A stretch of DNA of 64,000 nt from an uncultured Clostridia bacterium. GTDB taxonomy: Bacteria; Bacillota; Clostridia; Christensenellales; UBA1242. Made by a program: the position numbers and the translations under genes. The stretch is from NCBI GenBank assembly GCA_947624415.1, contig CANQKH010000005.1, positions 17,072 to 81,071 on the forward strand. The letters run 5' to 3'. The notes under the pieces are model-generated. The model saw nothing but the letters and a program-made list of their open reading frames with translations, had not been told where the DNA came from and did not search any database. Below, piece by piece: positions 1 through 64,000 of this stretch; the stretch's first letter is position 1, and each line of letters opens with the position of its first letter.

Positions 1-396
1 TTGACTAAATCCATCGTTATTTTGCAATTTTAAGGGATTTTTTCGCAAAATTCCAGCGTTTTTAGATAAATTTTTCATAATTATGCTATGAATTTTAATT
101 ATATCGTTTACGTCATATGGATTTAATTTGTCAATGTTATTAAATGCTTCCTCTAAATTTAGCACATATTGCTTCTTGTCATAATCGCCATTTGTGTTTA
201 AAATTTCATTAACCCTTTCTGGCGATATTTCAATATCTTCTAGCGAAAGATTTGCACATATTGTTTTAATTTTATTTATTTGTTTCAGCCTTGGATAAGA
301 TTCAAGTTGACCATAGGAATAAATTTGTCCCAATTTTTCCATAATTTGAGAAACTTGGTCTAAAATTTCATCTGTAATATCGTATTGATTATTCAT
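1..396 (-). CDS. Fic-family protein, N-terminal part (runs off the window edge; not in the ORF track)
   Basis: Manual translation from ATG at 396 is open to position 1: MNNQYDITDEILDQVSQIMEKIGQI…RLKQINKIKTICANLSLEDI…DIIKIHSIIMKNLSKNAGILRK. This matches the typical N-terminus of Fic proteins. RBS GAGG lies upstream. The catalytic HPF motif would lie outside the window. Confidence 0.65.
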   Translation of the reverse strand, partial: MNNQYDITDEILDQVSQIMEKLGQIYSYGQLESYPRLKQINKIKTICANLSLEDIEISPERVNEILNTNGDYDKKQYVLNLEEAFNNIDKLNPYDVNDIIKIHSIIMKNLSKNAGILRKNPLKLQNNDGFSQ

Positions 397-415
397 TTTT
401 GTAACCTCTTTTTTA

Positions 416-444
416 ATTATACACTCTTTTTTCGACAAAATCAA
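416..444 (-). promoter_or_regulatory. sigma-A-type promoter for the Fic-like gene, with a Spo0A-box sequence (TGTCGAA) in the spacer
   Basis: Minus strand reads TTGATT-17 nt-TATAAT; TGTCGAA at 431-437. Confidence 0.5.
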
Positions 445-445
445 C

Positions 446-539
446 TTTTCTTGCACAATATTTTTATTTTTTCTTACACATTATGTTAATCAAAATGCAT
501 ATTGCTACACATTTTCATATGCTTTTTCTTGCACATTAT
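446..539. repeat. three imperfect 16-bp direct repeats TTTTCTT(G/A)CACA(A/T)TAT
   Basis: Copies at 446-461, 469-484 and 524-539, plus a degenerate copy around 501-516. Confidence 0.55.
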
Positions 540-591
540 TTTAGTAATTTTAAATATTAACATTTTGATAAGAATATTTTGATAATATTAG

Positions 592-620
592 TTGACAATT
601 TTTAACGTGTTTGATAAAAT
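592..620 (+). promoter_or_regulatory. sigma-A promoter of the radical SAM operon
   Basis: TTGACA-17 nt-TAAAAT with extended -10 TG; RBS AAGGAG before ATG at 645. Confidence 0.7.
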
Positions 621-644
621 GTTAATATATTAAAGGAGTAAAAA

Positions 645-1433
645 ATGTTAAAAGAAGTTAAAAGCAGAAAATTTGCAAATGGAATTGTATATGCACTTAG
701 GACGGAAGATGATTATCCGCTTGAAGTTACCGACACATTTTTGCCATATTATACTAAAGATGCAATTGGTAAAAAGCAAAATGCACTTATGTCATATGAG
801 GTTGGGGACAGGACTGAAAGGTGGATGATTGGGGTGTCGTGTATGTCGGGTTGCCCAGTTCACTGTAAATTTTGTGCGACTGGTCAACTTAAAAAGTTTA
901 GAAATTTGACAGCGGAAGAAATTTTTGAGCAAGTTAAGTTTATACTTGATAAAAATCCCGATTATGACCCTAAAAATTCAAAAGAATTTAAAATAAACTA
1001 TACAAGAATGGGCGAGCCTTTCTTAAATATTGAAGAGGTAAAAAAGGCTATTGAGATGATAAACGCCATTTATCCAAGCACCCATCACTACATATCAACA
1101 ATAGGCATAAAGGGAAGTGATTTTAGTTGGATAAAGGGTAATATTACTTTGCAGATTTCCCTTCACTCACTTGATGAAGAAAAGAGGAATTGGCTTATAC
1201 CATTCCATAATAAATATACAATCGAGGAACTGGGGCAGATAAGGACGGAAAGCAATTTGAAAACCACATTGAATCTTACATTAGTGGACACAAGTGATTT
1301 TGACATTGAAAAATTGCAAAAATATTTCGATAAAGACAAGTTTTTCATAAAATTATCGCCAATTAATGAAAATGCTGTGTCAGAGGGTAATCATCTTGGC
1401 AAAGGGGTTATAAAAGGAGTTAATTTGATATAA
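645..1433 (+). CDS. RlmN/Cfr-like radical SAM enzyme lacking its C-terminal AACGQL segment (large subunit of an apparently split enzyme)
   Basis: VSxxxGCPVHCKFCATG (CxxxCxxC), RMGEPFLN, ISTIG, ISLHS and IKLSPIN are collinear with RlmN motifs. The protein ends at 262 aa without the catalytic Cys motif. Confidence 0.85.
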   Translation: MLKEVKSRKFANGIVYALRTEDDYPLEVTDTFLPYYTKDAIGKKQNALMSYEVGDRTERWMIGVSCMSGCPVHCKFCATGQLKKFRNLTAEEIFEQVKFILDKNPDYDPKNSKEFKINYTRMGEPFLNIEEVKKAIEMINAIYPSTHHYISTIGIKGSDFSWIKGNITLQISLHSLDEEKRNWLIPFHNKYTIEELGQIRTESNLKTTLNLTLVDTSDFDIEKLQKYFDKDKFFIKLSPINENAVSEGNHLGKGVIKGVNLI

Positions 1434-2224
1434 TGGCTGTAAGAGAGGGTATATTTAGATATCGTATTATTACAAATTTAAATTGTAATATGAATGAAAG
1501 CACGGGTCCAAATGGAAATTGTTACTTTTGTTATCAACCCAACAAACAACCTCTAATGCTTGATTATGACAAGGCAAAAGAAACAATGGAGAAAGTTGGT
1601 GTTTTGAAAAGGGCAACAATAATGGGTGGAGAAGCGACAATTCGTAAAGACCTTGTGGATTTTATAAAACTTGCAAAATCATATGTTACAAATGATGTTT
1701 GCCTTGTTACAAATGGAATTTTGCTTAATGAGGAGAGGATAAAAAGTTATAAGGAAGCGGGACTTACAGAGGTTGCAATTTCCATATCATCTCTTGAACA
1801 ATATTACAGAAGACGAGAGCAGGCACTATTATGTAAAAAATACATTCCAAACACACGAATTAATATTCCAAAATGCAAAGAAAGCACAGGTGATAAACTT
1901 GTTGAGTTATTAAAAGTGATATTGACAGATGATTTTTATGTGATAGTTTGTGAAGATTTAATGGGAAGATATGGTGATTTTGATTTTCAAATAAAACTTC
2001 AAGCAAAGAAAATTAAAGATGATGGATGCAATTTTTATGATTATATTTGGAATGGACATCAGTTTGGGGTGTTTGGGAACTATATTGGTTATGATGACAC
2101 AGACATAATAATCACTCCCATTGGAAACTTTTGCAAGTGGGAGATGTATTGTGAAAAAGTTGGCAACTGTGGACTTAACAAAACGCAAAGTAGTGTAGAT
2201 AAAGATGGAATGCCTGAAAATTGA
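1433..2224 (+). CDS. radical SAM protein with atypical Cx11Cx2C cluster motif
   Basis: TNLNCNMNESTGPNGNCYFCYQ, IMGGEAT, LVTNGILL, VAISIS; TAATG overlap with the upstream gene. Confidence 0.8.
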   Translation: MAVREGIFRYRIITNLNCNMNESTGPNGNCYFCYQPNKQPLMLDYDKAKETMEKVGVLKRATIMGGEATIRKDLVDFIKLAKSYVTNDVCLVTNGILLNEERIKSYKEAGLTEVAISISSLEQYYRRREQALLCKKYIPNTRINIPKCKESTGDKLVELLKVILTDDFYVIVCEDLMGRYGDFDFQIKLQAKKIKDDGCNFYDYIWNGHQFGVFGNYIGYDDTDIIITPIGNFCKWEMYCEKVGNCGLNKTQSSVDKDGMPEN

Positions 2225-2648
2225 TTTTGGCTGTGGTTACAAACATAAAGAAGGTTACAAAACCTGCGACATAACCAATTTACCAAACCTTGACTACTAT
2301 TACGATGAGGAAAATGACAAAATTTTGTATCTCGGTGAATCATCAGTTGACGAGTTTTATTTGAGGAATGTTGTCCATCATATCAAAGATATAACAAAAA
2401 CTTTCCATTGTTTAGATAAATATTTGAAAAAAGGTGCTATAATTACAATAATTGATGTTCGAAAGGAGTTTTATAAAGAGAATTATTATCTTGATAACCT
2501 TTGGTATAGAATTATAATTCCCAGAGAGGAGATATGGTTTAGCTCAACCTATAGGGATTACTTTAAAATACTTGAAGAGATGAATTACCAAAAAGTAAGT
2601 TATAGTATAGAAGAGGAAAAGGAGGTGAGTATATGGAAAAAATTATAG
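2205..2648 (+). CDS. class I SAM-dependent methyltransferase
   Basis: Motif I KIDFGCG, SVDEFYLRNVVHHI, LKKGAII. Confidence 0.8.
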   Translation: MECLKIDFGCGYKHKEGYKTCDITNLPNLDYYYDEENDKILYLGESSVDEFYLRNVVHHIKDITKTFHCLDKYLKKGAIITIIDVRKEFYKENYYLDNLWYRIIIPREEIWFSSTYRDYFKILEEMNYQKVSYSIEEEKEVSIWKKL

Positions 2649-2752
2649 AAGCACTTGCAAAATGCGGATATGATTATGCTATTGCAATAGCAACCAAGGC
2701 TGAAATTGAAGCCGGTGCTGCGTGCGGACAATTAAGCATAATCATCGAGTAA
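2633..2752 (+). CDS. 39-aa peptide equivalent to the RlmN/Cfr C-terminal catalytic-Cys segment: MEKIIEALAKCGYDYAIAIATKAEIEAGAACGQLSIIIE
   Basis: Strong RBS AAGGAGGTGA at 2619-2628, ATG at 2633, TAA at 2750-2752, immediately followed by a terminator. Contains AACGQL. Below the ORF-track size cutoff. Confidence 0.85.
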   Translation: MEKIIEALAKCGYDYAIAIATKAEIEAGAACGQLSIIIE

Positions 2753-2784
2753 AATGTGGTTGATTGTTTGAATAGATTATGAAT

Positions 2785-2819
2785 AAAAAAACTCCAAGTT
2801 GCATTACTTGGAGTTTTTT
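2785..2819. terminator. bidirectional intrinsic terminator
   Basis: AAAAAAACTCCAAGT-TGCATT-ACTTGGAGTTTTTT between convergent genes. Confidence 0.85.
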
Positions 2820-2874
2820 ATCAATAGGGCAATCGTTTATAAATAATCATTTTTAATTTTACAAAATGTTCAAT

Positions 2875-3330
2875 TTATTGATTTTTTAAATCATCATAAA
2901 AAGTAAGTTTTACGCCTGCATCATCAAAAATCTTTTGTAAAAACTCATCAGGGTAACTTTCTTTGTAAATAACTTCTTTTATTCCGGCATTAGCAATTAA
3001 TTTTGCACAAATTATGCATGGACGATGCGTGCAATACAAAACGCAACCTTTAACACTTATGCCTTCTTTTGCGGCTTGCATCAAAGCATTTTGTTCTGCA
3101 TGGACGGAGAAACAGATTTCAGCATGAGTTCCGCTTTTAATGTCCAACTTATTTCTCAGACATTCTCCCTTTTCGACGCAAGTCATAGTTCCCGTTGGAG
3201 CACCATTATAGCCTGTTGCAATAATTCTTTTATCTTTTACTATAATTGCCCCAACTTGTCTTCTTAGGCAACTTGACCATGTTGCTATATATTCAGTTAA
3301 CTCCATAAATCTTTTATTCCATTTATCCAT
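2875..3330 (-). CDS. dCMP deaminase family protein (ComEB-like)
   Basis: SSCLRRQVGA, GYNG, HAEQNA and PCIIC Zn-binding motifs. Confidence 0.9.
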   Translation of the reverse strand: MDKWNKRFMELTEYIATWSSCLRRQVGAIIVKDKRIIATGYNGAPTGTMTCVEKGECLRNKLDIKSGTHAEICFSVHAEQNALMQAAKEGISVKGCVLYCTHRPCIICAKLIANAGIKEVIYKESYPDEFLQKIFDDAGVKLTFYDDLKNQ

Positions 3331-3398
3331 TTATTTCTCCTTATTTTGTTTATGGTCTCATTTTCAAGTTTTGTTTTATCAATCTATTAAAATTAATT

Positions 3399-3851
3399 TT
3401 ATTCAAGATCCAAATAGTCGCCATAATTTGATGTTTGAGAGTGGGTTTCGTTGGTAATAATGGTTGATATTTTGTATTTCATATTGTCTTTGGCGTTTTG
3501 AAGATTTCTTTGTTCAGTTTCTAAAACGCCATTATTAATAACGTCTCTGAAACTTTCCAAGATATAAGTATAGTTATACCCAAGAACATTCGTATCCATA
3601 TTTGGGCCGGTCCCGGTAACAATTCCGGTTAAATAACGTTTAATGTAAGGATTATCCGCTGTTAATGCAACAGTTTCACACATTGCCGCTTCTTCGATAA
3701 CCTCTCGGCGCTCTCCTAAAATATTTTTATTTTCTATGTTCTGATAAATTTTGTTTTTACTTAATATTGTTTCATATGTTCTTATTAAAATTTCAGCCAC
3801 TTTTTTGGTAAATTCCCTATCTGTATATTCTGTCCCGTTTATGTTAACCAT
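3399..3851 (-). CDS. hypothetical protein
   Basis: 150-aa ORF with RBS AAGGGAG and an upstream promoter; no recognisable motif. Confidence 0.6.
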   Translation of the reverse strand: MVNINGTEYTDREFTKKVAEILIRTYETILSKNKIYQNIENKNILGERREVIEEAAMCETVALTADNPYIKRYLTGIVTGTGPNMDTNVLGYNYTYILESFRDVINNGVLETEQRNLQNAKDNMKYKISTIITNETHSQTSNYGDYLDLE

Positions 3852-3876
3852 AATTGTATCTCCCTTTATATGTAAT

Positions 3877-3905
3877 AGTATATATCATTTCATATAATTT
3901 GTCAA
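3877..3905 (-). promoter_or_regulatory. sigma-A promoter
   Basis: Minus strand reads TTGACA-17 nt-TATACT. Confidence 0.65.
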
Positions 3906-4217
3906 TAAAAATTTGGCCACTTAATTTTTATGCGGAAGAAAGCACAAAAGCAAAAGCAAAACAAAGGATTTAACGGCAAAGAAGGTTAAAAATTAAACAT
4001 TTTCGCAAAGCAAATAAAAAATGTTGAAATTATCCCTATTTTAGGAGGTTGTAGCCGTTATAAACTTATTTTTTTGATTTTTAATATAAAAAATGGGACT
4101 TTTCTCCCTGATTATGAGGTTCATAGCATTTATAAAACATAAAATATTATAAAATGATAAAAAATCGCTTGCTTAATCTTTGCAATTGTGCTATTAATAT
4201 AATCAAGGAGTTTTTTT

Positions 4218-5399
4218 ATGGATTTGTTTAATAAAGTTTATAAGCCACAAGTTTACACAATGGCAAAAGAGAAGGGAATTTATCCATATTTTCATGAGTT
4301 AAATTCAAGACAAGATGTTGTTGTTAACATGGAAGGAAAGCGAACAATCATGATTGGGTCAAACAACTATCTTGGTCTCACAAATCATCCAAAGGTTATT
4401 GAGGCTGGTATTGAAGCATTGAAAAATTATGGCAGTGGATGTTCTGGCTCAAGATTTTTAAATGGAACACTTGATCTTCATGTAAAATTTGAAAAAAATC
4501 TTGCCGACTTTTTACAAAAAGAAGCAGTTATGACTTTTAGCACAGGATTTCAAAGCAATCTTGGAATTATTTCCGCAATTGTTGGCAGAAATGATTATGT
4601 TATTTGCGATAAAGAGAATCACGCAAGTATATATGACGGATGCAGATTAAGTTTTGGGAAAATGTTAAGATACAATCATGCCGATATGGAAGATCTTGAA
4701 AGAAAATTGGCATCTGTTCCAAGCGAAAGTGGTATTTTAATTGTTACCGATGGCGTGTTTTCAATGGGCGGTGATATAGCAAAACTCCCTGAAATTGTTG
4801 AACTTGCAAAAAAATATGGCGCAAGAGTAATGGTTGACGATGCTCATGCACTTGGTGTTATAGGAAAGCATGGAAGGGGAAGTGCTGAATATTATGGACT
4901 TGAAAATGATATTGATATTTACATGGGCACATTCTCAAAGTCATTGGCATCTTTGGGGGGATATATGGCTGCAGATAAAGATGTTATCGAATTTGTAAAA
5001 CACACTTCAAGACCATACATATTCAGTGCAAGTATGACGCCTGCTAATGTTTGCTGTGCCAATGCCGCACTTGAGATTTTAAAGTCAGAGCCACAAAGAG
5101 TGCAAGACCTTCAAAGAGTGGGCGACCATATGAGAGAAAACTTGCGTGAAAGAGGGGTTGCATTTAAGGAAAGCACAACTCCAATTATTCCAATTTACAC
5201 ATATGAAGATGACAAGACATTTATAGCGTGCAAACTTTTACTTGAACGCGGAGTATATGTAAATCCAGTTGTTTCACCTGCAACACCTGTTGGGCAAAGC
5301 CTATTAAGAACAAGTTATACGGCAACTCACACCTTTGAAATGCTTGACGAAGCGGCAGACAAGATTAAGGAAGTTACTGAAATGTTAAAAACAATGTAA
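4218..5399 (+). CDS. PLP-dependent alpha-oxoamine synthase, serine palmitoyltransferase-like
   Basis: GIYPYF, GSNNYLGLT, GSGCSGSRFLNGTLDLH, DDAHALG, GTFSKSLAS (PLP lysine). Confidence 0.8.
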   Translation: MDLFNKVYKPQVYTMAKEKGIYPYFHELNSRQDVVVNMEGKRTIMIGSNNYLGLTNHPKVIEAGIEALKNYGSGCSGSRFLNGTLDLHVKFEKNLADFLQKEAVMTFSTGFQSNLGIISAIVGRNDYVICDKENHASIYDGCRLSFGKMLRYNHADMEDLERKLASVPSESGILIVTDGVFSMGGDIAKLPEIVELAKKYGARVMVDDAHALGVIGKHGRGSAEYYGLENDIDIYMGTFSKSLASLGGYMAADKDVIEFVKHTSRPYIFSASMTPANVCCANAALEILKSEPQRVQDLQRVGDHMRENLRERGVAFKESTTPIIPIYTYEDDKTFIACKLLLERGVYVNPVVSPATPVGQSLLRTSYTATHTFEMLDEAADKIKEVTEMLKTM

Positions 5400-5413
5400 C
5401 CAAATTTTGAAAT

Positions 5414-5442
5414 AAGGGGGCAAGAAAATCTTGTCCTTTTTT
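5414..5442 (+). terminator. intrinsic terminator
   Basis: GGGCAAGA-AAA-TCTTGTCC followed by a T tract. Confidence 0.7.
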
Positions 5443-5456
5443 GTTTAAAAATGATG

Positions 5457-5485
5457 TTGACAATGGTGAGGCGTTAATGTATAAT
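5457..5485 (+). promoter_or_regulatory. consensus sigma-A promoter of the RNase R gene
   Basis: TTGACA-17 nt-TATAAT. Confidence 0.8.
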
Positions 5486-5536
5486 ATAAGTATAAATACT
5501 TAGTCAACACTAAAACTTATTATTTTAGGAGTTAAA

Positions 5537-7993
5537 ATGGCAAAATTAGAAAAATTAATAAAAATTAGAGAAAAGGTCTATCGGGAGATTGCTAAAAATC
5601 CTGGCGACCTTTTTTCTCTTCGTGCTGAACTAGTCAAGAAAAAAATAGTAGAGTCTGGCAATAAATTCGATACAGCAGTTGAGATGTTGAAAGAAAGCGG
5701 AAGAATTTATGTTAAGGCCGGTCAAGTCGCATTGGCTAAGGAGGCTTTAAAAATGGGAACGCTTGTATTCCGTGGGCAACTGGGATATGTTGTAATCGAC
5801 GGCGACAGCAAACAATATCAAGTGGACACAAGGTTATTGAATGGTTATAATACACATGATAGAGTAATGGTTGGCTTTAATGAACAAAAAGACATAAAAA
5901 CTCCTTTTGTTGTTTCAAAAATAGAAGAGGAAGGCCAAATATCAAACAATAATCTAATTTTGGGAAGAGTTGCAAAACTTGGTCATGACCAGTTAATATT
6001 TATCCCAAACGACAAAAGATTTACAAAAAATATTGCAATTTTAAATACAAAAAGCACAATTGCACAATATCAAGACAAAATTTGCCTGTTGGAACTTGCA
6101 CAAGATGAAAAGAATGGGCTTCCTGCCTTTGGTGTTATAAAAGAGATTGTTGGCGATGCTGGAAATCCTATTCATGAATATGATGCGATTGCAAGCCAAC
6201 ATGGTGCAAATATGACTTGGAGCGGTGATGGAATTGAAGAGGAAATAGCAAAAATACCAAGCGAAGTTGATTTAAGCAATTATACGTTGATAGATGAAAA
6301 TGGCTTAGTTGTAAAGGAGGGTGGAGAAGATAAACTTGTTGATTTAAGAGCCCTTGATTTTACAACGGTTGACCCAGCAACCTGCAAAGATATGGATGAT
6401 GCTATTTATTCAACATATAATGAAGAGGGTGATTTGGTTGTGTATACAGCGGTGGCAAATGTTCCAAAGTATGTTGACCTTGAGAGTGAAATAGGGAGAA
6501 GATATATACGTGGTGGTTTTACAATATATGCTCCAAACAAGGCATATAACATTTTACCTCCTCAACTTTCAACAAATATATGTTCTTTAAACCCTGATGT
6601 TGACCGACTTGCAATGGTTGTAAAAAGTGTAGTGGACGAAAAAACGGGTGAGGTTAAGTCAAGCACAATATTTGATGCAGTTATACAAAGCAAACGAAAA
6701 CTTAGTTATGAAGAAGCACAACAAATCACTGATGAATGTCAAACAAAGTTGAAGGATAAGATATTAAAGGGAGAAAAACTGACAATAGATGAACAAGTGG
6801 CATTTAATGCTTATGCTTCAAATATTCTTTGGAAAGGGTTTAATAATAGAAATTTAATAAATTTTGAGACAAAAGATGAATATAATGTTATTTTTAACAC
6901 AGATTTTAGTGATATTGTTGATATTTTGCCAGAAGATAATGTCCCATATCATCAGGTTATAGAGGCATTTATGTTGACGGCAAATGAGGCGACGGCTCAG
7001 TTTGCGAAGAAAAATAATATTCCAAATATTTATCGTGTTCACGATATGCCAAGAGAAGAAAAAGTCAATATGGCAGAAGAATTTTTTAAATATATTGGGA
7101 TTGAATTTAAAGGTGATTTATCTCCTGAAGGGATAAAAGAGATTATAGATTCTGTTAAGGGGACAAAACAAGAAAAGGTTGTAAATGATTTTCTTGTTAA
7201 ACTTCAAAGTAAAGCAAAATATAACACCAATACAAACCCAAGAAAGGTTGATTTTGTAAAATTAAGGCCAAGGGTGGCGGGAAAGAAAGGTAATACAAAC
7301 TCAAATGATAATTTGTCAGATGGGCTTCATGACATAAGCCACTTTGGACTTCAAAGTTATGCATATTCTCATTCAACATCGCCAATAAGACGTATAACAG
7401 ATTATGTAACTATGAACAATATTTTATCATTCATAAATGGTAAAGAACTTATAAGTGAAGACAGGGTATTTGAAATATGCGGACTTGCAAACATACTTCA
7501 AGACGAGAATAAAGACGCTGAAAGAGAATTTAATGAGGTTAGTTCTGCCATTTATTGTGAAAATAACATAGGCAAGATAATGAAGGGGCAAGTTTGTGCT
7601 TTTAAGCATGATTTGAATGGAGAAATAGTTGCTGTGGTTGAAAATGAAGAAAAGGGCATAAGGGTGAATATTCCTGTTTCCTCTTTATGCTCAAACAAAA
7701 GCACCAATCTTTCAATTTCTCCTTTTGGGAGTGCTGTTTTTGGGAAAAATAAATCTCATCCTGTTGTAAAGCTTTGCGATGAAATTACATTTAAAATTTG
7801 CAGTGCAGATAGAATTACACGAGAGGTTGTTGCGTCAACTGATTTGCAAAGTGTTACATCGCTTGAAGACACAAAATTACAAGAAAATATTGTTCAAAAG
7901 CCTGAAAAACCTCAAAAAACTTCAAAAAAACGTTCTTCGGCATATGAATATTATAAAAATTATGTTGAAAATCAAAATTATGAGGATCAATAA
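5537..7993 (+). CDS. rnr: ribonuclease R / RNase II family exoribonuclease
   Basis: RNB catalytic motif TVDPATCKDMDDA, IEAFMLTAN, YRVH, HFGL…YSHSTSPIRR; N-terminal cold-shock-like and C-terminal S1-like regions. Confidence 0.9.
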   Translation: MAKLEKLIKIREKVYREIAKNPGDLFSLRAELVKKKIVESGNKFDTAVEMLKESGRIYVKAGQVALAKEALKMGTLVFRGQLGYVVIDGDSKQYQVDTRLLNGYNTHDRVMVGFNEQKDIKTPFVVSKIEEEGQISNNNLILGRVAKLGHDQLIFIPNDKRFTKNIAILNTKSTIAQYQDKICLLELAQDEKNGLPAFGVIKEIVGDAGNPIHEYDAIASQHGANMTWSGDGIEEEIAKIPSEVDLSNYTLIDENGLVVKEGGEDKLVDLRALDFTTVDPATCKDMDDAIYSTYNEEGDLVVYTAVANVPKYVDLESEIGRRYIRGGFTIYAPNKAYNILPPQLSTNICSLNPDVDRLAMVVKSVVDEKTGEVKSSTIFDAVIQSKRKLSYEEAQQITDECQTKLKDKILKGEKLTIDEQVAFNAYASNILWKGFNNRNLINFETKDEYNVIFNTDFSDIVDILPEDNVPYHQVIEAFMLTANEATAQFAKKNNIPNIYRVHDMPREEKVNMAEEFFKYIGIEFKGDLSPEGIKEIIDSVKGTKQEKVVNDFLVKLQSKAKYNTNTNPRKVDFVKLRPRVAGKKGNTNSNDNLSDGLHDISHFGLQSYAYSHSTSPIRRITDYVTMNNILSFINGKELISEDRVFEICGLANILQDENKDAEREFNEVSSAIYCENNIGKIMKGQVCAFKHDLNGEIVAVVENEEKGIRVNIPVSSLCSNKSTNLSISPFGSAVFGKNKSHPVVKLCDEITFKICSADRITREVVASTDLQSVTSLEDTKLQENIVQKPEKPQKTSKKRSSAYEYYKNYVENQNYEDQ

Positions 7994-8044
7994 ACGTCTA
8001 TTGTAATGATTAAATAAATTTAAAGCGGAAGGCTTAAAAATAAT

Positions 8045-8074
8045 TGAGTTCGATATTTTTCGGGCTCATTTTTT
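8045..8074 (+). terminator. intrinsic terminator
   Basis: TGAGTTCGA…TCGGGCTCA followed by TTTTTT. Confidence 0.65.
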
Positions 8075-8220
8075 AAAGGAAAGTGTTTAAAAAAGGTTTT
8101 ATTATAAATTAAATTATATATGTTCTTAATTGTCAATATAATTTTTAAAATTTTTTTATTCTATATTTGTTTTATTTGACAAAATCTAACTAATTTTTTA
8201 AAATTTAAAGGGAGTTGAAA

Positions 8221-8814
8221 ATGGCTAAACTTTATTTTAAATATGGAACTATGGGAAGTTCAAAAACTGCCCAAGCACTTATGTGCAGATTTAATTATTT
8301 ACAAAAAGGCTTTGAGGTGTATCTTTTCAAACCAGTTGTGGATACTCGAGGCGAAGAAAATGGAATACCACTTGTCAAAAGTCGAATTGGACTTAAAAGT
8401 GAATGCATAGAGTTTGAGAAAAATGACAATTTCTTATATATATGCAAACAATATGACATTTTGCATGAAAGAAGAATAATAATAGTCGATGAAGCACAAT
8501 TTCTTTCGCGTGAACAAGTTGAACAGTTGAAGGAAATTTCACAATCTGTTCCTGTTTTATGCTATGGGCTTTTAACTAATTTTAAAACTGAACTCTTTGA
8601 AGGCAGTAAGCGTCTGGTTGAGATTGCAGACTCATTAAATGAAATAAAATCGGTATGCAAATGTGGAAGAAAGGCCACAATAAATGCAAGAATTGTTAAT
8701 GGGAAAATATGTAAGGATGGTGCTGAAGTCTTAATAGGTGATGAAACATATGAAGGAATGTGTTATAGATGTTTTAAAGAACGTTTAGAAAAAGAAAACA
8801 GGGAGGAAAAATGA
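8221..8814 (+). CDS. tdk: thymidine kinase
   Basis: MAKLYFKYGTMGSSKT, VDEAQF, CYGL, FEGS, CKCG…CYRC. Confidence 0.95.
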   Translation: MAKLYFKYGTMGSSKTAQALMCRFNYLQKGFEVYLFKPVVDTRGEENGIPLVKSRIGLKSECIEFEKNDNFLYICKQYDILHERRIIIVDEAQFLSREQVEQLKEISQSVPVLCYGLLTNFKTELFEGSKRLVEIADSLNEIKSVCKCGRKATINARIVNGKICKDGAEVLIGDETYEGMCYRCFKERLEKENREEK

Positions 8815-11162
8815 AAAAAGATTATTTAGATGAAGAGTATTTGGATTTACTAAACAGATATTTTAGGGCTGCAAACTATCTTTCTGCGGCACAGTTATAT
8901 CTTTTAGATAATCCACTTCTCAAAGAAAAATTAAAGCCCGAACATATAAAAAAGAAAATTGTTGGCCATTGGGGAACTGTGCCGGGGCAAAATTTCATTT
9001 ATACTCACCTTGATAGAGTTATAAATAAATACGATCTTAACATGCTGTTAATTTCAGGACCAGGACATGGTGGCAACTTTTTTATATCAAATTCCTATCT
9101 TGAAGGGGTTTACAGCGAGGTTTATCCTAAAATAAGCCAAGACAAAAAGGGGCTTACACGACTTTGCAAGCAATTTTCCTTTCCTTGTGGGGTAAGTTCT
9201 CACGTAGCACCAGAAACACCAGGCTCAATACATGAGGGGGGCGAACTTGGATATAGTTTGCTTCATGGTTTTGGTGCAGTTTTTGATAATAAAGATCTTA
9301 TTGCGGCTGTTGTAGTTGGTGATGGTGAGGCAGAGACTGGGCCACTTGCAACTTCTTGGCACTCAAATAAATTTTTGAATCCTGTTACCGATGGTGCTGT
9401 TCTTCCAATTTTACATTTGAATGGCTATAAGATAAGCAATCCAACCATTTTATCAAGAATATCTAAAAAAGAATTAAAATCTTTCTTGGTTGGTTGTGGT
9501 TGGGCTCCAATTTTTGTTGAAGGAAGCGATGTAAAATCTATGCACAAAAAGATGGCTCTTGCGATGGATGAATGTATTACAAAAATCAAAGACATTCAAT
9601 CTTCATTTAGAAGTGGAAAAACAACTGAACGACCAATGTGGCCTATGATTGTTCTAAGAGCACCTAAGGGTTGGACGGGACCAAAGGTTGTTGATGGGAA
9701 AAGGATTGAAGGTTCGTTTAGGGCACATCAAGTTCCAATTTCAATGACGGAACAAGGTCATTTGGATTTGCTTGAAACTTGGCTTAAGAGTTATAAACCT
9801 GAAGAACTTTTTGATGATAACTATAAACTTAAAAAGGAAATTGCAGATATATTGCCAAAGGGAGACAAGCGAATTAGTGCAAATCCTCATACAAATTTTG
9901 GAGCGACAAGATTAAAACTTCCACCACTTGCCAAATTTGCTGTTGAAATCGGTGAACATGGCTCTTGCAAAAAACAAGATATGCTTGAACTTGGAAACTA
10001 TATTAAAGAGGTATTTAGGCTTAATAGAGACAGTGCAAACTTTAGAATTTTCAGCCCAGATGAGGCAATGTCAAACAGACTTTATCATATATTTGATGAA
10101 GAAAATCGTGATTTTAATGCAAAAATAGATAAAAATGATGAATTTTTAGCCCAAAATGGAAGAATTATGGATAGTTATCTAAGCGAACACGCTTGCGAAG
10201 GGTGGCTGGAAGGTTATCTTTTGACGGGACGACATGGAACATTTGTAAGTTATGAGGCATTTATAAGAATTGTTGATTCTATGGTTTCACAACACGCAAA
10301 ATGGCTTAAAGTTACAAGGGAATTGAAATGGCGAAAACCACTCCCATCTTTAAATATTTTGCTTACATCAAATGTTTGGCAGCAAGACCATAATGGTTAC
10401 ACACATCAAGAGCCGGGATTTCTTGACCATGTGGCAAATAAAAAATCGGAAATTGCACGAATTTATTTACCACCTGACGCAAATTGTCTTATTTCCTGCT
10501 ATGACCATTGTCAGGCAAGTAAAAATTATGTAAATGTTATAGTTGCATCAAAGCATCCAAGTTGGCAATGGTTAAGTATGGACGATGCAATAAAACATTG
10601 CACTTTGGGACTAAGCGAATGGGAGTGGGCAAGCACTTGCGAAAAAGGGGAAAAGCCTGATATTGTTTTAGCAACAGCGGGCGACACACCAACACTTGAA
10701 GGGCTTGCAACTATAAAGTTAATAAGAGAATATTTGCCAAATTTGAAGGTTAAATTTATAAATGTTGTTGATATTATGAAATTAGAATCAAATGAACTTC
10801 ATCCTCACGGCCTTACGGATGATGAATTTGATGAGTTGTTTACAGTAGATAGGCCAGTTATTTTCAATTTTCATGGTTATCATAAATTTATTCATGAACT
10901 TACAATTACAAGACACAATAAAAATATAACTGTTCATGGTTATAAGGAAGAGGGGACAATAACTACTGCATTTGATATGAGGGTGCAAAACGAAATAGAC
11001 AGATTCCATCTTCTTATTGATATAATTGATAAGTTAGAGTTGAAAGAGGACAAACTGAAAAAAATGCTTGAAGATAAAATAAAACACCATAAGGAATATA
11101 TTGCAGAGTATGGTGTTGATATGCCAGAAATAGAAAATTGGAGATGGCAAAACACAAAATAA
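8811..11162 (+). CDS. xfp: xylulose-5-phosphate/fructose-6-phosphate phosphoketolase
   Basis: GHWGTVPG, SGPGHG, HEGGELGY, GDGEAETGP, QQDHNGYTHQ; ATGA overlap with tdk. Confidence 0.95.
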   Translation: MKKDYLDEEYLDLLNRYFRAANYLSAAQLYLLDNPLLKEKLKPEHIKKKIVGHWGTVPGQNFIYTHLDRVINKYDLNMLLISGPGHGGNFFISNSYLEGVYSEVYPKISQDKKGLTRLCKQFSFPCGVSSHVAPETPGSIHEGGELGYSLLHGFGAVFDNKDLIAAVVVGDGEAETGPLATSWHSNKFLNPVTDGAVLPILHLNGYKISNPTILSRISKKELKSFLVGCGWAPIFVEGSDVKSMHKKMALAMDECITKIKDIQSSFRSGKTTERPMWPMIVLRAPKGWTGPKVVDGKRIEGSFRAHQVPISMTEQGHLDLLETWLKSYKPEELFDDNYKLKKEIADILPKGDKRISANPHTNFGATRLKLPPLAKFAVEIGEHGSCKKQDMLELGNYIKEVFRLNRDSANFRIFSPDEAMSNRLYHIFDEENRDFNAKIDKNDEFLAQNGRIMDSYLSEHACEGWLEGYLLTGRHGTFVSYEAFIRIVDSMVSQHAKWLKVTRELKWRKPLPSLNILLTSNVWQQDHNGYTHQEPGFLDHVANKKSEIARIYLPPDANCLISCYDHCQASKNYVNVIVASKHPSWQWLSMDDAIKHCTLGLSEWEWASTCEKGEKPDIVLATAGDTPTLEGLATIKLIREYLPNLKVKFINVVDIMKLESNELHPHGLTDDEFDELFTVDRPVIFNFHGYHKFIHELTITRHNKNITVHGYKEEGTITTAFDMRVQNEIDRFHLLIDIIDKLELKEDKLKKMLEDKIKHHKEYIAEYGVDMPEIENWRWQNTK

Positions 11163-11228
11163 TCAAATTTTATTGTAAAAATGCCCAAAAATAACCCAAA
11201 AAATATAAAATTATTAACAATTTCAATT

Positions 11229-11267
11229 AAACACCTCAAAAGCGTGATGCCAATTGGGGTGTTTTTT
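11229..11267 (+). terminator. intrinsic terminator after xfp
   Basis: AAACACCTCAA…TTGGGGTGTTT followed by a T tract. Confidence 0.6.
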
Positions 11268-11521
11268 GTTGACCTTTTTAGTATTAATTGACCTTAGAAA
11301 GGTAGTTTTCAAAAATATTATAAATGATATGTAAAAAATGCCAGGAGTTTAATTTTTAATCCTGGCTTTATAAATTTTATTCGTCATAGACGAATTTTAT
11401 ATGTGGCAGACTGAAATGCCTGCCATCACTAAAAATCTTATCAAATATTCCGCAAAAGAAGATAGGGGCTTTCTAATTGCCATAGAATCCTCATGACCAA
11501 AGCAATAAGATTTTTTGTTAA

Positions 11522-11597
11522 TGGTGACCCCGCCGGGACTTGAACCCAGAACAAAGCCTTAGGAGGGCTCCGTAATATCCAGTTTTACTACGAGGTC
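11522..11597 (-). tRNA. tRNA-Arg(CCT)
   Basis: Cloverleaf GACCTCG/CGGGGTC acceptor stem, GTAA/TTAC D stem, GAGCC-CTCCTAA-GGCTT anticodon arm, CTGGG-TTCAAGT-CCCGG T arm, encoded CCA; 76 nt. Confidence 0.95.
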
Positions 11598-11670
11598 ATT
11601 GTAAATTTTGCTAAGATGTGATTGAGTGGCACCAGTTATAGAATAGATTTGTAACTCTACTCATCGATTA

Positions 11671-11699
11671 ATTATAGCATATAAAATTTTTTTTATCAA
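11671..11699 (-). promoter_or_regulatory. sigma-A promoter of tRNA-Arg
   Basis: Minus strand reads TTGATA-17 nt-TATAAT with extended -10 TG. Confidence 0.75.
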
Positions 11700-11810
11700 T
11701 CTTTTTATTAAATTTTATTTTCTTTTCCTTTGATTTATGGTATATTATTTATGCGAGAAATATGTTCATCGCTTTTTGACATATTTAGGCTGTTAAGTTT
11801 AAGGGGATTT

Positions 11811-12959
11811 ATGAATTTTGATGTAATAATTTTGGGTGGCGGTGCGTCAGGATGTATGTGTGCCATGACTATATTGAAAAAAAGTAAAATTCATGTTTTG
11901 ATGATAGATGCAGGCAATAAACCTGCAAAGAAATTAATGGTTACAGGGAATGGAAGATGCAATATTTCAAATAAAAAATGTGTTCCTTCACAAGAGTTTT
12001 ATAATCAAAATATTGATAGATTTTTAAATAAATTTACGCCAGATGAAACGATAAGTTTTTTTCATGACCTTGGTTTAGAGTGTTATGCCGACAACGAAAA
12101 TAGATTTTATCCTATAAGCAACAGTGCAAAATCTGTAGTTGATGTTATAAACAATGAATTAGAAAAATATAAAAATTTTACTTTTTTAACAGATTTTATT
12201 GAAAAAATTGATAAAAAAGGCGATAATTTTGAAATTTTTACCAAAAGCAATCATTTTAACTGCAAAAAATTGGTTGTTGCAATGGGTGGAAAAATTGATA
12301 GTGCCTTAATAAATTTGGATATTGATTGGATTCAAAGCAAAGAAAGTTTGGTTGCAATAAAAACAAATTCCACTCATTTTCTTAATGGGATACGGGTGTC
12401 TCCTGCCAAGATTTCAAATTTAAATGGCGTAGCGTATGAGGGAGAAATATTATTTAAGGAGAGTGGAGTAAGCGGCATTGCTGCATTTAATTTATCGGCT
12501 TGTTTTGCACGCAATAAGAATTTTTCAGGTGATATAGAGATTGATTTGTTGCCACAATATACTGACAATTATTTGTTTGAGTTGTTGTTGAATAGAAAAA
12601 GTCTTGAATGTAGCATTAACAAATTTTTTGATGGGTTGCTAGTTCCTCAACTTGCTTATCATATTTTCAATGGGTGCAATATTGATGAAAATAAAAGTTC
12701 AAGGCAATTAAGCAATGAAGAGATAAATGAGTTTGTGAAAAAAATAAAGCATTTAAAATTAAAAGTCAGGTCATGCTATGATAACAATCAAGTCATTTCG
12801 GGCGGAGTAAATATGAAAACTTTAACTGAGAACTTGGAGAGCAAGAAATATAGAAACTTATATTTCTGTGGTGAGATATGCGATGTTGACGGAATATGTG
12901 GAGGCTATAATCTTCAATGGGCATGGACAAGCGGGCATATAGTTGGAGCGGCAATATGA
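11811..12959 (+). CDS. HI0933/YhiN-family flavoprotein
   Basis: GGGASG, KKLMVTGNGRCNISN, GEICDVDGICGGYNLQWAW; start moved to ATG 11811 after AAGGGG. Confidence 0.9.
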   Translation: MNFDVIILGGGASGCMCAMTILKKSKIHVLMIDAGNKPAKKLMVTGNGRCNISNKKCVPSQEFYNQNIDRFLNKFTPDETISFFHDLGLECYADNENRFYPISNSAKSVVDVINNELEKYKNFTFLTDFIEKIDKKGDNFEIFTKSNHFNCKKLVVAMGGKIDSALINLDIDWIQSKESLVAIKTNSTHFLNGIRVSPAKISNLNGVAYEGEILFKESGVSGIAAFNLSACFARNKNFSGDIEIDLLPQYTDNYLFELLLNRKSLECSINKFFDGLLVPQLAYHIFNGCNIDENKSSRQLSNEEINEFVKKIKHLKLKVRSCYDNNQVISGGVNMKTLTENLESKKYRNLYFCGEICDVDGICGGYNLQWAWTSGHIVGAAI

Positions 12960-14581
12960 TAAAAATAGAGATATGTTTGCCTGTTGGGTTTAAAAATGAG
13001 GACATTTTAGAAAATTGTGCAAAAAAATTAAAAATTTCACAAAAAAACATACAAAATTTTGAAATTATTAAATTATCGGTGGATGCACGCCATAAAAATA
13101 GTATAAAATATCAAGCAAGTATCGCCCTCGAATTAGAGGGGAAATTAGAGGAAAAATACAGAGATTTAAAATTTGAATTAGACCGAAGCCTTTTGATTTA
13201 TAATAAAAAGAGCCTGAGCCTTTCGCCAATTATTGTTGGGTTTGGTCCTAGCGGTATGTTTGCCGGACTAACTCTTGCAAGAATGGGATTAAATCCAATT
13301 ATTTTGGAGCAAGGCGAAAAGGTTGACAAGAGGAAGCAAGACGTAGAGGAGTTTTGGTATAATAGAAAATTAAATCCATATAGCAATGTTCAATTTGGAG
13401 AAGGCGGTGCGGGAACTTTTAGTGATGGGAAATTGAATAGTAATGTAAATAACATATACTGTAAAAAAGTATTAAACGAATTTTATCATTTTGGAGCACC
13501 CAAAGAAATATTGTATTTGTCTAAGCCTCATATAGGTAGCGATAATCTTGCCAAAATTGTTACTTCTATCAGGGAAGAAATTGAGAATTTAGGTGGAAAA
13601 GTGTATTTTTCCACAAAATTCATCGATTTTATTGTAGAAAACAATCAAATTCATGAAATTATTGCCAAAAATGTAAAAAGTAATGAGATTTTGAAATTTC
13701 AAACTAATCATCTTTTACTTTGTCTTGGGCATAGTGCAAGAGATACATTTGAAATGCTGAACAATAAGAATATGAAGATAAGTCAAAAGCCATTTGCGAT
13801 GGGAGTTAGAATTGAACAGAGTCAAAAATTGATAAACATCACACAGTATGGGAAAGATGATGATAGATTGCCAAGTGCAGATTATAAACTTGTTGCACAT
13901 TTGCCTAGTGGAAGAAGTGTGTTTACATTTTGTATGTGCCCAGGCGGTCAGGTTGTGGCATCATCGAGTGGAGATGGCGAAATAGTAACAAATGGCATGA
14001 GCAATTTTGCACGGGATGGTGAAAATGCTAATTCTGCATTGCTTGTTAATGTTGACCCAGAAGATTACAATTCCTCTCATCCTCTTGCAGGAATATATTT
14101 CCAAGCCAAATTTGAAAAACTTGCTTACGAATTGGGTGGTGGTAATTATTGCGCTCCTGCACAAAAGGTGGGTGAGTTTTTAGGAAGGAATGACAGCAAA
14201 GTTATTTCAAATAATTGCAAAAAGGAAGTCTCAGGCGATGAGGTTCAAACACATAAACCTTATAAAGTTGTTCCTACTTATATGCCGGGAATCAAATTTA
14301 CACAAATTGAAAAATGCCTGCCAACTTTTGTTACACAAAGTTTAAGGGAAGCATTGCCTATATTTGATGCAAAACTTAAAGGATTTGCAAGTGATGAAAA
14401 TATTCTTGTTGCAATAGAATCACGAAGCAGTTGTCCAATTACATTGGTTAGAGATGAAAGTTATCAAAGTTCAATAAAGGGAATATATCCTATTGGCGAG
14501 GGAGCTGGATATGCTGGCGGAATAATTTCAAGTGCACAAGATGCTATTAAGGTGTGCGAAAGTATTTATGAGAAAATATAA
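12956..14581 (+). CDS. FAD-dependent oxidoreductase (uncharacterised NAD/FAD-utilising family)
   Basis: GFGPSG, FGEGGAGTFSDGKL, FTFCMCPGG, GEGAGYAGGI; ATGA overlap with the upstream gene. Confidence 0.9.
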   Translation: MIKIEICLPVGFKNEDILENCAKKLKISQKNIQNFEIIKLSVDARHKNSIKYQASIALELEGKLEEKYRDLKFELDRSLLIYNKKSLSLSPIIVGFGPSGMFAGLTLARMGLNPIILEQGEKVDKRKQDVEEFWYNRKLNPYSNVQFGEGGAGTFSDGKLNSNVNNIYCKKVLNEFYHFGAPKEILYLSKPHIGSDNLAKIVTSIREEIENLGGKVYFSTKFIDFIVENNQIHEIIAKNVKSNEILKFQTNHLLLCLGHSARDTFEMLNNKNMKISQKPFAMGVRIEQSQKLINITQYGKDDDRLPSADYKLVAHLPSGRSVFTFCMCPGGQVVASSSGDGEIVTNGMSNFARDGENANSALLVNVDPEDYNSSHPLAGIYFQAKFEKLAYELGGGNYCAPAQKVGEFLGRNDSKVISNNCKKEVSGDEVQTHKPYKVVPTYMPGIKFTQIEKCLPTFVTQSLREALPIFDAKLKGFASDENILVAIESRSSCPITLVRDESYQSSIKGIYPIGEGAGYAGGIISSAQDAIKVCESIYEKI

Positions 14582-14627
14582 ATATTTTTAAAATAAAAAA
14601 AATGGCAAAGGAGATTAATTAAAATAA

Positions 14628-15068
14628 ATGACGATAAAAAATTTGATAAGCGGTGAAAAAATTGATTTAATATTCAAAGCCAAGTTTGGTGCTATGCCAG
14701 AGAAGGGTTATGTGCCAAAAATTGTTTACAATATTGTAATCCATAATACAAATTATATTGTTGGTGAATGTGATGCGAGAATAGGAAACAATGAAAACAC
14801 GTATTGGGGTGGAAATATAGGATATTTTATTAAAGAAGAAGAGAGAGGTCATGGCTATGCACCAGAGGCAGTAAAATTATTGTTGCAAGTGTTTAAAGAT
14901 AACGGAATAAGCGATGTTTATATAACAAATGACATATCAAATCTATCATCAAAAAGAGTTTGTGAGAAGGTTGGTGCAAAATTTATAGGAGTGAGGGAAC
15001 TTCCGCTTGATAATGAAATGCGTAAGTCGGGAGAAACTCACGTAAATATATTTTTGATAAAATTATAA
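14628..15068 (+). CDS. GNAT family N-acetyltransferase
   Basis: GGNIGYFI…ERGHGYA (acetyl-CoA motif A), NLSSKRVCEKVGA. Confidence 0.85.
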   Translation: MTIKNLISGEKIDLIFKAKFGAMPEKGYVPKIVYNIVIHNTNYIVGECDARIGNNENTYWGGNIGYFIKEEERGHGYAPEAVKLLLQVFKDNGISDVYITNDISNLSSKRVCEKVGAKFIGVRELPLDNEMRKSGETHVNIFLIKL

Positions 15069-15094
15069 ATAAATTATTGCAAAAGAGGTAAAAA

Positions 15095-16026
15095 ATGACA
15101 AAAAACTTGTTTTAAACGATTTATGTGTGGAAATTTTACAAAAGTGTCCCAATAAATGTATTTATTGCTCCTCAAACAGCGATTTAACAAAAGAAGATAT
15201 AATTGATTTTGAAACTTTTAAAAATACTATAAACTTTTTGTTGCAGAAATGTGAAATAAATGAGATTTCGCTTAGTGGTGGCGAGCCACTTTTGCATAAA
15301 GACATTTACAAAATGGTTGATTTTTGCAGTAAAAACAAAATAAAAACAACAATTTATACAAGTGGAGTGCTATTTGACGAGAGATTTCATGAAATATACA
15401 AGGAAAACTTTAAATTATTGGAAGAAGGTGGTTTGAATAAAATTGTTTTTGATTTGCAGTCATTGAATGAAAGCACCTACAATGAACTTATGGGAACAGA
15501 GGGGAATCTAGAATTTGTTAAAAAGTCAATTAGCAACGCACAAATGTTTAATTTTTATAAGTCTATACATTTTATTCCTAACAAATTGAATTATAAACAA
15601 TTTGATGAAGTTTATGACTTTGCAAGAAAAAATGCAATAGATGAACTTCGTGTTTTACGATTTGTTCCGCAAGGACGTGGAAGAGATAATGTTGAAAAAT
15701 TATTGTTAAGCGAAGAAAATTTGCAAAAATTTATTAAAAAAATTGAAAATTTTAAGCAAAATCACACAAAAATTAAAATTGGAATACCATTACTTGAAAA
15801 TTCTTCACATATTTGCACGGCGGGGAATGACAAATTGCATATAAGATTTGATGGGCAAATATTGCCATGTCCTGCATTTAAGGATATGATTTTAGACAAT
15901 ATAGAAAACTTTAAAATGATTAATATTTATAAAAATTTAAATGAGATAGAATTAAAGAATGAAATAAACTCAACACCATTATGCCAAAAGTATAACAGGC
16001 ACAAAATGCAAAAAGGAGAAAATTAA
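15095..16026 (+). CDS. radical SAM protein with Twitch/SPASM-like C-terminus; apparent -1 frameshift just after the RBS-linked ATG
   Basis: CPNKCIYC, SLSGGEPLL, YTSG, CTAGNDKLHIRFDGQILPC. The RBS GAGGT and ATG at 15095 are out of frame with the gene body (track start is GTG 15127). Confidence 0.75.
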
Positions 16027-16027
16027 C

Positions 16028-16963
16028 TTGCAAAATATAAAAAATGATGAATTATATGATGAATTTTGGGAATTTGCCTTCAAAAGACAGGAGATTTTTT
16101 ATAATAAGATAAAAAATATATTGCCACTAACAAATGATAAAATATTAATGCAATATAAATTTTGTAATGCGTATAGAGTTCTCGATAGGGTTTCTCAATA
16201 TCTCATACGAGAGGTTATAAATAAAAATTTCAATCCAGAAAACACAATTTTTAGGATAGTTTTGTTTAAGATATTTAATTTGCCAAGCACGTGGGAGGAA
16301 TTGGAACATAATTTTGCACCAATATGTTTAGAATCCTTTGATTTTGACAAGTTTTCCGCTTGTTTGTCAAAATTAAAAGAAAGGCAACCTATTTACAATA
16401 ATGCATATATTTTATGCGCAAATAAGGTGTTTGGATTTCAAAACAAACACGATAATCACTTAAAATTAATTGAAAAAATGTTTATAGATGATGGTGTAGC
16501 GCCGAAAATAATAAATTGCAAAAGTATGGAAGAGGGTTATAACTTATTGTTGAAATATCCACTTATAGGAAGTTTCATGGCATATCAACTTGCGACAGAT
16601 ATAAATTATAGCGATGCTGTAAATTGGAGGGAAAATGAATTTACAGTTGCCGGACCGGGAGCGCAAAGAGGAATAAAGAAGGTATTTGTGCAATTTGATT
16701 CATATGAAAGCGTGATAAAAGAATGTTATGAAAGACAGAGAGAGGAATTTAAAAGGCTAAATTTAGATTTTAAATTCTTGGGAAGAAGAGAACTTCAGTA
16801 TATTGATATACAAAACCTGTTCTGTGAATTTGATAAATATTGCAGGCAGGCACATCCCGAACTGAAAAGCAATCGTGTTCGAATAAAAACAAAATACAAG
16901 CCAAATTTAACAAAAATTGCATATATTTTGCCTAAAAAGTGGGAAATTTCGTTAAATTATTAA
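16028..16963 (+). CDS. alpha-glutamyl/putrescinyl-thymine pyrophosphorylase clade 1 (aGPT-Pplase1)-like protein
   Basis: ILMQYKFCNAYRVLDRVSQYLI, LFKIFN, GSFMAYQLATDINYS, AGPGAQRGI, DIQNLFCEFDKY; TTG start after AGGAG. Confidence 0.8.
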   Translation: MQNIKNDELYDEFWEFAFKRQEIFYNKIKNILPLTNDKILMQYKFCNAYRVLDRVSQYLIREVINKNFNPENTIFRIVLFKIFNLPSTWEELEHNFAPICLESFDFDKFSACLSKLKERQPIYNNAYILCANKVFGFQNKHDNHLKLIEKMFIDDGVAPKIINCKSMEEGYNLLLKYPLIGSFMAYQLATDINYSDAVNWRENEFTVAGPGAQRGIKKVFVQFDSYESVIKECYERQREEFKRLNLDFKFLGRRELQYIDIQNLFCEFDKYCRQAHPELKSNRVRIKTKYKPNLTKIAYILPKKWEISLNY

Positions 16964-17199
16964 AAATTATTTATTAATTTGAAGGGAATATAATAAATAA
17001 ATGCACGTTTATTGTGACTTGCGATTTGTTTAGAAATGAAAGCAAAGGCAATGCCCAGTCAATACAATTTGAGGCGGACATTAAGGGAATTTAGTTTTAA
17101 AGGCAATCACATCTTACATATTATTCTACACATTATCTTAATAATTAATATGCACACATATAAAATAAAAGCAATTTTTTATAACAAAAGGAAAAAAGA

Positions 17200-17994
17200 A
17201 TGTTTGAAATCAAACTGATAAATAAAGGTGAAAAAGAGGTATTTAGGGAGATGTTTGACAAATATCTTCTTGAACTATATAATTATGACAAGCATATAAA
17301 TTTTGATGAAAATGGCAAGCCAATTTACAAATATTTCAATCTTTATTGGGAGGAAAAGGATAGATATCCAATAGGGTTATATATTAATAATCAGTTGGCT
17401 GGATTTATGCTTCTACGAGAAAAAAGTCAAAATTTATTGGAAATAGCCGAGTTTTATATTGCTCCACAATTTAGAAAAAATGGTAATGGGAAAAGTTTTT
17501 TTAATGAAATTTTAGCAACAACAAGTAAAAAATTGTATTTTTTTACTAAAAAAACTAATATTATTGCAAAAAAGTTTTGGGATTGTGTTGTTAAGGGGCA
17601 ATATTTTTGGAATGGCGAGAAGGTGGAGGATTTTGCTTGGCTTGTCAGTAAATCGCCAATAATTTCACATGATCTTAGCATAAATGAAGAATACTTTGAA
17701 AAAATCAGGCGTGGAGAAAAAATATATGAAGGCAGGCTGTTAGATGAAAGAAGAAGGAATTTTAACGAAGGGGATATTATAAAGTTTATTAGTGGTGAAA
17801 AATTTTTCTATGCTTTAATAGAAGAAAGAAAACTCTTTAAAAATTTTGAGGAAATGGCAGAAACGATTGACAAGGCCGAATTGGGATTTAATGAAAAGAG
17901 CAAGGAGGAGATGATTAAAACATATCGAAGTTTTTACACAATGGAAGATGAATTTAAGTATGGAGTTGTGATTTTTAAAGTTTTTTTACTTTAA
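17200..17994 (+). CDS. GNAT acetyltransferase fused to an ASCH domain
   Basis: N-terminal EIAEFYIAPQFRKNGNGK…NIIAKKFW; C-terminal YFEKIRRGEKIYEGR (GxKxxExR) …GDIIKF…YGVV. Confidence 0.8.
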   Translation: MFEIKLINKGEKEVFREMFDKYLLELYNYDKHINFDENGKPIYKYFNLYWEEKDRYPIGLYINNQLAGFMLLREKSQNLLEIAEFYIAPQFRKNGNGKSFFNEILATTSKKLYFFTKKTNIIAKKFWDCVVKGQYFWNGEKVEDFAWLVSKSPIISHDLSINEEYFEKIRRGEKIYEGRLLDERRRNFNEGDIIKFISGEKFFYALIEERKLFKNFEEMAETIDKAELGFNEKSKEEMIKTYRSFYTMEDEFKYGVVIFKVFLL

Positions 17995-18077
17995 TTTTGA
18001 AGTTTTTTTAATTTTTCGTTGTTTTTTATTGATTTTTTATATATTTTTAATCAAATTATTGAAATTAAGGAGGAATT

Positions 18078-18620
18078 ATGAAAAATGTGCTAATAGTCCA
18101 TTTAGGAGATGTGGGAAACGAAGGCGAAGCACTTAGGCAAGTTCTTGAACGCATGAATTATTTTGTTTTTATGAAGAATATTGGCCGTCCAAATGACTTT
18201 ATTGATATTTTGGAGGGGAATTTTTTTAACTTTGATTTTTTAATTTTATCTTGTCATGGAATTAATGGGGAAATTCTTATGCCCGTTCTTGGCGAAAGTG
18301 CTTATATGGAAAATGAGCCTAGAGGAAATTTTTCTGCTGATGATATTTCGCATTATTTTAAAATTGATGACAAAGTGATTGTAAGTTTGGGTTGCACTAC
18401 AGGGCAAGAAGATATGGCAAAGGCATTTTCCGAGAAAAACACTTTTATTGCTCCCGATGATTATGTAAGAGGCGATAGTGCACTTTTCTTTGCAATAAGA
18501 TTATTTTATGAACTTAATAAAGGGAGAAATATAAACACTGCTTTTAAAATTGCCAAGCAAAGCGATGAGGAGACTTCGCTTTTTAAATTGTATAAAAATT
18601 GTTCACTTGTAAATCTTTAA
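18078..18620 (+). CDS. hypothetical alpha/beta protein with caspase/CHAT-like HG and Cys motifs
   Basis: FLILSCHG…VIVSLGCTTG; RBS AAGGAGG. Confidence 0.55.
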   Translation: MKNVLIVHLGDVGNEGEALRQVLERMNYFVFMKNIGRPNDFIDILEGNFFNFDFLILSCHGINGEILMPVLGESAYMENEPRGNFSADDISHYFKIDDKVIVSLGCTTGQEDMAKAFSEKNTFIAPDDYVRGDSALFFAIRLFYELNKGRNINTAFKIAKQSDEETSLFKLYKNCSLVNL

Positions 18621-18806
18621 ATATTAAACTAAAATCAGACTGAATAAAATCTGCATGAACATAAAAATTTTACGATTTTGCTTGCTGTGTTGCTTTTGCC
18701 AACTTATTTTCATTCAGTCAGTTAATTTGTCTAAACTCTTAAAATATATTTAATATTTATTTGGTTTTTTACTAATTTTATGTTAAAATATAAAAGAGGT
18801 GTTGTT

Positions 18807-20117
18807 ATGTTAAAGCCCGTTGTTGCTGTCATTGGAAGACCAAATGTAGGCAAAAGCACTTTCTTTAATAAAATTTGTGGAAAAAGGATTAGCATTGTTG
18901 ATGATTTACCTGGTGTTACAAGAGATAGGATTTATGCTGATGCCTCTTGGGCAGGTCATGAATTTACATTGATTGACACAGGCGGTATTGATAGTGGTAA
19001 AGGCGATGTATTCCAAAAAGACATAAAAAAGCAGGCAATATTTGCCATAGAGGAAGCGGATGTAATAGTATTTTTGGTTGATGGAAGAGTTGGGGTAACT
19101 TCAAGCGATGAAGAGGTTGCCTCTCTTTTGCTAAGATATAAGACACCTATTGTTTTAGTTGTAAACAAACTTGATAACTTTGAGATTGAAAACACCTATG
19201 AATTTTATAGTTTGGGGATTGGCGAGCCTCTTCCTTTATCTGTTCATCAAAGTAAAGGTATTGGCGATGTTTTAGATGCTATAGTAAAGAATTTTAAAGA
19301 AAAAGTAGTTGAAAATGACGAAAAATTAACAAAAATTGCAATAGTTGGACGACCAAATGTAGGCAAAAGCAGTTTGGTTAACAAAATGCTGGGCAAGGAA
19401 AGGGTTGTTGTCAGCAGTGTTGAAGGCACAACGCGAGATGCTGTTTTAGTGCCTTTCAAGTATAATAAAAATGACTATGCCCTTGTTGACACTGCCGGCT
19501 TGCGTCGTCAAAGGTCAGTTGAAAAAGAGTCTATTGAGGGTTATTCTGTTTTAAGGACAATGCAGGCGATTGATGAGGCAGATGTCTCTCTTATTGTTTT
19601 TGACGGAAGTAAGGAGGCAATCACCGAGCAAGATGTTCGAATTGCGGGGTATGTTGATGAGGCAGGCAAACCTAGTGTTATTGTTGTGAATAAGTGGGAC
19701 ATTAAAGTTAAAAGCAAAGATAAATATATGGCAATGCTTAAAGAAAGTTTGTCATTTATGGATTACTTTGTTGTGGTTTTTGTTTCTGCGTTAACTGGTG
19801 CAAGTATAGGACAAATAATGGAAAAAGTGGAATTTGTATATCAAAATTCATGCAAAAGGATAACTACTGGTGTGTTAAATGCACTTTTACACGATGCGAT
19901 TTTAAATTTTGAGCCACCATCACATAACGGTGCACGAGTAAAAATAAAATATATTACCCAATCTTCAACAAATCCTCCAACATTTGTGTTGTTTGTAAAC
20001 AATGAAAATCTTATATCTACATCTTATCAAAGGTATTTGGAGAATAGATTTAGGGAGAGAATAGATTTGTCGGGAACGCCTATAAGATTTATAGTAAAAG
20101 GAAAGGGGGACGATTAA
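18807..20117 (+). CDS. der: ribosome biogenesis GTPase Der (EngA)
   Basis: Two GRPNVGKS P-loops, DTGG/DTAG, NKLD/NKWD, C-terminal KH-like PPTF. Confidence 0.97.
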   Translation: MLKPVVAVIGRPNVGKSTFFNKICGKRISIVDDLPGVTRDRIYADASWAGHEFTLIDTGGIDSGKGDVFQKDIKKQAIFAIEEADVIVFLVDGRVGVTSSDEEVASLLLRYKTPIVLVVNKLDNFEIENTYEFYSLGIGEPLPLSVHQSKGIGDVLDAIVKNFKEKVVENDEKLTKIAIVGRPNVGKSSLVNKMLGKERVVVSSVEGTTRDAVLVPFKYNKNDYALVDTAGLRRQRSVEKESIEGYSVLRTMQAIDEADVSLIVFDGSKEAITEQDVRIAGYVDEAGKPSVIVVNKWDIKVKSKDKYMAMLKESLSFMDYFVVVFVSALTGASIGQIMEKVEFVYQNSCKRITTGVLNALLHDAILNFEPPSHNGARVKIKYITQSSTNPPTFVLFVNNENLISTSYQRYLENRFRERIDLSGTPIRFIVKGKGDD

Positions 20118-20123
20118 TTTAAT

Positions 20124-20963
20124 ATGCTTGAAAGTATATTGTTGTTTGTTCTGGCTGCCATAGTTAGTTATTTTATTGGAACTATTAACTTTTCCAAAAT
20201 AATTGCATGGCACGCAAGAAGAAAGGATATAACAAAGTTGGGCAGTCGAAATCCTGGTGCTATGAATATGTTGCGCCAGTTTGGAATTGGTTTGGCACTG
20301 CTTACATTTATAGCGGAGGTTGTAAAATCAGGGTTAACTTGCCTTGCTTTTAAATTAATTTATGACCATCTTGAAATATGGGGAGGAGGAAGTTTTGTAT
20401 ATTATTTAGCAGGCTTTTTCCTAATGATTGGCTATAATTTTCCTGTTTGGTCAAAGTTTAAAGGCGGAAAAGGTGTTGCTTGCCTTTCGGGAATTTTCTT
20501 GTTTTCACCTATATGGTATGTAGGTCTTGCATGGTTTGTAGTATGCTTTGTGCTGTTTATTATTATAGATATAGGTTCGGTTATTTCCTTTATTTTTACA
20601 GGAGGCCTAACAATTGCAACGACTTGTTTTGCGTGGCTGGTGCTTAACTATAACTTATGGGTGTCAATTTATGTAACGGCAATGGTATGGGTTCTTTACT
20701 TTCTTATATTGATAAAACATAGAGGAAATATATATAGACTTTTGCATCATCAAGAGAATAAGGTTGGATTTAAGGATAAATTAAAAAAGGTGTTTTGCCG
20801 CAAAAAGAATAATGACAAAACAGAAACTCAAGAAAATGGCGAGGAAAATACAAATATTGAAAATGACAATGAAACTTTGAATTTTGATGAAAAAAGTGAT
20901 TTATCGCTTGAAAATAACGAAAAAATCATGGAAAAAGATGAAAATATTGATAATAAAGATTAA
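20124..20963 (+). CDS. plsY: glycerol-3-phosphate acyltransferase PlsY with an acidic C-terminal tail
   Basis: GSRNPGAMN, FKGGKGVA, KHRGNIYRL; follows der. Confidence 0.9.
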   Translation: MLESILLFVLAAIVSYFIGTINFSKIIAWHARRKDITKLGSRNPGAMNMLRQFGIGLALLTFIAEVVKSGLTCLAFKLIYDHLEIWGGGSFVYYLAGFFLMIGYNFPVWSKFKGGKGVACLSGIFLFSPIWYVGLAWFVVCFVLFIIIDIGSVISFIFTGGLTIATTCFAWLVLNYNLWVSIYVTAMVWVLYFLILIKHRGNIYRLLHHQENKVGFKDKLKKVFCRKKNNDKTETQENGEENTNIENDNETLNFDEKSDLSLENNEKIMEKDENIDNKD

Positions 20964-21002
20964 TTTGTTTGACTTGACTGGTTATGTTAAGTTATAATAA
21001 CT

Positions 21003-21683
21003 ATGAAAATTGGAGGGAATATGGCCGAACAAAAATATGATTTGTTTGATAAACTCGTGGATATGAAATACACCCAGCCTTTCACGTTAAAACAGGGGAA
21101 GGATAGTGATGGCAAGTATGAAAGACTTGGATATGTTCCTTATGGGAAGGGCTTGTATTTTATGTTTAGAAAGATTGGCGATGACAATAAGGACAACTTG
21201 CTTGTTATGTGCTACGAAAGAGATGAAAAGGGCAAATTTGCAAGGCGAGAAGAGCATAATCAAGAAGTAATTCAGGCAATAATAAAAAAATGTAGTGATA
21301 TGATGCAAGAAGCCAAAGATGAGGGGCTAAAATTAACAGATATCAAATCATATCGACAAAAGGATATTTTAAAAAAGATTGTTGATAAATCTAATAAAGA
21401 ACCTTTGCTACTCACAAATGAAAATGGCAATGCGATGGTGTTTGAACAGGTGGCGGTAATTCCATTTGTGGTTCTAAATGAGAGAAGGCTTTATGTTGTA
21501 TTGAGACTTTTAAACAATGTTGACGGAATAAGCAGGGGGACAAACATTGTTTTCAACTGCGACAAAGACAAAGAAGGTCAGGTTGTTTTTAAGGCAGAAG
21601 AAGACCAAGAAGTGGTAAATGCAATTCAAGAAAGATATATAAAATTGTTACAAGATGCGATTGCAAATAAAGACAAAAAATAA
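21003..21683 (+). CDS. DUF1292-like domain protein with N-terminal extension
   Basis: LLLTNENGNAMVFEQVAVIP…LYVVL; paralogous to the next gene. Confidence 0.6.
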   Translation: MKIGGNMAEQKYDLFDKLVDMKYTQPFTLKQGKDSDGKYERLGYVPYGKGLYFMFRKIGDDNKDNLLVMCYERDEKGKFARREEHNQEVIQAIIKKCSDMMQEAKDEGLKLTDIKSYRQKDILKKIVDKSNKEPLLLTNENGNAMVFEQVAVIPFVVLNERRLYVVLRLLNNVDGISRGTNIVFNCDKDKEGQVVFKAEEDQEVVNAIQERYIKLLQDAIANKDKK

Positions 21684-21722
21684 AAGAATTTTTGATAATT
21701 TTTATAAAAAGGAGGTAAAATT

Positions 21723-22148
21723 ATGAAAATTGGGTCAAAAAAACAGAAAAAAGAGCAAAAAGTAGAAGAAGTCGAAGAAGTAAAGCCAGTTCAAACCGAG
21801 GTTGAAGAGGATGGCGAAAAAGAGGAAGCCAAGGAAGAACGTGATTTGCTTGATGTATTGCTTGACAAAGACAATAAGGAAAACATAGTTCTTTATAATG
21901 AGGAAGGCGACAGAGTTGAATTTGAACAAATTGCAATAATTCCAATTGATAAAGAAGGGGAAGAGAGAAAACTTTATGTAATCTTAAAGCCAGTTGACAA
22001 GATTGAAGGAATGGCAGATGACGAGGCGATTGTATTCCTTTGTGATTTTGATGAAGAAGGAGAAACAAGGCTTACCGTTGAAGTTAACGACGATATTGCA
22101 AAAGAAGTATTTGATAGGTATTATGAATTAATAAAAAATGATAAATAA
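21723..22148 (+). CDS. DUF1292-like acidic protein
   Basis: IVLYNEEGDRVEFEQIAIIP…LYVILKP…VFDRYYEL. Confidence 0.7.
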   Translation: MKIGSKKQKKEQKVEEVEEVKPVQTEVEEDGEKEEAKEERDLLDVLLDKDNKENIVLYNEEGDRVEFEQIAIIPIDKEGEERKLYVILKPVDKIEGMADDEAIVFLCDFDEEGETRLTVEVNDDIAKEVFDRYYELIKNDK

Positions 22149-22218
22149 TCAAAAATTTAATAAAAATATTCAAAAAAAACATATTTTTTCAACAAATATG
22201 CTTTTTTGTTAATTATTG

Positions 22219-23421
22219 CTATGCAAATTTACAATTTGTAAAAGTCAAATTTTCAACCGCCTTGTTTGTAACGTCTTGAATTGAAGAAGAAAAATCACAA
22301 TTTTCAAATGTAACATTTCCACCTTCAAAGTTTTCAGTGTCAATACAACAGTTGCTTTCGCCATTTTGAGTATTAAATTTAATGTTTATTATTCTCACAT
22401 TTTCACAATTTCCAACAAATCTAATTGGAATAATTTTGTTTCCTGTAATTTGACAATTTGTGTTTCCAACTATAATTAAATCATGAACATTATCAAGTAT
22501 TATAGGATTGGCTAGTGAGTGTAGACCATTTAAATTTATTGATTTTACACCTCGCATAATTGCGTCTTGAAGTTCGTTTATCGTTGAAACTTCAACTTCT
22601 GCTTTTGCAGTTATATTTACACTTGTTTCATAATCCTTATAATAAATTTTAATTTCTGTTTGGCCAACATCTATTGGATTGTCATCAAACGTAAAATCTT
22701 CAACTTCCAGCGCTCTGCCACTTTTCATGTTGGTTACAACCTTCAAACCTTGTTTGTCAAATACTTCTCCATAATTGTAGGAGGTCTTATTTGGTGGACT
22801 ACTAACGGAAATGCTTTCAATTTTATCTTCTAAGATTAATAAGTCTATTTCTATAACAAATTCTGTTTCATTAAAGGTGTAAGTAATTTTAATTTTAGCA
22901 TTCATTTCGGCAACAGGGGGATAGTCAACGGTGTAATTTTCTTTAGGTAATGTTTCCTGCTTTCCGCTTATGAAATTTCTATAAACTATTAAATTTGATA
23001 TATCAATATTTTCTCCTTCATAATAATAAGCCTTAAAACTTGTTATATTGTAACTAATTCCATAAACATCGCCATCACCAACCTCTACGTCAAAACTTAA
23101 TGTTGTTCCTGTTACACTTTCGCTTAACGTTATAGTTGCAGTTCCGTTTTTTCGAGCAGTTGCATATCCTTCACGGTCAATTGATATTACAGATTTGTCA
23201 GAGGAAGAGATTGTAATAAAGTAATTATTTGCATTTGCTGGGTAGATGTTATAGCCTATGTATCGCGATTCATTCACATACATTTGGGTAAAGGTGTTTG
23301 TTAATTCAACCTTTTCTATTGGAATAGTTTTTCCACATGAGAAAAGCAGCAAAGAGGAAAAAAATAGCAATAATAAAATAAAAAACAGTGAAAAAGTTGA
23401 TTTTTTTGCGATTTTTTTCAT
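22219..23421 (-). CDS. lipoprotein with bacterial Ig-like domains and a C-terminal beta-helix-like region
   Basis: Signal peptide with lipobox LFSC; Big_2-like SSSDKSVISID…GTATIT; two Big_3-like units (YYEGENID, PNKTSYNYGEVFD). Confidence 0.75.
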   Translation of the reverse strand: MKKIAKKSTFSLFFILLLLFFSSLLLFSCGKTIPIEKVELTNTFTQMYVNESRYIGYNIYPANANNYFITISSSDKSVISIDREGYATARKNGTATITLSESVTGTTLSFDVEVGDGDVYGISYNITSFKAYYYEGENIDISNLIVYRNFISGKQETLPKENYTVDYPPVAEMNAKIKITYTFNETEFVIEIDLLILEDKIESISVSSPPNKTSYNYGEVFDKQGLKVVTNMKSGRALEVEDFTFDDNPIDVGQTEIKIYYKDYETSVNITAKAEVEVSTINELQDAIMRGVKSINLNGLHSLANPIILDNVHDLIIVGNTNCQITGNKIIPIRFVGNCENVRIINIKFNTQNGESNCCIDTENFEGGNVTFENCDFSSSIQDVTNKAVENLTFTNCKFA

Positions 23422-23439
23422 ATTTTTCTCCTTTTTTTA

Positions 23440-24501
23440 TTATTTTAACAGTTTTTTATAATTTATTCCCATTGCATCTTTCATTCTTTCAAGACGTTCT
23501 TTTGCTTGTAATGAAGCCTTGTAGGAATTTTCAAAAAGCATATTGTAAATTCCATCTATATTTTCAAGACAAGAGGCTCTTCTTGCTCTTATAGGGGCGA
23601 GGAGTTCTTCCAAAATTTCTATTAAAAACTTTTTAATTTTGACATCTCCAAGCCCACCTTTTTTGTAATGTGATTTCAAACTATCAAGATTTTCATATTC
23701 TGGCAAATATCTTGCAAAATGTTCATCTTTGCAGAATGCGTCAAGATAGGTGAAAACTATATTGCCTTCGACTTGACCGGGGTCGCTTACTCTTATATGA
23801 TTTGGGTCTGTGTAAGCCGACATTACTTTTTGTCGAACTACGTCTGGGGAATCACAAAGATAAATTGCATTGCCATAAGATTTTGACATTTTTAGTTTGC
23901 CGTCAAGCCCTGGCAATCTTCTGCAAACTTTGTCTGTCGCAAGAAATGGCTTTGGCATTTGAAAAACTTCTTCTGTTGGGGAGTAGGTGTAATTGAATGA
24001 GGAAACAATTTCGCGAGCCTGTTCAATCATTGGAAGTTGGTCATCGCCTACAGGGACAATAGTTGTTCCAAATGCAAGTATATCTGCCGCCTGTGAAATT
24101 GGATAAGCCAAAAATCCCATAGGCAAACTTTTTTCAAATCCTCTTGTTTTGATTTCCTCTTTGATTGTAGGGTTGCGTTGAACACGCGACAAGGTTACGA
24201 GATTTAAAAAATAAGTTGTAAATTCATGCAACTCGCTCACCATTGATTGAATAAAAATATTCACTTTGTTTGGGTCGATGCCTGCCGAGATGTAATCAAT
24301 GGCAACTTGAATTATATTGTTTTTAACTTTATCAACCCTGTCTGCATTGTCGGTTAGAGCCTGCGTATCGGCAATCATGATGTAAAATTTGTCGTAAGAG
24401 CCTTGATTTTGAATATTGACTCTGTTTAGCACCGAGCCTACATAATGTCCTAAATGTAAATTGCCGGTTGGCCTATCACCTGTCAAAATTATGTCTTTCA
24501 T
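23440..24501 (-). CDS. trpS: tryptophan--tRNA ligase
   Basis: TGDRPTGNLHLGH (HIGH), YPISQAADI, VPVGDDQ, KMSKS; start moved to ATG 24501 after GAGG. Confidence 0.97.
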   Translation of the reverse strand: MKDIILTGDRPTGNLHLGHYVGSVLNRVNIQNQGSYDKFYIMIADTQALTDNADRVDKVKNNIIQVAIDYISAGIDPNKVNIFIQSMVSELHEFTTYFLNLVTLSRVQRNPTIKEEIKTRGFEKSLPMGFLAYPISQAADILAFGTTIVPVGDDQLPMIEQAREIVSSFNYTYSPTEEVFQMPKPFLATDKVCRRLPGLDGKLKMSKSYGNAIYLCDSPDVVRQKVMSAYTDPNHIRVSDPGQVEGNIVFTYLDAFCKDEHFARYLPEYENLDSLKSHYKKGGLGDVKIKKFLIEILEELLAPIRARRASCLENIDGIYNMLFENSYKASLQAKERLERMKDAMGINYKKLLK

Positions 24502-24726
24502 ATATACCTCACCATTGATTTTAATGCAAAAGTATAAAAAAGTCAAATTTAATTGTCATGAAAAAATGTAAAATTTTAAAATAATTTTATTTTTAGAATA
24601 AAATTGTTTGCGTTATTTAAAATAAAATATTATAATTTATATATAAGATTTGATGTTATCTTCTGGCTTGTATTTAAGATAACAAAAGTTTGTTTGTAAA
24701 ATCGTTGCTTAAATCAGGAGGAAATT

Positions 24727-27700
24727 ATGTTTAGAAAAATGTTGAAAAAATGTTATCTTCTAGTTGCGATTCTTCTAATGGCGGGAGGAATATTTTGTTT
24801 GCTCCCATCTCGACTTGAAGATTCTCTAAATTTTTCAAACCAGTCGAGTGCTGCCACAATTTCTAAGGGTGAGAAATATGGGCAAAGTGATGTATATATA
24901 ATTCACGCGGGAAGCACTGGTGCCGAGGAACTTGGAGAAATTGCAAAAAGCATAGGTGCTAATGAAAGCACCTACACTAGTGCCACCTTCTATTTGGAGG
25001 GTGATATAGATTTGGATGGACAATTCTGGGCTCCTATTGGAACAAAGGAAAATCCATTCAAAGGCGTATTTTATGGCAATGGACATAAGATTTCCAATTT
25101 ATTGATTACTGAGGAACTTTCTATAGATAAATCCTATCTTGGATTGTTTGGCTATATTGATGGTGCTACAATTGCCGACTTAAGAATAGGTGGAAATAAT
25201 GTTTTTAATGTTAAAACGACACCAACGTCATATGGAACAATGGTTGGATATGCGGCAAGTTCTGCAATTATAAACTGTTATGAAGAAAGCGTGAACAAAA
25301 AATTAACAGTTGGCGACCCTGATTCAAGCACAGATTTTACACCAGTTAATATGTATAGTATTGGTGGCGGAACGAGTTCAATAATTTATGAGGGTGCTTG
25401 TTACTTAGGAAAATTTGATGAAAATAATGAGAATGACAAACTCGCCGAAATAGTTGATCCTGAAAGCGGAACGGCAACTAAAGCAACAAATGTAACAAGA
25501 GACACCGAAAAAACTGGTATTTCAACGGGATATGTTTCAACATTCACAGTTGACCAGCCTACTTGGAGTGCAACTGAGGATTCTTATAAAGGGCATTCAA
25601 CAACAACTCTTATAAGTGGATACTATGGTTTTTATAAAGTAGTTAATGGAAAAGCAGAGGAATTTTATAACCCTTTTAAAGGCGATAAAACAACAGGCGG
25701 CACCGATGTAACAACAAAAGGAATAAGAGTTTTATTAAAAATTTCAGAAGGCAAAATGGTGATTGATACTAGCAGTCCATCAAAAGCGGGAATCTTTTTA
25801 AAAGATAACTTTATTCAGCGAAGCGAGGTGAACGAAACCAATAAAGCCGACAATGAAGGAAAAGTATTTGCTCTTAAAGAGGGCGTTAAATTAACAATGC
25901 CAGTGGTTTCTTCTTCAGAAAAAGCGGAGATGACAGAGGAAGCATCACCAATATTAGTTAATTTTGATGCTAAGCATGGTGGTGAAACAGTAAATCATAA
26001 AACAATAGGAAAGGCAAGGACTGCTTCAACGGAACAATTAGTTGGTGAAACGAAGTCAAACACTTATCCTTATGATATGTCTTTCTTAACATATTTCAGT
26101 TTGTATACCGGATATGTTAGAAGACTTGGTTATGATTTTGCGGGAATACATAAAAAAGGTAGTTCTTCTAATTTAGACTTTAATATAACAGTCGAAGAAA
26201 CAACTAAAAATGAAAAGTTAACAACAAATGCTGACGTTCCAACAGACTTTTTAAATCAATTCCCTTATGCATGCACTGGCGATGTTGCGACAGGCGATAA
26301 ATATGAAATGGGATGGACAAGAAATAATGACCCAAGAAACTTTAATATAAAACTTGTTATGGCATCAGATGAAGGCTCAAACTTTTCATCAAATTTTGAT
26401 ATTGTAGAAGATGCAATAGACCTTTCTGTTCAAGACCTGCCCGAAACGCCAGATAAAAAAGAAAATGCTCTTGCATTATCTTCAAGTAAGGGGAGATTTA
26501 AGGAATATACAATTTCTTCAGATAGCGTTTTGACTGATGATACCTTTAAATTTAGCATAACACTTCAGTCGGGATACAGAATAACACTCCCAACATTAAT
26601 TAAAGTTGGAGATGGTGAAGACGCTCAATATTTCCCACAACCAATTGAGAATGACACAGAGTTTCTACTTAATGGTGATGTGGCAAGCAAAACAAGTGGA
26701 ATTTATCCTAATTTCACAGGTTCTAGTGGCGAGAAGGAGAAGTATAAGAAAGGCACAAATTATGATGTTTACAGTCCAACCTATATTTATGGTGAATGGG
26801 TAAATGAGAAAACAACTTATAAAATGGTTGAAAATGTTAAGACTGTTGATAAGCCTGGTTTTGACACCAACAGCAATATTGACAAAACATACAATTTCAC
26901 TATTGGAAATATTGTAGGTGCTGGTGGAACAGTTTATCTTGTTGTAGAAAGAGATTGGTTAAAAGTGGATGTAACTCCTGAACAAAACACAGCAGTAGTA
27001 GGTGATGATGGAAATTTGAAATACACTTGGTCGCTTTTGCAAAGCAAGGCTGCGACCGCAGGGTCAATAACTGAGGATGGCACAAACTTTTTCTTCTATA
27101 GTTACGATGGTGGCTTTACGCCAGTTCCCCAAGATCTTCAAGTGTCAGAAGATGATAAAGAAACAGAAGAAGATGACGACAAATTTGTTAGAAATATATC
27201 ATTGAGCCAACCTGCCTCTGGGAGAATATATTTGTATTTAAGAAGGGGTGAGAAACCTGTTGTAAAATTGGCAATGGAGGAGAAATATATTTTAGGTATT
27301 TCAAATCAGACAATGTCGACTTCTCCACAAGATGACGGAGCAAGATTTACAAGCACAGGAAGTCCAAATATATTAAAGCAAACCAAAGCCGGCGTTACGT
27401 CAAGTGCAGTGGGATATTTTCAAGTTTGGATATTCAATATTGAATTTAGTGATGTGGCTAATGGCGATTATGATAAAGCTCTCAATGACAATCATAAATT
27501 AACAATTGTTTGCGGATCTCTTTTAACACGTGTAACTGCTAATTTTTATGAAATCAAGAATGTAACAAATGAAGGCGAGACAAAAATAGTAACGACCCTA
27601 ATAGAGAACGAAACTGACCTGGCAGGTCTTGCAGTATTTGTAAACCCTTCCAACCTAGAAACCGACCAACTCCCATCAACAGCGGATGATGGTCTTGGTT

Positions 27701-30700
27701 CTGGAAATGCAAAAACAGTAGGTTTATCAGATGCCAGCGAAGGGACTGCAACAGACAGTATTTATGTTGCAAAAAACACTAAATTTCAAGCCGCATATTT
27801 TAAATTGAAGGATGAGAAGACGGGTTCAACTAGTGGTGAATATAATTTAACGGATGATGAAAGTTATTATACATACTGGACGGGATCAAAAATTCTCGTT
27901 AATGCCACACTCAATGGCGACAGCAGTCTTAACTATACAATAGATGTATACTTTAAACAAAGAACTTATGATGTAACAATACAATATAAAATTGAAGATG
28001 GTGTTAATGAAGTTGAAATAAAAAATAATCTTAATTATTTATTTGATACAGCCCCTACAAATTATACAGATCAAGCGGTAGGCAAATTTTCAGATCCAAT
28101 TTCCTTTACCTTAGGTGAAATTGGGCGAGGTGTTTTAAGTTTTAAAAGTGCAAGTGTAAGTGGAAGCACTGATTTATCAGGTCCATCCCTTACAAGCACC
28201 ATACAACAAAGTGGCACTTCCACAGAAGGGGGGCCAGGGACAGTTGCAGGGACATCTGCCAGCGATGTTGATGAAACGCCAGGGAAATATGATTTTGACT
28301 TTACTCTGGGTTACTATGACACAACAATAACCTTTACTTTTGTATATAAATCTGTTGATTTCAAGATTTCTAAATTATATTATGATGGCGACACAATAGA
28401 TGGGGCAATGACGGCAATAGAGAAAATATTCAAGTTCAATTTTAATGATGGTGCTGAAGGTCCTAGTCTATCACTTGTTGAAACAAGTGGCGTCAATGGC
28501 GACAAAGGTAGCAAAATATCAAGCATTTCTATTTCCTCGCAATATTATCTTTTGAAATGGTATATAAAAGGGACGGCAAGTGTAGCGGTAAGTGGCACTG
28601 GCTTGGATGTATTTATGTCTGACCAGACCGCTCTTGAAGCAATAGCGAAAGAGGTCGGGGGAACTAATGCCCTCGAGGTTGAATTTGGGGGATTGATGCC
28701 TTATGTTGGGCTTAGAACAGTTACTGTCTACTATTCTGTCAACCCAGTCAGTGAAAATGACGTTCTTTGTGCTGACACGGCTGGAAATCTACTAGATGGA
28801 AAAGACAGAAAACAAAAGGTTGGCGAAATCTCATGGAATATAAAAGAGGGTAAAGCAAATGTCTTAAGTGATTTATCTGATGAAGTATTCTTTAACGTTG
28901 GTTATATATTGAAAGGATATTCAGCTCTCGCCGGGACGATAACTTGGGACGAAACTGGGAAAACATACACTCTTGAGATAAAGGACTTTGCAAGATTATT
29001 CGCTGGTGGAGCAGGCGCTGAATTTTTGGGAGATGAAGGAACGGGACTAACCGCTTGGTCAGCATTCGCAGTAGGTGCTACTGCAGAAGAATGTTCAACA
29101 GACCTGGCAGCAATTTGGGAGGCTATTACATATAAACTTCAAATTGACAGTCAGAATGACCAACAAATAACAGTTAAATTAGGAAGTTCAATTTCTTATT
29201 CACTTCCTGCAACAACTAGCAGCGACTATAAACTGGGATTTGCAAATTACACAATACAATATGGCGAAGCAGGAAAAGAAGGAAGCACGACATCAAAAGC
29301 AACAGGAGATAAAGACGAGGGCTATGTTGTAACAGGTTACAAACTTTATCAATCTGGTGATGAGACTAATGGTAAAGTAGTAAATAGTGGCGAAGAATAC
29401 ACAATTACAGCACAAATTTTATATGATATTTTAACAAACAACTCTACTTATAGATTCCAAGAAAACGATGCAACCCATCCAATTATAATTAAAACATTAA
29501 GAGAACCAGCAACTTATTATCTTATCCTTGCTGCATCTCCATATTATCATTATAACTGGAATGATGATTCAGGCATAGGCGAAAAAATAACAGATGAAAG
29601 TAATAGTGCTTTAAATGGTGCTATAAGGATAAAAGTTAAATACAAGTCTTTGCCAACCGATCTTAATGCATTAATGCAAGAAAATGCTACCGACTCAACA
29701 GCAAAAAAACTTGAAGTAGTAAGAGATGGTTATACTTGCAATGGTTGGGTTCTTGCAAATGATGATGGCACTCAACAACTTAATCAAGCCTTGTATACTT
29801 TCAAAACAGAATTTGACCATCAAGATGTTATGATTGTTCCTACTTGGGCAAGAGACATATCCAAAGAAACTGTTACAAGTTTGATTTCATACGAGCCAAG
29901 CAGCGAGCAAGATGAAGCAAAGAAAGAAGTAACTTATTATATGGGTTATAACAAACAGGTGGCAACTGGCACAATTGGTGGCGATAATTTAGGCGCGGGA
30001 AGCAATGAGCCGGGTGATAGAGGCAGGAGCGGAACACTGCTTTTAAATGGTGAATACATCAAATCATACAAATTTGATATATCATTCGTAAGTGATGACA
30101 AAACTCCAATAACAAAGCAATACTCTACTACATCAAAAGATGGTTTAACCCTTGCAGATTTAAGTGAGGGTTCAGGAAAATATACTGTCAAATTTACTAT
30201 CGAGGTTGGAGAAGTATTAAATTTAACTCCACGCGTTCTTGAAACCTATACTGTTTCAAGCGAAGAAATAACCATAACATTAAAAAAGAATGTTATTAAA
30301 TTTATTGAATATTCGCTCACATCTGTTTACACAGGCACAAGCACATTTGTTGTTCCTGATGAAAGATATACAAAACAAAATAATTTTGGTTCATTCCTAT
30401 TTGAATATTCTTGGGATGGTAAAGCCAATGCCGAGGCAATAGGAAGCGTTGTTGGTGAAGTAAACTATTTTGTAAACCCAACAATTATTGGTAGTGGTGA
30501 TGATGGCAGTGATTATAATGTCAGTGTTGTCAACAAAACCTTGAGATGGAAACTTAACACCGACCAAATTGGTGCTTTGCAAAATCAAGAGGGTTCTTTA
30601 TATTATTTTGGTGCAAATCCAAATTATTCATTAATATTTGAAAATGTCTTTAAAGGAAAGAATGGCGTAAGCGGATATTTTGTCAATATTGAAAATGCAG

Positions 30701-33700
30701 TAGAACTTCAAAAGGCAAAATTTACTATTTCATTCCCAAATGGAACAGGTTATGCTATTCCAGATGTAGAGACACTCATTTGTGATGATTTTGAACCTGG
30801 ACGTATTTCTTACACAGGATATGATAGTGAGAAAATTGAATTTACTTATACATTAGGCAAATTAACATTAAAAGCGGCAAAGTCAGACGGAACTTTAATT
30901 GCTAGTGGTCAATGGCGGGGCAATGAAAATCATGATTTAGATAGTGCTACATTTAATGTTTATGACCTTATAATTACTGGTCATGAGAGTGAACTTGACA
31001 CCAACTTTGAATGGAATATTTCAACAAGTAGTTTATTTGAGTTCCTAGACACATCAAAGGCTTTAAAGTTTGAGTATACTGTCGGATATGTTGTTGCAAG
31101 AGAGGGCAAACTTCAAAATGCCGAAAAATATAAGGATCAAATAAATAAAATTAGCATTGACACAATAAAGGTAAACGATGTAGAATATGAAATAGTTGAT
31201 CCAAATCAAGGCACAGTATATTTTGAAAACAGAGAACAGTTGGGGACAAGTCGCCGTGCATACCTTATATATTATTATGATAATGTAAATAATAAATTAA
31301 TTATATATATAGATACAGATTTGCTAAATGGAACTGGCAGTATTACTAAAGTTGGATTATCTTACAACCTTAATCTTTCTAACGAAAACAGTGATGCCTT
31401 AGTTCTATTGGGGAATGCACCAGTTGATTCTAGTGCTGATATTGAAAATCTTGTTGAAACCTCAAATAACAGCGGATATACATTTACAATCTCACCATTG
31501 GCTGAATATGATAAAGTAAACTACAAAATGCTACTCAGCGATGCTGTAAAAGTATCATTAGATTTTAACAAAGGTTGGGAAGTAAAAGAGGGCGAAAATC
31601 GCTCAAAAGCGGAGTTTTATGTTTCAGTAGACGGCCCTTACACAATTTCAGTTCCACAATATGGATATGATGGAATTACTTTCAAAACCTTTGATTTGCA
31701 AGCAAATTCTCGCATTAAGTTTGACTCATCGTCTGAAAGCGGTGGGTATGTGTTTACATCAACTAAAGGTGGTCCGGCAGAAAATGTTACGGCACGTTGG
31801 AGTTTTAATTCAATAGTTGTTACTCCAAAAGGTTCTCCAATTCCAATTGAAAAATATGCATCAAAGACAGCAATAACTATTGATCTTACAGAAATGGTTG
31901 ACTTCTCTCTTCCAGCTCAAGGACTTATTACATCTCAGTCATATCAACTCCAAAGAGATGGCCAAACTTTCGATGCTACAAGCAGTTTTACTGGCGGCAT
32001 TCTTGGATCCGGCTTGATTACTTTCAGTTTATTTGAGAGAAACAATAAAAACTTTGCTACTACAGACCTTACCGGCGATTACAAATTGATAATAACTATA
32101 AAATTCCATGATGGCGAAGAGCAAAGTCAAACCGTGAACTTCGATGTCCATATAACAATAAAAATAAACCAAATTGACGTTAATATTACTGACGATACAA
32201 AGAGACTTGAATATAACAACACAGGAAACAGACAAGAGGACATAAAATTAGCATTTATGTTAAATGGTGGTGCCGATAAAGAAAAAGATTCTCTTCTTTC
32301 GGCACTGAAAACAACAGATAATCAATCTTCAATTTACAACGTTTATTGGACTTGTGCTAAATCATTAAAAGATGTTGACAATTATACAATAAAATTTATT
32401 ATAGAAAGTCAATATCAAAAAATTTTCCAATTCACTACAGGCGAATTTGAAAAAGAGGTTTCATTTGAAATTTATCAATTTACAATAAAACTTGGAGAGG
32501 AACAATATTATGTTCAAATTAATTTTTCCAAGTCTTTTGGCGAAAACGATCCACTATTTGAAAAAGAAATAGAAGTTTTCACAAAAACTAAAGATAAAGT
32601 TACATTAAGGTTCTCAAGGGCGGACACATCTGATGAAATAGGCGAATATGCACTTGAGTTCATTGCAATAACATCAGACAATAGCGACAATTATAGAGTT
32701 GACACAACAGGCTTTGATGCTACATCAAATTCGAAGTTCAAAATTAACAAACCATCTGGTGGCCTTAAAATTGAAATTCTCGACCATAACCTTAATTATA
32801 TTTATAATGGCAAAACATTATCTACAATAAGTGCGACCTATTTAGGGGAAGACTTGTATAAACTTTCTGGTGTTATAGATGGCACTGATCAAGAGGTTGA
32901 AACTACATTTAAGTTATATTTTGGCAATAAAATATCAATTCCAGACAATGTAAGAGCCTCCTATGCTGAACACTTGAAATTTACAGTTACACCTAAAAAA
33001 GTTGTAGGAAAATATGAAATTAGCGTTGAAATTACTGGCACAGTCCACGGTCAAGACCAAAGTCTTGCCGAAACTTGGGGCGGGGTTTCATTTGTAAACT
33101 CAGATGGTGTAACAGATAAAACAAAAGCATATGTTGAGGTTACAAAAAGAGATCTCTATATAACAGGGATAACCAAAGTTTTTGACGGCAATAACAACAT
33201 TTCTTACAATACTGCAAGCGAAGATGAATGCAATTGCACAATTACCTTCCGCACAGGTGATAACGAGGGTCTTGTAACAATAGAGGGAGTTGTTGATAAA
33301 GTAATTATATCTGGAAGAATTCCAGGGGAAAATACTCACAGAGTTGGCACTTATTCTCTTGATTCAAAATCTGTTGGAACTAGTGGAATTTACATAAATG
33401 CAGGTGCAGACGATTTGGGAGGGTGCTATACACTTAAAATTGATAGTGCAGAAGCAAAGGTAACACCTTCATCCAAAAAAGTTACAATAAGTGGCGAACA
33501 AGAATTAGATTATGGAAGCATTGTTGATAGTGGCGATGGGACAGGAATTTATACTTCACAAGAAGCACTTGAAAAATTGTTAAGTGTATTAAAACTTAAT
33601 TATTCAAGCGAGGGCTTCGGCACTGACGGTAAAATTAATAAAGAATCATTTACAGTAACAAAAGTTGTAATAAGCGACGCCGCTTATTCAACTGGTCATT

Positions 33701-36700
33701 ATCTAAAGGTAAAAGAGGAAAATGAAGGGAAATATTCAATTACAATCACTGTAATTTCCCCAGACTTTTTCTTGGACGGAGAAAATGCAGAGGAACAATA
33801 TGAAAGTTCACAGACTATAGAAGTTTTAATAAATAAAGTAAAATTAACGATTTCAAATTCACCAAACAATAATATAAGTAAGGATTATGATGGAAATGTA
33901 AGTCTTCCTGAAATAGAAAGAGAATTTGGGGAAGATGCAAGTCCTTTCATTGCATCAGGGCTTCTTAAAGGTGATAGATTATATGTAAATGAAGGACATT
34001 TTGTATCTCCATTAATAGGTGAACAAGAAATAGAAATAACCTTAGATGTAAATGACGACCATGCAAACTATGATATTACATACAATGATCTTCACGGCAC
34101 AATCAGGGCAATAATATTATATTTCAACAAGGATGTCCATGAAGATGAATTTGTCAAAGACAATGAGAATGTTGTCGGCAAAGAGGGACAAATTGTAGTT
34201 GAATTTAAAGATAACAGCGTGCCAAATTTGATTGACAACATATTAAAGACTGTTTTGACGAGAAAGGGTTATACTCATGAAGGTTATAGTTATAATGGCA
34301 ATTCTATTGCCGACATCAAAAATAATGGCGACCTTTCGGCAGCCTTCCTTCAAGCGGCAGTAGATGCAGGCAAAGAGGGACTAGATCTTTATGTAGTTTG
34401 GTCAAGAAATGAACTCATAGTTACAATTGAAACTTATGATACTAATACAAAAGAGCGTTCACACACAGAAATTAGTTGGACGGGATCTACAAGTCGCGAC
34501 CCAGAAAACCCAATAACTGAAAAAGGGGATAACAAGATTACAATCACCGCACTTTACTTTGACAGTTTTGATGATATAAAACTCAATGTAGGCTCAGGAT
34601 ATAAGATTAAAAACATTCCTACAGAATACATGAAAAAAATAGAAGGCGTCTTTGACAAAGAAGGCGAAGGAACGAGAATAGGAAGATTCAGCCTTTCAAA
34701 TGTTCAAGGAACTCACAACAATGAAACAGGCAAAGAAGAATTTACTGTAAAAATTGAAATAGTAGAGTTTGAAATTAAAGTTGTCCTTAATGAAAATAAT
34801 ACTGATTCAAAATTTGAACTTCAAGCAATTGAAGGCGCCTGGAAAGACAAAACTCGAACATTGACTTATTCGCAGTGGACAGAGGCTGCAAATGACTTGC
34901 CAGAAACATTATACTCAAAGGGATATCTTTGGGCATTCGCTGGCTGGGAACTTAAAGGAGTTGCAAGCGTAGGCGATAATGTTTGGGCTAGAATTAACGG
35001 CGATGAACTTACAACAGATACAGAAATATTTACATTTGATGCGACATGGGAATTGGGTGAATTTAAACTTAAAATAACCACATCCCACACTACCGACATC
35101 AAAGTTGTTGTTGACGACACAACCTTAGAGCGTCAAACGGCGGCTGAAGGTGATTATTACATTATTCACTTTACCGAATCTCCTGTAATTTCAATAAAGG
35201 GAGAGGAATTCTATAGGAATAATTATACTAAAGCGTGCGTTACCGGGAAAAATAATGGCGTTTCTGACACAATGGGACGGGACGGCAATTATGATGTGAT
35301 TACTGTAACAAGCATTGAAGGAGATATAACTGTAAACATTGACTATGTTGAAGCACAAATTACAATAAAAACAAAAGCGAATGCAAGAGATGGCTCAGTC
35401 CTTGTATCTCCAATCAACGGTTCAGAAAAAGAATCTTCTGTAATAAAAGCAATTTATCAAATTGGTCTAGGCACAATGAATCTTAATGATTTCTTTACAA
35501 GTCAATCAAGCATTAAGACCGATAGATATTTGTGCACTACGGGAACATACACGCAGATAGGCTGGAAATATGTTAATGCAGATGGAATAGAGCAAGAGAA
35601 ACTTTATGATATCAATACAGATGTTATTGACATAAAAGAGTTAATAAGAGAATTACTTGGCACATCAGGAGAATATCATCCAAATAAAGATGACAGCATT
35701 ACTCTTAATGCAGTCTTCCAGGGTGATATGTATGAAGTAACATTTGTAATAGGACAAGAACTTATTGATGCATATAATTGTGCATTTGTTGAAGGTGGTG
35801 GCACAAGCACTACAAAATCAATTCGATATGGTGATATATTAAAAGATACAGATATTCCTGTATTTGCTCCTGCCAATTTCGAATTTATTTGGGCAATACA
35901 AGACGATTCAAGTATTGAAACTTTTGCAGCAAACAAACCATTTATTTCTACTTCATTTATAAGCGCTGACCATGTAATGACATTAACAGCAAAGAAAGGT
36001 ATAGCAAATTATCAAATTAAGTTTGAAATAAACAATCACAGTGCCGATCAAGAAGTTAAAGTCTTCTTAGCGGACGGCACAGATATAACGAATAGTGCTG
36101 TTCCAGTTATGAATGGTGAAACTATTACATTTACTTTCACTCTTCCTGTCGGATATACAATAAATCAAGACACAATCAATGCTCAGGGCTTTAAATTTGA
36201 GGTCGATAATTCACGTAATATACAAGCCCATGAAGAAACCTTTAAAATTATAAAAGCAGATGCAGAATCTGAACAGCCTGAAATAACAATTTATATTGAA
36301 GTAATTGCAAAGGAATACAAAATCAAATTCAAAGTTACTCCTGACTATGAGACTGTAAATAAAAAAGGCAATGCCGATCCTATAGAAGAAACAACTATAC
36401 ATTATGATGAGTTAGGAAACGATGTTTTCGGCGACTCTAATATAACATACACAAGAGGCGGATATAGAATTGGCAAACTCGTTACAGCAAAAGGTGAGTT
36501 GTTCGCAACTTATATTTCAGAGACAGAGATTGATTACAGCGGAAGCAAATTCTTTACAAATAAGAATGAAAGATGGGTTTACACAAATGATGCTGCCGAA
36601 GATGTAGAAGTCTATATTGTATGGCACTTAGATGATGCAGATTACATCAATGTAATTCCAACTCCTGTAAACGGTCATTATTATAATGAAGGCGAGCAGG

Positions 36701-39700
36701 TTATAGCAACATCTAGATTAGAAATAGATGGAAGCACAGCCGCATTTAATGAAATTTTGAAAAATGGTGAGACAATCACCGATGTTTACTACGTTATAGA
36801 AGATGGCAGACCAATAAGCGTTAAAGAGGTGGCAGACTTCGCTCTTAACTATATTAATGCTATTAAGAAGTCAATTACAGTAAACATTACAATTCAAGAT
36901 TCTTCTTATTTAAGAGATGACCATGGCTCTGTAAGAACTGTTACTGTTACATTTGACGTTGAACTTAAACCGGCAGTTATTATAGTAAAAGGAGCAAACA
37001 TTGTTGGATATTACACCGGCTCTTCATATTACTGGCCAGTTGCAGAAAATAATTATGGCGAACTATATTACTATGACGCAGATCTTGCCAGCGAAACATG
37101 GCATAAAGTTACATATATTAATAAAATTGATAAAGTAGAATTTGTTGATGAGCGAGAAGTAGATTTAATGGAGAAATATTGCGTAGGCACTAACTATAAA
37201 TTAAAATATTTCTTCACGACATTACCAGACTTTAAGTTGTCAAACTATAATGGCTTTGTCGACAATAAAGATGGCAAATACACATATACAACAGATGAAA
37301 TGCTTGAAGAAGGTGATAATAATTACAAGGTGTTTGGAACAATCCAAGAAGCACAAATTGTTTTAACATTCCAAGAAAGTGGCTATTTTAATGGCCTTAC
37401 ACAAAGAGTTCAAGATCCTCAAATGGAAATATTGGGCGGAAGCGACGAATTTTCTGTTACAAATTTAGTTGTAACAACAAAATCAACGGGACTTGATACA
37501 TATAATCAAACCACTCAATTTACATTTGGCTGGACACTTACAAGAACGGTTGCTGGAATGGAAGCAATTGAGGCAAGCGAGGAATTTAAGAGTAAAAACT
37601 TTAAATTTGTTTTCAGTCCAGACACATATTATTCAATAATTACAACAGATAATGCTTATAAAGTAACTTTTGGCGTTCAATATTTTGACGTCGAAGAACT
37701 TGCTTTACAGGATGTTACGACAGGTGATTATATAAAAATTGACTCATTCCAATATGATGCAAATGATGTTGAGGATGCTGGAAAATATAGTAAATTTGGT
37801 GAAACATTCAATTACTTTGACAAAGGCGTGTTAATTATGACCGTTACAGGAAATGGTCAAGGCGAATTTTACGTTTGGATTACAAAAGGCAAAAGCGTAA
37901 CATTCAACCTTTCCGCTGTTAAAGTTGAATTGCAAGTTCTTAAATGGAATTGGAAGAATGAGTATTCTGACACTCCAGAACAATTAAGATCGCTTCTTGA
38001 AAAACTCAACGCTGAAAGTTTGAGTAAGAGCACCATGGATTTGACAGTTGAGCCTGCTGTGGCTGAAAGAAATTATGTTGCAGTTCTCACTGACTATATT
38101 GCAGTTAGATTAAGATATAAGGATAGCGACAAAGAGGCCACCGAAGAATCAAATGAAAAATATGTATATATTAGAACCAATAACGAAATATCAATTCCAA
38201 ATGCCTTAGAATGGGTTGGATTTGACTTCAAAGGTTGGGATGTGGAAGGTTCAGGCCTTGAACTGAGAACGGATACAATTTATTGCCCATTTGAACATGA
38301 CCTTAAAGCGGTAAACATTTATGCTAAGTATGAGATTTCTGAGCCAGACGTTGAAGGAATTGGTGATGAAAAATGGGTATTCCAGGCACATCTTGCAAAG
38401 AGTGGAGACGACTCATTTGAAAACATAAAATTCTCATCAATTTGGAAAGATGGGAAAATAAAAAATCGTAACGATGATTCCATTTCTTATTATTTTAATA
38501 TTTATAAAGGAGAAGAACTTATAACTGTTCTTGGAGACGAATCATTTAATTTGCCTGCAAACACAACATCAAATGGTAAATATAGAATGAATATAAGATT
38601 GGAAAGATCGGGAGCAATAGTATATAAACAAGTAGAAAAAGACGTTTATTTCACTATTGAAGTTACAAAACTTACAATGGTTGCACCTGAAGCTAAAAAT
38701 CTAGTAACAGACTCTACGGACCTTGTATTTACTTATAAAAACGAAGCATTTGATGACAAAATAGAGTTTGAATTTAATTGTTTGGGAATAGAAAATACAA
38801 CATTTGATAAATTACACAATCTTGAAACGAGCAGTTATTATTTCAAACTTGGTGGAAAATCTGAAACTGAAATTAAACTTGCTGGCGAATATACATTAAT
38901 GTTGGTTTTAGATGAGACAATATTTGATAATGAGAAACTTGATGGAGGCGATTATTGTTTTGCGTATACTGTCAATGTAAATAAGGCTATTCTTCCAATA
39001 AATGAAGAAGACATTATAGCGTTGAATGTTGCTGACAAATTCTATGGCGCTGCAGACCCTGTTTTTGAGAATTTGTCTAAGCAAATCAATAACGAAGAAG
39101 TATATTTCTCACTTACTCGTGAAAAAGGTGAAAGTCGTGGGTTATATCCATTCCATGGCGAAAGTCTAAACGACAATTACAACATTCAATTAAGCGAAGG
39201 ATTATCATTTGAAATCAAAGAATTGGATGCAACTCTTATTATAAGAACAAAAGACAATAAGAAACTTAATAAGACATATGATAAAGAGACAACAGAATTT
39301 ATACTTGAATATAGCAACAGAATTTGGACTATCAAACTCGGCTTTGTAAGTGCAGAACTTGAACTTGCATACAAAACAGATGATAGTGATGAGGAGCACG
39401 AACTTACTATTGGCACAGATATGTATGCACATGCTCTTGAAAAGATTCATGCTTTTGATTCTTACGATGTGCTTTATGTCTATGGTCCATCATATGATGC
39501 CGATGAGTATAGTGGTCCAGAATCAATATTATACGATGGAGAGGGTGCATTCAAAGATTATCAATTTATAATTGATTATGAAATAACTCAAAGGGAACTT
39601 CAAATAAAATCAATAACCAAAGAGTTTGACAGAAGCCCAATTATTGACATAGGAATAGGAAGTGTTGAATATCTAAATAGAGTTGAAGGCGATGACGTGT

Positions 39701-42700
39701 ATATTTATGGACAATTCTCAACTGCTCACGCCGGCACAGGAATTCCAGTTGTAATGGAAGGAGAAAACAGACTTGAACTTCGTGGCGAGACGGCTAAAAA
39801 TTATAAACTTGCAAGTTCATATTCTGGAACTATCACTCAGCACGCAATAATTGGAGAAGTCAGCCTTACATTAAAATACACTTCATATGAATATGCAACA
39901 ATCTACGAGGAAATGGACTTAAATGTTATAAAACTTGATGAAATGTTTAGCGGTATTGAATTATTTATTGAAGGTATTGGCAGCGACCTTGTAAACGGAT
40001 TTGTTACATTGGAAGGAATTGCCATAGATGAGGAAAACTTATCAGTTGGTGCGGGATATCTCAAAGTAGGCAAGGAAATGCCTATAAGAGTTATATTTGC
40101 TACAAATGACCTCATTGGCTTGTCAGCAAATGGTTATGAAGTTAAGATTGAAATCACTCCAAGAGAGTTGGATTTAAAAGACGAAATAACTATAATCAAG
40201 AAATATGACGGAACAAAGGTAGTTAAGAATATTGATAAAACAATAAATTCATCACTTTTACCTTCAAAGGGCAATGGAAAATTCGACGATGTATTTATCG
40301 ATGTTGAAAAATGCGAGTATGATAATTACGAATTAGGAACTTGGGACGTCAATATTGTTCTTGGCGGCGAAGATGCGGCAAACTATTTACCATTAAAAGT
40401 AAAGGGAAGCATAGTTAAGCATAAAATTAATGTTTATGTAAATCAAATTGAAGAAAATGAGACCCTTGTTCCAGGCGGAAAGTTCGTAGACGGAATTAAA
40501 ATGCCAGAAAGGGAATTAAAATTTGAATTATCTTATCCATTAAGTGAAGAGTTTGATTTGAATGATATTGCATTCCCAAGAAGAGATGGCTATCGTGCAG
40601 TAAAGTGGATGTATCAAGATGAAATGGGAACCTTTAAACCATTTGCAGATGATATTGATACAGTTTTAGATCGCGTAGCACTTGCATCTGGAGAGGGTGA
40701 TGGTGAATTAACACTCTATATCCAGTGGGAAATCATCAAATATGAATTAAAAATCAGCGTTGATGATGTTCCAGATTACAGAAACTACACCGTAACTTCA
40801 ACAACAGGAAAAGGAGTTGAAGGTGATAGTGAAAATGGTTATAAGTTAGAATATTACACAAGCGTAGAGATTGCATTTGAAGCAGACAAAGGCTACGTAA
40901 TCAATACTATAGCAGCGACAAAACTCAATGCTGTGGACAAAAATATTGAAGCAAACTTTAACACAAGATGTAATGCAACTTTGACTAATATTACAGGAGA
41001 AAATGCTTTAAGACTTACATTTACACCAATCAAAGTAGAATTTGTTTTAGATCCAAACATTCCAGTCTTAGGCGATTATCCAAATAATATTAAAGAAAAA
41101 TTGGTTAGAAAAGACCATGAAGCAACAACATTTAAGGTTGATTATCAAGCACTTGCCGATACAATATTGCCACAACTTCAAGTAACTGACGGAACATATG
41201 TGTTGAGCGGATATAATTACATATTTGATGGAGAGTATCCATTAGATATGGGGCTTGATAAACTTATAGAAAAATGTTATCCTGATATTTCTTCAGACGT
41301 AACCATTGAATTAAAAGCACAATGGAAGGGAGTAAGATATCAAATCAAATTTGACCCAACAGAAGGCGACTTTAATGGTAAACCTGACACAATAGAAGCA
41401 TACTTCGGCGAGAGTCTACCAACTTTGCCAATCCCAGAACGTGCAGGAATGGAAGTAATAAGGTGGAATTGTGCTGATGGTATGAGCTACAACACGGATA
41501 ACCTCTTAGTATCTATTGGAAATCCAGCAATTTCTGAGGGGCAATCAACGCCAGAATATTACACATTAATATTGACTGCTGAATGGGAATATATTCCTCA
41601 TCAAATTACAATAAATTTTGATGACAATATTAAAATTTATTTAAATGGTGAATTATTAGAGCAAGGAAAACCATATGTTCATACTCTAAAATACAATGAT
41701 GCTTTAAGACTTATAATAGAACCTGAAGCCGGATATTCATTCAAATACACCAAAAACTCAGACTTTGTTGTTGATGTAATGAACAACGATGTTGAGATTA
41801 CAAAAGTTGCCGAAGATTGTGAAATAACCTTTAATGTTACACCAAAGCCATATGAATTATATTTCTATCACGATGGCAGGGTGTCGAATTATGAGATTTA
41901 TATTTATCAAGCAGATGGCGACAACCTACTAGAAACGGAGGAAAAATTAATAAGAAAAGTTGAAAATTCTCCACACGAACAGGTATTTACAGGTCAATTT
42001 GTAGTTGTTAAATTTACTGGTAGCAGAGGCTATGTATTTGATAATAAAGATAAGAATATTGATTTCACTGGTGGAAATAGAAAATTGATGCTAGAAACCC
42101 AACTTGAAGGTGCTGACGGAAAAGTATTAAAGTGTATTGTGAGCAACTTTGGTCAGATTACCGCCGATCAAGCATCATTAACAGTTAGGACTGTTCCAGG
42201 CAATGTTCATATTACTTATAAAGGTTTATCTCAATTAGATACATTGAATTTCAATAGCAAACGTCAAGATCTTTCAAATAAAGAGGTAGGCGAATTTGAT
42301 ATTGAAGCAGGTTCAACCCTTGAAATTTCAGGAACTCTAAGTTTTGGGTATACTGAATTTAACTTCACAACATCTGATAATGAAATTATTATTGTTACTA
42401 TAGAAAACAACTATAATGCTGATCATAATGTCTTTGTATTCTATGCAAAATTGCAAAATTATTTTGAAGATTTTACAATAGAATTCAAATCAAAACCAAG
42501 AATATTTGAATTTTCATTGTCCTCACAATCTCCATCGCTTGGAAAGGTAAGCGAAGGTATCGAACGACAGCAAGTTGAATATGGTGGCACTTTGAAATTA
42601 GGACAAGAGGAATTAGACAGAGCATATGAATTTGCCGGCTGGTTTATTGGAGATACGAGAATATGCGAGATTTCAAATTGCGAACTTGTGTTGGGAGTAG

Positions 42701-45700
42701 ATTTGAGGTCGACCCAACTTTCAAATGAAGATGAAAATGGAATAATTAACATTGAAGTAAGATATCAAGTTAAGATTGTAGATGAACAATTCAGTGTTGT
42801 TGGTCGTGGTTCGATTACTATAACGCGAGAAAATGATAGTGATTCTTTGGATGTTTTATCGGGCGAGCAAACAATATGGAAAATTGTTCAAGGTCAAAAT
42901 ATTTATATTCAACTTAATCCAAATGAAGGCTACATTCTTGATACATTGTTAATTGATGGAACATTAAAGACGCCAAGCGATTATGGATATGATGAGACAA
43001 ACAAAAGGTTGCAAATATTCATTGACTGGTATAATCCAGTAGAATCTATTCAAATTTCATTTAAAGCAGGGCAGGCAACAATAATTGTTCAGGCAGTTAC
43101 ATCTATCAGCAATACAAGAATTCCAGGAACAACAGCAGGCGGAAAGATATTCATAACTGATGAAAATGGCAATAAATTGCCAGAAGATGTTTACAAGCCA
43201 TATAACAATGACTTAATAATTGGTGGTAATTATTCAATTGATTCTTATACCGATGTAATATTGTATTTCATTATAGAGGCAAAAGAAGGCTTTACTCCAA
43301 ATATTATAACAACTCAAGGTGTTACAGTAAGCGGCCTTGTAAAAAATGGCATTCTCGTATACACAGTATTTGGACTTAAAAATAACAGCATAATTCAAGC
43401 AGTGTTTACTGCAAAAGAAAATACTGTAAACATTCATTTTGAAGTTGAAGGTCAAAAGGAACAGGCAGTTGCTGGAAGAGTTTTGGTTGACACATCATCA
43501 AACTTAATAAAATCAAATCCAAGAAATGGTTACTATGCAGATGTTGGCATAATTACTGGAGAAAATCTTGTATTCAATCTTTACTTATATCCATCATTTG
43601 TATTTGATACAGAAGACAGCGTTGTAAAATATCATATTATTTATGGTGGCAGTGATGAATTTGCAGAGGGAAGCATTAAGGTTAGCGATGTAAAACCATG
43701 CTCAATAGAGACAACAGGATTTAGCAGCATGATTACATTTACAGTTGAAAATGTTACAACAGATGCAGAGATAATATTCTATGTATTGCCAAAAGAATTT
43801 TCAATTAAATTCAAAGTGCTTGATGACAGCCCAGAAATAGTTATGTCAAAGAAGATTATTTATGGTCAACAATGGTCATTAAATAACTTACCAGCAGACG
43901 AAAAGGGCAGAATATTGGCCACAAGACCAAACTTCTCATTCGTTGGATACTTTACAAAACCATTGGGTAATGGAACATTAGTTATAGACAGATATGGAGA
44001 AGTTCAAGATATATGGAGATTTAGTGGTTATTCTTCAAATGGTGCGGGCGTATATGTTGCAGATGATAACTATGACCCTAACCATGATACATTCACTCTT
44101 TATGCCGCTTGGACATATGATACGGCAGACATTCAAATACAATTTGTTCCTCAAAGTATTGTAGTAGATAGAACAAATTATTCAATAGAATCGGTTATAA
44201 CAAACCTTCGTGAGGCCGATGCTTGGATAGGTCAAGAAAGCAAATGGGCTGCAAGAATTGCCGTTGGCTCTCGATTGAACATTTCTGCAATTAATTTTGA
44301 AGGTTATGTATTTGATAAATTTACACTTCAATTTGGAAATAGTGAGGGGGTTGTAAAACCTGCAAACTTCACATTAGAACTTGAAATGGGCGTTTATATT
44401 TTGACGGCATACTACAGGCCAACCATCACAATAAAGATTGTCAATACAAACAATGACCTTGCCGATGGTGGAACGGGTTATGCAAGACAAAATGGAAACA
44501 ATGTTGAAAATAGTTATGACCCAGAAGCACTACTTTCTATTGTTGCAAAAGCAAATGAAGGTTACAATTTCATAAAGTGGCAAATACTTAGAAATGGAAT
44601 CTATGTAGACCTCGATGGAAAAGGTGAACTTAATGCCAGTGGCGAATATGTTTACAATTTCCAATCTGTAATGAATGAATCAATAACGTTAATTGCTTAC
44701 TTTGAAGGAAAAACAATTGCATTAAAATTTGACGATAGTGAAATTCAAGGATATCACCAAATAGTTTCTAAGAAATTAAATGGGGTAGAACTTTTAACGA
44801 ATGAAATAACCGCTTATGTTGGCGATGTATTCACAGTTGTTATTAATAAAATTCCTGGTTACAACATTAATATAGAAAATACAGGCCTTACAGTATTGTC
44901 AATTTCACAAGATGGAAGTTTTGCATTGTATACATTAGAATGCAAATTAACCTATGATGTGCTTGAAAAAGTTGATGAAAACTCATACAAGAAAGTCATA
45001 AAGATAGGGCTCTTAAAAGAAGAATTAACATTTAATTTCACATATACTGTTTTAGATCCTGTCGATGATGCTGAGAATTCAAGAGGCGGCTTTGTAAATA
45101 TTGTCAACGTCAATAACAACTTAATTCAAATTGACAATAATGGTTTGTATAAGAATAAATACGGAGAGAATTTTGCAATAAATGTTGTAAGAAACAGCAA
45201 TTATCGACTTGTTAACATAAATTTGAGACGTATGATTGAAGGTATTGGAATGCAAGGATATGACATTACAGCATATATGGATGAAAATAATCAAATCATA
45301 TTTAATAAATCTTTAATGGACAGATTCTTTGCATATCAAATATACATCGATATTACATTCCAGAGATTACAATGGGATGATGAAGAGATTATTGGTTCAC
45401 TATACAGCATAGTTGAAGACGAGGATGAATCCTATGTTGTCGCAGACCTCACAGGAAGCGGAACAGAAGAAGACCCTTATATAATCTCAAGTGCAACGGA
45501 ATTTGCATTAATGTCATACCTTGTAAATAATGGCTATGTAAATTATGTGGGAGAAAAATATAGCGAAGCATACTACATGGTTATAAACAATATTGATTTT
45601 GAAGGAAGATTCTGGATTCCTATTGGATCTGAAGAGAATCCTTTTGAAGGATTTATTGATTTAGGAAAGTGCGACTTCTATAATATAGAACACATTAAAA

Positions 45701-45903
45701 TTTATACAAATCCTCCAACATCTCATAGTGGGCTGTTCTGGCACATTGGAAAAGAAGGAAACGTTAAAGAGGATAATAGCATATTAATCATTGTATTGCT
45801 TTCAATATCCATCCCAATTTTCATTCTCATAATAATCTTGATTATAATCTTGATTTTGAGAAAGAAGAAGAAAGATGAGCTTGACGACATCTCGAATCAA
45901 TAA
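24727..45903 (+). CDS. giant (7058 aa) membrane-anchored surface protein with GLUG-type, InlB B-repeat-like and YDG/MBG-like Ig modules
   Basis: N-terminal signal peptide, DIDLDG…WAPIG…FKGVFYGNGHKI…GLFG, repeated RxGYxFxGW…AxW units, ITKxFD/KxYDG units, C-terminal TM helix followed by RKKKK; RBS AGGAGG. Confidence 0.85.
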   Translation: MFRKMLKKCYLLVAILLMAGGIFCLLPSRLEDSLNFSNQSSAATISKGEKYGQSDVYIIHAGSTGAEELGEIAKSIGANESTYTSATFYLEGDIDLDGQFWAPIGTKENPFKGVFYGNGHKISNLLITEELSIDKSYLGLFGYIDGATIADLRIGGNNVFNVKTTPTSYGTMVGYAASSAIINCYEESVNKKLTVGDPDSSTDFTPVNMYSIGGGTSSIIYEGACYLGKFDENNENDKLAEIVDPESGTATKATNVTRDTEKTGISTGYVSTFTVDQPTWSATEDSYKGHSTTTLISGYYGFYKVVNGKAEEFYNPFKGDKTTGGTDVTTKGIRVLLKISEGKMVIDTSSPSKAGIFLKDNFIQRSEVNETNKADNEGKVFALKEGVKLTMPVVSSSEKAEMTEEASPILVNFDAKHGGETVNHKTIGKARTASTEQLVGETKSNTYPYDMSFLTYFSLYTGYVRRLGYDFAGIHKKGSSSNLDFNITVEETTKNEKLTTNADVPTDFLNQFPYACTGDVATGDKYEMGWTRNNDPRNFNIKLVMASDEGSNFSSNFDIVEDAIDLSVQDLPETPDKKENALALSSSKGRFKEYTISSDSVLTDDTFKFSITLQSGYRITLPTLIKVGDGEDAQYFPQPIENDTEFLLNGDVASKTSGIYPNFTGSSGEKEKYKKGTNYDVYSPTYIYGEWVNEKTTYKMVENVKTVDKPGFDTNSNIDKTYNFTIGNIVGAGGTVYLVVERDWLKVDVTPEQNTAVVGDDGNLKYTWSLLQSKAATAGSITEDGTNFFFYSYDGGFTPVPQDLQVSEDDKETEEDDDKFVRNISLSQPASGRIYLYLRRGEKPVVKLAMEEKYILGISNQTMSTSPQDDGARFTSTGSPNILKQTKAGVTSSAVGYFQVWIFNIEFSDVANGDYDKALNDNHKLTIVCGSLLTRVTANFYEIKNVTNEGETKIVTTLIENETDLAGLAVFVNPSNLETDQLPSTADDGLGSGNAKTVGLSDASEGTATDSIYVAKNTKFQAAYFKLKDEKTGSTSGEYNLTDDESYYTYWTGSKILVNATLNGDSSLNYTIDVYFKQRTYDVTIQYKIEDGVNEVEIKNNLNYLFDTAPTNYTDQAVGKFSDPISFTLGEIGRGVLSFKSASVSGSTDLSGPSLTSTIQQSGTSTEGGPGTVAGTSASDVDETPGKYDFDFTLGYYDTTITFTFVYKSVDFKISKLYYDGDTIDGAMTAIEKIFKFNFNDGAEGPSLSLVETSGVNGDKGSKISSISISSQYYLLKWYIKGTASVAVSGTGLDVFMSDQTALEAIAKEVGGTNALEVEFGGLMPYVGLRTVTVYYSVNPVSENDVLCADTAGNLLDGKDRKQKVGEISWNIKEGKANVLSDLSDEVFFNVGYILKGYSALAGTITWDETGKTYTLEIKDFARLFAGGAGAEFLGDEGTGLTAWSAFAVGATAEECSTDLAAIWEAITYKLQIDSQNDQQITVKLGSSISYSLPATTSSDYKLGFANYTIQYGEAGKEGSTTSKATGDKDEGYVVTGYKLYQSGDETNGKVVNSGEEYTITAQILYDILTNNSTYRFQENDATHPIIIKTLREPATYYLILAASPYYHYNWNDDSGIGEKITDESNSALNGAIRIKVKYKSLPTDLNALMQENATDSTAKKLEVVRDGYTCNGWVLANDDGTQQLNQALYTFKTEFDHQDVMIVPTWARDISKETVTSLISYEPSSEQDEAKKEVTYYMGYNKQVATGTIGGDNLGAGSNEPGDRGRSGTLLLNGEYIKSYKFDISFVSDDKTPITKQYSTTSKDGLTLADLSEGSGKYTVKFTIEVGEVLNLTPRVLETYTVSSEEITITLKKNVIKFIEYSLTSVYTGTSTFVVPDERYTKQNNFGSFLFEYSWDGKANAEAIGSVVGEVNYFVNPTIIGSGDDGSDYNVSVVNKTLRWKLNTDQIGALQNQEGSLYYFGANPNYSLIFENVFKGKNGVSGYFVNIENAVELQKAKFTISFPNGTGYAIPDVETLICDDFEPGRISYTGYDSEKIEFTYTLGKLTLKAAKSDGTLIASGQWRGNENHDLDSATFNVYDLIITGHESELDTNFEWNISTSSLFEFLDTSKALKFEYTVGYVVAREGKLQNAEKYKDQINKISIDTIKVNDVEYEIVDPNQGTVYFENREQLGTSRRAYLIYYYDNVNNKLIIYIDTDLLNGTGSITKVGLSYNLNLSNENSDALVLLGNAPVDSSADIENLVETSNNSGYTFTISPLAEYDKVNYKMLLSDAVKVSLDFNKGWEVKEGENRSKAEFYVSVDGPYTISVPQYGYDGITFKTFDLQANSRIKFDSSSESGGYVFTSTKGGPAENVTARWSFNSIVVTPKGSPIPIEKYASKTAITIDLTEMVDFSLPAQGLITSQSYQLQRDGQTFDATSSFTGGILGSGLITFSLFERNNKNFATTDLTGDYKLIITIKFHDGEEQSQTVNFDVHITIKINQIDVNITDDTKRLEYNNTGNRQEDIKLAFMLNGGADKEKDSLLSALKTTDNQSSIYNVYWTCAKSLKDVDNYTIKFIIESQYQKIFQFTTGEFEKEVSFEIYQFTIKLGEEQYYVQINFSKSFGENDPLFEKEIEVFTKTKDKVTLRFSRADTSDEIGEYALEFIAITSDNSDNYRVDTTGFDATSNSKFKINKPSGGLKIEILDHNLNYIYNGKTLSTISATYLGEDLYKLSGVIDGTDQEVETTFKLYFGNKISIPDNVRASYAEHLKFTVTPKKVVGKYEISVEITGTVHGQDQSLAETWGGVSFVNSDGVTDKTKAYVEVTKRDLYITGITKVFDGNNNISYNTASEDECNCTITFRTGDNEGLVTIEGVVDKVIISGRIPGENTHRVGTYSLDSKSVGTSGIYINAGADDLGGCYTLKIDSAEAKVTPSSKKVTISGEQELDYGSIVDSGDGTGIYTSQEALEKLLSVLKLNYSSEGFGTDGKINKESFTVTKVVISDAAYSTGHYLKVKEENEGKYSITITVISPDFFLDGENAEEQYESSQTIEVLINKVKLTISNSPNNNISKDYDGNVSLPEIEREFGEDASPFIASGLLKGDRLYVNEGHFVSPLIGEQEIEITLDVNDDHANYDITYNDLHGTIRAIILYFNKDVHEDEFVKDNENVVGKEGQIVVEFKDNSVPNLIDNILKTVLTRKGYTHEGYSYNGNSIADIKNNGDLSAAFLQAAVDAGKEGLDLYVVWSRNELIVTIETYDTNTKERSHTEISWTGSTSRDPENPITEKGDNKITITALYFDSFDDIKLNVGSGYKIKNIPTEYMKKIEGVFDKEGEGTRIGRFSLSNVQGTHNNETGKEEFTVKIEIVEFEIKVVLNENNTDSKFELQAIEGAWKDKTRTLTYSQWTEAANDLPETLYSKGYLWAFAGWELKGVASVGDNVWARINGDELTTDTEIFTFDATWELGEFKLKITTSHTTDIKVVVDDTTLERQTAAEGDYYIIHFTESPVISIKGEEFYRNNYTKACVTGKNNGVSDTMGRDGNYDVITVTSIEGDITVNIDYVEAQITIKTKANARDGSVLVSPINGSEKESSVIKAIYQIGLGTMNLNDFFTSQSSIKTDRYLCTTGTYTQIGWKYVNADGIEQEKLYDINTDVIDIKELIRELLGTSGEYHPNKDDSITLNAVFQGDMYEVTFVIGQELIDAYNCAFVEGGGTSTTKSIRYGDILKDTDIPVFAPANFEFIWAIQDDSSIETFAANKPFISTSFISADHVMTLTAKKGIANYQIKFEINNHSADQEVKVFLADGTDITNSAVPVMNGETITFTFTLPVGYTINQDTINAQGFKFEVDNSRNIQAHEETFKIIKADAESEQPEITIYIEVIAKEYKIKFKVTPDYETVNKKGNADPIEETTIHYDELGNDVFGDSNITYTRGGYRIGKLVTAKGELFATYISETEIDYSGSKFFTNKNERWVYTNDAAEDVEVYIVWHLDDADYINVIPTPVNGHYYNEGEQVIATSRLEIDGSTAAFNEILKNGETITDVYYVIEDGRPISVKEVADFALNYINAIKKSITVNITIQDSSYLRDDHGSVRTVTVTFDVELKPAVIIVKGANIVGYYTGSSYYWPVAENNYGELYYYDADLASETWHKVTYINKIDKVEFVDEREVDLMEKYCVGTNYKLKYFFTTLPDFKLSNYNGFVDNKDGKYTYTTDEMLEEGDNNYKVFGTIQEAQIVLTFQESGYFNGLTQRVQDPQMEILGGSDEFSVTNLVVTTKSTGLDTYNQTTQFTFGWTLTRTVAGMEAIEASEEFKSKNFKFVFSPDTYYSIITTDNAYKVTFGVQYFDVEELALQDVTTGDYIKIDSFQYDANDVEDAGKYSKFGETFNYFDKGVLIMTVTGNGQGEFYVWITKGKSVTFNLSAVKVELQVLKWNWKNEYSDTPEQLRSLLEKLNAESLSKSTMDLTVEPAVAERNYVAVLTDYIAVRLRYKDSDKEATEESNEKYVYIRTNNEISIPNALEWVGFDFKGWDVEGSGLELRTDTIYCPFEHDLKAVNIYAKYEISEPDVEGIGDEKWVFQAHLAKSGDDSFENIKFSSIWKDGKIKNRNDDSISYYFNIYKGEELITVLGDESFNLPANTTSNGKYRMNIRLERSGAIVYKQVEKDVYFTIEVTKLTMVAPEAKNLVTDSTDLVFTYKNEAFDDKIEFEFNCLGIENTTFDKLHNLETSSYYFKLGGKSETEIKLAGEYTLMLVLDETIFDNEKLDGGDYCFAYTVNVNKAILPINEEDIIALNVADKFYGAADPVFENLSKQINNEEVYFSLTREKGESRGLYPFHGESLNDNYNIQLSEGLSFEIKELDATLIIRTKDNKKLNKTYDKETTEFILEYSNRIWTIKLGFVSAELELAYKTDDSDEEHELTIGTDMYAHALEKIHAFDSYDVLYVYGPSYDADEYSGPESILYDGEGAFKDYQFIIDYEITQRELQIKSITKEFDRSPIIDIGIGSVEYLNRVEGDDVYIYGQFSTAHAGTGIPVVMEGENRLELRGETAKNYKLASSYSGTITQHAIIGEVSLTLKYTSYEYATIYEEMDLNVIKLDEMFSGIELFIEGIGSDLVNGFVTLEGIAIDEENLSVGAGYLKVGKEMPIRVIFATNDLIGLSANGYEVKIEITPRELDLKDEITIIKKYDGTKVVKNIDKTINSSLLPSKGNGKFDDVFIDVEKCEYDNYELGTWDVNIVLGGEDAANYLPLKVKGSIVKHKINVYVNQIEENETLVPGGKFVDGIKMPERELKFELSYPLSEEFDLNDIAFPRRDGYRAVKWMYQDEMGTFKPFADDIDTVLDRVALASGEGDGELTLYIQWEIIKYELKISVDDVPDYRNYTVTSTTGKGVEGDSENGYKLEYYTSVEIAFEADKGYVINTIAATKLNAVDKNIEANFNTRCNATLTNITGENALRLTFTPIKVEFVLDPNIPVLGDYPNNIKEKLVRKDHEATTFKVDYQALADTILPQLQVTDGTYVLSGYNYIFDGEYPLDMGLDKLIEKCYPDISSDVTIELKAQWKGVRYQIKFDPTEGDFNGKPDTIEAYFGESLPTLPIPERAGMEVIRWNCADGMSYNTDNLLVSIGNPAISEGQSTPEYYTLILTAEWEYIPHQITINFDDNIKIYLNGELLEQGKPYVHTLKYNDALRLIIEPEAGYSFKYTKNSDFVVDVMNNDVEITKVAEDCEITFNVTPKPYELYFYHDGRVSNYEIYIYQADGDNLLETEEKLIRKVENSPHEQVFTGQFVVVKFTGSRGYVFDNKDKNIDFTGGNRKLMLETQLEGADGKVLKCIVSNFGQITADQASLTVRTVPGNVHITYKGLSQLDTLNFNSKRQDLSNKEVGEFDIEAGSTLEISGTLSFGYTEFNFTTSDNEIIIVTIENNYNADHNVFVFYAKLQNYFEDFTIEFKSKPRIFEFSLSSQSPSLGKVSEGIERQQVEYGGTLKLGQEELDRAYEFAGWFIGDTRICEISNCELVLGVDLRSTQLSNEDENGIINIEVRYQVKIVDEQFSVVGRGSITITRENDSDSLDVLSGEQTIWKIVQGQNIYIQLNPNEGYILDTLLIDGTLKTPSDYGYDETNKRLQIFIDWYNPVESIQISFKAGQATIIVQAVTSISNTRIPGTTAGGKIFITDENGNKLPEDVYKPYNNDLIIGGNYSIDSYTDVILYFIIEAKEGFTPNIITTQGVTVSGLVKNGILVYTVFGLKNNSIIQAVFTAKENTVNIHFEVEGQKEQAVAGRVLVDTSSNLIKSNPRNGYYADVGIITGENLVFNLYLYPSFVFDTEDSVVKYHIIYGGSDEFAEGSIKVSDVKPCSIETTGFSSMITFTVENVTTDAEIIFYVLPKEFSIKFKVLDDSPEIVMSKKIIYGQQWSLNNLPADEKGRILATRPNFSFVGYFTKPLGNGTLVIDRYGEVQDIWRFSGYSSNGAGVYVADDNYDPNHDTFTLYAAWTYDTADIQIQFVPQSIVVDRTNYSIESVITNLREADAWIGQESKWAARIAVGSRLNISAINFEGYVFDKFTLQFGNSEGVVKPANFTLELEMGVYILTAYYRPTITIKIVNTNNDLADGGTGYARQNGNNVENSYDPEALLSIVAKANEGYNFIKWQILRNGIYVDLDGKGELNASGEYVYNFQSVMNESITLIAYFEGKTIALKFDDSEIQGYHQIVSKKLNGVELLTNEITAYVGDVFTVVINKIPGYNINIENTGLTVLSISQDGSFALYTLECKLTYDVLEKVDENSYKKVIKIGLLKEELTFNFTYTVLDPVDDAENSRGGFVNIVNVNNNLIQIDNNGLYKNKYGENFAINVVRNSNYRLVNINLRRMIEGIGMQGYDITAYMDENNQIIFNKSLMDRFFAYQIYIDITFQRLQWDDEEIIGSLYSIVEDEDESYVVADLTGSGTEEDPYIISSATEFALMSYLVNNGYVNYVGEKYSEAYYMVINNIDFEGRFWIPIGSEENPFEGFIDLGKCDFYNIEHIKIYTNPPTSHSGLFWHIGKEGNVKEDNSILIIVLLSISIPIFILIIILIIILILRKKKKDELDDISNQ

Positions 45904-45941
45904 AAACGGTTAGAAAATTCTATCGTAATTTGTTTACAAAA

Positions 45942-45973
45942 AAGAGGTTCAACATTTTAAAGTTGAACCTCTT
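45942..45973 (+). terminator. intrinsic terminator
   Basis: AAGAGGTTCAAC-ATTTTAAA-GTTGAACCTCTT perfect 12-bp stem. Confidence 0.85.
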
Positions 45974-46111
45974 CTTGTATTCAAATGAAAATTTAGAAAA
46001 AATATAAGTAAAAATCATGTTTTTTGTTAAAATTTCATTAAATTTTCATAAAATTTATAAAATTATTAATAAATTATATTAAAAACATTTGAAAAATATT
46101 TTTGCGTTTTT

Positions 46112-46141
46112 GTTATATTTGGATAAAATTCCTCATAGATT
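46112..46141 (+). promoter_or_regulatory. sigma-E-type promoter of spoIVA
   Basis: ATA-16 nt-CATAGATT matches the mother-cell sigma-E consensus; spoIVA is a known sigma-E gene. Confidence 0.6.
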
Positions 46142-46163
46142 ATCTTGTCGCATGGAGGATAAA

Positions 46164-47639
46164 ATGGAAAAATTTGAAATTTATGAAGATATTAAATCAC
46201 GCACTAATGGCGACATATATATTGGTGTTGTTGGTCCGGTTAGGGTGGGCAAGTCTACTTTCATAACTCAGTTTATGCAAAAACTTGTCGTGCCTAATAT
46301 TGAGGAAAAATTTGATAAGGAAAGGACGATTGACGAACTTCCTCAGTCAGCGGATGGCAAAACTATTATGACCACTCAACCACACTTTGTTCCAAACGAA
46401 GCGATAAAGATTAAAGTTGGGAATGCTGAAATGAAGGTTCGCATGATAGATTGTGTGGGGTATGTCGTAAGTGGTGTCATGGGGCATACAGAAGGAGACA
46501 AACCAAGACTTGTTAAAACCCCATGGTCTGAAGATGAAATGCCTTTTGAAGAAGCCGCAGAACTTGGCACCGATAAAGTCATTAAGGAACACTCAACAAT
46601 TGGAATAGTTGTTACAACTGACGGCTCAGTAACTGACATTTCACGTAGCAATTATGTGGATGCTGAAGAGAGGATAATTTCTCAAATGAAAGTTACAGGC
46701 AAACCTTTTGTCATTGTTTTAAATTGCAAAAATCCAAACACAAACGAAAGCAAGAAACTTGCAAACGCATTGCTTGCCAAATATGAAGTTCCGGTAATTC
46801 CTATGAATGCACTAGAAATGAAAGAGGAGGATATTGATAAAATAATAGAAAGTGTTCTAATGGAATTTCCTGTTACATCAATAAAGGTGTCAATGCCTGA
46901 GTGGCTTCGTGCACTTGATTATGACAGTGATATAATAAGTGAAATTTCACAGGAAATGAGAAAGATAAGTGCAAATCTAAACAAACTTTCAGACGCAAAC
47001 AAAAATCAAATTGCTTTTGCAGAAAGTGCATCATTTGAACCAATAACTGTTTCAACAGTTGATGCGGGAGATGGCACAATTCACTTTAACATTATTCCAA
47101 AAGAGGGACTTTTCTATCAAGTTCTTTCTCAGCAGTGTGGCTATACAATTGCTGACGATTTCCAACTTGTTTCTTGTATAAAAGAGATGGCATATGCAAA
47201 ACAAGAATATGACAAAATTAAAGGAGCACTTGAAGAGGTTAAGCAAACGGGATATGGAGTTGTAGAGCCAAAGCGTGAGGACATGGAATTGGGTGAGCCT
47301 GAAATAATCAAGCAGGGCAATAGATATGGCGTAAAGATAAGGGCGTCAGCACCAAGTCTTCATATAATTCGCGTTGATGTTGAAACTGAAGTTACTCCAA
47401 TAGTTGGCAATGAGGAGCAAAGTCAAGATTTGGCAAAAAATCTTGTTGAGCAATTTGGCTATGACCCACAATCAATTTGGGATACAAACATACTAGGCAA
47501 AAGTTTGTATAGTTTGGTTGGGGACAGCATAAATTCAAAAATTGTTTTAATGCCAGTAGAAGCACAAAGGAAGATGCGAAAAACATTAACAAGAATAGTA
47601 AATGAAGGAAAAGGTGGTGTTCTTTGCATATTGCTTTAA
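46164..47639 (+). CDS. spoIVA: stage IV sporulation protein A
   Basis: IYEDIKSRTNGDIYIGVVGPVRVGKSTFI, DELPQS, TTDGS, RIVNEGKGGVLCILL; 491 aa from ATG 46164. Confidence 0.97.
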   Translation: MEKFEIYEDIKSRTNGDIYIGVVGPVRVGKSTFITQFMQKLVVPNIEEKFDKERTIDELPQSADGKTIMTTQPHFVPNEAIKIKVGNAEMKVRMIDCVGYVVSGVMGHTEGDKPRLVKTPWSEDEMPFEEAAELGTDKVIKEHSTIGIVVTTDGSVTDISRSNYVDAEERIISQMKVTGKPFVIVLNCKNPNTNESKKLANALLAKYEVPVIPMNALEMKEEDIDKIIESVLMEFPVTSIKVSMPEWLRALDYDSDIISEISQEMRKISANLNKLSDANKNQIAFAESASFEPITVSTVDAGDGTIHFNIIPKEGLFYQVLSQQCGYTIADDFQLVSCIKEMAYAKQEYDKIKGALEEVKQTGYGVVEPKREDMELGEPEIIKQGNRYGVKIRASAPSLHIIRVDVETEVTPIVGNEEQSQDLAKNLVEQFGYDPQSIWDTNILGKSLYSLVGDSINSKIVLMPVEAQRKMRKTLTRIVNEGKGGVLCILL

Positions 47640-47652
47640 GATTTAATTAATT

Positions 47653-47686
47653 AAAAGTGTCAGCCGAAAGGTGTGGCACTTTTTTT
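47653..47686 (+). terminator. intrinsic terminator
   Basis: AAAAGTGTCA…TGGCACTTTTTTT. Confidence 0.75.
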
Positions 47687-47745
47687 GTAACTCAATAATA
47701 GCGATGAGTTTACATAATGTTTTTCTTAAAAATTTTCACATCGAA

Positions 47746-47862
47746 AATTTTACAAAAAATCGCAATATTTTTGTAAAATTTACATTTTTATGACTGAAAA
47801 AGTAAAAATTTTGCAAAAAGATCGTCAAAACGCTTTACAAATTTGTAAAATGATTGTATAGT
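47746..47862 (+). promoter_or_regulatory. promoter of the defence operon with TTTACAAA/TTTGTAAA operator-like inverted repeats
   Basis: TTTACA-17 nt-TATAGT at 47834-47862, with the perfect palindrome TTTACAAATTTGTAAA over the -35 box. A second inverted repeat AATTTTACAAAAA…TTTTTGTAAAATT lies at about 47746-47781. Confidence 0.65.
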
Positions 47863-47886
47863 ATAATTGACATGGAGGAGAGAACT

Positions 47887-48582
47887 ATGGAAATCAAAAA
47901 AAATTTAAAAGCACTTGATATAAAAATTTCCAGACTTGCTACTGATTTGGGGGTTTCAAGACCAACACTTGATGCTTATATAGAGTATTATGAAAAAGGT
48001 CAACCCATACCTAATGAGGGATATCAAAAGATATTTGAATATTTATTTTCTGGAGAAGAGATGTCTTCCATTGAATTTGCTCAAAAATATGATTATGTCA
48101 AAAGAATAATGCTTGCAGATGCGAGAAGTGGGGCAGAGAAAATAATCCATGAAGAAAGAGCGACAAGACTACACGACAATATAAAACAGGCACTTGATAC
48201 AGGAACAATAGATAGTCATTTAGTAGAATTTATAAATTTATTTATAAACAACAGGAACAATGAATTGGTAAAAAATATTTATATGTATTTTAATTATGCA
48301 AATGGATTTGCTGATTTAAGCCAAAGAGAGGTTGAACTGAAAGAAAAAGCACTTTATTCTCAACTTGCCAAACTATTTTCTAATTATAACAATGATTCAA
48401 TTGAATGTTTAGATGAATATTATAATCGACTTTTAGACAAAAATAAACAACTAATTGAGGCAAAAAAGATAAAAGTCAATGACACAGCAATAGTGGAATA
48501 TATAAAAAGTCAATTAAATGCGTCAAATGAATTGGATATTGAAAAAATAAGGCAATTAATAGAATCAAGGGAGGATAAATAA
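47887..48582 (+). CDS. N-terminal HTH (XRE-like) regulator heading the defence operon
   Basis: KISRLATDLGVSRPTLDAYIEYYE; RBS GGAGGAG before ATG 47887. Confidence 0.7.
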   Translation: MEIKKNLKALDIKISRLATDLGVSRPTLDAYIEYYEKGQPIPNEGYQKIFEYLFSGEEMSSIEFAQKYDYVKRIMLADARSGAEKIIHEERATRLHDNIKQALDTGTIDSHLVEFINLFINNRNNELVKNIYMYFNYANGFADLSQREVELKEKALYSQLAKLFSNYNNDSIECLDEYYNRLLDKNKQLIEAKKIKVNDTAIVEYIKSQLNASNELDIEKIRQLIESREDK

Positions 48583-49278
48583 ATGTTAATAAATGATTTC
48601 ATTGAAAAGGAAGGAAGGTCATTGCCAGTTTTTATATTAATAGATGTGAGTGGCAGTATGAGCGGAGAAAAAATTGAGACAGTCAATATTGCTCTTAAAG
48701 AAATGCTTAACAGTTTAAAGAAAATAGAAAATCCAAAGGGAATTATAGAGATATGTTTAATAACCTTTGGTGATGGGCAAGTCAAGATTATTAAAAACCT
48801 TTCACAGATAAATGACGATGATGTATACACATTGAATGCTGGTGGAAACACTCCAATGGGGAAGGCGTTTGAAAAGGTTGCAGAAATGATTGAAGATAGA
48901 GACATTGTTTCTTCGAGGTCATACACTCCAACAATAGTGTTAATTAGCGATGGCAATCCTACAGATTTTTATAATAACAGAAATAGTATTGAAGATATAA
49001 TGACTTGGGAGCCTATGATGAAAATTCATGGTGGAGAAAGAACTTCAAAGGCCATTAAACTTGCAATGGGGATTGGAAACGATGTTGATTTAAACATTTT
49101 AAAAGCATTTATTAACAACAGTGAAATTCCTGTAATTTCAGCAAAAAATAATAATACAATTTCCAAGTTCTTTGAGTGGGTTACAATGTCGGTAAGCGTG
49201 CGTTCAGTTAGTGTAAATCCAAATCAGTTAATGCTTGAAGATGTAAATTTCTTTGATAAGGAGGATATAACATTTTAA
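48583..49278 (+). CDS. TerY-like vWA domain protein
   Basis: RSLPVFILIDVSGSM (MIDAS DxSxS), AGGNTPMG, LISDGNPTD, FFEWVTMSV. Confidence 0.85.
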   Translation: MLINDFIEKEGRSLPVFILIDVSGSMSGEKIETVNIALKEMLNSLKKIENPKGIIEICLITFGDGQVKIIKNLSQINDDDVYTLNAGGNTPMGKAFEKVAEMIEDRDIVSSRSYTPTIVLISDGNPTDFYNNRNSIEDIMTWEPMMKIHGGERTSKAIKLAMGIGNDVDLNILKAFINNSEIPVISAKNNNTISKFFEWVTMSVSVRSVSVNPNQLMLEDVNFFDKEDITF

Positions 49279-50801
49279 TGGCAAGGGAAGGAGAAAAGGT
49301 TTTTATTAATGGCTATGAATATACACTTGGCGAAAGAATTGGTGGCGGCTTGGAAGGAAGCATATTTAACATTGTTGAAAGACCTAGTTATGTTATAAAG
49401 ATTTTAAATGAAAAAGGCATGGATAGTTTGCAGAAGAAGGAGGTTTACAATCATCTTAGGTGGTTAAAGGAATTAGGTAAAAGAAATGAAAACCTCAATT
49501 CATATATGACATTACCAATAGAGGTTTTGGATGATAATTTAGGATATGTCATGCTTAATGCTTACGAGCATGATAAATTGATGAGTTATATAACACCACC
49601 CAAAAGAGAGGAGTTTGATAATTGGTATAAAAATGAATACACATTTAAAAAGAGATATCAAATTATAATATGTATTTTCGATGCTTTAAGGAAGGTTCAT
49701 TTGGCGGGCTTATTGTTTACAGATTTGTCGCCAAACAATATAATGGTTCATAAAACAAAAAATCAAATTGCCTTTATTGATACTGATAATATAAGGAGAA
49801 GGACGGATGTGTATGCGAGGGTGTTGGGGACAGATGGTTACATGGCACCTGAAGTTTACAGAACGCCAGATGCCAAATTGGCACAAGAAAACAATGTTGA
49901 CCCTAAAATATTGTCAAATTGTGGCAAGTTGTCGGCAGAGAGCGATATATTTTCAGCGGCTATAATTGCTTTTCAACTGTTAACTCTTCAACATCCATTT
50001 ATAGGTGATGAGGTTGACAGTGGAAGTGCTGAGGATGAGGAAAGGGCATTACATATAAAAACAGATTATATATTTAAAGAGGGGACAACTAATAGGTCAA
50101 CACATTATTTGACGCCAATATTTGAACAAATAACAACCAAAGAAATAAGGGGCTTGTTTTACAGGACATTTGTAACGGGATTAGACAAGCCTGCATTAAG
50201 GCCAACAGCACAAGAGTTTTTGGAGGGATTTTTAAAGGCATATGAAACAATTGTAACTTGTGAAAAGTGTGGTTTTTCAATGTTATATTCCCTAAATGAT
50301 GAAAATAATTGTGTAAATTGTGGTTCGCATATTGATAAACAGGTTTTTGCCATTATATATTATAAATTTAAAGATTTAACACGAGAGGAAGTAATAAATA
50401 ATATTGGCAATTATCCTCAGTATGATATTTCTATGGAAAATTTAAGGGCTACAGGAGGCAATCAATTTCCGCCAAACACATTGGATATCAACAGAATTAT
50501 TCTTGACAGCCATGAGTATAAATATCTTTATTCACGACATTTTGAAAAAAATGCGGAGAGGAATAAAAAGGTGTTATGTCTTTCATTATCTCCCTATGGC
50601 GATTCTGTTGGTGTTGTAATTATCAATAAGGCATTTGATTCTCCATTTTTAGTAGAAAAAACAACTGGGAAAATGATTCCTTTAAAACTTGACACTTTAA
50701 AATTCGAGCAGTTCAAATGGGCAAGATATGAAATATTACTTGAAAATAAAAAGCATGGGAATGGTTTTATTCAAACAATGTGCAGGTTTGAGAGGTTGTG
50801 A
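49278..50801 (+). CDS. Ser/Thr/Tyr protein kinase with Zn ribbon (TerY-P kinase)
   Basis: IGGGLEG, VIK, DLSPNNI, FIDTDN, GTDGYMAPE, SDIFS; CEKC…CVNC. Confidence 0.85.
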   Translation: MAREGEKVFINGYEYTLGERIGGGLEGSIFNIVERPSYVIKILNEKGMDSLQKKEVYNHLRWLKELGKRNENLNSYMTLPIEVLDDNLGYVMLNAYEHDKLMSYITPPKREEFDNWYKNEYTFKKRYQIIICIFDALRKVHLAGLLFTDLSPNNIMVHKTKNQIAFIDTDNIRRRTDVYARVLGTDGYMAPEVYRTPDAKLAQENNVDPKILSNCGKLSAESDIFSAAIIAFQLLTLQHPFIGDEVDSGSAEDEERALHIKTDYIFKEGTTNRSTHYLTPIFEQITTKEIRGLFYRTFVTGLDKPALRPTAQEFLEGFLKAYETIVTCEKCGFSMLYSLNDENNCVNCGSHIDKQVFAIIYYKFKDLTREEVINNIGNYPQYDISMENLRATGGNQFPPNTLDINRIILDSHEYKYLYSRHFEKNAERNKKVLCLSLSPYGDSVGVVIINKAFDSPFLVEKTTGKMIPLKLDTLKFEQFKWARYEILLENKKHGNGFIQTMCRFERL

Positions 50802-50802
50802 T

Positions 50803-51513
50803 ATGATATTATCAAGAGAAAAGTTTGTCTTAAAAAATTATAATGCTTATGTTGTGGGCTGTTCGGTTATGGGAAAGGATAAAATTGAAAATCAGGACAG
50901 AGTTGAAATAAGACAAACAAGGAATGGATTAATTATAGTTGTTGCCGATGGACTTGGTTCTGCACTTTTTTCTGGAGATGGGGCAGAGAAAGGGGTGAAA
51001 ATTACTGCCAATTTGCTTGAAGAAAATAATTTTGATAATTTTGCATCAAGATTGTTGGACTTGTGGAAGAATGGGCTTGAAGGCAATTTAGACCAGTATG
51101 ATACAACAATTAAGTTTATATATTTGACACAAACAAAAATAATTGTTGGAGGAGTTGGAGATGGCTGGATTGCATTAAAGAAGAAAAAAGAAATTAAGAA
51201 TTATGTCGCAAAAAATGAATTTTCCAATCAAACGGACAGCATTTTATCGTCAAATTTAAATGATAAATTTTGGATGGAGGAATTTAAGGTTGCAGGGGTA
51301 TCATCAATTATTATTGCAACTGATGGATTTTCTGAAGATATAAGTAAAAATAGGGGATTTGAATTTCTCTCTCAAGCGGAAAAGGAAATCAAATCAAACA
51401 TAAGCCAATTTGCCCAAGAACTAGATGAAACATTAACAAATTGGCCAATAGAAACAAACAAAGATGACAAAACGGCAGTTTTTGTTGTATTATCAAGGAG
51501 GCAAAATGAGTGA
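50803..51513 (+). CDS. PP2C-family phosphatase (TerY-P phosphatase)
   Basis: ENQD, VADGLGS, VGDG, IATDG, DDKT. Confidence 0.85.
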   Translation: MILSREKFVLKNYNAYVVGCSVMGKDKIENQDRVEIRQTRNGLIIVVADGLGSALFSGDGAEKGVKITANLLEENNFDNFASRLLDLWKNGLEGNLDQYDTTIKFIYLTQTKIIVGGVGDGWIALKKKKEIKNYVAKNEFSNQTDSILSSNLNDKFWMEEFKVAGVSSIIIATDGFSEDISKNRGFEFLSQAEKEIKSNISQFAQELDETLTNWPIETNKDDKTAVFVVLSRRQNE

Positions 51514-54500
51514 TGTATATGTAGGCAATAATATAGTGGGTAACTTTAAACCTGATATGAAAATTGATGACAATATACAAGATTACATCCTTAATAAAAA
51601 TAATGGATGCCTGAATTTAGTTAAAGGAAAAAAGGTTATAAAACTTAAAGCACTTGATGAAAATGCACATTTAGTTGTAACAAATTTTAGTGATGAAATT
51701 GGAGAACTAAATGACTCGATTTATAAACTTGAATATTCCAATGAAATTGTAGTTATAATTCTTTACACATATATAACAACAAAAAAATTATTATTGCAAT
51801 CTGAAAGTATGTATTTGCATTTGCGACGAGAAATAGAGAATAAATTTATTGGAGAAGAATATAAAAATTTGCCGGGGCTACCATTAAAAAGTCGTGAAGA
51901 CATTGCAAAATATTTGACAGACATGTTTGTAAACAACAAAAGCATATTTATCCATTATGATGCAAAAAATCCAGGGAAATTTCAGCTGTATGGGAATAAA
52001 TATAGAGCAAATGTAATAATGGAGCGACCAGGCGTTTACATAATAGATGATATTTATAAAAATTATAATAAAGAGTTTTCTTTTTCTTTAATACAGTTGT
52101 TTGGGAATATAAAGTTTGTTTTATGGAAAGATGCGACAGAAATCAATGGAAATCCATTAGTTAAATTAGAATCGTTCAAAATCAACGATGTTTTTAGGGC
52201 TTGGGACCAATATATGGCTTTTGAAAAAAGATTGTATGTGGATAATTTAAAGGAAGTAGGAATTATAAAGTTTAAATCTATAACAATAAATGGTGATGAA
52301 TTGACTTTTGACCTTGAAGATAACCTTGATGATAAAAATTTATCACAAATTGAATTTGAATTTATTTCTGCATTTGACCCAGAGATAGAGGGAAATAAAA
52401 GAATTCTCCCCCAAAACATAGATCAACTAATTGCATTAAAAAATAAAAAGGGTGCTCCTATAATATATCTTGGAAAACCACTTAATGAGGAGATGGGGAA
52501 TAATAAACTTGTTTTCCCTATTCCATATAAAAATTTTATGGCAAAGATGACGCAATATGAGGGTTACATTTATCCTTCCGATCGCTCACTTCAAGTGGAG
52601 CAAAGAAGAAGAAAAGGAGTGCTTGGCATAATTGAATCTAAAAAGAATGAATCGTCAAATATAATAATGAAGTTAAGTTCACCTGACGTAATAGACACAG
52701 AAATAGGAACTGATTTTAATCCAGTAAATGGTGAAGTTTTGAGGAGAATGTTTGGCAATCCTAATGTAACTTTAAAGGAAACATACAGACAGGCAATGTG
52801 GATGGCATTAAACACTCCCGATATAGCATTAATTCAAGGTCCTCCAGGAACGGGGAAAACAACACTTATTAAAGGTTTGATAGCACGTTTAATTTTGATG
52901 AATCAAAATTTTAAAATACTTGTTTCTGCCGAGCAACATGAAGCATTATACAATGTTATAGATAAGTCAATACAAAGCAAGTCGCACAATTTTTCTTTTA
53001 TACCTCCTTTTGTTGCAAGCAAAAGATATGATTATGATGAAGACCAAGATTTTGACAGACAAGAAAAGATAATAAAAGAATTTCAGCAAAACTTTATTTC
53101 AGTGTGTAACAGTATTTTGCGAGAAGAAAAATCAAAAAACAGGGCATCAATTATTTTGGCAGAAATTGCATTTATAATCCAAAGTATTCGTGAGCATAGT
53201 TATGGCAAAAACTATATTTTGACGGTAATTGAACAGTTGAAAGAAAAGGTTATGTCTTTGGCATATTATAATGACCTAGAAAAAGAGTTTATGATGTTAA
53301 ATCGCCTTCTTAAAATTCCAAATTATGAGGACAAGGAAGAAGGCAAAGAACTAGACTTTAAATCATTAATTATTCTTAGGAAAATTGAGGGGCAAAGAAC
53401 AGATTTAAAAGTTTTTGTTGAAGATGATGGAATTTATCAAATGAAGGATTTACAAAATCTTTTAGAGAAGAATGATTTTAAAGAATTTTTAATGGACAGT
53501 CAATTACTCCAAGAATTAGAAAATAGTGAAAAAATATGTGAAGAAACATTTGAAAAATATGTCAATTATGTTGAAAATTTAAAAAGTCAATTTTTACCTC
53601 AAAAAAATAATATTTTTGAAGAAAAAAAAGACGATGTAAAACAAATTATTGAGTGCATTTCAAGGAAGATATCCGCTTTGTCAAAAAATAAAAATAAAGA
53701 TTTTTATGACATTGTCGAAAGCCTCTCATTTAGGCTTATTGATATTGAATCTTCTGCCGAAATTATACAAAAATATACTACAATAATTGGAAGCACTTGT
53801 GCACAAGCAGATAATAGTATGGAATTAATTGATTTGCCACAAAAGAGATATGATTATGTCATTATAGATGAGGCGGCGAGAGCAAATCCTATTGATATTA
53901 TGATACCAATTATGCTAGGAATAAAGGTAATCCTTATTGGCGACCACAAACAACTTCCTCATTATATTGAAAACAATTATGTAAACAAATTCAAAAATGA
54001 AAAAGAAAAATATTCTGGTTTTGATGAAAGATTATTGACCAAGTCATTATTTCAAATAATATATGAAAATCTTGAAAAAGCCTACAAGGAAAACAGGATA
54101 AAATTCAAAAGAACGATTAGAATTAACGAGCAGTATCGTATGCACCCTGTAATTGGAAAATTTATTTCAGATACATTCTATGACGGGGAAATCCAAAACG
54201 GTGAAAAGACAGTAAATAATGTCAATGATTATCATATATTTCACAATAAAAATGTTGTTTGGGTCAATGTTCCTGTATTAAAGGGATTGGAAGAAAGAAA
54301 TGGGTCAACATTGCAAAGAAGGGCAGAAGCGGAAGAGATTATTAATATACTTCAAAAACTTGTCAAAAAGAATGAAGGAAGGAAATTAGATGTCGGCATT
54401 ATTTCATTCTACAAGGGGCAGGTGGAACTTATTTTAAAGCAATTGCGAGAATCCTTTCCAAATGATATATTTTCAAACAGATTTGAAGATATGTGCAATA

Positions 54501-54742
54501 CTGTAGATTCATATCAAGGCAAGGAGTTTGATATAGTTATAGTTTCAGGTGTAAGGTGTAACAAATTTACAAACCCTAAAAATAGTCTAGGTTTTATTCA
54601 CAATTCGCCAAGTCGAATAAATGTTGCATTATCACGTGCTAAAAAATTATTGATAGTTGTCGGTGATGCAGATACTTTTATGAAAAACGAATATTTTCAA
54701 AAGTTTATAAATTATGTAAAGAGGGAGGGTGAATATGAGTAG
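51506..54742 (+). CDS. SF1 (UPF1/DNA2-like) helicase, CnuH-like
   Basis: IQGPPGTGKT, IIDEAAR, LIGDHKQL, QYRMHP, TVDSYQGKE, RINVALSRAK; RBS AAGGAGG before ATG 51506. Confidence 0.9.
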   Translation: MSDVYVGNNIVGNFKPDMKIDDNIQDYILNKNNGCLNLVKGKKVIKLKALDENAHLVVTNFSDEIGELNDSIYKLEYSNEIVVIILYTYITTKKLLLQSESMYLHLRREIENKFIGEEYKNLPGLPLKSREDIAKYLTDMFVNNKSIFIHYDAKNPGKFQLYGNKYRANVIMERPGVYIIDDIYKNYNKEFSFSLIQLFGNIKFVLWKDATEINGNPLVKLESFKINDVFRAWDQYMAFEKRLYVDNLKEVGIIKFKSITINGDELTFDLEDNLDDKNLSQIEFEFISAFDPEIEGNKRILPQNIDQLIALKNKKGAPIIYLGKPLNEEMGNNKLVFPIPYKNFMAKMTQYEGYIYPSDRSLQVEQRRRKGVLGIIESKKNESSNIIMKLSSPDVIDTEIGTDFNPVNGEVLRRMFGNPNVTLKETYRQAMWMALNTPDIALIQGPPGTGKTTLIKGLIARLILMNQNFKILVSAEQHEALYNVIDKSIQSKSHNFSFIPPFVASKRYDYDEDQDFDRQEKIIKEFQQNFISVCNSILREEKSKNRASIILAEIAFIIQSIREHSYGKNYILTVIEQLKEKVMSLAYYNDLEKEFMMLNRLLKIPNYEDKEEGKELDFKSLIILRKIEGQRTDLKVFVEDDGIYQMKDLQNLLEKNDFKEFLMDSQLLQELENSEKICEETFEKYVNYVENLKSQFLPQKNNIFEEKKDDVKQIIECISRKISALSKNKNKDFYDIVESLSFRLIDIESSAEIIQKYTTIIGSTCAQADNSMELIDLPQKRYDYVIIDEAARANPIDIMIPIMLGIKVILIGDHKQLPHYIENNYVNKFKNEKEKYSGFDERLLTKSLFQIIYENLEKAYKENRIKFKRTIRINEQYRMHPVIGKFISDTFYDGEIQNGEKTVNNVNDYHIFHNKNVVWVNVPVLKGLEERNGSTLQRRAEAEEIINILQKLVKKNEGRKLDVGIISFYKGQVELILKQLRESFPNDIFSNRFEDMCNTVDSYQGKEFDIVIVSGVRCNKFTNPKNSLGFIHNSPSRINVALSRAKKLLIVVGDADTFMKNEYFQKFINYVKREGEYE

Positions 54743-56243
54743 CGATATTATAAACAAATACGAAGGACAAGAAGTTGGCGACATTGTTTGGCCATTTTAT
54801 AGATACAGTGCTTTAATCCCTCAACAACTTGGTGGCGACTTGTTTGTATGGCTTTACATTTCACTTGTAATATTTTACAATGAGGGGAAATCTCTTCCTT
54901 CAAATAATTACAGTGAGGAAGTTAAGATTGAGGTTCAAAAAATTTTAAATGATAAATTTGGCAATGTCATTGATGGACAAACAATGAGAAAAATTATTGG
55001 TAATGCAGAACAAGATTTTGTTGAAACAATAATTTATAATCATAATAAATCAAAGCAATTAAAACCAGAAGCATTTAGTTTTATCAACACCTATGAAAAT
55101 TTATTTTCTGATAAACTTGAGATTAAGTATATTTATCAAGATGCAATTACTGGCGAAGTTCTCCCATTTTTTGATGATACAAGTTTTATTTACGAGCCAC
55201 AAGATACAAGTGATGCTATAAAGCCAAGAGAGAGCGTAAAAGAGCCAAGTGCAAGTGCTGTAAAAAAAGCGTATGAGATGTATATAAGAATAAAAAAATA
55301 TAATACTAATCCCAGCGATGTAGAAGTTGAACTTGCCGATGAATTTTATGATAAAGACGAACAAACTTTTATTGATGACGGCAAAGATGAAGAAACGTTT
55401 GAAAACGAGAAAAAGGAAGTGCAGAGTTTAAAAAAATATAATGTTATATTTTTAAAAGACAAAAAAGCATTATTTTATTTACAGGTTGGGGTGTTTATAG
55501 AAGATAATAATATAGTTTTAAAAAGTCCTTTTGGAAATAATACAAACCAATGGATTAATAAGTGCTTAAAGAAGGGAAGAAATGTCTCTGACTCATTAGA
55601 CACAAGGATTAAACAATTTGAGGAGGGTTACCTCATAGACAATAAAGTTATTGATGACTATATTGAAGGAAACAAACAAGACATTGCTTCAACTTTAAAT
55701 GAATTTCAAGTTTTATACAGACTTATAAACCAGTTGGGGGACAATAGGCTACGGGAATATGTTATAAAGTTAGACCATACATTTACAGAGAAAAATGCAG
55801 AAGCATATTATCAATCACTAGGCAATTTTTTAGAGAGAATGTTGAAGAAAATTCCAAATCCAAACAAATCCACAGAGGAGCAACGCAGACAAACAACGTT
55901 TGAAATGTTTTGCAGAGAAATAGAAAATAAATTTTATGGCGTTGATGTAAGATATAATCCATTAATGAATAAAAACATATATGACGATTGGGTAAAGAAA
56001 TATAAAAAGAAAGATGGAAGCGAGTTTTCTAAATTTAAGGCGGACTTAACTGATATATTATTAAGAACAGATTTAGTGAAAAATCAGGCAATGTATCCAT
56101 CATTTATTGAAGATATATTTGACTTATATAAATTAAGAAATGATGTTTCGCATGATAATGACAGATCAGAGAGGATAAGCATTGACAAGGAAACACCTGC
56201 AAGGCTTACCAAATGTGCAAAAGTTTTATTTGAGATAATCTAA
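54735..56243 (+). CDS. putative effector with C-terminal HEPN-like RNase motif (CnuE-like)
   Basis: LYKLRNDVSH (Rx4H) near the C-terminus of a helical domain; operon position between the helicase and the McrB-like gene. Confidence 0.55.
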   Translation: MSSDIINKYEGQEVGDIVWPFYRYSALIPQQLGGDLFVWLYISLVIFYNEGKSLPSNNYSEEVKIEVQKILNDKFGNVIDGQTMRKIIGNAEQDFVETIIYNHNKSKQLKPEAFSFINTYENLFSDKLEIKYIYQDAITGEVLPFFDDTSFIYEPQDTSDAIKPRESVKEPSASAVKKAYEMYIRIKKYNTNPSDVEVELADEFYDKDEQTFIDDGKDEETFENEKKEVQSLKKYNVIFLKDKKALFYLQVGVFIEDNNIVLKSPFGNNTNQWINKCLKKGRNVSDSLDTRIKQFEEGYLIDNKVIDDYIEGNKQDIASTLNEFQVLYRLINQLGDNRLREYVIKLDHTFTEKNAEAYYQSLGNFLERMLKKIPNPNKSTEEQRRQTTFEMFCREIENKFYGVDVRYNPLMNKNIYDDWVKKYKKKDGSEFSKFKADLTDILLRTDLVKNQAMYPSFIEDIFDLYKLRNDVSHDNDRSERISIDKETPARLTKCAKVLFEII

Positions 56244-56252
56244 GGAGGAAAA

Positions 56253-58454
56253 ATGAGTAAAAAGAATAAAATTAAAGGAAACAATCAACCTGCCACTCAG
56301 CAAAACAATTCATCTGTTGTCCGCCCAAGCCCTAACATTGTGGTTAAGCCAGCAAATGAAATATTAACAAGCGAAGAGGGGGCAGAACTTCTCCAAAATG
56401 CTGAGAAAGAAGCGGGAAAAAGAAGGGAGGAAGCAGACACTTATTATAATGGAAGAAAAGAGGAAGCGGATTTATATTATGAGGAAAGGAAGGAAGAGGC
56501 AGACATTTATTTTCAGCAAAAGAAGAAAATTGCTGACGGCTTAGAGGAACAAAAGCAAAAAAGAATAGATGAAGAGGTTGAAAAGGCGGTAAAATTAAAG
56601 GAAAAAGAGGCAAAAAAGATTACCGATGACGCAAAAGCAGAAGCCGATAAAATGCTTGCTGATTTAACAAAACGTCAAGAAGATTTGACAAAAGAATATG
56701 CTTCACTTGCAGAGAATAAACGCAGTTATAAGCAAGAGGTTTGCAAGGAGATAGAAAATAATATTTCCACTCTTACACAAAACAACCAAGATCTTGAAAA
56801 AGAGGTTGAAGGGGTTAAAAAGGAATTAAAAAGAAAAGATGCACGGATTGTAGCACTAGAAGAGGATAAAAAGGTTTACGAGGAACAAATATCAAAAAAT
56901 GCAGTAAGAAATGCAGATGTTGAACTTTATAAAATGCAGATAGACGATTTAAATTATGCTTATGAAAACTTAAAAAAGCAATACAAGGAACAGCAGAAAA
57001 ATGTCGATGATTTAAATTTACAAATTCTTTCATTTGGCGAGGCTCCACAAAAGGCAATTAAGGAAAACGTTTTATTGCGTGAACAGGTAAATGAGTTGCA
57101 ATCACGAATTTGCGATTGTCCTTCTCTTGAAGAACTTGAAAAATTAAGGGAGACCAGCAGCAAATTTGAAGAATTAAGCAATAAACTCGAATTATTAAAA
57201 AATGAAAACACCAAACTTGAAATTGAAAACAATGACCTAAAAGTTTCAAAAGATGAGATAGAATCATTAAGAAAATTTGTTAAGATTTTAGAATTACAAA
57301 AGGCTGAATTACAAGGAGAAATTGAAAGAAACATTGAACTATATAATACAAGCACAAAAAAGGTTTTTGCAAACCTGTCTGCTATAGATTTGGAAAGTAA
57401 TACAAAATATGAAAAGATGTCAATAACATTAAAACAATTATGCGAAAGATTTAGGGGATATTTGGCAAACAGGAGGGAAAATCCTTTATATTATGATGCG
57501 GTAACAATAAGAACATTTATTGCAGGATTTGCTTGTTCAAAAATAATTATTCTTGAGGGCTTGTCGGGGACTGGAAAGTCAAGTTTACCACGGGCATTTC
57601 AAGATTTTATTGGTGCACAAACACATGAAGTTCCCGTTCAATCGTCTTGGAAGGATAGAAACGACTTGCTGGGATTTTACAATGATTTTAAAAAGCAATA
57701 TAAGGAAACAAAATTTTTAAAGGAGTTATATAGAGCGACTCATGACCAAGACAATATTCACATTATAGTTCTTGATGAGATGAACTTGTCGCATATTGAA
57801 TATTATTTTGCCGACTTACTTTCCGTGCTTGAAATACCAGAAATTGAGAAGAGGAAAATAGAACTTATATCGGACTATGCAAGCATCGCACAAAACAGCA
57901 CGGATGCGTGGCCAAAACATATAATTGAGGGGCAACTTCAAATATGTGAAAACACGTGGTTTGTTGGAACGGCAAATAAGGATGACTCCACTTTTGATAT
58001 TACAGATAAAGTTTATGACAGGGCGACGGTAATATATTTTGACAAGAAGGGCGAGAAGGAGAAAGTTGACAATGCAAATCCAATTCAAATGAACAGCGAT
58101 GACTTTTTAAAATTATTAAATTCTGCTTCAAATTTTAAAAGTGAGTTGGATGAGAAAAAATATAATGATATGATTAAGAATTTAGACACTCTTATAAGGG
58201 AAAAATTTGACATAACATTTGGAAATCGTATAGCAAACCAACTCAAAGTGTTTGTTCCTGTTTATATTGAATGTGGTGGAACTGTTGAAGAGGCGGTGGA
58301 TGTAGTTTTTTCAAGAAAGATTTTAAGAAAACTTGAGGGCATATATTATGATGAAACAAAAAGCAGGCTTTTAGATTTAAAAGAGGAAATAAATGAAAAA
58401 TACAAAATGCCAATTTCAGTCAAAACTATTGATAGAATAGTGGCAACTATGTAA
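56253..58454 (+). CDS. coiled-coil McrB-family AAA+ GTPase (CnuB-like)
   Basis: About 330-aa N-terminal coiled coil, GLSGTGKS, VPVQSSW…DLLGFYN, LDEMNLS, GTANKDD (NxxD), DKVYDRA. Confidence 0.85.
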   Translation: MSKKNKIKGNNQPATQQNNSSVVRPSPNIVVKPANEILTSEEGAELLQNAEKEAGKRREEADTYYNGRKEEADLYYEERKEEADIYFQQKKKIADGLEEQKQKRIDEEVEKAVKLKEKEAKKITDDAKAEADKMLADLTKRQEDLTKEYASLAENKRSYKQEVCKEIENNISTLTQNNQDLEKEVEGVKKELKRKDARIVALEEDKKVYEEQISKNAVRNADVELYKMQIDDLNYAYENLKKQYKEQQKNVDDLNLQILSFGEAPQKAIKENVLLREQVNELQSRICDCPSLEELEKLRETSSKFEELSNKLELLKNENTKLEIENNDLKVSKDEIESLRKFVKILELQKAELQGEIERNIELYNTSTKKVFANLSAIDLESNTKYEKMSITLKQLCERFRGYLANRRENPLYYDAVTIRTFIAGFACSKIIILEGLSGTGKSSLPRAFQDFIGAQTHEVPVQSSWKDRNDLLGFYNDFKKQYKETKFLKELYRATHDQDNIHIIVLDEMNLSHIEYYFADLLSVLEIPEIEKRKIELISDYASIAQNSTDAWPKHIIEGQLQICENTWFVGTANKDDSTFDITDKVYDRATVIYFDKKGEKEKVDNANPIQMNSDDFLKLLNSASNFKSELDEKKYNDMIKNLDTLIREKFDITFGNRIANQLKVFVPVYIECGGTVEEAVDVVFSRKILRKLEGIYYDETKSRLLDLKEEINEKYKMPISVKTIDRIVATM
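56421..56519 (+). repeat. three tandem 33-bp (11-aa) repeats
   Basis: RREEADTYYNG / RKEEADLYYEE / RKEEADIYFQQ. Confidence 0.7.
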
Positions 58455-58463
58455 GGATATTGT

Positions 58464-60281
58464 ATGGAAGAGAGAGAAATTAGGAGAAAGAATGAGGAGA
58501 TATTTCTCAAATTAAAGATAGCGGATAATGAATGCTTAAAAACTCCTTTGACGGCCGAAGAATTAATTGAATATATGCGTTTTGGCTATTTGCCCGTTGA
58601 AATAAGTGAAGAAGATGGCACGAAAGTTTTAAATGAGGGGCAAATTCAAGAAATAGAGCAGTGCATTCCAAATTTATTGAAGATTGTCAAAAAACCAAAG
58701 TCATTTATAAAATTATATGAAGAGAAAGTTCCCATTGAAATTGCGAAAAAGATAAATCATAAGGCAATATCAAAACTCAGCATGGACAGTAACGACTGGT
58801 ATGCAAGAACGATTATAAATGTAAAGCCCAAAAATGTTATGTCTGACCTTAATGAAGAAACTATAGATTTGTATGAGAACAGGTTTATTTGCAGTTTGAC
58901 AGATAAAATTGCAAAACTGGTTGCTTCAAGACGCCAGTATTATAAGCAACAAATTAAAGATCAAGAAGACAATAGTGCCATTTATGCAATGGGCGAGGAA
59001 TATCATACAACGAGGGAGTTTCCTTTTTTCAATGAGATAAACAAAAATGCGAAATATTTTTCTCACAATATCACGTTCAGGGACAAATTGCAGGCTGAAT
59101 TAGACAAGACAATAGAAGTTGAGAAAAAGATAAGAAGTATAAAGATGAGCGAATTTTACATGACTCTTCACAAGAAAAAGAAAGTTACTGACCCCATTCA
59201 AAAAACCAATATTTTAATGTTTGAAAAGAATTATAAAAAAGCCTATAAATTATGGAAATCATTAAACCAATATCGCGAAGAAGACGTATTAAAAAATGAT
59301 ATTATAATTAGTGAAGAGGAGTTAAAAAATCATTATTTTCTTTATTGTTTTATAATTATTCTTTCTGCATTGCATGAGTTAGATTTCGCCGAAAAGACGG
59401 GGCATAAAATTATTTATAAAGATAATATTTTACAACTCGAAAATGACTTAAAATTTGTAAATGTCAAAAATTCAAAAGATTCAATAGAGATAAGATTAAA
59501 CAAAGAATATATTTCACTTGAATATCAAGACCTCACGGCCGAAGGCAAAAAAGATAAATTTCTTTTCTATCCCAATTTTGTAAATTTTGAAAACATGAAC
59601 AGAAGTGAAGTTGATGCTTATACAGAACAAATTTTAAATAATTTACAAGATGACGACAGATATTCCCAAATAACAAGCATATATTCTCTCGTTTCAATAA
59701 ATATGAATATTTGTTCAGAAAATAATGTTTTTTCCGACAAGGTTTACAGAAGATTTTATGGAATTGGAAACAATTATTCCCAAGATGAGAATAAAGAAAA
59801 TTTGAAAAATTGGGGAGGTTATAAAAGGGGAATATTAATAATAACCCCATCGCGACTTAGGGACAACCTTTTAAAGATTGAGCAGGTTATCAATTATCAT
59901 ATTCTTAAAGGAAGAAATGTCAGCACCTTTTCAAGGGAATGTCCAATATGTGGCAGCAAACATATTGTTAATAATGGTGGCAATTATATTTGTTATTCAT
60001 GCAAACGTATTGTGTCAGTAACATATTGTAATGAGTGCGACAAAAAACACCAAAAACCAATATTATGGGTTCGATATATAAATGACAATTTCTTAAAGAG
60101 GGAAGATGTTGTTCGAGGGGATTTTGCCAATTTAATGTGCTATGACAAAATGAGCAAAATTGAAATAATTATGGGCAAACGGGCAACGACAACCTTTGAA
60201 CTTGAAAAAGATGTTAGTGGCTGGAAACTTAAAACTATATGTCCATATTGTGGCATAAAACTAGGCAGTAGCAAAAATTAA
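58464..60281 (+). CDS. McrC-like (DUF2357) protein with C-terminal Zn ribbons (CnuC-like)
   Basis: ETIDLYENRFI, TNILMFEKNYKKAYKLW; four CxxC pairs (CPIC, CYSC, CNEC, CPYC); follows the McrB-like gene. Confidence 0.75.
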   Translation: MEEREIRRKNEEIFLKLKIADNECLKTPLTAEELIEYMRFGYLPVEISEEDGTKVLNEGQIQEIEQCIPNLLKIVKKPKSFIKLYEEKVPIEIAKKINHKAISKLSMDSNDWYARTIINVKPKNVMSDLNEETIDLYENRFICSLTDKIAKLVASRRQYYKQQIKDQEDNSAIYAMGEEYHTTREFPFFNEINKNAKYFSHNITFRDKLQAELDKTIEVEKKIRSIKMSEFYMTLHKKKKVTDPIQKTNILMFEKNYKKAYKLWKSLNQYREEDVLKNDIIISEEELKNHYFLYCFIIILSALHELDFAEKTGHKIIYKDNILQLENDLKFVNVKNSKDSIEIRLNKEYISLEYQDLTAEGKKDKFLFYPNFVNFENMNRSEVDAYTEQILNNLQDDDRYSQITSIYSLVSINMNICSENNVFSDKVYRRFYGIGNNYSQDENKENLKNWGGYKRGILIITPSRLRDNLLKIEQVINYHILKGRNVSTFSRECPICGSKHIVNNGGNYICYSCKRIVSVTYCNECDKKHQKPILWVRYINDNFLKREDVVRGDFANLMCYDKMSKIEIIMGKRATTTFELEKDVSGWKLKTICPYCGIKLGSSKN

Positions 60282-60329
60282 AAGTATTGCCAGAAGAATA
60301 ATGTCGAGATTGCCAAAATATTAAAAATT

Positions 60330-60362
60330 GAGCGTTATAAAGAAAATTGAACGCTCTTTTTT
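60330..60362 (+). terminator. intrinsic terminator ending the defence operon
   Basis: GAGCGTT…AACGCTC followed by TTTTTT. Confidence 0.65.
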
Positions 60363-60412
60363 GTTGTAAATTATAAAAAGAAATAAAAATTTAAAAAAAT
60401 ATCCAAAAATGC

Positions 60413-60444
60413 TTGACAATAGGGGGGGGGGGCGATGCTAAAAT
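60413..60444 (+). promoter_or_regulatory. sigma-A promoter with a G11 homopolymer in the spacer (candidate phase-variable switch)
   Basis: TTGACA-ATA-G11-CGATGC-TAAAAT; spacer is 20 nt. Confidence 0.65.
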
Positions 60445-60560
60445 AGGGTATATAGAATCTTTTTTATATATTGCTAAAAGTTAAAAATTATAAAATATAA
60501 CAAGTTTTTACAAAATATTACAATTAAAACTATACCTTTCGACAAATTTCAACAAAAAAC

Positions 60561-60592
60561 TTGACATGGTGAAAAATAATTTGTAATATAAT
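60561..60592 (+). promoter_or_regulatory. second sigma-A-like promoter with an upstream Spo0A-box sequence
   Basis: TTGACA-17 nt-TAATAT; TTCGACA at 60538-60544. Confidence 0.45.
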
Positions 60593-60774
60593 TATATAGG
60601 TAAAAATTTTTTATTTATATATAAATAACTTTCTATATATTTTCAATATTAAATACTATTTAGTCTTTAAAGAATTTTTTTTATTTTCTTATATAAATAG
60701 TATAATATGACAAAATAATATAATACAGTAATTTAGAAAGCCTACTTATAAAATTCAAAAAATAGGGAGGGGTT

Positions 60775-63700
60775 ATGAAAAAATTTAAAAATATTGGAAT
60801 GAAAGCCATATTCTTGACATTTGCAATTTCTATGATTGTTGTTTTTTCTACAATTTTTAATGTCCCAGAAGCGGAGAAGCAGTTTGATGATGTTGTGCCA
60901 CAAGCCGCTTTTAGCGTTGAAACGTTATCAACTTCTTATAACGACCTATTTAATTTTAGAGTGGGGACAATATATAAGGCTACGAATGGAGTCTCATTTA
61001 ATGCTGGGGCAAAAGTGTATGACCCATATGGCCAATCAGATGAAAACAGATATGGAAGACGATATTCAGTGCTTTACATACCTAAAGGAAAAACTGTTTA
61101 CGCATATGGCACAGAAGGTTGTGCCGGCATTGAAGTTACTGGCAATAGAGCGCTCATAGTAGTTGGAGGTGGAACTCTTGAAGCGAAGGGAGGCAATGCC
61201 GGGCGAGGCTATGGTGGCTCAAATGGAACAAGCGGAGTTGCGAGTGGCACACCTGTTAATGGTCGCGGTGGCAATGGTGGTAACGGAGGCAGAGGTGCTG
61301 GTGCAGGCATTGGAGGCAATGGAGGCTACGGTGGAGGCGGTGGCACAGGTGCATCAGGTGGTAGCTCTGGTTATAACGGTGGTAGAGGAGGGAGCGGTAA
61401 CAATGGTGATGACATGGGATACCTTTATGTTCTTGGCTCCATTACAATAGAGGCATCGGGTGGTGGATATGATTATTACCCAGTATATGGCGGAAGTGCT
61501 GGTTATACCGACCAATATGGGTTCATTCTCATGGGCGGCGGTGGAGGCGGCGGTGCTGGTGCCTTTGGTAAATTTGATGCAGACGCAATCGGCGGCGGTG
61601 CCGGCGGAGGCGGCGGTGGAGGCGGCGGTGCTGCTGGTCCTGGTTCTAGTTCCACCGGGGGGTTTTATTATGATATGAATGGTTATGGTGGTTCTGGTGG
61701 TTCTGGTGGTATTGATGGTCCAAATGGCAAGTCTGGTTCTTGGACTTATTTGGGAGGAAGCCAACCATATGGTGGTGCTGGTGGTGCTGCTGGTAAAAAA
61801 GGCGGATCTGGCAAACTTTATGCACAAAATGGAACGTCTATAGCAAGCCGATCGAGTGATTATTCAACAACTGGGAGGATGACAGAGTTACAATATTATA
61901 TAACCTTTTCTCCTGGAGCAAATTGTGCTACTAATGGGGACACGGGTCAAACAGTTTATTTCTTTCAATCAATGACAAAAATTAATGTTCCAACAAAAAC
62001 GGGCTATACGTTCATGGGATATTACACGGCAGAAAATGGTGGAGGAACACAATACTTTGATGAAAATGGCTATGCACTTACAAATCGCAAAAATGATACC
62101 AATAAAGAATTTGGAGACAGATATGATCAATTTTCCAATATCACCCTTTATGCTAAATGGGAAGTAAATAAATATTACGTGTCGTTTAATGCAGGCAGCG
62201 GTGCAACAGGAACTATGAATACTCAAACTTTAAGTTATAAAAATGATGATGAAAGTGGGGATGCATTGACGGCGAACGCTTTCGAGAAAACTGGACATTA
62301 CTTTAAAGGTTGGTCAAAAAGCAGTTCGGCGACAACGGTAAACTATACAGATAAACAAGTGGTTAAAAATTTATCGACAAGCAAAGGGGCAATAGTAAGT
62401 TTGTATGCAGTCTGGGAAAAAGAGACGTATAATATAACATTTTATGGAAATGGTGGAAAGGTAAATTCCGTGAGTGAAGATACCCATCAAGTAAAATATG
62501 ATGAAAGTGTAACTGTCGTCGTTGATAGACCTGGATACAATTTTAATTATTTTACAAAAGAAAAAAGTCCAACGACAGATAGCACAAAATATCCTTTAAG
62601 CGGAAATCAATTTAAAGTTGTTGATTTTGGGGAAAATGGTGCAATAGTCCCAATGTATGCCCAATGGACAGCGAAACAATATAGTATAACGTATGATGCC
62701 GGGGGTAAAACATTGACGGAAGGGTCGTTGCCAAGTTCAGTAAGGCTAAATTATGACGATACTGGAACTACATATAAAATTCCGTCCAATGTAATAAAAG
62801 CAAAAGGCTATGAATTTAACGGCTGGGAAAATGAAGCAAATGGAAAGATATATCAGCCGGGGCAACAAGTAGCAATAAAAGATTTATTCAATATTTCAAC
62901 TCAGTCGGGAGTATATAATATTTCAAACATAACATTAACTGCAGAATGGATACCAATTACATATAAAGTTAAATTTGACCCAAATACAATTGATATTAAA
63001 AATGAAAAACTTTTCACAACTCCAACAGTCTCGCCAAGCATAGCCGATTCATCTTTTTCAAATTTAACTCCTTCAAATGAAATCTATACATTAACATATG
63101 GCAAAAGTTATTTAATATCAAGTACTTTTGTATGTAATGGCTACAATCTCGTAGGGCTTAGAACAAATGCAGATGCAACAGGACCATTATGTAGTTGGTT
63201 GATATCTAATTTAACCGATGTAAAAGATCAAGAAATTACTTTTTACGCACAATGGGAGCCAACATGGTCAAAATTTGCCCATAAGGAGTCGGCAAAACCA
63301 GTGCAACAGGGTTCAACCTATTTAATACAAAGTGCTGAGAATTTAGGATGGCTTATGGGGACAATATCTTTTGGAAGCACAGAACTCAAAAATAGTATTA
63401 ACAGCACAATTACATTTAAACAAACAAGAAACATATATTTAACCGATTATCCATGGAACCCAGACGGAATATTTTCTTCTAGGTATGACGGAAATGGTTG
63501 TTATATATATGACTTGCACAACGAGACAGAGGATAATAAAAACATAATTATCAAAGAATACGTGGGACTATTTGCTCAAACCAGTGGTGCTAGTCTTCAA
63601 AAAATAACAATAATGTCAGGTAACTTAGTTGGAGAAGAAAATTGTTATGTTGGTTCAATTGTGGGATATGCATCAAATACGTTAATTAAAAATTGTATAA

Positions 63701-64000
63701 ATTATGCGAGTGTTTATGGGAAGGGATCTGCTATGGGTTTTGTTGGAGGTATAGTTGGATACAAAACGGACAGTGATTCATCAAATGCCTCCGCAACTAT
63801 GTCAAGTTGTATTAATTATGGTAAAGTTGTCCTTGATTACACATCAGATGCTTTCGTAGGAGGAATTGTAGGTTATATAGAAAATGGTGTTGTAAAAAGC
63901 TGTTATGTTAAGTCAACTATAATAGCTAATGCTGGTTTTTCTGGTGGTATAGCAGGTTTGGCTGGCAATGTTACAATTGAACAATGTGCTTATATTGGGA
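60775..64000 (+). CDS. large secreted/surface protein (partial, >1075 aa) with Gly-rich segment, InlB B-repeat-like units and GLUG motifs; not in the ORF track
   Basis: RBS GGGAGG, ATG 60775, signal peptide MKKFKNIGMKAIFLTFAISMIVVF. Gly-rich GGNGGNGG… region at about 61190-61810, PTKTGYTFMGYY…LYAKW units, VGGIVG motifs. No stop seen before the window end. Confidence 0.85.
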   Translation, partial: MKKFKNIGMKAIFLTFAISMIVVFSTIFNVPEAEKQFDDVVPQAAFSVETLSTSYNDLFNFRVGTIYKATNGVSFNAGAKVYDPYGQSDENRYGRRYSVLYIPKGKTVYAYGTEGCAGIEVTGNRALIVVGGGTLEAKGGNAGRGYGGSNGTSGVASGTPVNGRGGNGGNGGRGAGAGIGGNGGYGGGGGTGASGGSSGYNGGRGGSGNNGDDMGYLYVLGSITIEASGGGYDYYPVYGGSAGYTDQYGFILMGGGGGGGAGAFGKFDADAIGGGAGGGGGGGGGAAGPGSSSTGGFYYDMNGYGGSGGSGGIDGPNGKSGSWTYLGGSQPYGGAGGAAGKKGGSGKLYAQNGTSIASRSSDYSTTGRMTELQYYITFSPGANCATNGDTGQTVYFFQSMTKINVPTKTGYTFMGYYTAENGGGTQYFDENGYALTNRKNDTNKEFGDRYDQFSNITLYAKWEVNKYYVSFNAGSGATGTMNTQTLSYKNDDESGDALTANAFEKTGHYFKGWSKSSSATTVNYTDKQVVKNLSTSKGAIVSLYAVWEKETYNITFYGNGGKVNSVSEDTHQVKYDESVTVVVDRPGYNFNYFTKEKSPTTDSTKYPLSGNQFKVVDFGENGAIVPMYAQWTAKQYSITYDAGGKTLTEGSLPSSVRLNYDDTGTTYKIPSNVIKAKGYEFNGWENEANGKIYQPGQQVAIKDLFNISTQSGVYNISNITLTAEWIPITYKVKFDPNTIDIKNEKLFTTPTVSPSIADSSFSNLTPSNEIYTLTYGKSYLISSTFVCNGYNLVGLRTNADATGPLCSWLISNLTDVKDQEITFYAQWEPTWSKFAHKESAKPVQQGSTYLIQSAENLGWLMGTISFGSTELKNSINSTITFKQTRNIYLTDYPWNPDGIFSSRYDGNGCYIYDLHNETEDNKNIIIKEYVGLFAQTSGASLQKITIMSGNLVGEENCYVGSIVGYASNTLIKNCINYASVYGKGSAMGFVGGIVGYKTDSDSSNASATMSSCINYGKVVLDYTSDAFVGGIVGYIENGVVKSCYVKSTIIANAGFSGGIAGLAGNVTIEQCAYIG

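Follow-up and report, generated by a model that had tools for sequence, protein, structure and literature searches.

A probable two-subunit radical SAM enzyme of the RlmN/Cfr type with its methyl-carrier cysteine on a separately encoded 39-residue peptide

Introduction

The stretch of DNA analysed here, 64,000 nucleotides from an uncultured Clostridia bacterium (contig CANQKH010000005.1) and in the following called the window, raises the question of whether an enzyme of the RlmN/Cfr type can carry its catalytic cysteine on a polypeptide of its own. RlmN and Cfr methylate by way of a protein-bound methyl-cysteine plus a second, resolving cysteine. As known systems for comparison we used RlmN, the E. 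coli C2-methyl synthase acting on 23S rRNA A2503 and tRNA A37 (TIGR00048; PDB 3RFA, 5HR7), Cfr, the A2503 C8 methyltransferase (TIGR04432, NF000424; PDB 9P0P), and the S. thermophilus radical SAM methyltransferase PDB 6FZ6. According to a preliminary description of the window, an RlmN-like gene stops short of the segment with the methyl-carrier cysteine, and this segment is encoded by a small open reading frame further downstream. We consider it probable (about 0.78) that the two products combine, each as a subunit, into a single class A (RlmN/Cfr-type) radical SAM enzyme and that the system stems from phages.

Gene arrangement in the window

All four open reading frames of the preliminary description (ORF1, ORF2, ORF3 and the peptide ORF) were recovered at the same positions. 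They lie on the plus strand and overlap successively by 1, 20 and 16 nt. ORF1 (645..1433, 262 aa) specifies an RlmN/Cfr-like radical SAM core and is followed by genes for a second radical SAM enzyme (ORF2, 1433..2224, 263 aa), nested between the two pieces, and a small class I SAM-dependent methyltransferase (ORF3, 2205..2648, 147 aa). The last frame (2633..2752) encodes a 39-aa peptide that ends with AGAACGQLSIIIE, its ATG being preceded at 7-12 nt by AGGAGG. Upstream of the operon, a sigma-70-like promoter is predicted at 592..620 on the plus strand (TTGACA, 17 nt, TAAAAT, with TG) from a consensus match (11/12 matches). On the same strand, 3' of the peptide gene, RNA folding points to a terminator-like hairpin followed by a U-run (2786..2820; -18.4 kcal/mol, z -6.07, equalled by 0 of 200 shuffles); a simple consensus terminator scan listed none after the peptide, and the hairpin is put forward on its fold energy. 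In this lineage, the two nested enzymes would be co-transcribed with both pieces.

The system in this bacterium lies within a chromosomal island and adjoins a SoFic-like gene. In a synteny check, the downstream AONS-like gene was not found in the same-genus genomes G052, G094 and G096, so that it gives no handle on the borders of the island. In addition to this system, the host genome encodes a canonical RlmN that scores 357.6 bits and retains both cysteines. The neighbouring genes give a hint of NAD salvage or tRNA repair. tRNA genes occur in the flanks of 4 of the 20 loci scanned, amounting to no clear tRNA linkage, and neither ORF1 nor ORF3 yielded a PADLOC match.

Large subunit and peptide tile RlmN

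ORF1 contains the motifs CPVHCKFC, MGEP, ISLHS and LSPIN, the first of which occupies residues 70-77 and conforms to CxxxCxxC, with C70, C74 and C77 invariant in 29 sequences. Among Pfam families, it matches Radical_SAM (PF04055, 33.6 bits, cut-off 29.5) and Fer4_12 only. The similarity to the RlmN model TIGR00048 (85.6 bits) stays well under the cut-off of 290 bits, and the match spans ORF1 residues 57-196 and model positions 102-244 only. Cfr is matched more weakly than RlmN, at 52-56 bits against cut-offs of 530-550 (TIGR04432: 52.4 bits, cut-off 550). Profile-profile comparison with hhalign places the large subunit on RlmN 72-288 (probability 100%, E 6.4e-46). For the peptide, the matching region is RlmN 299-337 of 342 (probability 90.5%, E 1.3e-6), such that the two tile RlmN without overlap. 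The preliminary view of ORF1 as an RlmN core without its end and of the 39-aa frame as the missing segment is thereby upheld.

The same holds for the assignment of the peptide, by homology, to the part of RlmN in which the methyl-carrier cysteine resides. Cys31, located in AACGQLS, is invariant in 19 of 19 peptides, is aligned by hhalign with the RlmN ACGQL motif and is the counterpart of C355 in E. coli RlmN. In alignment A4, ACGQLS is invariant and AACGQLS is found everywhere except in one row with SACGQLS; in MAFFT alignments the peptides line up with the segment around the C-terminal Cys in single-chain relatives. Sequence databases were searched for the peptide with an alignment of homologs as query. 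The peptide belongs to no family in Pfam, NCBIfam or PHROG, and a PDB sequence search with the peptide profile returned no RlmN chain at E <= 10, whereas hhalign against the RlmN alignment did give a match. The empty PDB search and the low scores of ORF1 with the RlmN and Cfr models count against the two-subunit reading.

The system shares with RlmN and 6FZ6 the CxxxCxxC, MGEP and SLH motifs, the fold (in the single-chain relative P0177), and an xACGQL loop at the C-terminus in which the methyl-carrier Cys is found. It differs from RlmN in that the Cys loop is the product of a separate 39-aa gene, in an insertion specific to the family and about 21 residues long (TFLPYYTKDAIGKKQN..., residues about 31-53) before the cluster strand, in two extra residues of the peptide before AACGQL, and in its occurrence in a host that has an RlmN of its own.

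Two further differences had been overlooked in the first reading of the sequence, namely that the family lacks the second catalytic Cys of RlmN as well as its N-terminal domain. The alignments begin at RlmN 72-74, ORF1 carries no extra N-terminal sequence, and the RlmN N-terminal domain (residues 1-73) is therefore absent. Where E. coli RlmN has C118, seven residues ahead of the cluster motif, 120 of 120 close homologs carry Gly, as do the representatives of the split family taken at 50% identity, and both hhalign and MAFFT place this Gly on the resolving Cys of RlmN. The only other Cys nearby, at position -4 relative to the cluster, occurs in ORF1; among the 120 homologs, this position is Cys in 92, Thr in 22 and Val in 6. 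Cfr likewise differs from the window's enzyme, which is split and devoid of a C105 equivalent; there is no sign of antibiotic resistance at this locus.

Conservation and spread of the split

The large-subunit family comprises 3,403 matches, the best 120 of which are nearly all 260-268 aa in length. In 33 of 35 sources, including three cultured phages, a peptide gene lies 3' of the large gene on the same strand; in the two exceptions, the contig ends 724 nt past the gene (L016) or the large gene is truncated (L017). The 35 sources include near-duplicates (L018/24/32/34; window/L005/L006). The peptide gene is adjacent to the large gene in 13 of them, follows a radical SAM and a methyltransferase gene in 15 and other inserts in 5. 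The system is carried by cultured crAss-like, Felix O1-like and Moorella phages; one cultured phage with the gene pair is the Bacteroides phage Kehishuvirus 'tikkala'. Even in Pectobacterium phage Arno162, where identity has dropped to 36%, the two pieces are still separate (orf59 plus orf56). The recurrence of a peptide with an invariant ACGQLS in 33 of 35 sources is far beyond chance, and the break is ancient and family-wide, not an accident of one phage. A situation in which all close homologs are single-chain and the split is unique to this assembly is clearly not what is observed.

Could ORF1 nevertheless be a truncated pseudogene with the peptide as its leftover, or could the pieces be joined by frameshifting, read-through or splicing? 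Some database forms do look damaged, with an out-of-frame stretch in P0172, a deletion in P0180, a truncation in L017 and an internal deletion in L035. On the other hand, thousands of clusters as well as cultured phages show the break at the identical point, and the peptide is under purifying selection with a dN/dS of about 0.12 (median pS 0.79 versus pN 0.17). It has its own start, an ATG in 28 of 28 cases checked with a Shine-Dalgarno-like core in 26 of 28, at frame offsets of 0, 1 or 2 relative to the large gene; in the window, two complete genes separate the pieces, which moreover appear too short for split-intein halves. Conserved layout, dN/dS and independent starts refute decay or artefact as far as this can be judged from sequence, and we consider such an origin extremely improbable, in line with the preliminary argument that the split is not simple gene decay. 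Non-overlapping tiling together with purifying selection, by which we recognize a split enzyme of phages, is indeed what we found, with the hhalign placements, the dN/dS of the peptide and a mean column identity of 58% for the large subunit.

The expectation that standard gene callers would miss the peptide did not hold. Gene calls for the free peptide make up at least 2,742 database clusters, as opposed to 61 longer, fused forms, and three GenBank phages have it annotated as a CDS; some clusters have been named RlmN by JGI. In thousands of database clusters, the first cysteine would reside on a separate protein of about 40 residues while the second has been dropped, and labels such as 'RlmN' or 'radical SAM protein' would conceal a distinct two-gene enzyme. 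We found no description of a split RlmN in the literature, where supplementary annotation tables of phage genome papers could mention one, and the conserved split appears to be undescribed.

Enzyme genes in pieces are not without parallel in phages. In Aeromonas phage Aeh1, nrdA is reported to be split by a homing endonuclease gene and the enzyme to be reassembled from the fragments (PMC3045599). The resemblance lies in an enzyme gene of phage origin that is broken into separately translated fragments in need of reassembly. Homing-endonuclease genes may also occupy the same junction in relatives, since the peptide forms the C-terminus of P0170 (GIY-YIG) and P0181 (HNH), two of the 61 longer forms, and another relative, P0187, contains an intein inside the cluster motif. 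The present case differs in that the small piece has only about 40 residues and bears a catalytic residue, and in that the genes inserted in the window encode enzymes and not an endonuclease; within the window, no homing endonuclease is present at the break.

Models of the complex and a possible reaction course

The preliminary description asked whether the peptide completes the barrel with its Cys next to SAM. In the models of the ORF1-peptide complex, the peptide packs onto the last strand of the barrel and onto the cluster/SAM motifs, its residues 13-17 lying against residues 233-237 of the large subunit with contacts to residues 74, 76-79, 120 and 122. The pLDDT of the partner does not fall below 67, and the runs have at least 87% of their contacts in common. 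With ipSAE values of 0.71, 0.73 and 0.77, compared to 0.00 for the best control, the pair passes a mark that 58 of 80 solved complexes attain, as do 2 of 110 mismatched pairs, though this success may perhaps be explained by the model's memory of single-chain RlmN, the pieces being halves of a split gene. While the window's own pair was modelled as a complex only, the natural single-chain form P0177, which is 57-59% identical to split-family members (BLASTP), was modelled with AF2 from alignment A5 (pLDDT 91.4). Residues 1-315 of this model superpose on RlmN 74-362, and Z reaches 27.8 with RlmN 5HR7 and 6FZ6 (rmsd 2.5-2.7 A over 268-269 residues), as compared to 19.3 with Cfr, with which the class A radical SAM methylase fold is shared, and at most 14.2 with the next radical SAM family. 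By way of this single-chain relative, the predicted fold is of the RlmN type.

On this basis, the break in the enzyme would fall after the last strand of the barrel and ahead of the C-terminal helix-strand-loop. The peptide strand YDYAI would dock onto FFIKL, the last strand of the large subunit, and thereby bring the loop Cys31 next to the [4Fe-4S]/SAM site. Cys31 would then take a methyl group from SAM as in RlmN, the 5'-deoxyadenosyl radical would convert the methylated Cys31 into a methylene radical, and the latter would attack an sp2 carbon of the substrate, probably in an adenine ring. This course follows the two-SAM methyl-Cys chemistry of the class (PMC9692996), which would also make up the likeness to Cfr. 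As the RlmN N-terminal RNA-binding domain and a C118-type Cys are both missing, substrate and adduct resolution would differ from RlmN; with Gly at the C118 position in all 120 close homologs, RlmN-type turnover as set out in PMC9692996 cannot run unchanged.

It is conceivable, albeit unlikely, that the adduct is not resolved at all and that the peptide is consumed. It could end up covalently attached to its target, a nucleic acid or nucleotide, or act as a single-use methyl or methylene carrier that is possibly passed among the products of ORF1, ORF2 and ORF3. In the same improbable scenario, the peptide would be no permanent subunit but a diffusible methylene carrier, activated as a radical at the large subunit and then left Cys-linked to an adenine nucleotide or nucleic acid, or handed to the nested enzymes; the linkage would persist because the family is devoid of the resolving cysteine. 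The family-wide Gly is in accord with such a fate, as is the observation, given in PMC9692996, that a C118A exchange in RlmN traps a protein-RNA cross-link. The peptide is also a separate ORF that looks strongly expressed (AGGAGG), and it is fused to ORF3-type methyltransferases in 17 and to a second radical SAM type in 3 of the 61 longer forms. Against consumption speak the 1:1 fusions P0177, P0189 and P0205, in which the whole enzyme would become single-use (a weak argument), the nearby Cys at -4 in 92 of 120 close homologs, and SNCGQ-tailed single-chain relatives that also lack the Cys at -7, suggesting another way to finish the reaction. If consumption were nonetheless true, phages and bacterial islands would possess a peptide-nucleotide conjugating system. 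The preferred two-subunit enzyme, in turn, would offer a natural system for asking how an adduct is resolved without C118 and a ready-made trans-complementation system for mechanistic studies, and would represent a widespread phage function.

Fusions and nested enzymes

Large subunit and peptide are naturally fused in both orders, large-peptide in P0177 and peptide-large in P0189 and P0205. Among the 61 longer forms, there are furthermore 16 methyltransferase-peptide fusions and one peptide-methyltransferase fusion. Unrelated proteins joined to the peptide comprise a homing endonuclease, an M23 peptidase and a tail-fibre-like protein, so that the role of the peptide could be wider than one partner. 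The notion that the two intervening enzymes belong to the same pathway is only partly borne out by these data. The methyltransferase can be regarded as functionally tied to the peptide because of the natural fusions; the two enzymes, however, lie between the pieces in just 15 of 35 sources, and the pieces are adjacent in 13. For the methyltransferase-peptide fusion P0133, no related loci were found in viral contigs.

A small ORF that comes last in an operon, after two radical SAM genes and a methyltransferase gene, is also reminiscent of a RiPP-like precursor that ORF1, ORF2 and ORF3 would turn into a natural product, and ORF1 shows faint matches to peptide maturase models (E 0.002-0.1). The precursor idea, already voiced in the preliminary description, nevertheless fails on several counts and we deem it very unlikely: the peptide has its homologue in a segment of an enzyme and is conserved from end to end with no variable core, 13 of 35 sources show the large subunit as its only neighbour, Pfam detected neither an RRE/PqqD nor a SPASM domain in ORF1-3, and no transporter or protease is conserved near the loci of peptide and large subunit.

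ORF3 scores 23.4 bits with Methyltransf_23, which is under the cut-off, and 75.5 bits with the SAM-dependent methyltransferase phrog_5399. The only Pfam family hit by ORF2 is Radical_SAM. A grouping of the nested radical SAM enzymes into one family was considered and dropped: ORF2 and the L019-type enzyme show marginal likeness (E 0.003 over 74 residues), and the third domain of P0205 is weakly like the L019 type (E 0.002) and unlike ORF2 (E 0.16). The N half of ORF2 is MoaA/viperin-like and matches pVip models with 46 bits over this half only, its cluster motif has the unusual spacing CX11CX2C, and the Atlas clusters closest to it consist of radical SAM proteins from phages.

Gene arrangement in the window

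Four overlapping ORFs on the + strand form a compact operon in the window, in which ORF1 (645-1433, +, 262 aa) encodes a radical SAM protein (PF04055) whose best NCBIfam match is RlmN TIGR00048, with 85.6 bits against a cut-off of 290 and over residues 57-196 only. The start of ORF2 (1433-2224, +, 263 aa) overlaps the stop of ORF1 by 1 nt, ORF3 (2205-2648, +, 147 aa) overlaps ORF2 by 20 nt and an ORF for a 39-aa peptide (2633-2752, +) overlaps ORF3 by 16 nt. ORF2 encodes another radical SAM protein, MoaA- and viperin-like in its N-terminal half, and ORF3 a small methyltransferase of class I (phrog_5399, 75.5 bits); no family was found for the peptide in Pfam, NCBIfam or PHROGs. A promoter-like site is present at 592-620 (TTGACA, 17 nt, TAAAAT; 11 of 12 matches, with TG), the peptide ATG is preceded by AGGAGG and a hairpin with a U-run lies 3' of the peptide gene (-18.4 kcal/mol, z -6.07), which a simple terminator scan did not list. 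The cluster motif of ORF2 is not CX3CX2C. It reads C-X11-C-X2-C in the window (CNMNESTGPNGNCYFC) and C-X5-C-X2-C (CNMSPNCYFC) in the relatives L013:5797-6534 and L018:5802-6533, and the C-terminus bears a Cys-rich stretch (NFCKWEMYCEKVGNCG).

The peptide as the missing C-terminus of RlmN

Profile comparison with an alignment of 12 canonical RlmN-type proteins, headed by the RlmN of the window genome itself, places the family of the ORF1 product (the large subunit) on RlmN positions 72-288 of 342 (probability 100%, E 6.4e-46) and the peptide family on positions 299-337 of 342 (probability 90.5%, E 1.3e-6). The invariant Cys31 in the peptide's AACGQLS aligns with the cysteine of RlmN ACGQL, which is the methyl carrier C355 in E. 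coli (PMC9692996). Independently, MAFFT aligned the peptides with the C-terminal Cys segment of short single-chain relatives such as P0258 and P0278. The two products thus tile RlmN with zero overlap, only the N-terminal domain being absent. The split between ORF1 and the 39-aa ORF noted in the preliminary description is confirmed, and its core proposal, a separately encoded peptide that provides a catalytic Cys in trans, is supported as far as sequence and modelling allow. The further readings of a consumable peptide or a RiPP-like precursor are not supported.

A complex model of the window's pair (alignments A3 and A4, the latter of peptide homologs) gave ipSAE values of 0.71, 0.73 and 0.77 versus 0.00 in all three controls, with a partner pLDDT of at least 67 and at least 87% of contacts common to the runs. 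Among solved complexes 58 of 80 attained the same mark, and among mismatched pairs two of 110; these counts are only rough when own alignments are used. Peptide residues 13-17 (YDYAI) are paired with large-subunit residues 233-237 (FFIKL), and the peptide also touches residues 74 and 76-79 in the cluster motif as well as 120 and 122 beside MGEP. The pass may reflect likeness to RlmN, because the pieces are halves of a protein with solved single-chain relatives; what the model shows is that they fit in an RlmN-like manner, binding itself being beyond it. The AF2 model of P0177, a natural single chain, has a pLDDT of 91.4 and matches 6FZ6 and RlmN 5HR7/5HR6 with Z 27.8 and an rmsd of 2.5-2.7 Å over 268-269 residues, its residues 1-315 superposing on RlmN 74-362. 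Z is 19.3 for Cfr and at most 14.2 for all other radical SAM families.

Differences from RlmN

The split family lacks not only the N-terminal domain but also the resolving cysteine of RlmN. RlmN-type proteins, including that of the window genome, have a Cys seven residues before the cluster motif, whereas Gly occupies this position in all 120 close homologs of the large subunit and in the 50%-identity representatives, an alignment confirmed by hhalign and MAFFT. In PMC9692996, C118 is described as indispensable for resolving the protein-RNA cross-link, which is trapped in C118A. The window's large subunit has a Cys at -4, where the 120 homologs have Cys (92), Thr (22) or Val (6), and no cysteine of the split family is invariant apart from the three cluster ligands and peptide Cys31. 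The -7 Cys is also absent from single-chain relatives whose tails are of the SNCGQ type, so that the wider group probably has an alternative way to finish the reaction. A family-specific insertion of about 21 residues before the cluster strand, with invariant T31, L33, P34 and N46, likewise sets the split family apart from RlmN; it contacts the peptide in the complex model.

Conservation of the split

The large subunit has 3,403 database matches. The best 120 of these (70-98% identical) are nearly all 260-268 aa long and share a common end point, as do the 50%-identity representatives. Thirteen loci from genome contigs, 18 from viral contigs, three from cultured phages and the window made up 35 sources, in 33 of which an HMM scan found the peptide gene downstream of the large gene on the same strand. 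It was not found in L016, where the contig ends 724 nt past the large gene (best E in the corresponding MAG 0.65), or in L017, whose large gene is truncated. The gap between large gene and peptide gene measures 2-28 nt in 13 of the 35 sources, is filled by ORF2- and ORF3-type genes in 15 (the arrangement of the window) and contains other genes in five. Near-duplicates (L018/L024/L032/L034 and window/L005/L006) bring the independent count below 35. The cultured phages are Kehishuvirus 'tikkala', a crAss-like phage of Bacteroides, Moorella phage MTATph1 and Pectobacterium phage Arno162, which has two small ORFs between the pieces and a large subunit of 36.6% identity; in all three, both members of the pair are annotated as hypothetical proteins. 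A literature search, with many subscription papers and supplements outside its reach, found no description of the split system.

The peptide genes also bear signs of translation. All 28 checked start with ATG, preceded in 26 by an SD-like core, the Bacteroides phage being among the two exceptions. The reading frame of the peptide gene is offset by 0, 1 or 2 from that of the large gene, which excludes joining of the pieces by a fixed frameshift or read-through. Across 31 core codons of 22 peptide genes, pS is close to saturation with a median of 0.79, against a pN of 0.17, and dN/dS is about 0.12 (79 unsaturated pairs of 231). At least 2,742 clusters consist of free-standing peptides (21-91 aa), some labeled 'adenine C2-methylase RlmN' by JGI; gene callers therefore do detect the peptide, and the earlier statement that standard callers would miss it was wrong.

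Two copies are damaged. The large subunit of L017:5001-5648 breaks off after about 108 residues and is followed by unrelated genes and a TnpB-like ORF, while that of L035:4998-5391 lacks model positions 117-225 through an internal deletion, next to an intact peptide gene. The phage contig L025 carries, 3 kb downstream of its split pair, a single-chain RlmN-like paralog (L025:8943-9791, 282 aa) that itself has a C-terminal SSCGQF motif.

Natural fusions

Only 61 longer proteins contain the peptide module. P0177 (318 aa) truly joins large subunit and peptide, in this order, in a single chain, and the representative search yielded P0189 and P0205, in which the peptide is N-terminal to the large subunit. 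ORF3-type methyltransferase-peptide fusions account for 16 of the 61 and the reverse order for one (P0165); their repeated occurrence is genuine evidence of ORF3 acting together with the peptide. In three more (P0155, P0159, P0164) a different radical SAM enzyme, of the type found in L019, is fused to the peptide, and in L045 such a fusion lies 338 nt downstream of the large-subunit gene. Other partners are a GIY-YIG endonuclease (P0170), an HNH endonuclease (P0181) and an M23 peptidase (P0125), while P0172 and P0180 are among the unknown or damaged forms. The large-subunit homolog P0187 (601 aa) has an intein in the cluster motif, the insertion of about 340 residues having the look of an intein plus homing endonuclease inside CxxxCxxC (CPVRCAF[C...HN]CATAK). 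We read the large-peptide junction as a site often entered by mobile and neighboring genes, and the peptide as tolerating extensions at both termini. Small ORFs with C-terminal Cys-Gly tails (e.g. ...DPCGYSGGGRSPC) occur at L019:5817-6269 and L045:3674-3979, directly upstream of the L019-type radical SAM gene nested between large subunit and peptide.

Genomic context

In the window, the cassette resides on a bacterial chromosome in the order ComEC, HolA, Fic protein, cassette, dCMP deaminase (opposite strand), AONS-like gene and RNase R. The Fic/DOC protein with Fic-like C-terminal domain (1-456, -) is directly upstream and divergent and continues beyond the window edge; it is full length in L005:3792-4754. 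It matches the PADLOC SoFic model (75.3 bits), which may place the cassette in a defence-type island. Occurrence is patchy (two of 101 same-family genomes, the window's included) and the nearest Atlas clusters of ORF2 are mostly viral; we take the cassette to be a phage-derived island. The window's assembly measures 1.45 Mb with 5.2% contamination, compared with about 0.9 Mb for same-genus genomes, and neither the cassette nor the neighboring AONS-like gene was found in the same-genus genomes G052 and G094. It is possible that the contig is accessory DNA or was mis-binned.

Phage loci feature NAMPT (five loci), NMNAT-Nudix (seven) and also ADP-ribosylglycohydrolase genes near the pair, the bacterial loci L011 and L012 NadE/NadD-type genes, and other loci RtcB, RNA ligase and CCA-adding enzyme; tRNA genes lie within the flanks of four of 20 loci. 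Many loci are akin to each other, and no substrate is therefore drawn from neighboring genes; the two leads are an adenine in an NAD-type nucleotide and one in tRNA/rRNA. ARAGORN reports a tRNA with a four-base anticodon (catc) at L021:5932-6012, 12 nt after the peptide gene; it may resemble a frameshift suppressor or be a miscall. An RtcB-like RNA ligase adjoining the split pair in L045 is divided into two ORFs (L045:5470-6027 and 6219-7049) about 190 nt apart, a gap that could stem from a frameshift, an intron or an intein remnant.

Follow-up and report, generated by a model that had tools for sequence, protein, structure and literature searches.

A split RlmN-like radical SAM protein with its cysteine loop on a separate peptide and no equivalent of RlmN C118

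How does an RlmN-type radical SAM enzyme complete its reaction when the second of its two catalytic cysteines is missing and the first, which carries the methyl group, lies on a separate small protein? This question is raised by a four-gene cassette found in the window, that is, the whole stretch of 64,000 nucleotides from an uncultured Clostridia bacterium of the gut that was analyzed (Table 1). RlmN is the C2-methylase of 23S rRNA A2503 and tRNA A37 (TIGR00048), and the two-cysteine ping-pong mechanism of RlmN and Cfr is a textbook one; to our knowledge, these two are the only class A radical SAM methylases that have been studied. The first-pass annotation of the locus had stated that RlmN mutants in C118 stall as a covalent adduct between C355 and RNA, which agrees with the review PMC9692996. 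That review also describes the two-cysteine scheme of Cfr (C105/C338) and reports that, in RlmN and Cfr, losing C118 or C105 abolishes activity and traps the adduct. Because this is the outcome in the only studied members, a stalled crosslink would be the default expectation here, and the annotation had suggested that the adduct may be permanent.

Table 1. Positions in the window of the cassette genes, of key residues and of flanking elements.
Feature	Position	Strand	Description
Promoter-like site	592-620	+	TTGACA, 17-nt spacer, TAAAAT, TG preceding the second hexamer; upstream of ORF1
ORF1	645-1433	+	262 aa; RlmN-fold radical SAM core
Family-specific conserved insertion (lid), ORF1 residues 33-60	741-824	+	directly before the strand ending in Gly63
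Strand and cluster loop of ORF1	810-885	+	stretch named in the first-pass annotation
Gly63, at the C118 position	831-833	+	ORF1 codon (ggg)
Cys66, position -4	840-842	+	ORF1 codon (tgt)
Cluster cysteines Cys70, Cys74, Cys77	852-854, 864-866, 873-875	+	ORF1 codons
ORF2	1433-2224	+	263 aa; second radical SAM protein; start overlaps the ORF1 stop
ORF3	2205-2648	+	147 aa; small class I SAM-methyltransferase-like protein (phrog_5399)
ORF4	2633-2752	+	39 aa; detached RlmN-type C-terminal helix-strand-loop; AACGQLS
Cys31 of ORF4, within AACGQL	2723-2725	+	only invariant cysteine of the peptide
Hairpin with an A run on one side and a U run on the other	2786-2819	.	separates the cassette from the convergent dCMP-deaminase gene

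The relationship of ORF1 to RlmN is evident from its AlphaFold model (pLDDT 93.5). Residues 1-262 of the model superposed on residues 79-349 of E. coli RlmN with a Z score of 23.0 and an rmsd of 2.6 Å (231 aligned residues, 26% identity), and the structural ranking was headed by seven RlmN entries (Z 21.2-23.0), followed by Cfr (16.1) and then by the next family (12.6); the top 11 Foldseek hits were all RlmN or Cfr. ORF1 has in common with RlmN, whose solved structures include PDB entries 3RF9/3RFA, 4PL1/4PL2, 5HR6/5HR7 and 6FZ6, the radical SAM barrel with its beta-extension, the CxxxCxxC loop of the [4Fe-4S]/SAM site (C70, C74 and C77 are invariant in 154/154 members), E27 (the Glu before the strand) and the GEP and SLH motifs. 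The RlmN profile TIGR00048 scored 85.6 bits, below its curated cut-off of 290, and its match paired ORF1 residues 57-196 with positions 102-244 of 355. Three elements of RlmN are absent from ORF1, namely the N-terminal domain, C118 and the C-terminal Cys loop. That the N-terminal helical domain is missing had been noticed at first sight, and it was borne out by the start of the profile match at position 102 and by the superposition, in which ORF1 residue 1 corresponds to RlmN residue 79; this RNA-binding domain is lacking in all members of the ORF1 family. An insertion of about 20 residues had also been described ahead of the C118 strand: the insertion is real, but MAFFT gave it a length of about 16 residues (11 + 5). 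It is itself highly conserved across the family and, in the model, is made of a helix (residues 35-43) and a loop. Cfr (TIGR04432; PDB 9P0P) shares the same class A fold and differs from ORF1/ORF4 in the same three respects as RlmN (N-terminal domain, second Cys, loop in the chain). Its profiles TIGR04432 and NF000424 matched ORF1 less well than the RlmN profile did, at 52.4 bits (cut-off 550) and 55.9 bits (cut-off 530), and nothing gives grounds for expecting antibiotic resistance. A PHROGs search with ORF1 retrieved only phrog_24834, of unknown function, and PADLOC found no match for ORF1, ORF3 or ORF4.

The strand leading into the cluster loop (ORF1 residues 58-77, ERWMIGVSCMSGCPVHCKFC) had been read as carrying a Gly at the C118 position, seven residues before the first cluster Cys (-7), and a Cys at -4. 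HMMER alignment to solved RlmN chains confirmed this reading by setting Gly63 under the C118 column, around which 6fz6 reads drttvCvsCqvgC and 4pl1, the E. coli C118A mutant, dratlAvssqvgC. The equivalent of C118 is missing family-wide, with Gly at -7 in 120/120 database homologs and in all 98 distinct locus copies. It had also been proposed that the -4 Cys resolves the adduct instead, and as a general solution this did not survive. Alignment of the ORF1 homologs gave a divided picture of conservation: whereas the Gly at -7 is invariant, the residue at -4 is Cys in only 52 of the 98 locus copies, Thr in 34 and Val in 12 (92, 22 and 6 of the 120 database homologs, respectively). Since the Thr and Val forms retain an intact ORF1 and also the peptide (present in 32/34 and 8/9, respectively), the -4 Cys is not the general resolving residue. 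Four-gene cassettes arranged as in the window comprise 23 with Cys and 10 with Thr at this position, and canonical RlmNs endowed with C118 have Cys, Thr or Ser there. Position -4 thus appears to be a tolerant point of the strand, open to Cys, Thr or Val and probably devoid of a catalytic role, and in the window's own copy its Cys can be set aside. No further conserved cysteine was found among 154 distinct ORF1 members, in which only the three cluster cysteines are invariant, or in ORF4, with its single invariant Cys. Given that the -4 Cys is no substitute for C118, the reaction must end by a route so far unstudied.

The loop absent from ORF1 is encoded at the end of the cassette. The suggestion that the C355-type loop resides on a small separate peptide was upheld: ORF4, whose AACGQL loop contains the methyl-accepting Cys position of RlmN, is conserved and lies downstream in 88 of the 93 loci whose downstream sequence reaches 200 nt or more, in 44 of these 93 within 60 nt of ORF1. 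In RlmN, by contrast, the loop belongs to the same polypeptide. ORF4 overlaps ORF3 by 16 nt, is preceded by AGGAGG at about 9 nt and is translationally coupled in the window. Purifying selection was apparent against 11 homologs (pN 0.08-0.28 versus pS 0.46-1.1), the median dN/dS being 0.14 over the 36 of 66 pairs for which it was computable. Conservation runs through the entire peptide (18 sequences share 15 invariant columns, both ends being variable), and ACGQ is found in 68 of 69 distinct peptides. The ORF4 profile matched the Cys-loop segment of two single-chain relatives, P0257 (probability 91%, E 1.1e-6) and P0178 (probability 72%, E 3.4e-5), in alignments spanning 30-35 columns; in these relatives the RlmN profile extends to position 345-352 of 355. 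The equivalence of the ORF4 loop to that of fused relatives is supported at the level of sequence profiles. A direct statistical match to the tail of RlmN itself is weak: hhalign of the peptide profile with the genome's own RlmN aligned only the seven-residue motif (probability 7.6%, E 0.0046), and no RlmN was among the PDB sequences retrieved with the peptide profile. ORF4 presumably docks on ORF1.

The family is a large one. A database search with ORF1 yielded 3403 matches, true RlmNs included, the best 120 of which had 70-98% identity to ORF1 and a similar length, and 530 metagenome stretches carry the family. Its members occur in crAss-like phages, jumbo phages and bacteria; the cassette turns up sporadically among bacteria and is common among phages, which hold most copies. 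Carriers include the crAss-like Kehishuvirus of Bacteroides cellulosilyticus and Pectobacterium phage Arno162. In a tree of 92 representatives, built by a quick search on the 150 best matches to ORF1, unrooted and biased to its relatives, a single branch (SH-aLRT 97) separated all 36 rows with Cys at -7 from the remaining 56. The relatives without C118 make up the entire side of this well-supported branch opposite to RlmN/Cfr, which suggests that the lack of C118 is an old trait, and one compatible with ordinary enzymes, in a large radiation without the second cysteine. Eight of 90 representatives are C118-less single chains with a fused Cys loop, and four of these eight (P0178, P0215, P0259 and P0270) are in addition fused to an isochorismatase-family domain. 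Such single chains (these four, P0257 and P0210) share with ORF1/ORF4 the absence of Cys at -7 and the C355-type loop, but they belong to the other main C118-less branch and are 32-39% identical to ORF1; no known function was found among those examined. Fusions of other kinds are P0140 (46 cluster members), in which an ORF1-like core is joined to a second radical SAM domain, and P0124 (2 cluster members on 3 contigs), a natural permuted fusion with the peptide at the N-terminus. In the openly accessible literature, no description was found of a split or C118-less RlmN-like family, or of a radical SAM partner of phage NAMPT.

A first clue to the substrate came from gene neighborhoods. NAD genes adjoin the pair in 13 of 98 loci, and in 10 of the 54 loci flanked on each side by 3 kb or more; they encode NAMPT, NMNAT-Nudix, NAPRTase, NadE, NadK, a NadD-like protein, an isochorismatase-family protein and NADAR. 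The arrangement at L007 and L008 is pncB-nudix-[cassette]-nadE-nadK-nadD-like on a single strand, with all four cassette genes embedded in it. The window has no NAD genes beside the cassette, and the genome's NadE is on another contig. The NAD link would be one of guilt by association, drawn from a minority of the loci, among which many are related phages. Phages are known to use NAD salvage genes against NAD-depleting defenses. Because of the NAD gene neighbors and of the absent RNA-binding N-terminal domain, a small nucleotide of NAD metabolism (adenine or pyridine) seems a more likely substrate than rRNA or tRNA. A role in 2-methyladenine cobamide synthesis was unsupported by any neighbor.

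These elements can be accommodated in a model that we favor tentatively, as a possibility just short of an expectation: ORF1 and ORF4 would constitute one split RlmN-type enzyme, turning over without a second cysteine on an NAD-type nucleotide. Each chemical step of this model is a proposal. ORF1 would provide the barrel with the [4Fe-4S]/SAM site of an RlmN-type (class A-like) enzyme, and ORF4 the last helix-strand-loop of the fold, bringing in trans the methyl-accepting Cys31, equivalent to RlmN C355. In the first step, Cys31 would be methylated by SAM; in the second, another SAM would be cleaved and the 5'-deoxyadenosyl radical would give rise to a Cys31-S-CH2 radical, which in the third step would add to an sp2 ring carbon of the substrate, held under the lid formed by residues 33-60. 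The reaction would then end without the use of a second cysteine: some other base or solvent would take the ring proton, the C-S bond would fragment, and an outside electron donor would reduce the Cys31 thiyl. The conserved acidic or basic lid residues D30, K38, D39, R56 and R59 are candidates for replacing the C118 base. The reaction would yield a C-methylated compound and leave the peptide free for reuse as a subunit, and ORF2 and ORF3, enclosed by ORF1 and ORF4 in the window, presumably act on the same substrate.

The strongest competitor, which is the reading of the first-pass annotation and unlikely in our view, is that the reaction stops at the crosslink and the 39-residue peptide stays joined to its target through a methylene thioether, as a consumable tag. 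Its nearest precedent is found in the E. coli RlmN C118A/S mutants (PDB 4PL1, 5HR6 and 5HR7), in which the same side chain is gone; these are, however, a laboratory dead end of a two-cysteine enzyme, whereas the ORF1 family has an invariant Gly that is under selection, and both this family and the wider radiation evolved in the absence of the cysteine. According to PMC9692996, the C355-CH2-adenine crosslink is not resolved in the mutant, and C118/C105 are essential for resolution in RlmN and Cfr. The lack of any other conserved cysteine in ORF1 or ORF4 and a Cys loop that is detachable in 88/93 loci fit such an ending, which would account for the peptide being a separate, cheap gene product, and the invariance of the Gly at -7, with no drift to other residues, points to selection for an empty position. 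However, a coupled, overlapping frame at the operon end, or one directly after ORF1 (44/93 loci), suits a 1:1 subunit, and relatives with a fused loop (P0124 and the 8/90 representatives), some of which bear extra catalytic domains, would lose a whole enzyme in every event. Stoichiometric tagging would also make little sense if the target were a millimolar metabolite. As to permanence of the adduct, the evidence leans against it, because the C118-less state is old and common to many relatives, fused-loop single chains among them, and because C118 is now viewed, in PMC9692996, as a general base that triggers fragmentation and not as an obligatory disulfide partner, the C355 thiyl being afterwards reduced by an unidentified source; a base could be replaced by other groups. 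We regard as similarly unlikely the extended proposal that crosslinking is the natural function of this radical SAM pair: for want of a replacement for C118, a methylene thioether would tie the peptide to an adenine or pyridine ring of an NAD-type nucleotide or of RNA, and phages and some bacteria would employ the resulting peptide-nucleotide conjugate in their struggle over cellular NAD.

It is improbable, in turn, that the pair is still an adenine C-methylase of tRNA or rRNA, obtaining recognition and resolution from a cellular thiol, thioredoxin or a phage partner. RlmN and Cfr are indeed the closest in fold and family, ORF1 has kept E27, the cluster loop and both the GEP and the SLH motif, and phage copies of the pair lie near tRNA genes or clusters and RNA ligase genes; a thioredoxin gene also follows the pair, but in locus L032 only. 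Against this, the RNA-binding domain is missing in all members, a canonical RlmN is already encoded elsewhere in the same genome (357.6 bits), and the bacterial operon context of L007 and L008 is NAD biosynthesis.

The remainder of the cassette includes a second radical SAM protein. The N-terminal half of ORF2 is a MoaA/viperin/Tes-like radical SAM core, common to MoaA, viperin and GDGT-MAS enzymes (E 5e-15 to 2e-10). ORF2 differs from these enzymes in that all scores are far under the family cut-offs and in its cluster motif, which is non-canonical and invariant (C18-x11-C30-x2-C33; some homologs carry C-x5-C-x2-C instead), and its C-terminal half matched no family. The viperin profile aligned residues 27-125 with positions 11-107 of 257, not the full length, and NF038283 (pVip) gave 40.1 bits, below the cut-off of 180. 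The neighbors of the cassette in the window are Fic, GNAT and dCMP deaminase; a defense-island reading, based on a Fic/SoFic-like protein upstream and a viperin-like ORF2, was dropped, there being no full-length match. ORF3 overlaps ORF2 by 20 nt. The promoter-like site has 11/12 consensus matches and is a consensus match only, 19 such sites being found in the region versus 13.1 ± 3.4 in shuffles, which is not far above. The hairpin (-18.4 kcal/mol, z -5.0 by folding; not listed by the terminator pattern scan) is likely a two-way terminator.

When a short conserved peptide is encoded next to one or two radical SAM enzymes and a methyltransferase, it could also be their substrate, as PqqA is the precursor peptide of PqqE. 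ORF4 would then be a RiPP-like or cofactor-precursor peptide modified by ORF1, ORF2 and ORF3 at or near Cys31, an arrangement that we judge very improbable. ORF1 and ORF2 do show weak NCBIfam matches to peptide maturases (E of at least 0.0019), but these amount to 15-17 bits versus cut-offs of at least 300. Moreover, ORF1 ends where the C-terminal unit is missing, and it is this unit of the fused relatives that ORF4 matches over its 30-35 columns. The conserved center and variable ends of ORF4 do not conform to a leader/core layout, no protease or exporter gene was found beside the pair among 133 neighbor proteins, and the majority of copies are in phages. Finally, the notion that ORF1 is what is left of an RlmN that decayed and lost its activity, and that ORF4 is a small ORF arisen by chance, to which the score far under the family cut-off and the loss of one catalytic residue could be ascribed, is effectively refuted by the conservation data, that is, by the identity and length of the best 120 matches, the 530 metagenome stretches, the invariant cluster and SAM motifs and the purifying selection on ORF4, together with the confident ORF1 model.

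What emerges is a very large and strongly conserved family in which the methyl-carrying cysteine is on a detachable peptide and a second cysteine is absent. If true, the crosslinking reading would mean that class A radical SAM chemistry has a new outcome and gives a covalent biomolecule of a new kind. The recurring NAD salvage neighborhood provides a concrete list of candidate substrates. The way in which this family resolves its adduct bears on whether C118 acts as a base or as a disulfide partner, and its route of resolution would extend class A radical SAM chemistry to new substrates.

The best family match of ORF1 is RlmN (TIGR00048, E 3e-24), which it reaches at only 85.6 bits where the cut-off is 290, covering profile positions 102-244 of 355. 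Its AlphaFold model, built from 38 homologues, was confident (pLDDT 93.5, pTM 0.90), and the top structural matches were seven RlmN entries (Z 21.2-23.0), followed by Cfr (Z 16.1) and then by unrelated radical SAM enzymes (Z <=12.6), an order with which the Foldseek ranking agreed. Because residues 1-262 of the model fall on RlmN 79-349 of entry 3RF9 (rmsd 2.6 A, 231 residues), ORF1 is an RlmN-type barrel with its beta-extension, lacking, as the first-pass annotation had proposed, the N-terminal domain. The insertion of about 20 residues that it had described ahead of the C118 strand is present, forming helix 35-43 plus a loop in the model, but at around 16 residues in the alignment it is slightly shorter than claimed. 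HMMER alignments to solved RlmN chains placed Gly63 (831-833) in the column of C118, that is, seven residues before the first cluster cysteine (-7), and Cys66 (840-842) at -4, in agreement with the earlier reading (residues 58-77 are ERWMIGVSCMSGCPVHCKFC).

The missing C118 equivalent proved to be a property of the family. The -7 residue was Gly in 120/120 of the best database homologues (70-98% identical) and in all 98 distinct ORF1 proteins from genome, viral and metagenome loci. Two rows of the family alignment lack this Gly: the outlier P0125 (Asn) and a row from phage locus L024 (Cys), which is a different RlmN-like paralogue; besides its ORF1 homologue, that locus encodes from 8943 onward this second, distinct RlmN-like protein of 282 aa with Cys at -7. 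Position -4, by contrast, varied: Cys, Thr and Val occurred in 92, 22 and 6 of the best 120 database homologues, and in 52, 34 and 12 of the 98 distinct proteins. The Thr and Val forms have an intact ORF1, and the peptide accompanies it whichever residue stands there (Thr 32/34, Val 8/9, Cys 48/50); four-gene cassettes like that of the window numbered 10 with Thr and 23 with Cys. Moreover, in true RlmNs with C118 in place the -4 residue is likewise Cys, Thr or Ser, and the only invariant cysteines among 154 distinct ORF1 rows are the three of the cluster. Judging from these alignments, the -4 Cys is thus a tolerant strand position and not a displaced C118, and its suggested role as resolver of the adduct can be discarded as a general mechanism. 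By the same token, the conserved -4 Cys that had been named as the result to speak against a permanent adduct is not found, and that argument falls away.

The proposal that the C355-type loop resides on a separate small peptide was upheld. ORF4 aligns to the last helix-strand-loop of RlmN sequences, its AACGQL falling on the RlmN xACGQL motif. The shortness of the piece accounts for the weak direct statistics: hhalign matched the ORF4 profile to the RlmN of the same genome over 7 columns only (E 0.0046, probability 7.6%), and a profile search of PDB sequences with this short query returned no RlmN. The link is supported at the sequence level via two single-chain relatives, P0257 and P0178, in which the RlmN profile extends to positions 345-352 of 355, and whose C-terminal segments match the ORF4 profile over 30-35 columns (probability 91%, E 1.1e-6, and 72%, E 3.4e-5, respectively). 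Several observations mark the peptide as a genuine gene linked to ORF1: it lies downstream in 88 of the 93 loci whose sequence extends 200 nt or more past ORF1 (of the five exceptions, one carries it upstream), shows 15 invariant columns and a single invariant cysteine in 18 sequences, is under purifying selection, and in P0124, a circularly permuted natural fusion, stands at the N-terminal end, ahead of an ORF1-like core. No description of a two-piece, C118-less RlmN-like family was found in the literature searched.

In the window, the four genes form a single tightly packed unit, flanked by comEC-holA-GNAT-Fic on one side and by the dCMP deaminase gene on the other.

Features of the four-gene cassette in the window
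Feature	Position	Strand	Size or score	Remarks
Promoter-like site	592-620			ahead of ORF1
ORF1	645-1433	+	262 aa	
ORF2	1433-2224	+	263 aa	start overlaps ORF1 stop
ORF3	2205-2648	+	147 aa	20-nt overlap with ORF2
ORF4	2633-2752	+	39 aa	16-nt overlap with ORF3; AGGAGG ~9 nt upstream
Strong hairpin and U run	2786-2819		-18.4 kcal/mol, z -5.0	precedes convergent dCMP-deaminase gene

The Fic-domain and GNAT genes (window 1-456, - strand; upstream on G000:C5, locus L123) lie between comEC-holA and the cassette, and the former gave a weak SoFic-like PADLOC match. The product of ORF3, a class I methyltransferase of minimal size, matched phrog_5399 (E 7.5e-21). For ORF2, a radical SAM protein, matches to MoaA, viperin and Tes are confined to the N-terminal half, and its non-canonical cluster motif, without the first Cys of CxxxCxxC, reads C18-x11-C30-x2-C33, invariant across 27/27 distinct homologues; at loci L010 and L039 the spacer shrinks to 5 residues. 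C90, C173 and C240 are also invariant. The second radical SAM partner is a recurrent, exchangeable companion of ORF1, because in other loci a different radical SAM gene, following a Cys-tailed protein, fills the same slot between ORF1 and the peptide. Such phage cases are L018:5817-7165, L044:5798-7022 and L069:5796-7022, where the preceding protein has 105-150 aa and a Ser/Gly-rich C-terminal tail with ...RSPC or ...SRC at its end, an arrangement suggestive of another enzyme/Cys-tail pair set within the ORF1-peptide pair.

ORF1 was detected in one of 36 further congeneric genomes, at a different chromosomal place, in 0/24 other families of the order and, at E <= 1e-40, in 0/400 genomes drawn across the phylum, as against 18 viral contigs, 43 phage records (among them a crAss-like Kehishuvirus, 69% identical) and 530 metagenome stretches. 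The cassette of the window is therefore accessory and probably phage-derived. In the sole congener carrying it (G010), it adjoins a pseudouridine-synthase-like gene, not Fic/GNAT. A contig labelled as a Thorarchaeota MAG (L012) bears a homologue of 66% identity amid many small unannotated ORFs, with no peptide gene found in the 724 nt downstream, and may represent phage-like DNA placed in an archaeal bin. The homologue at L013:4001-4648 diverges after ~118 residues, being a truncated or disrupted copy. The metagenomic family member P0122 (601 aa) has an intein-like insertion directly after the cluster motif, its residues 65-311 matching intein-containing radical SAM models, and P0247 joins an HD phosphohydrolase to a C118-less or related RlmN-like core.

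ORF1 lacks the RNA-binding domain, and a canonical RlmN (357.6 bits) is present in the same genome. NAD genes adjoin the ORF1-peptide pair in 13/98 loci, or in 10/54 when the count is restricted to loci with 3 kb or more on each side. In several phages, NAMPT and NMNAT-Nudix lie directly upstream; an isochorismatase-family gene and NAPRTase are found near the pair in L030, and NADAR in L026. Two loci of bacterial MAGs, L007 (span 1945-8371) and L008, have the window's four genes, in the order ORF1-ORF2-ORF3-peptide, embedded on one strand in a pncB-nudix-[cassette]-nadE-nadK-nadD-like array, encoding NAPRTase, Nudix, NadE, NAD kinase and a NadD-like cytidylyltransferase. As a substrate pointer this neighbourhood, together with the isochorismatase fusions of the sister branch (below), is suggestive, being limited to a minority of the loci, among which many are related. 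Phage copies also occur near tRNA genes and RNA ligases. The window holds no NAD gene. NadE of this genome is encoded on a separate contig, and searches of the assembly, which is 90% complete, detected neither NAPRTase/NAMPT nor NadA. Elsewhere, an SPFH/band-7 gene and a gene for 108 aa precede the pair in the crAss-like Kehishuvirus 'tikkala' (L035, 4446-6914), two other phage records label the ORF1 homologue itself 'prohibitin family protein', and at L017:8042-9508 the cassette has a Cas12f/TnpB-like gene close by.

How could such an enzyme act? According to one review (PMC9692996), C118 of RlmN and its Cfr counterpart C105 are essential, and the C118A mutant traps a C355-CH2-adenine adduct, just as the first-pass annotation had stated. 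In the current view set out there, C118, which in the crosslinked structure is aimed directly at the attacked carbon, is a general base whose deprotonation step sets off homolytic fragmentation, and the C355 thiyl is subsequently reduced by a donor whose identity is not established (PMC9692996). On this basis, a second cysteine is not chemically obligatory, which tentatively favours, at slightly under even chances, ordinary turnover by ORF1 and ORF4. The space left by the invariant Gly63 would then be occupied by another base or by solvent, candidate bases being the near-invariant charged residues D30, K38, D39, R56 and R59 of the family-specific lid. That the peptide instead stays permanently joined to its target seems unlikely: this is the outcome in the sole enzymes studied, RlmN and Cfr, when they lose the C118 residue, and having the loop on a detachable peptide would keep its cost low, but ORF4, with its coupled translation, conservation over the whole length and fusion in some relatives, looks like a 1:1 subunit.

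Among the best 150 50%-cluster representatives, 90 had a complete motif region, with Cys at -7 in 35 (11 with a fused Cys loop), Gly in 26 and other residues in 29 (8 with a fused Cys loop). In a quick, unrooted maximum-likelihood tree of 92 rows, sampled with a bias towards ORF1 relatives, a single branch (SH-aLRT 97) split all 36 Cys-at--7 rows from the 56 C118-less ones. C118-less cores are joined to an isochorismatase-family domain (P0178, P0215, P0259, P0270), of the fold family that includes nicotinamidase, or to a thioredoxin-reductase-like flavoprotein (P0254), and in P0140 (46 cluster members) an ORF1-like core is joined to a second radical SAM domain; none of these fusions matched the named families with which they were compared. 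Given the single-branch separation and these ordinary-looking multi-domain enzymes, the absence of C118 is a stable trait of long standing across a large radiation and not a recent defect.
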